This document shows positions 1 through 35,322 of a stretch of DNA of 35,322 bases, one piece after another (position 1 is the stretch's first letter; every line of letters begins with the position of its first letter). The stretch comes from a virus (taxonomy: Duplodnaviria > Caudoviricetes): positions 1 to 35,322 of IMG/VR virus record IMGVR_UViG_3300025392_000291; one strand, written 5' to 3'. The notes beneath the pieces were generated by a model. The model saw nothing but the letters and a program-made list of their open reading frames with translations. It did no database searches and was not told the DNA's origin. The position numbers and the translations under genes were made by a program.

Positions 1-217
1 ATCTATTATAGTTAATATCTATAGGTATGGCGGTTGATTGCATGGCCCCTTTTAGAATAGCTATGGTTACAAATTACAGATTTTGTAACTTGTCAGAGCG
101 CGGGAGGGAAGCGTCTTCCAGGCATCTGACCTGATAAGGCGGGGGTTATATATTATATCTTATATACACTCATTTAATATAATCTATTTTATTTATATAT
201 TATTTATATAATAGCTG

Positions 218-246
218 TTGACATAAAGATATTATAATCATATCCT
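218..246 (+). promoter_or_regulatory. sigma70-type early promoter for ardC
   Basis: TTGACA (218-223), 17-nt spacer, TATCCT (241-246); AT-rich upstream; 32 nt before the ATG at 279. Confidence 0.7.
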
Positions 247-278
247 GCACATATTGACGCAAACAAAGGGGTTTTGAA

Positions 279-1130
279 ATGCGCAATGTTCAGCAGGAAG
301 TCACCGACCGCATACTAGCAGAAATGAGCCAAGGCAATCTTCCATGGGTTCAGCCATGGTCGGGCAAAGGTTCAAACGCTATGCCTCGCAATGCCATTAC
401 AAAGCGAGCTTATAGTGGCGCTAATGTCGTTCTTTTATGGCTCTCACCTTATGCTAGCCAAAATTGGCTCACATACAAGCAAGCGCAAGAATTAGGCGGA
501 AACGTGAAGAAAGGCGAAAAGGGCACGCACATCATTTACGCTAGCCAAGTCAAAGGCAAAGACAAAGAGACGCAGGAAGATAAGAGCTTCTTTATGCTTA
601 AATCATATACGGTGTTTAATATTGAGCAATGCGAAGGTCTTAATCTCAGCTCTCAGCCGGTGGCACCGATTAACCAAGATCAACGGGACCGTGAGTGCGA
701 TGCTTTCATGGCAAGCACCGGCGCTGACATACGCCACGGCGAAGGTAGGGCCTATTATAGACAAGCCGGTGACTACATCATGTTGCCACCCTATGAAATG
801 TTCAAATCAGGTGTTGGTTATTATGAGACCGCCTTGCATGAGTTGGTGCATTGGACTGGTAACGAGGCACGCTGCAATCGTCAATTTGGAAAACGCTTTG
901 GTGACAGAGCCTATGCTGCCGAGGAATTGGTCGCAGAGCTTGGCGCTGCCTTTATGTGTGCTGAGTTTGGTTATGATGCCATGACTCAGCACGCTGCCTA
1001 TATCCAAAATTGGATTGAGCTTTTAAAGGATGATCCAAAGGCCTTCATTACTGCTGCTAGCAAAGCATCTCAGGCGGTCGAATATCTTAGGGAATTGGCA
1101 TTGAGCCAAGATCTACCAATCGCAGCGTAA
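279..1130 (+). CDS. ardC: ArdC-family antirestriction / ssDNA-binding protein with zincin-like metallopeptidase domain
   Basis: Motifs PWVQPW, YSGANV, WLTYKQA, VKKGEKG, VFNIEQ, HELVH (HExxH), YAAEELVAE, HAAYIQNW. Confidence 0.92.
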   Translation: MRNVQQEVTDRILAEMSQGNLPWVQPWSGKGSNAMPRNAITKRAYSGANVVLLWLSPYASQNWLTYKQAQELGGNVKKGEKGTHIIYASQVKGKDKETQEDKSFFMLKSYTVFNIEQCEGLNLSSQPVAPINQDQRDRECDAFMASTGADIRHGEGRAYYRQAGDYIMLPPYEMFKSGVGYYETALHELVHWTGNEARCNRQFGKRFGDRAYAAEELVAELGAAFMCAEFGYDAMTQHAAYIQNWIELLKDDPKAFITAASKASQAVEYLRELALSQDLPIAA

Positions 1131-1196
1131 TTGCAGATAGGGGAGCTCTATACGGGCTCCCTCAATGTGCAATGTCGCACAATAAAGGGGACTACC

Positions 1197-1283
1197 ATGC
1201 TCGACTTATTCTCAAATCTCGCATTTCTGCTCGTCTGCTATCTATGCGCCGCCGCCGTTTATGGCTTTGATCTTAACAAGTGA
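1197..1283 (+). CDS. small hydrophobic peptide (28 aa, MLDLFSNLAFLLVCYLCAAAVYGFDLNK)
   Basis: Read manually; AAAGGGGA RBS 5 nt before ATG; its stop overlaps the next RBS. Confidence 0.55.
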   Translation: MLDLFSNLAFLLVCYLCAAAVYGFDLNK

Positions 1284-1293
1284 GGGGACTACA

Positions 1294-1506
1294 ATGCTAT
1301 CATACTTTAAAGCACGAGCCGAGGTCATGACATATAATGAGCTTGAGCAAGCCATTGATATTGCTAAGAATACATTAATGAATTGGTTTTACGATAGTAC
1401 AATCCCTGACGCGCATCTAGACGCAATCAGGGATGAATATCACGCCTACATAACCGAGAAGGTTAAAAGAGCCGCAAATCTTAAACAATTAGCTATGGGG
1501 GCTTAA
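1294..1506 (+). CDS. hypothetical early protein (70 aa)
   Basis: ORF; start moved to ATG 1294 after GAGGGGA RBS. Confidence 0.65.
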   Translation: MLSYFKARAEVMTYNELEQAIDIAKNTLMNWFYDSTIPDAHLDAIRDEYHAYITEKVKRAANLKQLAMGA

Positions 1507-1507
1507 A

Positions 1508-1753
1508 ATGGACTATGAAGAATTTCAAATAAGATCACTAGACAAAATATTAGATCTTGACGATCTATTCGATAAAACTCATCCCGCAGTTATTATAAAT
1601 TCCTGCGCTCTATATATAAAAGCCAATATATCTGCACAAAAAATCAAAAATAAAGATAAAGTCTCGCAACTTAGATCGGTTGCAGCGCTTTTTACCATGC
1701 TTGCGGATAAATTGGAGAAAGAAAATGCAAAATCCCGAAAACCCAAAAAATGA
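1508..1753 (+). CDS. hypothetical early protein
   Basis: ORF tightly packed with neighbours; GGGGG upstream. Confidence 0.6.
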   Translation: MDYEEFQIRSLDKILDLDDLFDKTHPAVIINSCALYIKANISAQKIKNKDKVSQLRSVAALFTMLADKLEKENAKSRKPKK

Positions 1754-1922
1754 GCCCTGCGCGGAGGTCAATCCTGAGCTCTGGTTGTCTTATTGCAAGA
1801 TTGTCAATCGAGATCCTTCGCCCTCGCCATGGTGGACTGAGGCAGACGTAGTTGTTGCCCTCGATAGGCATCTTGGGATAGCATGGCCTGATGAAACGGA
1901 CCTTGACAATCGTATTGTCTAG
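1725..1922 (+). CDS. hypothetical protein (65 aa)
   Basis: ATG 1725 preceded by GGAGA; fills the gap between neighbours. Confidence 0.5.
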   Translation: MQNPENPKNEPCAEVNPELWLSYCKIVNRDPSPSPWWTEADVVVALDRHLGIAWPDETDLDNRIV

Positions 1923-2376
1923 CCTTGCGCTCGCGGGCTGTGCAATACAAGTGCCGCTGCAAGACAGCACTAATCGGACCGAGATTAAGCAGATGATCTC
2001 TCGCAAAGTTGAAGCCGAGCTGGGCCCTCAATGGGTTCCAGTCTCGCTTCGCATTGCAAAATTAGAAAGTAATTTTAATCCAAAAGCCACCGGACCGCGT
2101 ACGCGCCACGGACACGCTCAGGGCTTGTTTCAGCTCTTGCCGTCTAGTGCTCGCGCTCTGGGTTATTCGCCTTCACGCTTAAGAGAGGCCGAGTACAACA
2201 CGGAAGCCGGGATCGCTCACATGAAAAGTTGCCTCGCGGCTGGCGTGAGCACCGACTGGGAAATGAGCCTCTGTCATGTCGCCGGTCCGATGGGATGGAA
2301 TAGGAAGCTCAAGAGGCGGTCACAAAGCTATAAAACCAAATACGCTCGCCTCGTTTCAAAGATGGGCACTCAGTGA
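1891..2376 (+). CDS. lipoprotein lytic transglycosylase (SLT/GH23)
   Basis: Signal peptide with lipobox LAGC; SLT motifs ESNFNPKA, AQGLFQL, N..AG. Confidence 0.85.
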   Translation: MKRTLTIVLSSLALAGCAIQVPLQDSTNRTEIKQMISRKVEAELGPQWVPVSLRIAKLESNFNPKATGPRTRHGHAQGLFQLLPSSARALGYSPSRLREAEYNTEAGIAHMKSCLAAGVSTDWEMSLCHVAGPMGWNRKLKRRSQSYKTKYARLVSKMGTQ

Positions 2377-2390
2377 GCTTCTAAACGCGT

Positions 2391-2900
2391 TTAATCGCTA
2401 TCCTGAGATCCTATCTTAGATAAAAGCTCCGCCGATGGTCTTGGAAGCTCCTCGCCCTTGTGTGCCTCAAGCCATGACTCAGCGTAAGCCTTCTCCTCAA
2501 CCTTGGACATCTGCCGGCGGTTCATGTGCAGGGCGCCAGGATGATTCATGAGATCGCCGACAAGCTCGTTAAAGCGAGCCACGACTTCTGCATTGGCTGG
2601 TCCTGTGTCGATCTTAGACGGGCGCTTGGCCTTGAACATCGGATTAGGCTCATAGGCCAAATCAAACTCTCTGGGGTCATCGCAGGGCAGTGTGACGTGC
2701 AAGCCCTGAGATAAAATAAACTCCAGATTGTCCCTGACGCGCAATAGGCCAGCCGAGGTCAGATAGGCGTACCAATCATCGCGCACCTTATTGCAGCGCT
2801 TCTCGTCCTCTGGCAATGGTCTTCCGCTGATGACTGAGCTGGACTGTAAGCTCGCCATGTATTTCTTGACCTTGCTGTAAAACTCCTCAGACTTGTTCAT
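2391..2900 (-). CDS. hypothetical protein downstream of replication initiator (possible helicase loader position)
   Basis: ATG at 2900 with GGAG RBS; ATGA overlap with initiator stop; function inferred from position only. Confidence 0.6.
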   Translation of the reverse strand: MNKSEEFYSKVKKYMASLQSSSVISGRPLPEDEKRCNKVRDDWYAYLTSAGLLRVRDNLEFILSQGLHVTLPCDDPREFDLAYEPNPMFKAKRPSKIDTGPANAEVVARFNELVGDLMNHPGALHMNRRQMSKVEEKAYAESWLEAHKGEELPRPSAELLSKIGSQDSD

Positions 2901-3655
2901 GGTGTGCTCCAAATCTCTTTAATTTTCGCTCTACGTTCTTCGTCCGTCAAAGGGATCTTAACCACATTTGACCCCGTGAGCTCATCGAGCCAGCGTTTCT
3001 GGTTAAGCCATGTTGAGGGGTGAGGGTTAAACTGAGGGTCATCAGAAAATTTAAAATTCCGAAGCCCGTTAATGATCGTTGAGGGGTCATCGGTCTTGAT
3101 GGCTTTATCCCAAGCCTTCAACGCCTCAAACTTTTTGACCTTGTTCGGATAAGCAGACCAAAAGGTCATAAACTCCGCCGAAGGCGTGAGGGTTTTATTT
3201 ATTTTATTTATCTTATTGAGTTTAGTTTTAAGTGTATTGTCTTTATCTATATTCTGATTCTGATTCTGGTTATGATTCCATTTGGATTGCATTTGCATTG
3301 CATTTGCATCATCTGATTCTAATGATTTCAATGACTTATCTTCTTTGTCGGAATCCCATCGAGACTTCGAGGCTAGTCTCAACTTTTCACTTTTGAGTCT
3401 GACCTTGGTCAATTCGGCGTCAATTCTTTTGTGATTTCCATCGACAAAAAAGGTCATCAAAACTGGTCCGTGACGCTTCCATTGCTTAGGTGTCATCTTA
3501 GTGACACGCATCTTTTGTTCATCGGTTTCTGGTAACTTCCCATTGCGCCAATAATAGCCAATGAGAAGCAAATAAGCCCCATGCTCGATGGTTGTGAGAT
3601 GCTGGGTGTCGGCTATGTAATCAGCCCAATATAAGGGCATCCAAGGACTGCTCAT
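2897..3655 (-). CDS. DUF1376/YdaU-family replication initiator-like protein
   Basis: N-terminal PWMPLYWADYIADTQHLTTIEHGAYLLL; C-terminal FWSAYPNKVKK...HPSTWLNQKRW; low-complexity central linker. Confidence 0.85.
   Translation of the reverse strand: MSSPWMPLYWADYIADTQHLTTIEHGAYLLLIGYYWRNGKLPETDEQKMRVTKMTPKQWKRHGPVLMTFFVDGNHKRIDAELTKVRLKSEKLRLASKSRWDSDKEDKSLKSLESDDANAMQMQSKWNHNQNQNQNIDKDNTLKTKLNKINKINKTLTPSAEFMTFWSAYPNKVKKFEALKAWDKAIKTDDPSTIINGLRNFKFSDDPQFNPHPSTWLNQKRWLDELTGSNVVKIPLTDEERRAKIKEIWSTP
3191..3320. repeat. short tandem repeats / AT tract inside initiator gene (possible ori)
   Basis: TTTTATTTA x2, ATTCTG x3, TGCATT-like x4; lambda O-like placement. Confidence 0.45.
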
Positions 3656-3861
3656 TTGGTCACCTTGAGAACTTCCATTTTAATCAATTTATCTATTGAT
3701 CTCTCAACCGCAGCAGTCGATAAACCTGTTAGCATGGCTATTCTGTCACGTTCTGACCAAGGGTCATCCATTCTGTGCCAGTAAATACACAATAGAACAA
3801 TTTTCTCGCGTGTTCGCCACGGAGAACTAAAAACATAATTTATAGAACGATCATTTGACAT
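3652..3861 (-). CDS. winged helix-turn-helix protein (69 aa)
   Basis: REKIVLLCI...IAMLTGLSTAAVERSIDKL pattern; AAGGAA RBS before ATG 3861; ATGA coupling to initiator. Confidence 0.7.
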   Translation of the reverse strand: MSNDRSINYVFSSPWRTREKIVLLCIYWHRMDDPWSERDRIAMLTGLSTAAVERSIDKLIKMEVLKVTK

Positions 3862-3975
3862 CGTACATTCCTTTTCTAGTAGGTTGCACGATGATCCACC
3901 ACAGTGTATAACACTATGGCGTCCATCGAACACCTTCACTGTTCGATCTAAAGGGTCAGCCTTTAACCCCTTTTA
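3859..3975 (-). promoter_or_regulatory. structured intergenic RNA, four consecutive hairpins, the last occluding RBS and start codon
   Basis: ATCGAACA/TGTTCGAT; CGCCATAGTGT/ACACTGTGGTG; CATCGTGCA/TGTACGATG; mismatches read as G-U on the - strand. Confidence 0.55.
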
Positions 3976-4455
3976 GGCTGGCCCTTCATTTTCAAATATA
4001 TCATACAATCTTTTTTTATGACAGACTTTTATGCCATGCAAAACACTTGTGTGGTCTCTATCGCAGCGGCGTCCAATATCCGAGATCGAAATCCACCGCA
4101 GCTCCTTCTGCAGCTTCCAGTACATATAGTGCCGAGCCTCGACCAAAGCCTTTGTTCTACGCGGAGAAATCAGGTCAATGAACTCAAAACCTGTTCTTTG
4201 CTCGACCTCTGAAATCACATCTTTCCACAGCTTTCGCTTGACGGGCTGCGCTCTGTCGTAAATCATTTTATATAGCAAAGCTAAACTTATTTCCTGAGCG
4301 TATTCAATGACCTCTGGAGACTCCTCAATTTTTTTTGAGTTATCCACAAGTATTTCAGGCTCTATGACGGGATTATCCACAGCTTTAGGTTGTTGTCCGT
4401 TTAGACGTGCTTTAACAGCCTTGTAGTGCTCAACAAGGTCAGAATGATACGTCAT
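3973..4455 (-). CDS. DnaA C-terminal (domain IV-like) DNA-binding protein
   Basis: DLISPRRTKALVEARH...SDIGRRCDRDHTSVLHG matches the Bac_DnaA_C signature; no AAA+ domain. Confidence 0.85.
   Translation of the reverse strand: MTYHSDLVEHYKAVKARLNGQQPKAVDNPVIEPEILVDNSKKIEESPEVIEYAQEISLALLYKMIYDRAQPVKRKLWKDVISEVEQRTGFEFIDLISPRRTKALVEARHYMYWKLQKELRWISISDIGRRCDRDHTSVLHGIKVCHKKRLYDIFENEGPA
4340..4381 (+). promoter_or_regulatory. two perfect DnaA boxes (TTATCCACA)
   Basis: Exact TTATCCACA at 4340-4348 and 4373-4381, direct orientation, 33 bp period. Confidence 0.7.
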
Positions 4456-4476
4456 CTGTTTCCCCTTTTTTGCTAT

Positions 4477-4653
4477 TTATCGGAGCTTTTCACCCCTAAA
4501 CTTCAATTCCTCAAAAGCAATATCCAATAGCTCCCGAAGTGCGTCAACTTCTGTTTTGTGCCGTTTTTCAAATCTGTAATCGTCCAGTTTTTTCGCGTGT
4601 TCTGGTGTGAACATAAAGACTTTGCGTGTTAGTTGGGTTTTTTGATCTTCCAT
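4477..4653 (-). CDS. ribbon-helix-helix regulator (58 aa; absent from ORF track)
   Basis: MEDQKTQLTRKVFMFTPEHAKKLDDYRFEKRHKTEVDALRELLDIAF...; AAGGAG RBS; beta-helix-helix pattern. Confidence 0.75.
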   Translation of the reverse strand: MEDQKTQLTRKVFMFTPEHAKKLDDYRFEKRHKTEVDALRELLDIAFEELKFRGEKLR

Positions 4654-4676
4654 AACAAGCTCCTTTCCAGCATATT

Positions 4677-4730
4677 ATTATAGCAAGATAACCCCGTTGA
4701 CAAGTTGTTCAATATATATTTATATATAGT
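4677..4730. promoter_or_regulatory. divergent promoter pair
   Basis: - strand extended -10 TGCTATAAT (4677-4685); + strand TTGACA (4697-4702) with TATATA/TATAGT downstream; lies at the strand switch. Confidence 0.65.
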
Positions 4731-4756
4731 GGTGATTCGCAAAAAGGGGACGCGAT

Positions 4757-4960
4757 ATGAACACACAAGACGAAATACTCAAAAGACTGAATGATATGGA
4801 GCAGAGGTATGAGGACATCATACTTGAGCTCAGTGCTATCGGTGAATGTCTCAAAAAACAATCTGAAAGCACTCGATCAATTTATGAAGTGCTTAAACTC
4901 TTAATTGAGCGTGAAGATATAAAACCACATACGCCATTTAATAAAGGGGAAAGATTATGA
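4757..4960 (+). CDS. small coiled-coil protein
   Basis: AAGGGGA RBS; heptad pattern. Confidence 0.65.
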   Translation: MNTQDEILKRLNDMEQRYEDIILELSAIGECLKKQSESTRSIYEVLKLLIEREDIKPHTPFNKGERL

Positions 4961-5022
4961 CTGACGATCTTGTGAAACGACTGGGACGGAGTGGTGAGCA
5001 ACCACCGAAGGAGACTGAGTGA
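4957..5022 (+). pseudogene. 21-aa mini-ORF / collapsed cassette (MTDDLVKRLGRSGEQPPKETE)
   Basis: First 23 nt identical to the start of gene 7427; 3' end identical to the end of gene 5022-5261. Confidence 0.55.
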
Positions 5023-5263
5023 TGAGTAAATGGCAACCAATAGAAACAGCACCTAAAGATGGAACAAAAATTTTAGGATATGGGTTGTGCGAATATGTTT
5101 GGCGATCAATAGAAAAGTGCGAAAAAATAATTTTTATTGCGTATCATAATAGTAGTTGGGGAGATGGTTGGTATTTTGATATAAATGATGAAGATGGTTC
5201 TGTTATAGCGCATTTAACTCACTGGATGCCTTTACCAAAACCACCGAAGGAGACTGAGTGATG
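5000..5263 (+). repeat. 25-bp direct repeats flanking DUF551 gene
   Basis: AACCACCGAAGGAGACTGAGTGATG at 5000-5024 and 5239-5263. Confidence 0.9.
5022..5261 (+). CDS. DUF551-family protein
   Basis: WQPIETAPKDG...THWMPLPKPP. Confidence 0.85.
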   Translation: MSKWQPIETAPKDGTKILGYGLCEYVWRSIEKCEKIIFIAYHNSSWGDGWYFDINDEDGSVIAHLTHWMPLPKPPKETE

Positions 5264-6160
5264 GCTGACGGATTTAGTCCAGAAGAACGAAAGGCTGCAT
5301 GGTGGGCCACCGACAGTCGCAGAGCAGTGTCAGGACATTTTGTTGATGTCATCTTAGAAAAGACTGGCAAGAAGGCTATTGATGATCTCAGCGACATTGA
5401 AGCGGTGCAAATGGGGCTTGTGATGCAACCCGTCATCGGCAAGCTATTCGAAGAAGCAACAGGTATTAAGGTTCGTGATCTCGATATAGCCGGCACATAC
5501 GATAAAGAGCCATGGTTACGCGCTCATGGTGATTTTGAAACAGAAGATGGAGGACTCCTTGAAGTCAAGAATTTCAATGCTGCTGTCATCAACAAGTATC
5601 CAGACATGGACGCCGATGGAAACGCGCTTCCTTTGCCCGACCTTGTTCAATGCGTTCATGAAGCAGTTGTCTTTAACAAGCCCCACGTCTATTTCGCAGT
5701 ATTATTCGGGGGCCAAGCCTTCCGTTATTGGAGGCTCGACGTCACAGACGACATGAAGCAGGACTTTGTTCAGCAGGCTGCTAAATGGTGGGCAATGGCT
5801 GTTAGCGGAACAATGCCTGATCCTGAATCGCCAGAACAAGCAAGAGCTATATTCCCTGTTGGTTATGAAGGCTCGATCACAGCCAATGCTCAAATTGAAA
5901 GCGTATATAATGCTCTTAAAACTATTAAAGAGCGCATAAAAGATCTGGAAGAAAAGGAAGCCGAAGGTCTAACTTACTTGCAGTCTTATATGGGTGATAA
6001 AACTACGCTCGTGAATGTGCAGGGAGAGATCCTTGCAACATGGAAGAACGCTAAAAGCTCAAAGAAGTTTGATGCAAAGGCGTTGCAGTCAGATATGCCT
6101 GATCTCTACGACAGGTATAGCAAAGAGGCGGCAGGAAGCCGTCGGTTCTTGTTAAAGTAA
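5261..6160 (+). CDS. YqaJ-like viral recombinase / lambda-exonuclease family
   Basis: PWLRAHGDF...LLEVK (PD-(D/E)xK variant); AVQMG; KFDAKAL...RRFLLK C-terminus. Confidence 0.85.
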   Translation: MADGFSPEERKAAWWATDSRRAVSGHFVDVILEKTGKKAIDDLSDIEAVQMGLVMQPVIGKLFEEATGIKVRDLDIAGTYDKEPWLRAHGDFETEDGGLLEVKNFNAAVINKYPDMDADGNALPLPDLVQCVHEAVVFNKPHVYFAVLFGGQAFRYWRLDVTDDMKQDFVQQAAKWWAMAVSGTMPDPESPEQARAIFPVGYEGSITANAQIESVYNALKTIKERIKDLEEKEAEGLTYLQSYMGDKTTLVNVQGEILATWKNAKSSKKFDAKALQSDMPDLYDRYSKEAAGSRRFLLK

Positions 6161-6171
6161 AGGGGAAAAAC

Positions 6172-6411
6172 ATGAGTAATGAAACAATTGTGCCAATGGC
6201 AACGGCAGATTTTCTGTTAGGTCGCATGATCGCAACAGCAATGCTAAACGAACAATTAAAAAAAGAAATACACAAATTAAATGAGAAATTAAATGAAAAA
6301 AGTTCATGGATTACCACGTTAGAATTTAAGTTAAATAAACTTCAATTAGAAAATGAAAATTTAAAGAAACCAGTTGTTAAAAAACGTGGTCGTAAACAAG
6401 AAGGAGTTTAA
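6172..6411 (+). CDS. coiled-coil hypothetical protein with basic tail
   Basis: AAGGGGA RBS; heptads; KKRGRK tail. Confidence 0.6.
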   Translation: MSNETIVPMATADFLLGRMIATAMLNEQLKKEIHKLNEKLNEKSSWITTLEFKLNKLQLENENLKKPVVKKRGRKQEGV

Positions 6412-6412
6412 C

Positions 6413-7180
6413 ATGAGTAACATCGTACCATTTGACGATCAGGAAAGAATGGCATCTGCCATTGCTAAATCTGGTCTGTTTGGTCTTAAGGATCAAACAC
6501 AAGTCTTGGCATTGATGGCTGTGGCGCAGGCTGAAGGCCGTCATCCCGCAACAGTCGCAAAAGAGTATCACATCATTCAAGGACGCCCGGCGCTCAAGGC
6601 TGATGCAATGCTCGCCCGCTTTCAACAAGCTGGTGGCAGAGTCGATTGGACATCGTACACCGATGATAAGGTGGAAGCTGTCTTTTCACATCCACAAGGC
6701 GGATCTCTGAAGCTGGCATGGACTCTTGCACAAGCCAAGGCCATTGGATTAGCAACCAAGGATAATTGGAAGCTCTATCCTCGCGCAATGCTTCGTGCTC
6801 GCGTGATCTCTGAAGGCATACGCACAGTCTATCCGGGCGTTCTCACAGGTGAATATACGCCAGAGGAAATACAGGACTTTCGACCTGAGCCAACGAATAT
6901 ATCTATCAAGGAAGTTATCGAAGGTGAGGTAATTCAAGAAGGCAGTGGATTCCCTCTTTACACTCCAGAGAGCGACGGCTCTGTGAAGTTATATAAAAAC
7001 TGCGTGGACGCCGAGCACTGGGAGGAATCCTACTTCGACATGGTCGAAAAGATCAAAGCGTCCAAGAAGTTTTCTGATGAAGAAAAGATTGCCAAAACAC
7101 AACTTTTCACAGATGCGAATAAAGAACTTGTAGAAACAATTATCCTGAAGAATGGAGCTGAATATGACCAAGAAGTATAA
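6413..7180 (+). CDS. RecT/Redbeta-like single-strand annealing protein
   Basis: IIQGRPAL...WKLYPRAMLRARVISEGIRTVYP..G.YTPEE; near YqaJ; AAGGAG RBS before ATG 6413. Confidence 0.75.
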   Translation: MSNIVPFDDQERMASAIAKSGLFGLKDQTQVLALMAVAQAEGRHPATVAKEYHIIQGRPALKADAMLARFQQAGGRVDWTSYTDDKVEAVFSHPQGGSLKLAWTLAQAKAIGLATKDNWKLYPRAMLRARVISEGIRTVYPGVLTGEYTPEEIQDFRPEPTNISIKEVIEGEVIQEGSGFPLYTPESDGSVKLYKNCVDAEHWEESYFDMVEKIKASKKFSDEEKIAKTQLFTDANKELVETIILKNGAEYDQEV

Positions 7181-7418
7181 GACTGACGGTAAAGGCGTTT
7201 TGTTCATTAACGACAAAAAGACAAAAGAAGGGCAACCAGATTACACTGGCAACATCATTCTCGATCAGGATTACGGCAAGGGATCTGAGATTAAGTTGTC
7301 AGCATGGAAAAAGCCTACGCCACGCAATCATCTGATCTCGATTAGCATTAACAACTATAAGGCCGATGAGAATAAGCAATGGCCTAAACCTGTTGTTGAT
7401 GACGAAGTCCCGTTCTGA
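7164..7418 (+). CDS. small SSB-like protein
   Basis: G.LF.N.K...PDYTG...SAW motif; acidic C-terminus DDEVPF typical of SSB tails. Confidence 0.65.
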   Translation: MTKKYKTDGKGVLFINDKKTKEGQPDYTGNIILDQDYGKGSEIKLSAWKKPTPRNHLISISINNYKADENKQWPKPVVDDEVPF

Positions 7419-7426
7419 GGTGACAC

Positions 7427-7645
7427 ATGACTGACGATCTTGTGAAACGGCTCAATGAAGATTTTTCTGTGAATGCTAGGGAAGACATTCAGCATCAAAT
7501 GAAAGTTTATGAGACTGAACGCAAAGAAGCCGCCGACCGCATTGAGCAGCTGGAAGCAGCATTAAGAGAAGTTGTAAAAGTTGATTGCGGGTTTGTTTGC
7601 AAATGTGCTGAAATAGCTCGCACCGCATTAGAGGATAATAAGTAA
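7427..7645 (+). CDS. hypothetical protein (MTDDLVKRL...EAADRIEQLEAAL type)
   Basis: GAGGT RBS; common phage accessory coiled-coil motif. Confidence 0.75.
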   Translation: MTDDLVKRLNEDFSVNAREDIQHQMKVYETERKEAADRIEQLEAALREVVKVDCGFVCKCAEIARTALEDNK

Positions 7646-7866
7646 TGGTTGACAATTTTGTTGAACAATTGCGTCAAGAACTTCACGACTGGGAAATTGA
7701 ATTAGCTATTGAGCAGCGCAAACAAGCCGCCGAAGAGATAGATCGATTGCGTGGTGAAAACAATAAGTTATTAATAGAATTAAATAAATTTACTGAAACA
7801 TCATTACAATCAACTAAAATGATAAAAGATTTGGTATCAGATTTAAAAAATGCAAAAGGAGACTGA
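7645..7866 (+). CDS. hypothetical coiled-coil protein
   Basis: TAATG coupling; AAEEIDRLR motif related to the previous gene. Confidence 0.7.
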   Translation: MVDNFVEQLRQELHDWEIELAIEQRKQAAEEIDRLRGENNKLLIELNKFTETSLQSTKMIKDLVSDLKNAKGD

Positions 7867-7869
7867 GTG

Positions 7870-8226
7870 ATGATAAACAAGCGTAATTTTTTAACATTAT
7901 TAGGATTTGCACCAGTTGCTGTTGTGGCAAAAGAATCTGATGTATTGTTATCCAAACCAGTGGATGAGTGGCGACCAATAGAGACTGCACCAAAAGATCA
8001 AGTTATTATGCTTCATGCCACAAAAGGTAACCAAGCGGAGTATGGGCAACGCGTTGGAATTGGAAAATTTTCTTTTAATTGGATAAGAAAAGATGATGAC
8101 ATAATAAGGCACTGTTTTGATTTGTATGAACACAAAGAGCAAGACGGAACAATAGCATCTCGTATTATGGAAGCATCACATTGGATGCCTTTACCCGAAC
8201 CACCGAAGGAGAAGGACTATGAGTAA
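7870..8226 (+). CDS. DUF551-like protein with Tat-like N-terminus
   Basis: NKRNFLTLLGFAPVAVVA then WRPIETAPKD...SHWMPLPEPP. Confidence 0.75.
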   Translation: MINKRNFLTLLGFAPVAVVAKESDVLLSKPVDEWRPIETAPKDQVIMLHATKGNQAEYGQRVGIGKFSFNWIRKDDDIIRHCFDLYEHKEQDGTIASRIMEASHWMPLPEPPKEKDYE

Positions 8227-8542
8227 AGAATTATTAATGACATACGTACAGGTTTATCAAGAAATTTGCACTATGCTTGATGCGACAGCAGGAAATCCAA
8301 GCGAATTAAGAGATATAGTAGAATCCTTGCGGTGGCAAATTACTAAATTGGAAGAAGCTGTATTTGAAGAATCTATAAAAGAAAAACGCTTAAAAATAGA
8401 ACGAGCAATTGAGGGTTTGCGAAATTTGAATCTAAAAATTGAAAGAGTTAGAGATGATATTATGATGGCTAGCACAGCTGCAAATTTTTTTTCTTTAAAA
8501 TACAAAGATCATATTCGTTCTAGAAAAAAGGATGATGAGTGA
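8219..8542 (+). CDS. hypothetical coiled-coil protein
   Basis: ORF with RBS, overlapping neighbours. Confidence 0.6.
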   Translation: MSKELLMTYVQVYQEICTMLDATAGNPSELRDIVESLRWQITKLEEAVFEESIKEKRLKIERAIEGLRNLNLKIERVRDDIMMASTAANFFSLKYKDHIRSRKKDDE

Positions 8543-8958
8543 TGGAAGTAAGCTTCAATATTTCTGGTCCTATGCGTGGTAAACAACGCCCGCGAGCAAC
8601 ACGTCAAGGCCGCATTTACACGCCGAAGGAAACAGTTAATGCTGAGGCTTACATCAAATATCTTGCATCTGAAGCAATGGGTACTATGGAACCTTTTACA
8701 GGGGCTCTGAAGGCCACATTTGCAATTTATGTAGAAATTCCCAAGAGTTTTACAAAAGCCAAACGTAAGGCCGCATTAGAGGGAATTGAACACCCAACAA
8801 CGAAGCCCGACCTTGACAATATCGTAAAACTTTTGGCGGATGCAATGAATGGTATTGTATACAAAGATGACAAACAGATTGTCAGCATTTGTGTATCGAA
8901 GAAATATGCAGAACACGCATCAGCTCATGTTTATGTAGGAGAAATCAATGAACATTGA
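8542..8958 (+). CDS. rusA: RusA Holliday junction resolvase
   Basis: GKQRPR, YTP, KPDLDNIVK..DAMNGIVYKDDKQIV. Confidence 0.92.
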   Translation: MEVSFNISGPMRGKQRPRATRQGRIYTPKETVNAEAYIKYLASEAMGTMEPFTGALKATFAIYVEIPKSFTKAKRKAALEGIEHPTTKPDLDNIVKLLADAMNGIVYKDDKQIVSICVSKKYAEHASAHVYVGEINEH

Positions 8959-9295
8959 TCGTTGCATAAAATTTATTATTTGTTTTTTAATTTTTCCATC
9001 TACAGCATTTGCTGAGACATGGGCTGCTGGTGATTGCACTATCGCCAATGGTCATACTGTAAAATATGCAGTTCACGAAAGTAAGGGAGTTATTCAATGG
9101 GACAATGATCTTCCTGCACAAATGTATACAACCTATGAAAACAACATGGGTATAATTCATCAAATAGGAAACCAAGGTAACATGGTTATGGCTGTCGATG
9201 TCAAAACAGGCCGCGCCTACGTTATCACTCAATTTGATGATGGTCACAAAGTCGAGAACAATGTGTTCTGCAAATTATCAAGTTTTGAAAGGTAA
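8948..9295 (+). CDS. predicted secreted/periplasmic protein
   Basis: Sec-type signal ending AFA|ETW; two Cys in the mature part. Confidence 0.65.
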   Translation: MNIDRCIKFIICFLIFPSTAFAETWAAGDCTIANGHTVKYAVHESKGVIQWDNDLPAQMYTTYENNMGIIHQIGNQGNMVMAVDVKTGRAYVITQFDDGHKVENNVFCKLSSFER

Positions 9296-9298
9296 AAA

Positions 9299-10288
9299 AT
9301 GACTGAAGAAACTCAACCACACGTTTTTATTGCCACGCCTATGTACGGCGGTATGTGCACAGGCGTTTATACGCAGAGCATAATGCAGCTTCAAAGCGCG
9401 TTCATTAACTCTGGTATCAGCGCCTCAATTTCTTTCATGTTCAATGAAAGCTTAATTACTCGCGCTCGTAACGCTCTTACAGCTCAATTCCTAAAATCAA
9501 ACGCAACACATTTGCTGTTCATTGATGCTGATATTCGCTTTCAAGCTCAAGACATCATCTGGATGCTTCAGGCTGACAAGGATGTGATCTGCGGTATTTA
9601 CCCAAAGAAAGAAATCAACTGGTACACAGTTGAACGTGCCGTTAAAAACAATGTGCCTGTGGATCAACTCAAGAGCCACACAGGGGCATGGGTGGTTAAT
9701 CTTGTAAACTATGCGCCTGAGATCACAGTGCCTGCCAATCAGCCTGTGGAGGTCTTTGCAGGCGGTACAGGCATGATGCTGATTAAACGTGAAGTGTTTG
9801 AAAAGCTTTCTGACAGCGTACCATCATACAAAAATGATGTTGTGGCGGTCACAGAGCTTGAAAAAGCTGGTGAGGTTATCAAAGAGTTCTTTGCGACCAG
9901 CATTGAGCCTGAAACACAGCGTCTCCTGTCAGAGGATTATCACTTCTGCCGGCTGTGGAGGCTTGCAGGGGGGCAAATATTCGCCGCCCCTTGGATGAAC
10001 TTAGGCCACGTCGGAACGTACCTATTTGAAGGCACGTTATTGTCTACGAATCAGCCTCAACAGCAGGAGCCTCAGTCAGAGGATCAACCTGCGCCACAAC
10101 TGGAGTCGGATCTGGCTCAGTCTGCTTTGCAGGGGGGTTCATCGCCATCTGAATCGACAGAGCCTTCACAGACTCAACCCGATTCGTCCAACCATGACCA
10201 AACGCCGCAAATGTTGGCAAACTTTCTAAAAAACGCATACGAGTGTCGCAAACTTTTATGGCGATTTCTTCCGGGACTTGCCCACTAA
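9299..10288 (+). CDS. GT-A fold glycosyltransferase-like protein
   Basis: VFIATPMYGG, SLITRARN, LLFIDAD (DxD), GTGMMLIKR, LSEDYHFC, LGHVG; tail overlaps endolysin antisense. Confidence 0.8.
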   Translation: MTEETQPHVFIATPMYGGMCTGVYTQSIMQLQSAFINSGISASISFMFNESLITRARNALTAQFLKSNATHLLFIDADIRFQAQDIIWMLQADKDVICGIYPKKEINWYTVERAVKNNVPVDQLKSHTGAWVVNLVNYAPEITVPANQPVEVFAGGTGMMLIKREVFEKLSDSVPSYKNDVVAVTELEKAGEVIKEFFATSIEPETQRLLSEDYHFCRLWRLAGGQIFAAPWMNLGHVGTYLFEGTLLSTNQPQQQEPQSEDQPAPQLESDLAQSALQGGSSPSESTEPSQTQPDSSNHDQTPQMLANFLKNAYECRKLLWRFLPGLAH

Positions 10289-10649
10289 TTTCTGAGAGGG
10301 TGTGGGGGCCGATTTGACCATCAGCCTCTACACCTACAGCCTGCTGTAAGAACTTTGCAGCACGTCCAACGCCTGAATTTACGGCAACATCAAATACAGC
10401 ATAATCAACGCCAGAAGGAAGGCTGTCACCATCGACAGAATCCCAATAGTTTTTTCTGTAAAGAGGTTTGACATCTTCAAGAGTAAGAGAGCGCATAGCT
10501 TCTTCATCGACTTCATGCCCCACATAAGCTTCCCACACTTTTTTGGTCACACCATGATTGGTCATGCCGCCGGGATCGCGGGGGTCATTTACAAACCCAC
10601 CTTCAGACTTCATGACTTGTTCAAAAGCTGAATCAAAATTCTCTTTCAT
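10044..10649 (-). CDS. endolysin, GH108 with peptidoglycan-binding domain
   Basis: SEGGFVNDPRDPGGMTNHGVT, FDVAVNSG, LQQAVGVEADGQIGP, FGHGWTNR. Confidence 0.92.
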   Translation of the reverse strand: MKENFDSAFEQVMKSEGGFVNDPRDPGGMTNHGVTKKVWEAYVGHEVDEEAMRSLTLEDVKPLYRKNYWDSVDGDSLPSGVDYAVFDVAVNSGVGRAAKFLQQAVGVEADGQIGPHTLSEISGQVPEEIAIKVCDTRMRFLESLPTFAAFGHGWTNRVESVKALSIQMAMNPPAKQTEPDPTPVVAQVDPLTEAPAVEADS

Positions 10650-10650
10650 G

Positions 10651-11175
10651 TTATTTCCCATTCAATGCTTGATGAATCGTATTGTCTTTACGTTGTGAAC
10701 CAGCCGATGATCCAAAGTAAAATGACATCACGCCAGTCCACGCTGTTCCAAGGGCTCCCAGCATCATTAGAAGAGCCTCTGAGCCCGATGTCGGCAATCC
10801 GTAACGTATGATGTAGAAAAGGATGCCAAAGAAACCCACAGTCACGCAAATTGACAAGGCACGAGGTATCCAATCATGCACCTGAATCTGCATTTGACGG
10901 GCGCTGTCACGATCCTGAACGGCTAATTGCTCAAGATCAATGTCCAGAGACTTCATCTGGACTTTAAAGTCAGAATCTATTTTTTTAAGCGCAGTAATCT
11001 GGTCAGGCGTTGCATTAGCAAGAGCAGCGTTAATGTCATCCTCAGAGCCATCACCATGCCCAAGCAATGCGCTAGAAATAGCTTTAACCGCCATGCCCGC
11101 CAAAGGCCCACCAAGCGCTGTTGCAATCGTAGGAGCAACCGCCCCAACCAAATCTCCAAATTTTCCAAGATTCAT
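10651..11175 (-). CDS. holin (3TM, GTA-holin-like)
   Basis: APTIATALGGPLAG, DRDSAR, two C-terminal TM helices ending FYFGSS; adjacent to endolysin. Confidence 0.75.
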   Translation of the reverse strand: MNLGKFGDLVGAVAPTIATALGGPLAGMAVKAISSALLGHGDGSEDDINAALANATPDQITALKKIDSDFKVQMKSLDIDLEQLAVQDRDSARQMQIQVHDWIPRALSICVTVGFFGILFYIIRYGLPTSGSEALLMMLGALGTAWTGVMSFYFGSSAGSQRKDNTIHQALNGK

Positions 11176-11184
11176 AACCTTCCC

Positions 11185-11640
11185 CTAACGATAAGTGAGT
11201 GCGTAATATACCATGTAAACAGTCATTGATATAGCAATCAGACTAAGACCGATCACAGTTGCTAAGAATTGATCTTCAGCCTTACGTTGCGCTGCTGCAA
11301 TCGCCTCCGCCTTCAGACGTTTACGGGTGTCAATAATTTGACGTTGCAGTTTTTCCCATTCATTCACGCCATGCTCGGCAATAACCTGATTTTTATATGC
11401 GGTGAAGATTTCTTCAGCTTCCTTCTTAGCTTGAAAAGCTTTGAGAGCTATTTCTTCCGCAGATCCATGTGATCCAAAGCCCTTGGGAGGCTCTACAGTC
11501 AATTTTGTAAGATCAGCCACGCCTTGCATAATGTCAGACAACTGCTTTGCAGTGTCCATGATGTCACGACCAAGCGCGATGGATTGTTTAATGCCTTCGT
11601 TGGCAGCTTTAATCGAAGCTAATATTGTTAGCGGGTCCAT
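11185..11640 (-). CDS. membrane-anchored coiled-coil protein in lysis region
   Basis: MDPLTILA N-terminus; C-terminal TM helix. Confidence 0.65.
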   Translation of the reverse strand: MDPLTILASIKAANEGIKQSIALGRDIMDTAKQLSDIMQGVADLTKLTVEPPKGFGSHGSAEEIALKAFQAKKEAEEIFTAYKNQVIAEHGVNEWEKLQRQIIDTRKRLKAEAIAAAQRKAEDQFLATVIGLSLIAISMTVYMVYYALTYR

Positions 11641-11663
11641 AGTAATGCCTCATGCTATGTCCC

Positions 11664-11900
11664 CTACTTATCTACTTTATTGTCAAGCTTATCAAAAATT
11701 TTGGCGACGTAGGACTCTATACGTTCCATAGTCTTATTGTATTCTTCTTTCTGGACATATTTAGTCGGAAGATCCACCTCGATCTGGTGGACATCTTGTC
11801 TCATTTCCCCAACGGCATCCCAAAGTTCTCGCGCAAACCAACCTATGACTGTCAGCACTGCGCTAAGGCCAATGTTAATAAGCGTTTGTGAATCTATCAT
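11664..11900 (-). CDS. single-TM + coiled-coil protein (lysis-associated)
   Basis: N-terminal TM; LPTKYVQKEE...KLDNKVDK; TAATG coupling. Confidence 0.7.
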   Translation of the reverse strand: MIDSQTLINIGLSAVLTVIGWFARELWDAVGEMRQDVHQIEVDLPTKYVQKEEYNKTMERIESYVAKIFDKLDNKVDK

Positions 11901-12127
11901 TACCTGCAACCCCACCGCCGACGTGCTGCTTTACCGCGTTGCCCTTTCCAAGACTTAGAACGCGCACAAAATGACTTATGCCGAGGATTCTTAGCGTCTT
12001 TCGTTGGTGCTTTAAGCTTAGATCCTGTAGCCCTGTTGTACTTTTTGCGGCCCTTCTCTGTCAGACCGCCACCAGCCTTCACAGAAAGCTTTTCACCACG
12101 TCCTACTGAGAGAGAAGGTCCAGACAT
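11900..12127 (-). CDS. small basic protein (DUF6321-like)
   Basis: GGLTEKGRKKYN..GSKLKAP...KSFCAR...ARRRWGC. Confidence 0.75.
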   Translation of the reverse strand: MSGPSLSVGRGEKLSVKAGGGLTEKGRKKYNRATGSKLKAPTKDAKNPRHKSFCARSKSWKGQRGKAARRRWGCR

Positions 12128-12936
12128 TAGTAACCTACCGGTGTTCCGTCATTAGCAATCAAATAACCACCAGCAAAAATAGATGCAGTATATGGGCCAC
12201 CTGAGCTTGCTTTGATTTGATATTGAATGTCCGTTCCAGCGGGATGAGCGACGGGAACAGTGTATGGAATTTCAAAGATTTGAACAAAAGGCGACTGGCT
12301 TAACAATGTTGTGTTGGCATTGTTAGTAAAAGTGTAACCATTCTGTGTGTAGGTCGATGTAATGTTAAACTTATTATACTCAGCAAAAGTAAAAAAGGCG
12401 CTCGATGTAAAACCGATGCTGCCGTTTGCTTGCAAATGCGCCAAATAGAATGTGTATCCATTTGGAACAGTGTAGATCGACATCTGAGTCTGACCAACAC
12501 CCGCATTGATCTGAGCATATAGAGTGCTGCTGATCTTGCCTGTAATGTTTCCAACATTGACGCCATTGGTGCAATACAATCCGTTAATACGGAAGTATGA
12601 ATTGACAGATGTAGCTGTACCAGAGCCATTCAATGTTACATTTTCGGACAAAAGATTGAAATTTGCATCCAATCCCTGAATAGCAATAGTAAGGCCAGAA
12701 TCACTCGATCCAGAAGCGCTGAGAAGCACAATCTGACCAGCCGCACTGGGGTAAGCGTATGCTCCACCAGATTGCGTCAGACCTTCCCAAGTAGGCCCAA
12801 GAGCAGTTCCGCCGACTTGAGTGCTATAGCCAAATAGCTCGACAGGCTGATGATATGGAATTTGCCCACGACCGACTTGAAGCTCAAAGGGCTCATAGCG
12901 ACCATGCTGAGACATTGAAAAGGTAGACTGAGCCAT
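12127..12936 (-). CDS. hypothetical virion-associated beta-rich protein
   Basis: 269-aa ORF coupled by TAATG on both sides; S/T/G-rich. Confidence 0.7.
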   Translation of the reverse strand: MAQSTFSMSQHGRYEPFELQVGRGQIPYHQPVELFGYSTQVGGTALGPTWEGLTQSGGAYAYPSAAGQIVLLSASGSSDSGLTIAIQGLDANFNLLSENVTLNGSGTATSVNSYFRINGLYCTNGVNVGNITGKISSTLYAQINAGVGQTQMSIYTVPNGYTFYLAHLQANGSIGFTSSAFFTFAEYNKFNITSTYTQNGYTFTNNANTTLLSQSPFVQIFEIPYTVPVAHPAGTDIQYQIKASSGGPYTASIFAGGYLIANDGTPVGY

Positions 12937-13154
12937 TAGTACACCTTTTTGTCAGGCTTAGTTGTCGGGCTGTTTTTATAATCACCAGACTTTCCAGAAT
13001 AATCCCACACAGCCGTAAACCCGCCACGAGGCGCTTTACCAGACGTAAATGTGTTTTGACCATGACCCATCGTGTTTTTGATGGTCTGGGGCTTTACTGC
13101 GACAGCAGGCCAAGCTTTATCAGTCTTGGTCTTGTTGGTTACTTTGTCCTTCAT
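12936..13154 (-). CDS. small basic hypothetical protein (72 aa)
   Basis: ATG 13154 after AAGGAG; Lys/Thr-rich. Confidence 0.6.
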   Translation of the reverse strand: MKDKVTNKTKTDKAWPAVAVKPQTIKNTMGHGQNTFTSGKAPRGGFTAVWDYSGKSGDYKNSPTTKPDKKVY

Positions 13155-13353
13155 GGCTCTTTCTCTCCTTAAGCACAGACGGGATATAAACCAGAACGGC
13201 AAACCCGCCGGCAACGGCGATGCGCTCCTGACTTGGATTGTACATCACCCAACACGCTAGGCCAAATACCATCCACAGACTGCAAATGGTCAGAATCCGA
13301 GCCGACAGCACGGTGAAGGCCGTGCGCACGATAAGCAAAACAGTAGCATCCAC
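13120..13353 (-). CDS. small two-TM membrane protein
   Basis: GTG start after GGGGA; two hydrophobic segments. Confidence 0.6.
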   Translation of the reverse strand: MDATVLLIVRTAFTVLSARILTICSLWMVFGLACWVMYNPSQERIAVAGGFAVLVYIPSVLKERKSHEGQSNQQDQD

Positions 13354-13382
13354 GATTAGTCCCCATAGTTCGTGTAGAGCGT

Positions 13383-13586
13383 CTATTTAGCATCATCTTC
13401 GTCCAAGAATCCAGAGCCCCAATTGTCATCATTGATTTTAAGCTTGATTTTTTCCAAATTTATCGCTCTGTCCAATATCTTAAGCTTAAGCTCTAACTCT
13501 ATATCTGGATCGTTTATGCTCTGTTTGAGCATATCATTTACTGCACGTTCCAGATCTGTATTTATCCCCGTAGACTTCTTGCTCAT
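13383..13586 (-). CDS. hypothetical helical protein
   Basis: ORF with ATGA coupling to upstream gene. Confidence 0.65.
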
Positions 13587-13720
13587 TTGCTCTTAGCCTT
13601 GGCTTTACGAGCAGTTGAAAGCGCGATGGCGACAGCCTGTTTCTGAGGCTTGCCGGCCTTGATCTCTGTCTTAATATTTTTAGAGATTGTTGCTTTGCTT
13701 GAACCTTTTTTCAATGGCAT
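13583..13720 (-). CDS. small basic protein (45 aa, [45 protein letters not shown]; absent from ORF track)
   Basis: AGGAG RBS; familiar phage MPLKKG...QAVAIAL motif; fills the gap exactly. Confidence 0.8.
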
Positions 13721-13721
13721 T

Positions 13722-15146
13722 TTAGTCTCCTGATACTATTCCATAAAGTTTACTTGCGGCTGATGTAATTGGTTTAGCGCCTGCACTAGCCAAAGCAGCA
13801 ACAGTGCTCCATTTTGCAAGTGCCTTTGCAATTTCTGATTTACTACGAAGGGAAGCTATAGCATCAAGATCTTTTCTAATACTTGGAAGCTCTTGCAACC
13901 AATCATAATTTTTCGATAGATAATCTTTTATTTCTTTTGCAGTTTCTTTACCACGAAGTTCTGTCGCAATGTGTTCTTTAGCAATTGAATTAACAAAATT
14001 CTCATCACCTGATAAGGATCTCAAGTCATTGATTGATCTACGAGATGAAAAGAATTTATTAGGTATATTGGCAGGATCAATTTTTGACAATTCAGGAAGA
14101 TATTCATCAGCCCTTTTAATAACAGCTCCACCAACAGCTCTATTATATTGATTAATAGGCTCAGACAATGTTTTGTATGTTTTTATAAAATTATTAAATT
14201 CTTTTGGAACATTGTTCTCAATAATACTTTCTAATTTATTAGCCATGTCTTTGGCAAAAGTTGCCGTTATACCTTCAGCTCCTTCTATTTTAAGACCATT
14301 AGATACATCATTAAGAAAACGTCTTTCTTTTTCAATAGCATCAAAATCAGGAGCAACTTTTCCAGCTTCTTTTTCAGTCAAAGATGTTGGTCTATCAGAT
14401 ATACGTTTCCATAATTTTTCAGCCAATGCTTGTTCGTCTGGAGAACCTTTAGCAGCTCCTTCAGCATAAGTGTTTTGTAAAAGTGATTTATAATCGTTTA
14501 AAATTTTATCTTGAGATTTAGATCCAGCAGAAAGATAAGAATCTTTAATTTCTTCAAAATCTTGTCTGCGATTTTTAATAAGATCTTTTAATCTTTCTGT
14601 AAGATTTTTTTCTATTTTTTCTCCAACAGCACTTGGACTTGTTGCTTGAGAAATAGTTTTTTCAACGCTTGGTAATGGTTTTGCAGCAAAACCTAATGCG
14701 CCACCTAAAACGCCAGATAAACTTTTTTCAAGGTAACGTGTAGCTGTATCTTCTTCTCCAGTTGGAGCAGCAAGTCCATATAAAGTTCCAGCTAAAATAG
14801 GAGCTTTTGTTATGCTAGCACTTGGAGCAATCAATGATCCTAAAACTTGGCTTGGACCATAACCATAATTTTTTAATGCTTTTGTAGCACGGGCAGATGC
14901 AGCACCAGCTTCACCCGGAAGTAATTCACCAATACCTGTGGCTGTTTGTCCCATGCCTGATAAAACGCCCTTACCACTCTCGGAAAGCATTTTATTTACA
15001 TCTTTTTGACCTATTCCTTCAATCCATTGACCGCTATATGGATCAATAGATCCCACAGTAGTTTTAGGAGTTGAAACAGATGAATCTAAATCAGAAAGTT
15101 TAGTCGTTTTCTTTGTTTCATCAGTTCCTAAATCTGAAAGTTTCAT
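13722..15146 (-). CDS. internal virion / DNA ejection protein
   Basis: Helical; Gly/Ala hydrophobic segments; KLSDL repeated at N-terminus; podovirus synteny. Confidence 0.6.
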
Positions 15147-16741
15147 TTTACTTCCTCGACATCTGGATCGTTTGGATCACCGCCAATAACTCTGTATTTC
15201 TTTCCATTTTTTTCTATTATGTCATTTACTTTATATGTTTTTTTAGCAGAAATTTCAGATGTTTTAGGTGATGCTAATTTAATAAAATCAGCAGAATTTT
15301 TTAATGTTAAAAGAGGAGGAGGATTTGCACTTGTTTCAGCTTTAAATGCTTCAGGAAGCCTATTATTAGCTTCTTGAGCACGAGATTTAATAATATCAAT
15401 AAGTGTATCAGGACGAACATTTGGACTGTAAAAACTGCTTAATGATCTTTCCAAAAACACAGTAGGACGACCGACAGCAACAGCATCAGCAAGAGCAAGA
15501 GAAAATAGTTTTTTGGATGCTAATTTAGCAGCAGCAACTCTATCTCTTTCTTCTGGATATTTTTCAGAATAATTATCAAGAGCGCTATCAATTTCTTGAG
15601 ATTTTTGATTAAAATAATTGACAGCATTTGTGCTGTAATTTTCTTTATCACTACTATACAAGTTTTTAATGTTTTTAATAAGAGATCCAGCAGATTCCCC
15701 AATGTTTCCAAGAACATTAGCAAGCAATCCAATTGAATCTTTATTTTGAGCCACAAATGTAGCAACATCATTAGCTTGTTTGATAGCGTTCCATTCAGCA
15801 GGAATCATTTTTTGATCTGCTGCTGTAACACCAAAAGTTTTTAAAGTTTGTATTGTTTTAGCTTTAGATTCTGGGCTTTGTTCTTGTAAAATACCGCCTA
15901 TTCCTTGACCTATTTTACCAAGATCTTGATAACCACTTAATGAATCAATGACTTTAAGACCGTCATTCATATCTTTTAAAGCGTTGCCATAAAATTGAGT
16001 AAATGCAGGCAATCCAGCTTTGGAAATGGCATCAGCAATCGTCGGCTGACCATTTATGATAAAATCATTCTTGGCTTTATTGGTTGCAACTTGAAGATCT
16101 GTTTTAGCCAATTCCATATTATTTTTGAGTATTTCCATCACACGAGAATTATTGGCTTGCACCACTCTCATGTTTTCTTCAAACTCTTGCTTGGCTTTTT
16201 CAAACACTTCTTTTTGACCGTCAGCGTAGCCTTTCATCATGCCACCCGCCGCGTTCAATGCAGCCATGCCTCCAAGAGCCCCCTTGCCACCAATGAGGCC
16301 AGCAAAAAGCATCATAGCAGCTTGGAAACCAGCTACTTGTCCGATAGATTCTTTAGGAGGTTTAAACTCATTAAATGGTTGCAATTGAGCGTTAGCTTGA
16401 CCAATCAAATTTCTTTGATCTGAAGAAAATTTATCATAGGCTCTATTTTCCAATTCAGCCTGACGTTGTTCTGATTGGTTTTTAATTGCTTCAGTAATAA
16501 GTGAAGATTTAAAAAGACCAGTTTTAAGTGCAGACATATCTCCGCCAATTGCTTGATTTAAAGCATCAAGATTAGGGGCTTGATATTCTGTCAATTCAGG
16601 TTTTTTTTCTTCAACCTTACCTTTCATAGAAAGGTTTTTATTTGTTCTATCAAGAACATCAGATATTTTTTTAGATTCATCTGTATCTAATGGAATTCCT
16701 TTTGGAATATCAATAGTTAAATTTTGATCTTCAGGTTCCAT
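15143..16741 (-). CDS. internal virion / DNA ejection protein
   Basis: Helical with GGKGALGG hydrophobic stretch; synteny. Confidence 0.6.
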   Translation of the reverse strand: MEPEDQNLTIDIPKGIPLDTDESKKISDVLDRTNKNLSMKGKVEEKKPELTEYQAPNLDALNQAIGGDMSALKTGLFKSSLITEAIKNQSEQRQAELENRAYDKFSSDQRNLIGQANAQLQPFNEFKPPKESIGQVAGFQAAMMLFAGLIGGKGALGGMAALNAAGGMMKGYADGQKEVFEKAKQEFEENMRVVQANNSRVMEILKNNMELAKTDLQVATNKAKNDFIINGQPTIADAISKAGLPAFTQFYGNALKDMNDGLKVIDSLSGYQDLGKIGQGIGGILQEQSPESKAKTIQTLKTFGVTAADQKMIPAEWNAIKQANDVATFVAQNKDSIGLLANVLGNIGESAGSLIKNIKNLYSSDKENYSTNAVNYFNQKSQEIDSALDNYSEKYPEERDRVAAAKLASKKLFSLALADAVAVGRPTVFLERSLSSFYSPNVRPDTLIDIIKSRAQEANNRLPEAFKAETSANPPPLLTLKNSADFIKLASPKTSEISAKKTYKVNDIIEKNGKKYRVIGGDPNDPDVEEVK

Positions 16742-16748
16742 GAATCAC

Positions 16749-18410
16749 CTATACGAATAAACGAGAAAGGCCAGCACCGAAATTAAGAACGGCGTTCTGA
16801 GCTTGTTGTTGAATACCAAGGCTTGTTTGCAATCCTGACATAACACCTTGAAGATTTGTATTGATTGCGCTGGTGAGATATGGAGACGCCGCGCCCATCA
16901 ATTGTAGATTTTGCTGCATACGATTATCAGCAAGACGTGTAACGTAATCTTGTATAGATCTTTGTTGTTGAGCAGCGCCCACAGAACCAGCATTAGCCGA
17001 TGCTTGAGCAGCTTGAGCCTGTGCAGCCTGAATGTTTTGAATATCAGATGCCGTAGGACCATAATTTACTTGACTAAGTATAGGTTGAGCCAATTGTTGA
17101 AGCTGTGAAGATGCGTTAGCAGATGCAGCTTGAATTTGAGCTTGAACTTGTTTGGCTTGATTAACTTGATTGTTGTACATCAATGCACCAAATGCAGCAC
17201 CAGCAAGACCAATAGCCATTTTAAATTGATTTGCAGGCTGAGATAGCCAATTGCTTACCGAACCAGAAAGAGTTTGGTTGTTGGCAATGTTTTGCATCAT
17301 TTGACCAGCTTGCGCGACGGTTATCGTTCCGTTCTTTAAACCATCAGAAATTGCAGTCATCTGAGGAAGCAATTGAGGATTTTTTGTTACATCAATGCCA
17401 TTCGCTGCCATTAACTGATTAACAGCCTGCCCTGTATTTCCAGTTTTTGAAGAAATACTAGCAGCGTCATTTGCATCCTGACCAGCTTTAGCAACAAATT
17501 TTGTAGGATCAGAAGTGGGTGTACTTGTATCTGGAGTAGTAGGAGAACCTTGTATAGTAGCACCGGGCTCAACATTGGTTTTATAAGGCTCAGTGGAAGC
17601 CAAAATTGTTGGAACTTCTTGAGTAGGCGCAGGTGCAGCAGAAGGAGTAGGCCCGGCAGCAGGAGCAGGAGTAATAGTGGTAGTTGCATTAAATTGAGGA
17701 GCAGCAGAAAATGCTGTAGGAGCACCAGTTGGTAATGGAGTTGCCTGAGCTGTTAATTTTTCTGCACTTGTTGGAGCACCTGTTGATCTCCAATCAGCAT
17801 ATTGATCTGATTGAGGTGTCGTAGCTAAATCAGCAGGCGTTACGACAGATGCAGCCGTCTGTGTTGGATAATTTGATATAACAGCATTTGATGGGCCTGA
17901 GTAAACAACTTGAGGTTGCTGAACCACAGGAGATGTTGGGCCACTGTAATTACCAAAGAAATCAAACGAACCATAATTTGATGGCGTAGCAGCATAATTT
18001 GTTTGTGTTGGAGCCACAAAGGAATCAAAATAAGGCGCTGATGTTTGGCTGAATGTATCGCCAGCCTGTGTGCTCACAGGATTAAAAGTATAATCTGGGC
18101 CTGAGTAAGTTGTAGGAGCCTGCGTGACCACATCAGGGGTATATGAAGGCGCTGTAAAGTTTGCAGGCGTTTCTGAAAATGTTGTTGGTGCGGTAAAGTC
18201 CGTGAAATCATCAAACTCAAGCAATCCTGTATGGGGATTACGAGATCCACGACCACCACGAGCCTTCAATAATGCCGCTTCTTTAGGCGTAATGTGGGCC
18301 AAAACCGTATCACGTCCACGACCATGCCTTCTCACAAGCTCGGCAATATTCGAAATTTTTGGGGAGGAGGGCATTTGGGCCTTGAGGAGCTTTGAAAGAT
18401 TTTTAGCCAT
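16749..18410 (-). CDS. internal virion / DNA ejection protein with GRGRDT..NP.TGL.EF leader domain
   Basis: ATG 18410 (TAATG coupling); P/S/T-rich middle; Q/A-rich helical C-terminus. Confidence 0.65.
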   Translation of the reverse strand: MAKNLSKLLKAQMPSSPKISNIAELVRRHGRGRDTVLAHITPKEAALLKARGGRGSRNPHTGLLEFDDFTDFTAPTTFSETPANFTAPSYTPDVVTQAPTTYSGPDYTFNPVSTQAGDTFSQTSAPYFDSFVAPTQTNYAATPSNYGSFDFFGNYSGPTSPVVQQPQVVYSGPSNAVISNYPTQTAASVVTPADLATTPQSDQYADWRSTGAPTSAEKLTAQATPLPTGAPTAFSAAPQFNATTTITPAPAAGPTPSAAPAPTQEVPTILASTEPYKTNVEPGATIQGSPTTPDTSTPTSDPTKFVAKAGQDANDAASISSKTGNTGQAVNQLMAANGIDVTKNPQLLPQMTAISDGLKNGTITVAQAGQMMQNIANNQTLSGSVSNWLSQPANQFKMAIGLAGAAFGALMYNNQVNQAKQVQAQIQAASANASSQLQQLAQPILSQVNYGPTASDIQNIQAAQAQAAQASANAGSVGAAQQQRSIQDYVTRLADNRMQQNLQLMGAASPYLTSAINTNLQGVMSGLQTSLGIQQQAQNAVLNFGAGLSRLFV

Positions 18411-19201
18411 TAGCCTTGACCTACTGTTGTGTCTCTGAGAGTGGCTTGGTTCCACACATTAGATGGTGGCGTATTACTATCAGAAGATCCAAATACTGTC
18501 CCGCCGGGAGTATAACCTGAAGTGCCACCGACGTTCAATGCCGACCCCAAAAGGCTTGTATTAGGGGCATTAGAAATGCTCGGAGAAGGTGCATTTTGAG
18601 ACAATGTGGGTTGATAAGCAGCCGATGAAACGCCTGATCCCTTTGCAGAAGGAGCAAACGCTTGATTAAGACCATAATTTAATGCACCGGTTAAAACTGA
18701 CGTTCCTAAACCGCCTAAATCAGCAGCGCCGCCAATGGTATTGCCAAGAAAATTAGATATTCCACCAATAGCCCCAGATTCCAAAGCTTGACCAAGAGGC
18801 TTACCAGTGGCAAGTGCTCCTGCTGTACCACCAACAAAACTACCAGCTCCAGTTTCAATACCTCTTGCTAATCCAAGAGATGCACCGGGGCCAAGAGTAT
18901 TATATCCCGGAGGCATTGGAGGCCCAACGGTTCCCGGATCTGGAGCAGCAAGTGCGCTAGACACTTCGCTTGTTACCCCAGCCCCAACGCCACCTGTTAC
19001 AGCGCCTCCTAAAATGCCTTTACCGACATCTTGACCAGTTACAGCAGCCGTCAAACCGCCCGAAGTAGCCCCAATAATTGCTCCAGTTGCCACATCAGCG
19101 GCAACACCAGACCCAACAACTCCAGCTACAGCCGCGCTAAGTTCTACCGCAGAAGCAGCTTCAGAAACAGCAAAACCAATAGCAAGACCAGCAGCAGGCA
19201 T
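18410..19201 (-). CDS. Gly/Ala-rich DNA ejection (pilot) protein
   Basis: Glycine-zipper hydrophobic helices; first of the ejection cluster. Confidence 0.6.
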   Translation of the reverse strand: MPAAGLAIGFAVSEAASAVELSAAVAGVVGSGVAADVATGAIIGATSGGLTAAVTGQDVGKGILGGAVTGGVGAGVTSEVSSALAAPDPGTVGPPMPPGYNTLGPGASLGLARGIETGAGSFVGGTAGALATGKPLGQALESGAIGGISNFLGNTIGGAADLGGLGTSVLTGALNYGLNQAFAPSAKGSGVSSAAYQPTLSQNAPSPSISNAPNTSLLGSALNVGGTSGYTPGGTVFGSSDSNTPPSNVWNQATLRDTTVGQG

Positions 19202-19704
19202 TAGAGATCCAATTCAAACTTGTAGGCAGGAACCATTTTTCCGCCGAGCATTTGTTGTGATTGACTTATTTTAACAAGTAATCCTGTATCTTGCGCTAAT
19301 TTTTTAAAAGCAGGCTGGGTTGCATAAGAGATTGCCTTCTTAAATCCCATTTGCTTTAAGGTATTTACACCAGCCTTAAATCTTTCAATTAGCTTTTCAG
19401 GCGGCTCCACAGTGAATGTGTGGAACTCAACAGAGCCGCTCCCAAGGGGTTTAATAAAGAAAACCGTATCACCCAGACGGATAATGCGACCATTATGGGC
19501 TTTAATAAGCGCATATAACCCCCTGATAACTTGATCTGTATTAACACCGGGCATTTCTTTTTCAGAAGATTTCCGAATAATGTCAATTTCAGACATTTTC
19601 TTCGGTTCAGCCTGTTTTTGCTGTTTTGGCGCAGATGGTCCTAATTTGCCCATTTGGGGCTTAGGTTCTTTTGACTGAATGAGTGGTCCAGACGACGCAA
19701 CCAT
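19201..19704 (-). CDS. hypothetical protein, possible GNAT-like internal virion protein
   Basis: Position before the ejection genes; alpha/beta pattern; fold is a guess. Confidence 0.5.
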   Translation of the reverse strand: MVASSGPLIQSKEPKPQMGKLGPSAPKQQKQAEPKKMSEIDIIRKSSEKEMPGVNTDQVIRGLYALIKAHNGRIIRLGDTVFFIKPLGSGSVEFHTFTVEPPEKLIERFKAGVNTLKQMGFKKAISYATQPAFKKLAQDTGLLVKISQSQQMLGGKMVPAYKFELDL

Positions 19705-19705
19705 A

Positions 19706-20047
19706 TTATAACCCCAACGCTTGAATAATTTGCCCATGAGCAGAATAATGCTGTGCCAGCCATTCGTAAAAATCATCTTCTTTACGAAAGTCTGCATCCA
19801 GCATATTGAATGGATTTGACAACCCTAAATTGTCAGCAAAAAACTGATGCTCAACTTGGTGCATCAAAAGCCAATCGTCAAAACGATCAACGTCAACGTC
19901 AGCTATCGGATAAGATGGGCAGGTCAGGTTTTTTGTTTGCTGAAGCTTTTGACGGAATAGGATATGCTCAGTGTAGTTCTCAAATAGGAAATCGTTCAGC
20001 GAATTGGTGTCGCCAAACTCAACCATTGAGAGCCGTTCAATATCCAT
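19706..20047 (-). CDS. acidic His-containing hypothetical protein
   Basis: AGGA RBS; repeated WL..H...H motif. Confidence 0.7.
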   Translation of the reverse strand: MDIERLSMVEFGDTNSLNDFLFENYTEHILFRQKLQQTKNLTCPSYPIADVDVDRFDDWLLMHQVEHQFFADNLGLSNPFNMLDADFRKEDDFYEWLAQHYSAHGQIIQALGL

Positions 20048-20050
20048 ATC

Positions 20051-21457
20051 CTACACCGCATAATAAGGTACTTTTACCACCGTACCATTAAGGTCTACAC
20101 TAAAATATCCGGCTGGGACCAAAGGCAAACTTGATGTTGCAAAGGTCGCCGTTGAAGATGTTGTTGCCGTAACATTGGTTGATGTCACGTTAATCGTGGA
20201 CATTGCAATTGTTACATTTGACCGAGTGTTTGCAGAATCATCCGCAGTCGAAATAGTAATATTTGTTCCGGGGATAAAGTTAATAACGGGCTCAGATCCA
20301 ACTGCCACTCCATTGTTTTGAGTCGTAACTTTTTGATTTGTGCTGTTTGCAACCACAGACAAATTAAGGTCAGCAGAAAGGTTGCCGCCGCCTGTTAGAC
20401 CTGTTCCTGTATTGATATTGCGTGTATTAGCAACGGCTCCTGATACAGCGCTTACCGAGATGCTGATCGCCGTGTTCGACGCTGCTGTAAGACGCCCCTT
20501 CGAGTCAACCGTGAAACTTCCGACGGTACTTGCATTGCCATAACTCCCTGCCGTAACAGCCGTTGTTGCTAATGTTGGATTTGGATATGTGCCTGTAAGA
20601 TCACCACCAGCAGACCCGCCCGGTGTTGTGCCGCTAATTGTAACATTAGAAGCCGCTGTAAGCTGTCCTTGAGCATTAACAGTAAATGTACCAACTTGTG
20701 TGGAAGATCCGTATGAACCAGCCGTAACAGTCGTGCTTGCAATGCTGATTGTCCCAGATCCTGTAATAGGCCCACCAGTCAAACCAGTACCAGTTCCAAC
20801 AGACGTGACAGTACCGTTGTAAGGATTGTTAATAGTGACATTGCCTGTCAAAGCTCCGCCACCTGTCAAATTTGTGCCAGCCAAAACATAGACAGTATTG
20901 GGAACAGCACCCGACACATTAGCGACAGGTATGGTAATTCCAACATTAGATGCCGCAGTAAGGCGACCAGTGCTATCAACAGTAAATGTCGCAACAGCAC
21001 CATTGCTACCATAAGAACCCGCTGTGACGGTTGTTGTGCCAAGGCTTACCGTGACGTTACCTGTAAGAGCACCACCGCCTGTTAAACCAGATCCAGCAAT
21101 AACATAAGTTGTATTGGCAACTGCACCAGAGACATTGGCAACGGGAATAGTTGTTGATGCCGTAACGGGTGAATTGTTATTGGCATACATATATCCTGTC
21201 AAACCAGTGACAGTAATTTGGTTAAAAGATTCGGTTGTGCCGCCTAAAATCTTTTCCCATGCTGTGCCATTAAAAATAACCCAGTCACCAACGCTCCATG
21301 AGCTGATGCCATTAAGTGTTGTATTACCTGCGGTTGATACGATGTAATAAGTATTAGCAACACCAACGCTAGATTGTAGCGTAGGAACATTTGTATTTGC
21401 GTTCCATGTACCAAGGTAGGTAAGAGTCGAACCTACCCCGTTTGCTACTTTTAGCAT
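20051..21457 (-). CDS. tail fibre-like protein with internal repeats
   Basis: [12 protein letters not shown]-terminal domain; 3x VTAGSYG...FTV...G.LTAASN; repeated GLTGGG. Confidence 0.75.
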
Positions 21458-21465
21458 GGATCACC

Positions 21466-21807
21466 TCAGAGACCATCGCCGGGGGAGATATACAACACTG
21501 CTGTACCAGACGACGTAATGGCAGTGAAATAAGCGTTAGGCACAAATGTTATGATTTCATCTGTGTTGGGAAGAATATACAAAGTGCGTGTTGAGCTACC
21601 CGCAGTTGGTATAACGCAATTGTTACTTGCTGTTGTCGAATCTTGAGCAAATGATAAAAAGCACCCTGTTGATGAGGATGCGTTAATCACACGATATTGA
21701 TTTCCACCAAGAGTCGCAGATGTGCATTGCACAGGGCTTGAAGGTGACGTCGCTGCCGTAAGTGTAACGGTATTACCCGTAATTGTATATGCGCCTGAAA
21801 CTGCCAT
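21466..21807 (-). CDS. small beta-rich virion protein
   Basis: TAATG coupling; ends LYISPGDGL. Confidence 0.65.
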   Translation of the reverse strand: MAVSGAYTITGNTVTLTAATSPSSPVQCTSATLGGNQYRVINASSSTGCFLSFAQDSTTASNNCVIPTAGSSTRTLYILPNTDEIITFVPNAYFTAITSSGTAVLYISPGDGL

Positions 21808-22139
21808 TATGCACTCCAAGGTGGCGTCAGATTAACCGATGTTGGTGTGACCTGTTGTTGGATTTGTTGGTCAATATTGGCTTCTAATGCGGAAACCTGA
21901 GTTGCACCCAAAGCCGATGTGACCCATCCCTGCACCTGAGATTCAGTCAAGTCAGCGTATGGCGTGTAAGGCGAGCCAGCAACGTAAGTTAATGAAACAG
22001 TTCCATAAACTGAACCATTGTGATTATTTCCATCAGTACCGCTAAGTACCCAATGCACTGTGTACACAACGTCTGTTTGGCTTTCGTATGTTGGGTATGC
22101 GGTCAATGTTGGGAATGACCATGTGTATGTATTAGCCAT
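21807..22139 (-). CDS. tail fibre-associated / assembly chaperone-like protein
   Basis: TYTW...VVYTVHW...PYADLTESQVQGWV...PPW pattern; follows fibre gene. Confidence 0.7.
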   Translation of the reverse strand: MANTYTWSFPTLTAYPTYESQTDVVYTVHWVLSGTDGNNHNGSVYGTVSLTYVAGSPYTPYADLTESQVQGWVTSALGATQVSALEANIDQQIQQQVTPTSVNLTPPWSA

Positions 22140-22150
22140 TTAAATACTCC

Positions 22151-23200
22151 TTATGGATGCGTTGCTTTATATGCGTCAAATTCTGCTTTAAGTTCTTGAA
22201 TTGCCGCAACCAAATGCACAACAATTTTGCTATAATCAACACCTTGCGTTTTAATGGAACCGTCTTCATTGACAGCATCTTTTTCGCCATGAACTGCTAA
22301 TGGAATAACCGCTTGCAACTCATGTGCAATAAAACCTTCACCTTTTGATTTGTCGCTGATCCAATCGTAGGTAACAGGTTTCAACGCACTGATTGTCGCC
22401 AAACCTGTCGTCATCGGCGTGACGTTTTCTTTCAAACGATAATCGGATGAAGTGTTATATGCAGTTGTAGAACCAGAAATTGAAATATAACCTGAAACAG
22501 ACCCAGAATTACGAAATTGTTGAACGCTTCCGTTTGACCCTGTTTGATTCAAAATAATAGCATTATCGCTGGTAACAAGGATGTCCAAACTTGCGTTTTT
22601 TCTATAACAAACGCCATAACCAGATGTTTGAGCATACAAATTTGTAAGAGTGGTGTTGATTAAAAAATCACCAGAAGAGTCGATACGCATACGTTCGGCT
22701 GAGTTTGTATACAAAATAGTTGGTGCAGACGCGCTGTCGTTCCAAATGACACGGGCATATGCAGCACCAGAACCGAAGTTTGTACCAGTGGAGTTATCAA
22801 TACCAAACTGATAAGACCCGCCAGTATTATTGCATTGGAGTTTTGCGTAATTTGTCCCGGTGTTGGACGTTGCTGAAATGGACCCCGTTGTTGCCCGAAC
22901 ATCTAATGTATATCCTGGCGAACTTGTCCCAATACCTACATTCTGAGACGCATCAATATACAAGCCTGTTGTGCCGCCTGTCTGTAATGACAGGGTTGTT
23001 GAGCTGTTGTGTATTGGAGATGTCAAAGATGAGACAATGGCATTGCCGCCTGTAATGTTGACATTGGCAAGAGCGTTTGTTCCGTTACCGATACCATTTA
23101 TACCGTTGACGACGGTTGTGAAATTGGCATCAAGCTGCGACAGCGGAATTGAGCTGGTGGCAGTTGCAAAGGTATAAGTTACACTAATCGGCAGAGACAT
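22151..23200 (-). CDS. tail fibre/spike with C-terminal intramolecular chaperone (peptidase S74) domain
   Basis: NVGIGTSSP, ERMRIDSSG, SSDYRLKENV, GFIAHELQ, VDYSKIV. Confidence 0.88.
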   Translation of the reverse strand: MSLPISVTYTFATATSSIPLSQLDANFTTVVNGINGIGNGTNALANVNITGGNAIVSSLTSPIHNSSTTLSLQTGGTTGLYIDASQNVGIGTSSPGYTLDVRATTGSISATSNTGTNYAKLQCNNTGGSYQFGIDNSTGTNFGSGAAYARVIWNDSASAPTILYTNSAERMRIDSSGDFLINTTLTNLYAQTSGYGVCYRKNASLDILVTSDNAIILNQTGSNGSVQQFRNSGSVSGYISISGSTTAYNTSSDYRLKENVTPMTTGLATISALKPVTYDWISDKSKGEGFIAHELQAVIPLAVHGEKDAVNEDGSIKTQGVDYSKIVVHLVAAIQELKAEFDAYKATHP

Positions 23201-25416
23201 TAGAACCTCGCTCTGAGTTCGTATTCCATCTCAAACGTGTTGAGCGTGAAATTTGGTGTTGATGATGTTATCGTAAGTCCGAGATATTTACCATACTGCT
23301 GTGCATCAGACTTATAGAGTGCATAGCCAGAACCACCCGTCCATGTAATGATGGTGGATGAATTGTTAAGCCAAGAAATTGTGGCTCCAAAATTATTAGT
23401 CCAGTAAATCAAATTGGTCAGTGAATAGACAGGGCTGACATTTGATTGGCTATCGACAGTAATATTTAACGTACCGCCAGTTGTTAACGTGGCCTCAACG
23501 CCGAATTTTAGAGCCTGTTTGTCGCGTATAGTATCCTGCATAGGCCATAAGGCCGTCTGAACGGTGGAATTGATGGCTGATGTCTGGTCTTTGTAGAACT
23601 GAATTAAATTAGTTCCGCTGGTCGCATAGAGATAAATGATACCAAGATAAGGTACTGAAGTTGTTAATAAACTTGTTCCTTGCGACGTGATAAACCATTT
23701 TTTGTCAAAGAACACAGCTTGGATTGGCCTTGTTCCCTGCACAGGGTCTTTGTAATAAAAATTAAAAGCAGCACAGAGAATGTTATTGACTAAAACCTGC
23801 CCACCCGTGACGGGATAGGTAAAGTCAATAAGAGGGAAAACACCATCTAAAGCATCAGACAATTTGGTTGTCGTAGCACCAACGAGAGCGTAGACGCCAT
23901 AATCATTCATAAACAATAGGGATCTAAAATAGGCGAATATGGCATTTGCTCGCCTTGTACCTACTGATGCCGACACGTTGGTATTGGTAAATGTCGTCAC
24001 GCCTGTTGACTGCACAGCCACGTCTGAGAACACGTTAATGCTGTCATCGCCAAAGATGTACAGGAAGTTATTGGCGCTCACCATCGCATTGATGTTGGAG
24101 TGCAGGGTACTATCCGTAATGGTCACAGAGCCAGCCGAGACGCTGGAGTAATCATTGTACTGACCTGCCGCAGAGTAATAAACTGTACGGCCCTGAGAGA
24201 GCCACACGCGGCCTTGGAAGGTTTGTATAGATGTTGTGGGGTTAGTGCTGACAACTGCCGTAGCCGTAGCCCCAGACCCGCCTGTACCCGTATTGTTAAA
24301 CACAACCGTGGGAGCGCTGGTATATCCAGTGCCGGGGTTAGTCATAATGATCTCGGTGACAATTCCGCCTGATATAATGGCTGTTGCCGCTGCCCCTGTT
24401 CCACCACCGCCTGTAAATGATATTAAGGGAGCAGTAGAATATCCAGATCCAGAATTGGTAACTAAAACACCGACTGTACCTGTAGAAAAATTTAAATAAC
24501 CAACGACCGCTGTGGCATTAGTTGTTGCCCCACCGCCTGATATTGTGACGGTTGGGGGATTTGTATAGCCAGATCCAGAGTTGGTAATGCTAAGGGCTGA
24601 GACAATGCCTGATCCTAAAACTGCGGTCAGATTTGCCCCAGATCCTCCCCCTCCTGAAATTGTAATAGTCGGAGCCGTTGAGTATCCATAGCCCGGATTT
24701 GTTATTTGTACACCAACTATAGCGCCACCAGATATTGCTGTTACAACAGCTTGACCAACTACACCATTGATAGATCCGGGATCTGAAAATGTTAGTGTTG
24801 GAAAAGCTGTAAAACCAGTACCACCAGAGTTAATGGTGATATTGGTAATGGTGCTTGCAACATTAGAAATGGTAGCAACAGCCGTTGCTTGAACGCCATT
24901 TGCTTGATCTGGAGCTGAAATCGTGACTTGAGGACTTGATGTATAACCAGCGCCGGGGTTTGTTATACCAATTGCTGATATACATCCAATGGTCACAAGA
25001 TTGGCTGTGTCCCATGAGTAAAGACCCTTGTTAGGGTCAGCAATCATTACACGCTCATCTTTCCATTGAGCAATACTTACATTAGCCGTTGAGAATGTTC
25101 CAGCCGAGGCTATCGTGCCTTTTGTTGCCGTCTGAATCTCATAATATTCAGCACCACCATTGGACTGAAAAGCCAAGATGTAGTCGTTATTATTGATGTT
25201 GCAAGAATCAATATGAGTGACAGTATTTGTCCATGTGACATTAGCTACAGTCACAGATTGAGGAACAACTTTTAAGTTTGCATAACCAATAGGCTGTACG
25301 TTCTCAATCCATGAAAACTCAGTCTCATCAATCGCAGTTCTATTAGACTTTGTGTTAAGGGATTTAAACGCCTTAACAACTTGATAATTTTTTTTCTGTT
25401 CGGGTGAAGCTGCCAT
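23200..25416 (-). CDS. tail nozzle / DNA stabilization protein (P22 gp10-like position) with six inserted repeats
   Basis: Beta-propeller-like FQGRVWL..VYYS, LYIFG; inserted TN.G.GY...P.V.ISGGG repeats. Confidence 0.7.
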   Translation of the reverse strand: MAASPEQKKNYQVVKAFKSLNTKSNRTAIDETEFSWIENVQPIGYANLKVVPQSVTVANVTWTNTVTHIDSCNINNNDYILAFQSNGGAEYYEIQTATKGTIASAGTFSTANVSIAQWKDERVMIADPNKGLYSWDTANLVTIGCISAIGITNPGAGYTSSPQVTISAPDQANGVQATAVATISNVASTITNITINSGGTGFTAFPTLTFSDPGSINGVVGQAVVTAISGGAIVGVQITNPGYGYSTAPTITISGGGGSGANLTAVLGSGIVSALSITNSGSGYTNPPTVTISGGGATTNATAVVGYLNFSTGTVGVLVTNSGSGYSTAPLISFTGGGGTGAAATAIISGGIVTEIIMTNPGTGYTSAPTVVFNNTGTGGSGATATAVVSTNPTTSIQTFQGRVWLSQGRTVYYSAAGQYNDYSSVSAGSVTITDSTLHSNINAMVSANNFLYIFGDDSINVFSDVAVQSTGVTTFTNTNVSASVGTRRANAIFAYFRSLLFMNDYGVYALVGATTTKLSDALDGVFPLIDFTYPVTGGQVLVNNILCAAFNFYYKDPVQGTRPIQAVFFDKKWFITSQGTSLLTTSVPYLGIIYLYATSGTNLIQFYKDQTSAINSTVQTALWPMQDTIRDKQALKFGVEATLTTGGTLNITVDSQSNVSPVYSLTNLIYWTNNFGATISWLNNSSTIITWTGGSGYALYKSDAQQYGKYLGLTITSSTPNFTLNTFEMEYELRARF

Positions 25417-26051
25417 TAGTTCACCTGTAGATACTGCGTGGGTAACCTACGAGTAAAGGCAGTCGACAGAGTATTTTGAACTTTCTTTTGATATTCAGCT
25501 TTAAAGAGTTCAGACTCGCCATAGCTCTGTTCTTGGTACTTGGCTTGATGAGCCGCATAATAAGAGACAGGAGAAATCCAACTGTCAGGTATTGTCTCAA
25601 CATCACCAAGATTTACAAGTGCGTTTGGTAATACCACTGTATCAAGTTCCATGACATACACTTGATCTGGTACAGGTCCGAGATAGATGGTTCCAGTACC
25701 ATAAATCGAATAAGCGATGGGACGATTGTAATATGATTGCCAATAGCGCAACTGAGCATTGAAGTTACTCCATGCCAGATAATTCAGAGGTATGCGCGTA
25801 TTGCCCCAATAAATATTTATGTTGATAACATCAATTGTGTTGTTACCATTGGGGAGAGATCCGTAGGTATAGGTCTCTTGATTTGTGACCGTAGCGCTTG
25901 TTTGCAAAATACGATTGCAGCCCGTGTCTCTGACGAGCTGAACACGAGCTTGATTGATGTAAAGAGTTAGCTGATTATCAGTCCAAAAATTTGCATTTGT
26001 ATCATGCAACAAGAGGCGAACTTGCGTGATGTAGTCTTGAAGTGTCGTCAT
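25416..26051 (-). CDS. head-tail adaptor protein
   Basis: MTTLQDYITQVRLLL...L..YINQA, LGPVPDQ; synteny. Confidence 0.7.
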   Translation of the reverse strand: MTTLQDYITQVRLLLHDTNANFWTDNQLTLYINQARVQLVRDTGCNRILQTSATVTNQETYTYGSLPNGNNTIDVININIYWGNTRIPLNYLAWSNFNAQLRYWQSYYNRPIAYSIYGTGTIYLGPVPDQVYVMELDTVVLPNALVNLGDVETIPDSWISPVSYYAAHQAKYQEQSYGESELFKAEYQKKVQNTLSTAFTRRLPTQYLQVN

Positions 26052-26063
26052 TGGTCATCCACA

Positions 26064-26399
26064 TCATGCAGCCTGTGTCCCTTTCCCCCCTCCCCGTATA
26101 GGCGCAGGGAGAGGGGTCCGGTCTACCGTTGGGGACTTACTTCGGTAGACGTTTTGCCGGGTCTCAGAAATATCAAATTGATTTAATCTTTCGAGAGCCT
26201 TCGGCATATCCAGATTTGTCTTAGTCCAGCCAAGCCGGACTAAATTCTCGGTTTTGTCATTTTTTAAATACCCAAACGTGTGAATTGCAACTTCAACCGG
26301 TACTTCCACCGGAATGTTCGGGGGAAACTTGTAAGTCTCCCCTGCCCATTTGTCCGTTAGTTCTTCACTCGTTTTATTGAGTATCCAAACTGATGACAT
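26064..26399 (-). CDS. hypothetical head-associated protein
   Basis: TAATG-coupled ORF in the head cluster. Confidence 0.65.
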   Translation of the reverse strand: MSSVWILNKTSEELTDKWAGETYKFPPNIPVEVPVEVAIHTFGYLKNDKTENLVRLGWTKTNLDMPKALERLNQFDISETRQNVYRSKSPTVDRTPLPAPIRGGGKGTQAA

Positions 26400-26848
26400 T
26401 AGAAGTTTACCACATCACCGAAAACAGAGACGGTTACTGAGCTGTTTGCGACTGCTGTATTCACAACCACAAATAAAGCATTTGCTGTTACTGTGTTTGT
26501 GAGTGTGACAGAAGCAAGAGTCAGATCTTGGTATGTGTTTGCACCCGTCACGTTGCCAATCAACTGAGCAGATGCAACAGCATTTGATGTATTTCCATCT
26601 GACGATGTCAGAATAGAAATGTTACCAAGAGCCATGCTCGGTACCGTACCACCAGCGGTGTTGCTAGGATTTGCAACTGTAATGCGGCGAAGGATGATTT
26701 GCCCATTGTTGGACAAACCACCACTCAATAATGGCAATACTGCCACTGCATTACCTGTTGCAGCCAGAGATACAGGCTTTGCAACGGCAATACGATAATT
26801 GCCAAAGCTGTCCTGATAATTCTGTGCGACTGAATCCATACTAGCCAT
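26399..26848 (-). CDS. capsid decoration/cement-like protein
   Basis: AGGAG RBS; beta-rich; second gene after MCP. Confidence 0.6.
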   Translation of the reverse strand: MASMDSVAQNYQDSFGNYRIAVAKPVSLAATGNAVAVLPLLSGGLSNNGQIILRRITVANPSNTAGGTVPSMALGNISILTSSDGNTSNAVASAQLIGNVTGANTYQDLTLASVTLTNTVTANALFVVVNTAVANSSVTVSVFGDVVNF

Positions 26849-26859
26849 TAGAGTTCTCC

Positions 26860-27240
26860 TTAGCTAGCGTTGTAGGTTCCAGTAACAGCCTGACCACCGT
26901 TCACGTTGAACAATGTTACTGTCTGTGAGCCAGTCGTTGCATTGGCGCGGAGGTTGTAACCATCCGAAATCAATGAACCAGAACCGACGTTGGCAGCAAT
27001 AAGAGTTGTCCAAGCATTTGTGTTGGTTGACGTGTTGAAGTTATTCACTTCAATTGTCACGTTTGCTGTTGGTGGTAAAAGATAAGTACCAGCAGGAATG
27101 TACTGAGCGCTTGACACGCCAGCGTTCATTGCTGTGGCATTACCGATACCCACGTTTGCGATTGTCTGTGTCAGAAACGTCGAAGCTGCCTGATTGGTAG
27201 AGACGTTTGCGACAATTATTTTGCTAAAACCACCTGACAT
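26860..27240 (-). CDS. capsid decoration-like protein
   Basis: AAGGAG RBS; beta-rich; immediately after MCP. Confidence 0.6.
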   Translation of the reverse strand: MSGGFSKIIVANVSTNQAASTFLTQTIANVGIGNATAMNAGVSSAQYIPAGTYLLPPTANVTIEVNNFNTSTNTNAWTTLIAANVGSGSLISDGYNLRANATTGSQTVTLFNVNGGQAVTGTYNAS

Positions 27241-27252
27241 TGTCGGTTCTCC

Positions 27253-28263
27253 TTAGAGTGAGAGCGAGTTGTAGCCAGTGACCTTAGTCATAGACTTAGG
27301 CTTCGTGGAGACAAGCTCTGCGATGTTGAGGACAGCGCCGACGTAGCCAATTTGCCAGTTAGGCAAAGTTGACTCAAAGCCAGTGAACACGAACTGACCT
27401 TGCTCATGGATGTAGAGCGAGAGATAGTTTGTGTTGAGGAGGTACAATGTACCTTCTGGGCAGTATGGATCTGGGTAGATCGGAACGCCAGCAACCATGA
27501 GAGCGCGGAAAGCAGCTTGTGGGCCGTTTGCGTCGCCGTCAAAGCCATGACCCGGAGTAATGACATATTGTTCTTGACCAACATAATCTTGAGCAAGCAA
27601 TGTCCAAGTACCGAAGCCACAAACACCGAATGTTGGGACTTCAGCGCCCTTCTTAACAGTACCAGAAATGTACTGAAGGACGTTCTGACGGGTTGGGTTG
27701 ACGTTACCTGCGGCATAAACCTTTGACGACCACCAAGGATAAGTCGTGCGGTTAATGTTGCCGTAAGTTGCAACGGTTGTGCCATCGTCAACAGCGGCAG
27801 GCAAGCCTGTGAACTGCTGAGTGTTGCTTGTGTTGTTGTACAGCGCAGTTGCCATCGCGTCCATCATCACGTTCGTCGCGTCGTTCATACGAGCTTCGAT
27901 CAATGGGATAATTGCGTGGTCTTGTTGTACAGCGCCTTCCATGCCGAGGAATGGAACGGGAGCAATCATGAGCTTGAGATCGAACTCAGCATTGAAAGCA
28001 CCTTGCTGAACAGCAGGCTGCGAGAATGAGCCAGAATAATCTGACCATTGAGCATTAACAAATTGAGCGCCTTGAACCGGAACGGTAACAGACGAGACGC
28101 CGCCTGTTGCTGTTTGGCTATTAGCGATCAAAGCTGCCATAAGAGGAGTGCTGTTGTAGATCTGCACAACCATCTTAGGAATAAAGGCACGACGCGTAAC
28201 GTATGTAAGTTCGTTATATTGCGATGTGCCAGCGTTGGGGACTATACCGCCACCAATAGGCAT
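27253..28263 (-). CDS. major capsid protein
   Basis: 336 aa; follows scaffold; FTGL.A.VDD, YGNINR...WW, GVPIYPD..CP.GTLYLLNT; GGAG RBS. Confidence 0.85.
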   Translation of the reverse strand: MPIGGGIVPNAGTSQYNELTYVTRRAFIPKMVVQIYNSTPLMAALIANSQTATGGVSSVTVPVQGAQFVNAQWSDYSGSFSQPAVQQGAFNAEFDLKLMIAPVPFLGMEGAVQQDHAIIPLIEARMNDATNVMMDAMATALYNNTSNTQQFTGLPAAVDDGTTVATYGNINRTTYPWWSSKVYAAGNVNPTRQNVLQYISGTVKKGAEVPTFGVCGFGTWTLLAQDYVGQEQYVITPGHGFDGDANGPQAAFRALMVAGVPIYPDPYCPEGTLYLLNTNYLSLYIHEQGQFVFTGFESTLPNWQIGYVGAVLNIAELVSTKPKSMTKVTGYNSLSL

Positions 28264-28311
28264 TTGACTTCTCCGTTGTTACTAACCGTTTAACTCTGTC
28301 CCCAGTTTCAG

Positions 28312-28857
28312 CTAAAACCCAATGGGCCGTGGATTCTTCCGCAGTTCATTGAGGGCTTTGGCAGCTTCGTCGCGGGCATGGCCCACAGGATTCTTAAAAA
28401 AGCCAGATAAAGTGTTGCGAGCTTGCTCGTTCAAAACATTACGGCTTTCGAAGGCCGATGGTGTTGGAGTAGCTGCTTGCTTCATCCACTTGTAGTATTC
28501 TGCCGCAGTATCGTGATCGTGAATTTTTTTCTCAAGCATCACTTTCTCGACTTCTTCAATTTCTTCTTCAGACTGAATCTTTCCAGTCTTAAGAAGCTTT
28601 TCACGGCGTTCTTTTAAGGAATCCAATGCATCACGCTCACGGAGCTTGCCTTCAAGCTGGTCAACGCGGTTGCGTTCTTCATCCAGCTTACGAGCCATCT
28701 CATCTTTAAGGTCGATTGAATCAATAGTTAAATTCGGACGACGCTTTTTTGTGAGCCTAAGAAACGCCTCTCGGGTTTCTGGATCATCTGAGAGTTCCCT
28801 TGCAAGGAGAGCAAGTTCATCTCGGGCTTCAGGTGTTAGATCTTCGAGAGACGCCAT
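28312..28857 (-). CDS. scaffolding protein
   Basis: Highly charged coiled coil directly upstream of MCP. Confidence 0.65.
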   Translation of the reverse strand: MASLEDLTPEARDELALLARELSDDPETREAFLRLTKKRRPNLTIDSIDLKDEMARKLDEERNRVDQLEGKLRERDALDSLKERREKLLKTGKIQSEEEIEEVEKVMLEKKIHDHDTAAEYYKWMKQAATPTPSAFESRNVLNEQARNTLSGFFKNPVGHARDEAAKALNELRKNPRPIGF

Positions 28858-28877
28858 TTTAATCCCCTATTATAGCG

Positions 28878-29066
28878 TTAGATAACTTTTTTGCCGTCGC
28901 CGGGAGGAACAATCTTATAAATATTGTTCGCAGCGGTCTTTTTAGGGCCAGAAAGCCCACCGAACCGGTCATAGCGAGGTGTATTGGTGATTTGACCATT
29001 TTGTTGCTGGTCTGTGGTTGGATTACGAACCGTACCAGCGCCACGAGGCTTAAATAATTGAGACAT
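28878..29066 (-). CDS. small basic hypothetical head protein (62 aa)
   Basis: ATG 29066 after GGGAG RBS. Confidence 0.65.
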   Translation of the reverse strand: MSQLFKPRGAGTVRNPTTDQQQNGQITNTPRYDRFGGLSGPKKTAANNIYKIVPPGDGKKVI

Positions 29067-29067
29067 C

Positions 29068-29571
29068 TTAGGCTCCCATTGGGGGTGTTGGACCAGCGGG
29101 CGGAGCGCCTGCGGGCATTGGGGGTTGTGCGCCCATTGGACCACCAGCGGGAGCTGGAGGAGGCGCGTTCATCAAACCAAGATTAGGAGGTGCACCTTGC
29201 ATCATCTTTGATGCAGGAGTACCGCCACCAGCTTGAGGAAGATTTTGAAGAAGCTGCATAATTTCAGCTTGCTGAAGCTCATCAGTGCGGGCTTTCTTCT
29301 TGCCAACAAGCGCTGTGAGTGAAGATAAAGCCGACATGACCTTTTTACCTTCGTCGGTTTCAGATCCTAATGCCGGGAGAGTCTGCTCAAGAAGGTCAAG
29401 AGCCATGCTCACATTGACCAGAGCTGCTTCTTTTTTGCCATCTTTAGGCTCAGGCGTTGCCATTGGTGCTGACAGTGGAGGTTGTGACGCAGTCATAGGT
29501 ACGCCGGTCTCTCCAGCGAGATCTGGAGCGCCGCCACCTTGCATTAAAGCCATAATATCTGCATCAGCCAT
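29068..29571 (-). CDS. Pro/Gly/Met-rich hypothetical head-cluster protein
   Basis: AGGTG RBS; helical core with low-complexity ends. Confidence 0.7.
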   Translation of the reverse strand: MADADIMALMQGGGAPDLAGETGVPMTASQPPLSAPMATPEPKDGKKEAALVNVSMALDLLEQTLPALGSETDEGKKVMSALSSLTALVGKKKARTDELQQAEIMQLLQNLPQAGGGTPASKMMQGAPPNLGLMNAPPPAPAGGPMGAQPPMPAGAPPAGPTPPMGA

Positions 29572-29623
29572 TTAACACCTGTTATATGCACCAAATAACA
29601 CACAAAATGTGTTAATTGTAAAG

Positions 29624-29664
29624 TGAGGGGTAGTTTTTTATTCGGTCCCGCCCCTCATCAGGAC
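29624..29664 (-). ncRNA. predicted H-type RNA pseudoknot
   Basis: GUCCUG-A-UGAGGGG-CGGGAC-CGAAUAAAAAACUA-CCCCUCA: S1 6 bp, L1 1 nt, S2 7 bp, A-rich L3. Confidence 0.55.
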
Positions 29665-29696
29665 AGCGCAGTAAACGGGGCTAACCCGTTTATTAG

Positions 29697-29729
29697 TTAG
29701 CGCTTTGCCTTACGACCCTTGCGACGCAT
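29697..29729 (-). CDS. 10-aa basic micropeptide MRRKGRKAKR
   Basis: GGAGG 5 nt before ATG; TAA stop; paralogous to the neighbouring micro-ORF. Confidence 0.7.
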   Translation of the reverse strand: MRRKGRKAKR

Positions 29730-29786
29730 GAACGCCTCCATAGTTAGAATTAAGGATTGGGCGGATGAGCTTACCCCCCGAAGGGA

Positions 29787-29819
29787 TTAGCGCTTATGCT
29801 TACGAGACTTACGAGCCAT
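29787..29819 (-). CDS. 10-aa basic micropeptide MARKSRKHKR
   Basis: GGAGG 6 nt before ATG; TAA stop followed by a C(UUCG)G hairpin. Confidence 0.7.
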   Translation of the reverse strand: MARKSRKHKR

Positions 29820-29856
29820 TGATGGCCTCCATACGTTAAAACGTCCCCAAAACTTT

Positions 29857-29901
29857 TTAGTACCGCTTGCCGCGCCGTGAGCGCTTCATTGACTTGTACA
29901 T
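29857..29901 (-). CDS. 14-aa basic micropeptide MYKSMKRSRRGKRY
   Basis: GAGGT 5 nt before ATG, overlapping the upstream stop codon. Confidence 0.6.
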   Translation of the reverse strand: MYKSMKRSRRGKRY

Positions 29902-29909
29902 TTGACACC

Positions 29910-30074
29910 TCAATAACGCCGTGGTTGGCGAGAATAGGATCGTATGTTTGTACCCGGCGTAGACTGCCGAATATTTGACACACGGTAATCCATAGTAGGG
30001 CTTTTCACGTCTTGCGTCAATTGTCGTGTATCTGCACGAGGTTGGTCACCAACTGTGACTTGTCCTTTAGCCAT
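29910..30074 (-). CDS. 54-aa basic protein MAKGQVTVGDQPRADTRQLTQDVKSPTMDYRVSNIRQSTPGTNIRSYSRQPRRY
   Basis: Start overlaps the portal 3' end; AAGGA upstream; Arg-rich tail. Confidence 0.65.
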   Translation of the reverse strand: MAKGQVTVGDQPRADTRQLTQDVKSPTMDYRVSNIRQSTPGTNIRSYSRQPRRY

Positions 30075-31686
30075 GTTTCTTATCCTTTGCAGGCATGGGC
30101 GTTACATTTCCGCCACCTTGAGGATGATTTTGCTCTGCTTTCTTAAGCCGTTCAAGAAGTTGTTGCTTCATGGGCGGATCGAGCAATTCGATCAGGCTTT
30201 CTTTGTCGATTGCGCCAGCTTTAAACATATTAAAAGCGAGGGAGCGCATATCTTCCATAAAGATCGGGCTGTTTGAGTGCGCGTCAACTTTGACCATATA
30301 ATTCTTGGTAAATTGGTCAGCAATGAACGGCGTTCCATCAATATCTTTGTAATGAGTGTTGTCGTAAGCCTGAATTAGCTTCATGTAGAGAGACGACATC
30401 TTTTCCAAAGCATCTTCAATGTTAAGAGCACGCTTTTTAGCTCGGCTTGAACCGAGTCGCGCAAGCTGGGAGGCGTGACCAGCAGATCTGACGCCTTGCT
30501 CGCCTTTTCCTGACAATACGTTGTTAATGCCTGAAGCTTCTTCAAACATAGCGTCAATTTGGTCGAGTTGAGCATAAAGATCCTGAGGCAATTGAGGAGC
30601 CAAACGCTCGGCTTTAACGCCGGGCATATCAGACGACAGCAAGCCACCCGGACGATTAAGCGCAAAGTCTTTTTCATCCAAAATGCCTGTAAACCCTGAC
30701 AAAAGGGTCGGCGGCGAGACTTGTTTTGACAAAAGCTCAAGAATTTCATTCATGCGCTGGTTGCGGGCGTCCTGCAAAAACATGAGGCGCGAGACTTCAG
30801 ATTGGCCCCAGTAATAATCAGGCATGGGGTTAGGGCAAACCTGAATGAAAGGTGATTCGCCCTTAATGAACATTTCCTCATTGGCGCGGTCATAAATGAC
30901 GACTTGAGGATCGGCTGTTGTCACGACTTGATAGTCTTGGGTTTCATCGTTCCAGACATACAATTCGCACATCTCAACGGTTTCTTCCTCAACCTTGGCC
31001 TTCATGCGGTTATAGCCGTAAAGGTCCATATTGACTGTGCCGTACATCGTGGGATCAACAGCCGAGAGCACAATACGATCAACGCCATCGGGCACATATT
31101 GAGGCTCATGCGCGGTCGTCTGAATCCGCCGCACAATTGAATCACGGTTGGGATGGGCGTAAAGGCGAGCGTAGAGATCTGATTTGGTGATGTAATACCA
31201 GTGCACAAAAGCTTCTTGCCGGTCGGTATAGGCAATGTCCTCGCGCAACACACCAAAATTGGCTGGATCAACATAGTATGGGTTAATTGTGGAGTTATGC
31301 ACAATTAATTTTACAAAGGCCGAGTCATAGACCAATGACCATACGAGGGCTTGCTCAAACACGCGGTCAGCGTTGGAATGATTCCATTCTTCGTTAAGTG
31401 CTTGAGATAGCCGAGGAATTTTCTTGTATTCAGCTTCAGGGGCCGACGCGCCGAGGTTAATGGTAAAGCGCGTTGAGTCGGCGGAATAAAGAAAGGACAC
31501 AAGCTGGTCAATATGAGGGTAGATCTTGTTGTAAAGGGCCGGGGACTTTTCAGGCCCAGACCCAAATGAATAATAAGATCTCAATGACTGGTAATCGGCC
31601 CGACGTGTCTCACGAGAGGTCTGGCATTTGCGGATGAGATCGAGATAAAAATTTTCTCGGTCATCGAGATTTCTTGGAATTCTCAT
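30067..31686 (-). CDS. portal protein
   Basis: 539 aa between TerL and scaffold; YNKIYPHID, SPFIQV...YYWGQSEV, EEASGI..VLSG podoviral portal pattern. Confidence 0.8.
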   Translation of the reverse strand: MRIPRNLDDRENFYLDLIRKCQTSRETRRADYQSLRSYYSFGSGPEKSPALYNKIYPHIDQLVSFLYSADSTRFTINLGASAPEAEYKKIPRLSQALNEEWNHSNADRVFEQALVWSLVYDSAFVKLIVHNSTINPYYVDPANFGVLREDIAYTDRQEAFVHWYYITKSDLYARLYAHPNRDSIVRRIQTTAHEPQYVPDGVDRIVLSAVDPTMYGTVNMDLYGYNRMKAKVEEETVEMCELYVWNDETQDYQVVTTADPQVVIYDRANEEMFIKGESPFIQVCPNPMPDYYWGQSEVSRLMFLQDARNQRMNEILELLSKQVSPPTLLSGFTGILDEKDFALNRPGGLLSSDMPGVKAERLAPQLPQDLYAQLDQIDAMFEEASGINNVLSGKGEQGVRSAGHASQLARLGSSRAKKRALNIEDALEKMSSLYMKLIQAYDNTHYKDIDGTPFIADQFTKNYMVKVDAHSNSPIFMEDMRSLAFNMFKAGAIDKESLIELLDPPMKQQLLERLKKAEQNHPQGGGNVTPMPAKDKKHG

Positions 31687-32141
31687 TTGATCTTCAAACC
31701 TTCAGGATCGCTAAATGTAGCCTTCGGATCAGGCCGTGGTCCGGTGGTCATATTAGCATCTTTTGGATTAAAGCCAACCTGTTCCCCTCGGACGGATCTG
31801 ACAGCGCCGCCTGCCAAGAGATTTTGCATATTAAATTTGGCATCCCCACCCCAGATCGCGGCATCGCCGGCGCGGGGTTCACGGGGGTCGGGCGCGGCAT
31901 TGTTACGCTTGAGATAACCTGTCTGGTGATCGCCCTCGCGGGTCGATTTGATGTCGGTCATCTTATATTCGGCAGCCAAGCCGTTTAATGTTTTGTCGAT
32001 ATTTTTGGTACGTCCAGAGGTCCGTACTGATATAGGACGCAAGAACACCACGTCAATGTCCTCACAACCGTGTTCGCACCGAGGTTCCCATGAGTCGAAA
32101 AAACCATGACGGGGACATTTATAACTTCTGAGAATAGCCAT
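31683..32141 (-). CDS. FmdB-like zinc-ribbon protein
   Basis: N-terminal YKCPRHG..D....CEHGC. Confidence 0.6.
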   Translation of the reverse strand: MAILRSYKCPRHGFFDSWEPRCEHGCEDIDVVFLRPISVRTSGRTKNIDKTLNGLAAEYKMTDIKSTREGDHQTGYLKRNNAAPDPREPRAGDAAIWGGDAKFNMQNLLAGGAVRSVRGEQVGFNPKDANMTTGPRPDPKATFSDPEGLKIK

Positions 32142-32142
32142 T

Positions 32143-32544
32143 TTACTTGCCTTTCATTTTCTCGCCAAGCGAGGGTTGTGAGTAATCCGACTTGTTTCGT
32201 AATCCCACCTTCAGACATAGCTTGCCTCCTTTAAGATCAACTTGCATTGAACGTGCAATGCGTGGCTTGTTCTCCTGACGGTAGATGAGCTTACGAGTTC
32301 TATCTTTATTGTAAACCACGACAACTTCGCCTCTTGCCATGCGCTTGAGGCCGCGGCTGACACGGGTCTGAGTTTCGATGGACATTGGCAAATCTTTTTT
32401 AACAAAGACGTGCTTGAGGGTATGGACGGACATACCGCAAAGTTCAGCAAAGAACGTCCATGACATCGAGCGCTCAGGATCGGCTCTGTAGCGTTCAATC
32501 TGGGCGTAAATTTCTTTCTTTGGAAGTATGTCTTCAATTACCAT
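32143..32544 (-). CDS. HTH-containing protein (133 aa)
   Basis: MSWTFFAELCGMSVHTLKHVF HTH-like; start overlaps the TerL 3' end. Confidence 0.6.
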   Translation of the reverse strand: MVIEDILPKKEIYAQIERYRADPERSMSWTFFAELCGMSVHTLKHVFVKKDLPMSIETQTRVSRGLKRMARGEVVVVYNKDRTRKLIYRQENKPRIARSMQVDLKGGKLCLKVGLRNKSDYSQPSLGEKMKGK

Positions 32545-34300
32545 AGATGCCAAGCTTCTTAAGATATGTTGAGACGTTGCGACCGACGGACAATTGTTCA
32601 GGCGTATAGCTCTCTTGCTGGTGCGATACCTTGCGCGAGATTTGACGCATGATGAGCTTTGGTTGGATCTGTTCTGCAAACGCAACGGCAGCAAGAGCTG
32701 ATGCCATGACTCTGTCATCCTTTGATCTTCCGGGCGCAGCAATGGTTGAACCATCACGACGAATTGATTTCATTTCTTCAAGGAGTTCGAGCGAATGAAC
32801 AATCATCATCTGACGTTCAAAATAATCTTTCATGTAGTTCATCATACGCTCTTTGGTTTGAGATGTTGTCTGAAAACCAATTGCGTTTGAAAGATTGCCG
32901 CCGATGGTGTCGTTACGACGCCAGATATAGTTTGTCATGTGTGAGAGGACGTCCATAAGGTCACGTCCTGTTTGACCGCCTAAGACTGCTGCTTGCCGTT
33001 TGAGATTTCTGAGTTCTTGTATAACAGCCTGTCCGGGGCCGTTAACTTCCAAGTTAAGAGTAGAATTTTTATACGCTCCAGCCAAGTGAGCGATAACCCA
33101 TGCGTACTGATATGCGTTAAGTTCGCTCGTGGCAAACTCCGCAACTTGATCCAACCCGTCTGCGTAACAGCGGTAGACTTGGATACAAAATCGATCTGCC
33201 CAGTCAGACGATCCATAAGCAGGGTCAGCCCCGATGACATAGTAGGCTGTGTCGATTGGTTCTTCCCAGACTTTGAGGGTTGCATTTTGAGGGTTGCTTT
33301 TGAGGACTTCTGTGTCTTGGAAGTTGGCCCCGAAGGCGTAGCGGTACGAGTCATACTTTTTGGATTTAGCGGTTTTAGCGGCATCTGTACACCTTGAGTT
33401 CGAGAAGAAATTAGATCCTGTCATCACGAAAGCATAATCTTCCGTGGGCGGAAATTCTTGATACATCAACGCATCATCTTTGATGCCTTCTTGCAGTTTC
33501 CACCGCCACCACGCCATTTGGCGCGAGTTTATTTCAAAGTTGTAGAGCTTCTTAATATCCCTGTGCCATTCTTTTTCTTCAGCGGTAAGACGCCCGTCCC
33601 AATAGCTTTTGTAGACTTCGCTATCCGCCGGCACGGAGTAAAACTCATTACGCCACCATCCACAAAATATGGCGCGTTGCGTTTTGGCTGTTCGTGCTGT
33701 TTTGTACATATCGTGAAACATATTAAAGCCACGAGCTGTGGATTCGAATATGTAGAGACGGTCAGGATTGGTTTCTGCAAGCGAGGCCAAGAGCGAGGCA
33801 AGTCCTTCTTCATCTCCCCAAGATGATGTCTCTGTACCGTGGAGAAACGTGATAGCTTTGCCGCGTCCCAAAGTTCCCTTCGAGCGTGTGCCTGCGACTT
33901 GATAAAAGAGCCTCGACCTATTCTTGAGAGAGAGCTGGTTTCGGTTATGCGCCAGCATCGGAATTTTATATTCTTTGGGAAGCCCGTCCATATAGTTCGC
34001 CAAGGTGGAGCGAAACATATCTCTGTTTTCTTCAGTGTCCGTTGTAAGTGTCCCTCCCAACCCCGGATTGGTAAAGTGCCAGTAGAGATCGAGAGCGAGG
34101 GAGATAGTTGTAATCCCCAATTGCCGACCCTTAAGGATAACGAAGAAATGACAGTCATTTTCAAGCCCCTTTGCAATTTCTTCCATCACATATTTTTGCG
34201 TACCGAGTAGATGGCCCATTTTCTTCAAGCCCTGCTCTTTTGTCTCGATCTTTAATTGAGAGCAAAACTGGTAAAACTTTTTAAGATCAAATTTACTCAT
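32534..34300 (-). CDS. terL: terminase large subunit
   Basis: Walker A LKGRQLGIT, Walker B FLHGTE, motif III ESTARG, nuclease VIGADPA, LEVNG, KDDRVMA. Confidence 0.93.
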   Translation of the reverse strand: MSKFDLKKFYQFCSQLKIETKEQGLKKMGHLLGTQKYVMEEIAKGLENDCHFFVILKGRQLGITTISLALDLYWHFTNPGLGGTLTTDTEENRDMFRSTLANYMDGLPKEYKIPMLAHNRNQLSLKNRSRLFYQVAGTRSKGTLGRGKAITFLHGTETSSWGDEEGLASLLASLAETNPDRLYIFESTARGFNMFHDMYKTARTAKTQRAIFCGWWRNEFYSVPADSEVYKSYWDGRLTAEEKEWHRDIKKLYNFEINSRQMAWWRWKLQEGIKDDALMYQEFPPTEDYAFVMTGSNFFSNSRCTDAAKTAKSKKYDSYRYAFGANFQDTEVLKSNPQNATLKVWEEPIDTAYYVIGADPAYGSSDWADRFCIQVYRCYADGLDQVAEFATSELNAYQYAWVIAHLAGAYKNSTLNLEVNGPGQAVIQELRNLKRQAAVLGGQTGRDLMDVLSHMTNYIWRRNDTIGGNLSNAIGFQTTSQTKERMMNYMKDYFERQMMIVHSLELLEEMKSIRRDGSTIAAPGRSKDDRVMASALAAVAFAEQIQPKLIMRQISRKVSHQQESYTPEQLSVGRNVSTYLKKLGIYGN

Positions 34301-34736
34301 TTTCTAATTCTTTCATAAAATCTTCATAAGACATATCTTTAATAAAAAATTGTTCTCCAAAAGTATTTGCAGAATGTCCAATTATAAGACCGGGAACATT
34401 ATTGCTTTTATACGGAGTAACAGAATCTATAACAGATTTTCTAATTGAAATTTTAGTTGGACGCTCATCTTCTTTATCAATATGATGGATGCTTCTATAA
34501 AAATTAAGTTCAATAAATTCAGATGATTTATTTTTATCTGACTTGCCCCAGCTAATAATATTCCAAACGCGTTCATGCGCCCAAAACAAAAAGATCTTTG
34601 TAAAGAGTTCAAAAAAGGAAATCGAAAGGGCTATTTCAAATTTGCCGGTAATGACGAACGTCAGGATAAACGTATCGAGCGATCCCGTTATACGCCACGT
34701 CACGGCCTTGATAAGACTGCGATACGACTTGTCCAT
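34293..34736 (-). CDS. DUF2061-domain membrane protein with C-terminal extension
   Basis: RSLIKAVTWRITG...HERVWN..WG; AAGGGGA RBS. Confidence 0.75.
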   Translation of the reverse strand: MDKSYRSLIKAVTWRITGSLDTFILTFVITGKFEIALSISFFELFTKIFLFWAHERVWNIISWGKSDKNKSSEFIELNFYRSIHHIDKEDERPTKISIRKSVIDSVTPYKSNNVPGLIIGHSANTFGEQFFIKDMSYEDFMKELENE

Positions 34737-34752
34737 GTGTCCCCTTTAGATT

Positions 34753-34827
34753 TGGTTGCGGGAGCGTGAATTGCACACGCGATCTTCTGGTTATGAGCCA
34801 GATGAGATACTACTTCTCCACCCCGCG
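34753..34827 (-). tRNA. tRNA-Met(CAT), initiator-type, with encoded CCA
   Basis: CGCGGGG...TCTGG-CTCATAA-CCAGA...GCGTG-TGCAATT-CACGC-TCCCGCA-A-CCA; C1:A72 mismatch; A11:U24. Confidence 0.88.
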
Positions 34828-34831
34828 TTAA

Positions 34832-34915
34832 TCACAATTGCGTGAATATAGCCATGATAACCATCACAGCGATCAGCACCATAACGCCTTCACAAACGTC
34901 TAGGAGAGCCTCCAT
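34832..34915 (-). CDS. small membrane peptide (27 aa, MEALLDVCEGVMVLIAVMVIMAIFTQL)
   Basis: GGAGGT RBS 8 nt before ATG; single hydrophobic helix. Confidence 0.5.
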   Translation of the reverse strand: MEALLDVCEGVMVLIAVMVIMAIFTQL

Positions 34916-35145
34916 ATCCGCAGACCTCCCTCGACCTTGCGGCTGATGAACTTGCGCCCACTCATCCGCGCATAACGCCATACCGCAGCCCTCACAGAGC
35001 TCGCCTCAATCCCAAAGAAGTCATCGTCCGGTATCTCAACCATAAACGAATCACCTTCCTCCATGTCCTTCAAAAAAGGAAACCGAGCGCCAGTATCAAT
35101 CACCAGCCTATCAGGTATCGGTACGTCCTTCTCAATCATAACCAT
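34900..35145 (-). CDS. small phage protein of IEKDVPIP...M..GDSF...RIWR type (putative DNA-binding)
   Basis: Familiar phage motif; GGGGA RBS before ATG 35145. Confidence 0.7.
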   Translation of the reverse strand: MVMIEKDVPIPDRLVIDTGARFPFLKDMEEGDSFMVEIPDDDFFGIEASSVRAAVWRYARMSGRKFISRKVEGGLRIWRLS

Positions 35146-35322
35146 GTCTGTCCCCAACAGTATCTCTAAACTCTAAACATCAATCTAATACTTTTCAAGC
35201 CAATATGGAAATTTTTTTTGGGGAAGGAAAGATGTGGGGGTCACACATCACACCCCCCCATGGACCATCTCTCAGGCCATTTCACACGCCTATTCTGTAT
35301 ATATATTACATAACACAACCAC

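Follow-up and report, generated by a model that had tools for sequence, protein, structure and literature searches.

We observed that the micro-genes lying between the portal gene and the scaffold/capsid block of this phage are, as far as sequence comparison can tell, a real, ancient and unannotated class of polycation genes. In the window, that is, the whole 35,322-bp stretch of DNA analysed here, three RBS-led micro-ORFs (14, 10 and 10 aa; net charge +7, +6 and +7) were found on the minus strand in this position. We propose that their products may be mass-produced polycations, gene-encoded polyamine substitutes partly neutralising the DNA in the filling capsid, a reading to which we give an even chance of being right.

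The micro-genes and their surroundings

The window is a complete-looking virus record whose minus strand carries genes for terminase, an SU10/P22-like portal, an adaptor and the capsid. The capsid search recovered 2,753 homologues, which places the phage in a large, abundant family of uncultured tailed phages, and named relatives were obtained from a spring, lake MAGs and lake metatranscriptomes. Only three MAG contigs carried relatives (two in beta-proteobacterial bins, one Terrimicrobiaceae), and a prophage state was shown in none of the three. Elsewhere in the window, an ArdC-type anti-restriction/MPTase-PolyVal gene was noticed at 279-1130, and a GH108 endolysin with holin-like neighbours at 10044-11915, near which no spanin genes were recognised by Pfam or by eye. 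The head-cluster features, in coding order, are as follows.

30067..31686, minus strand: portal protein gene, 539 aa, upstream neighbour (PHROG portal matches; Pfam SU10_portal, E 7e-13)
29910..30074, minus strand: gene of a 54-aa conserved small protein with a D-Q-P-R + Y-R motif and a basic tail, overlapping the portal stop
29907..29911, minus strand: RBS of micropeptide A, GAGGT, spacing 5 nt, overlapping the stop of the 54-aa gene
29857..29901, minus strand: micropeptide A gene, MYKSMKRSRRGKRY, 14 aa, K+R 7, 1.85 kDa, Tyr-bearing class (pN/pS 0.21)
29826..29830, minus strand: RBS of micropeptide B, GGAGG, spacing 6 nt
29787..29819, minus strand: micropeptide B gene, MARKSRKHKR, 10 aa, K+R 6, 1.30 kDa
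29735..29739, minus strand: RBS of micropeptide C, GGAGG, spacing 5 nt
29697..29729, minus strand: micropeptide C gene, MRRKGRKAKR, 10 aa, K+R 7, 1.29 kDa
29068..29571, minus strand: gene of a 167-aa Pro/Gly-rich conserved protein, downstream neighbour
28878..29066, minus strand: gene of a 62-aa conserved basic protein, net +7
28312..28857, minus strand: candidate scaffold protein gene, 181 aa (from position and charge; no family match)
27253..28263, minus strand: major capsid protein gene, 336 aa, net -7 (phrog_9953, E 4e-37)

Without Met, the calculated masses of A, B and C are 1.72, 1.17 and 1.16 kDa. A search of both strands of the 35 kb window for RBS-led, acid-free ORFs of 6-30 aa and at least 45% K/R gave micropeptides A, B and C and no others, and 100 order-3 Markov simulations gave a mean of 0.07 such ORFs per window, with a maximum of two. 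The preliminary description of this DNA had reported a gap holding a 54-aa ORF followed by three R/K-rich micro-ORFs, and the coordinates, RBSs and simulations agree with it. The M-x-RK-x-RK-x-KR-TAA pattern and the TAAC(G)TATGGAGGC leader that it attributed to both 10-mers are present in the sequence, as is their exclusive use of CGT, CGC and AAG for Arg and Lys, and folding predicts the hairpin that it placed after each of them. Well-spaced GGAGG or GAGGT RBSs were confirmed for the three micropeptides (5-6 nt) and not for the 54-aa ORF, which has AAGGA. Its expectation that gene callers would miss every ORF of the gap is true of the micropeptides, which were missed in both annotated relatives, where antisense ORFs are annotated over them; the 54-aa ORF is called, being in the protein collection and annotated in MW202753. 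An upstream ATG in the ATGGAGG leader, leading to a 14-aa form of C or a 7-aa out-of-frame ORF, was discarded, as it has no RBS and is not conserved. Lake metatranscriptomes were likewise set aside as expression evidence: three runs contained 7-9% of the words, and contigs show neither strand nor level. One 156-nt metatranscriptome contig of depth 3 matches 29736-29891 exactly, and the other head genes are equally thin.

The 54-aa gene encodes a separate conserved protein and is not protamine-like. Its product carries 4 acidic residues (net +6), M1, D10, Q11, P12, Y30 and R49 are invariant in 17 sequences, and the gene is retained in lineages without micropeptides; no match was found in Pfam, PHROG or Atlas. 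The 167-aa protein matched no PHROG or Pfam family. The 62-aa basic protein, also without a family, shows strongly conserved motifs even in clades at 50% capsid identity. The 181-aa product is probably the scaffold protein, judging from its position and charge. The major capsid gene uses only CGT and CGC for Arg and only AAG for Lys, and its product, which is unusually conserved (85-94% identity at a portal identity of 60-75%), carries few charged residues (14 K/R, 21 D/E). In the cultured Stenotrophomonas phage BUCT555 (L302:4053-4211), a 52-aa basic protein directly follows the portal-position gene and is a possible positional analogue.

Coding evidence, distribution and loss

The portal search covered 80 loci and two GenBank phages, and 64 of these had a complete portal-downstream gap, a number that includes the window itself and six near-identical contigs. 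Intact micro-gene copies were found in 63 of the 64 gaps (three copies in 35, two in 24, one in 4), and the remaining gap holds a copy with ATA instead of ATG. One further locus, L031, was left out of this count because of an insertion, though it holds all three copies; the insertion of about 860 bp (L031:2944-3801) lies between the portal and the 54-aa gene, and despite it the 54-aa and 167-aa genes still accompany the cassette. Across 72 distinct genes, pN/pS came to 0.21 in the Tyr-bearing class (109 pairs); the other class, in which paralogues were mixed, gave 0.48 (170 pairs). Codon entropy of class A reached 1.41 bits at the third position versus 0.56 and 0.37 bits at the other two, in 75 sequences picked by their C-terminal motif; the entropy of class B is partly set by the search pattern. 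All 206 distinct micro-genes have their own RBS, start and stop, and RBS spacing peaks at 6 nt (109/206) in this set, for which an RBS was required and its spacing was not narrowly fixed. The stop codon is TAA in 224 of 240.

From the synonymous-biased variation, the near-absence of Asp and Glu and the retention of a basic-basic-small repeat, we conclude that the micro-ORFs are protein-coding genes, real and selected. Frame, RBS and basicity are thus conserved across the relatives' portal-downstream regions, with varying copy number, and the earlier suggestion of real micro-genes of the highly expressed type is well supported by conservation, synonymous bias, the 6-nt RBS peak, capsid-like codons and fixed place.

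Among 131 distinct peptides (1,576 residues), length ranges from 10 to 22 aa with a median of 13, and charge from +6 to +12. Lys and Arg make up 64% of residues (R 35.5%, K 28.7%), Phe and Ile together 0.2%, and Leu, Trp and Gln are absent. The reported lack of acidic residues applies strictly in the window and nearly so in the relatives' peptides, with 0.1% Asp and no Glu. Basic runs of exactly two number 394 of 503, compared with 113 in shuffles, whereas runs of three (51) and of four or more (4) are few, and the spacers between the basic pairs are G, A, S, T, H or Y, giving the basic-basic-small repeat. The term protamine-like, used in the preliminary description, therefore fails in detail, since the basic residues are paired, Lys almost equals Arg in frequency and the 54-aa gene encodes a protein of its own. 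Arg and Lys codons match those of the capsid gene, Arg being CGC or CGT. The order of R and K is well kept within clades, and the peptide sequence otherwise drifts freely across clades.

When 2.9 million viral contigs were scanned with the DNA pattern of a single peptide class, at least 120 loci were returned. Among the matches listed, all 80 long viral loci lie beside the portal and/or downstream head genes, one of the 40 short ones (L205) is an unrelated chance match, and 77 of the first 80 metagenome loci have the same head-gene context, the other 3 being RBS-less chance matches. In distant clades (capsid 47-72% and portal about 30-54% identical; GC 46-68%), a micro-gene was found in 25 of 31 loci, including every one of the 24 with the portal inside the fetched flank, where it lies upstream of the capsid gene. 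The 386 kb searched as a control, of which 106 kb lay past the capsid gene and 280 kb came from the reverse strand, contained no micro-gene. Five annotated phages at 25-34% capsid identity, including Mx8, Mx9 and BUCT555, have no convincing micro-gene between portal and capsid, only doubtful GTG frames. In some distant clades (L212, L214 and also L215), the micro-gene has extra Arg-rich ORFs of 33-40 aa after it or in its vicinity, and the 22-aa micropeptide of L212 is absent from the 15-billion protein collection.

Natural losses, overlooked in the preliminary description, were also detected. The capsid search gave 42 near-clade loci in which the portal end is visible: 30 carry canonical peptides, 2 carry longer K/M/P-rich variants and 10 carry none. 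In those of the last group that were checked, the 54-aa gene is followed by a terminator or immediately by the next gene. The two variants (L245 and L277; 21-25 aa) lie some 175-255 nt beyond the portal stop and stand in for the canonical peptide in the sister group of a lineage with loss; they are possibly a decayed or an alternative form. On a capsid tree of 116 rows, made by a quick method and with many open forks, absence needs two changes, and together with the presence of the gene in distant clades this implies at least two losses. Since ten loci in at least two lineages do without them, the micro-genes are dispensable and their role is accessory. Copy number over 166 distinct gaps was 0 in 10, 1 in 19, 2 in 111 and 3 in 26, a set biased to presence by the inclusion of pattern-found loci and in which one case of three (L037) is a nested frame. 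Lineages without peptides show no compensating change of net charge in the capsid, scaffold or 62-aa protein; their 167-aa protein is more acidic.

RNA structures at the locus

Three local structures were recognised in the window.

29768..29793, minus strand: predicted hairpin at the stop of B (from folding only; differs among relatives)
29665..29704, minus strand: conserved hairpin enclosing the stop of C, whose last Arg codon is paired downstream (15 distinct sequences folded)
29624..29664, minus strand: H-type pseudoknot PK2 with an A-rich loop 3 (stems 29664-29659/29650-29645 and 29657-29651/29630-29624)

The whole 29697-30074 region folds no better than its shuffles (z -0.68), the structures being local. 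In the hairpin at C, the window has CGC/GCG pairing versus CGG/CCG in relatives. The PK2 descriptor matched 77 of 120 distinct regions, about ten of them chance matches elsewhere when judged by eye, versus 41 of 360 shuffles, and both stems change in step among relatives; some relatives have a plain hairpin in its place, and in some PK2 stands directly before the next RBS. A second, 39-nt H-type pseudoknot, PK1, was found upstream of the micro-gene RBS in L086 (2443-2483) and 66 other loci (alignment A2), and in 119 of 121 pattern loci the RBS follows it directly. In PK1, 95% of cells are paired and 7 of 12 pairs show two-sided changes; none of 500 shuffles scored as high and slid controls were all lower, a test in which the structure was drawn from the tested sequences themselves and relatedness inflates the shuffle comparison. 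Its tandem U-G/G-U pairs are invariant in 67 of 67 sequences. PK1 could serve as a stabiliser, a protein site or a ligand sensor. The PK1 model found no match in the window or its clade, nor in distant clades except weak ones in L234 and L235.

Rfam gave no match in the window at E<=10 and none at gathering score in 12 loci; a U7 hit at L086 (E 3.7, opposite strand) was rejected as a chance match. Judged by their alignments, PK1 and PK2 are both covarying pseudoknots; neither has an Rfam match, and both had been overlooked in the preliminary description. TTGAC occurs within 130 nt downstream in 98 of 119 regions, and 40 show the complete spacing of a promoter-like site. In the window itself no promoter was found after PK2, and no terminator-like site was found on the coding strand; the hairpin and pseudoknot stand there instead. 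Dedicated micro-gene promoters in distant clades, suggested by TTGAC-like hexamers seen by eye, were discarded when a consensus scan found none upstream in 4 of 4 loci; terminator-like hairpins follow the micro-gene in 2 of 4 distant loci scanned. An inverted repeat, TAACACA...TGTGTTA, was seen at 29587-29606, between PK2 and the 167-aa gene, where relatives have different hairpins.

Proposed function, alternatives and known systems

Conservation of charge and spacing only, 0-3 copies, capsid-like codons, a place in the head cluster and stable RNA folds suggest a bulk, non-specific nucleic-acid ligand made late, and free sequence drift with variable copy number suits such a ligand; for this reason the gene-encoded polyamine substitute is the reading that we favour. 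The micro-genes would be transcribed late together with the portal gene; the 3' PK2, and in most relatives the 5' PK1, would lend stability to a short mRNA and so allow repeated translation of the frames; and the peptides would partition to DNA entering the porous procapsid and be kept after maturation. Partial cancelling of charge could then ease packaging or stabilise virions in dilute water. By calculation, about 1,050 peptides would cancel 10% of the 70,644 genome phosphates and 5,270 would cancel half. A DNA-neutralising role is plausible from position, composition and copy-number variation. With somewhat less than even confidence, we further suggest that these phages make a ribosomal polyamine substitute from a pseudoknot-protected mini-mRNA, with thousands of peptides per capsid tuning DNA pressure and escaping both gene callers and tryptic proteomics. 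The micro-genes might on that account, again a little short of evenly balanced, rank among the shortest conserved stand-alone genes.

Several observations count against this role. Ten loci lack the genes without charge compensation, and no convincing micro-gene was found in the five phages at 25-34% capsid identity. Condensing polycations slow or stall packaging motors in vitro. The peptides have no capsid-targeting signal, and a head-cluster position speaks for late expression and not for destination, both of which weigh against a role in the virion. Moreover, the R/K order is kept within clades beyond the needs of a counter-ion, which hints at a specific partner and argues against a pure counter-ion.

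It is unlikely, though not negligibly so, that the peptides act in the cytoplasm, where they would coat or condense the phage's replicated DNA or else the host's DNA, RNA or ribosomes. Such coating might, with similarly low probability, gather genomes and procapsids or shield DNA from late-acting host nucleases or sensors. The same chemistry would serve there, the peptides carry no capsid-binding tail, patchy loss fits a host-dependent benefit and the phage also has the ArdC-type anti-restriction gene; nevertheless, the place beside the portal is fixed over capsid divergence to 47%, whereas defence genes usually move and turn over.

We consider it rather improbable that the peptides are specific, arginine-rich-motif-like RNA ligands of PK1 and PK2, forming a small RNP that would regulate the switch into the scaffold/capsid operon or help head assembly. 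The invariant U-G/G-U pairs and two-sided changes of PK1, its place just before the RBS, the plain terminator that replaces it in lineages without peptides and the conserved R/K order all point that way; in the window's clade and the most distant clades, however, peptides of this class are encoded with no PK1 beside them, and a regulator needs no three near-identical copies. Envelope weakening, either at lysis as a spanin substitute or on release at infection, is very unlikely. No spanin was recognised near the GH108 endolysin and a cationic lysis peptide is known in phiKT, but that peptide, gp28, is described as 56 aa long, amphipathic and membrane-bound (bioRxiv 10.1101/515445), whereas the micropeptides are almost without hydrophobic residues and their genes lie about 19 kb from the endolysin.

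We give scant probability to the frames being cis-acting leader ORFs, whose translation would sense Arg/Lys supply or polyamines and tune read-through into the capsid operon, with the peptides as by-products. The last codon and stop of C do lie inside the conserved hairpin abutting PK2, which in some relatives directly precedes the next RBS, yet the frequent codons, R/K swaps and kept triad spacing indicate selection on the product, the downstream TTGAC in 98 of 119 regions suggests a separate promoter, and terminator-like hairpins follow the gene in half of the four distant loci scanned. It is extremely improbable that the frames go untranslated, as by-products of a structured non-coding RNA: real RNA structures overlap and flank them, but the third-position entropy of class A, the RBS spacing, the TAA stops and the recurrence of this peptide type in distant clades whose RNA flanks are unrelated all oppose it.

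With reference to known systems, the usual view is that tailed phages depend on host Mg2+ and polyamines to balance the charge of the DNA that their motors pack, whereas animal viruses and ssDNA phages are known to have basic core peptides. Protamines and baculovirus P6.9, which condense DNA, are longer, with long Arg clusters and Arg far above Lys; microvirus J, from an ssDNA phage, has a fixed 60 copies, is longer and bears a hydrophobic capsid anchor. The micropeptides resemble protamines and P6.9, as these are generally described, in being small, Arg-rich and nearly acid-free, and differ in their rarity of runs of four or more basics and in having almost as much Lys as Arg. In phiX174, J is a small basic protein encoded beside the capsid gene, located inside the capsid and involved in packaging (PMC11945456); the micropeptides, known from their genes, share with it, as outlined in that source, a small basic phage product encoded in the head-gene neighbourhood, and differ in having no hydrophobic anchor and in belonging to motor-packaged dsDNA terminase/portal phages. 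Adenovirus Mu (protein X) is a 19-aa basic peptide of 100-300 copies per virion that helps condense the genome and is cut from a 79-aa precursor by protease (PMC7998265). Like Mu as described there, the micropeptides are very short basic peptides in a dsDNA virus, in their case with a putative place in the virion; unlike that processed animal-virus peptide, they have their own RBS, start and stop, are also Lys-rich and are multi-copy, and no homology is implied.

Phages such as T4 and R17 package polyamines to neutralise genome charge (PMC7226272), and the role proposed here for the micropeptides is similar to what that source outlines; polyamines are host metabolites of +2 to +4, in contrast to these phage-encoded, ribosome-made products of +6 to +12. 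SPP1 gp7 is a DNA-binding, dispensable internal head protein encoded after the portal that raises infectivity (PMC6316719), and T4 internal proteins are dispensable internal head proteins too (PMC9958956). The micropeptides share dispensability with them and may share a virion location, but are micropeptides, unlike these folded, portal- or scaffold-core-targeted proteins as characterised in the two sources, and gp7, on the same description, is a better positional analogue for the 54-aa gene. The phiKT disruptin gp28 is a lysis factor (bioRxiv 10.1101/515445) and, like the micropeptides, a phage-encoded cationic peptide; from its account there, they differ in length (10-22 aa) and in having no hydrophobic face. 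Membership of the protamine, Mu, microvirus J and disruptin classes was consequently rejected, the defining features of each being missing. The peptide strings occur in no paper of the library searched, and no listed paper describes such genes in its title or the beginning of its abstract; the catalogues of GMSC, which according to its paper calls ORFs from 30 nt (PMC11364881), and of Fremin et al. 2022 may list the ORFs unannotated.

If the polyamine-substitute reading is true, the picture of dsDNA phage heads would gain, for an abundant family, a missing component in the form of a conserved 10-mer polycation with its own gene, one invisible to standard annotation and trypsin-based proteomics. 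Synthetic micropeptides make the polycation role testable at once in existing packaging and ejection assays, and the locus offers natural variants of 0-3 copies for comparison together with the two covarying pseudoknot motifs outside Rfam. Two more small basic proteins were noticed in the late region of the window, at 11900-12127 (DUF6321, 75 aa) and 12936-13214 (a 92-aa ORF).
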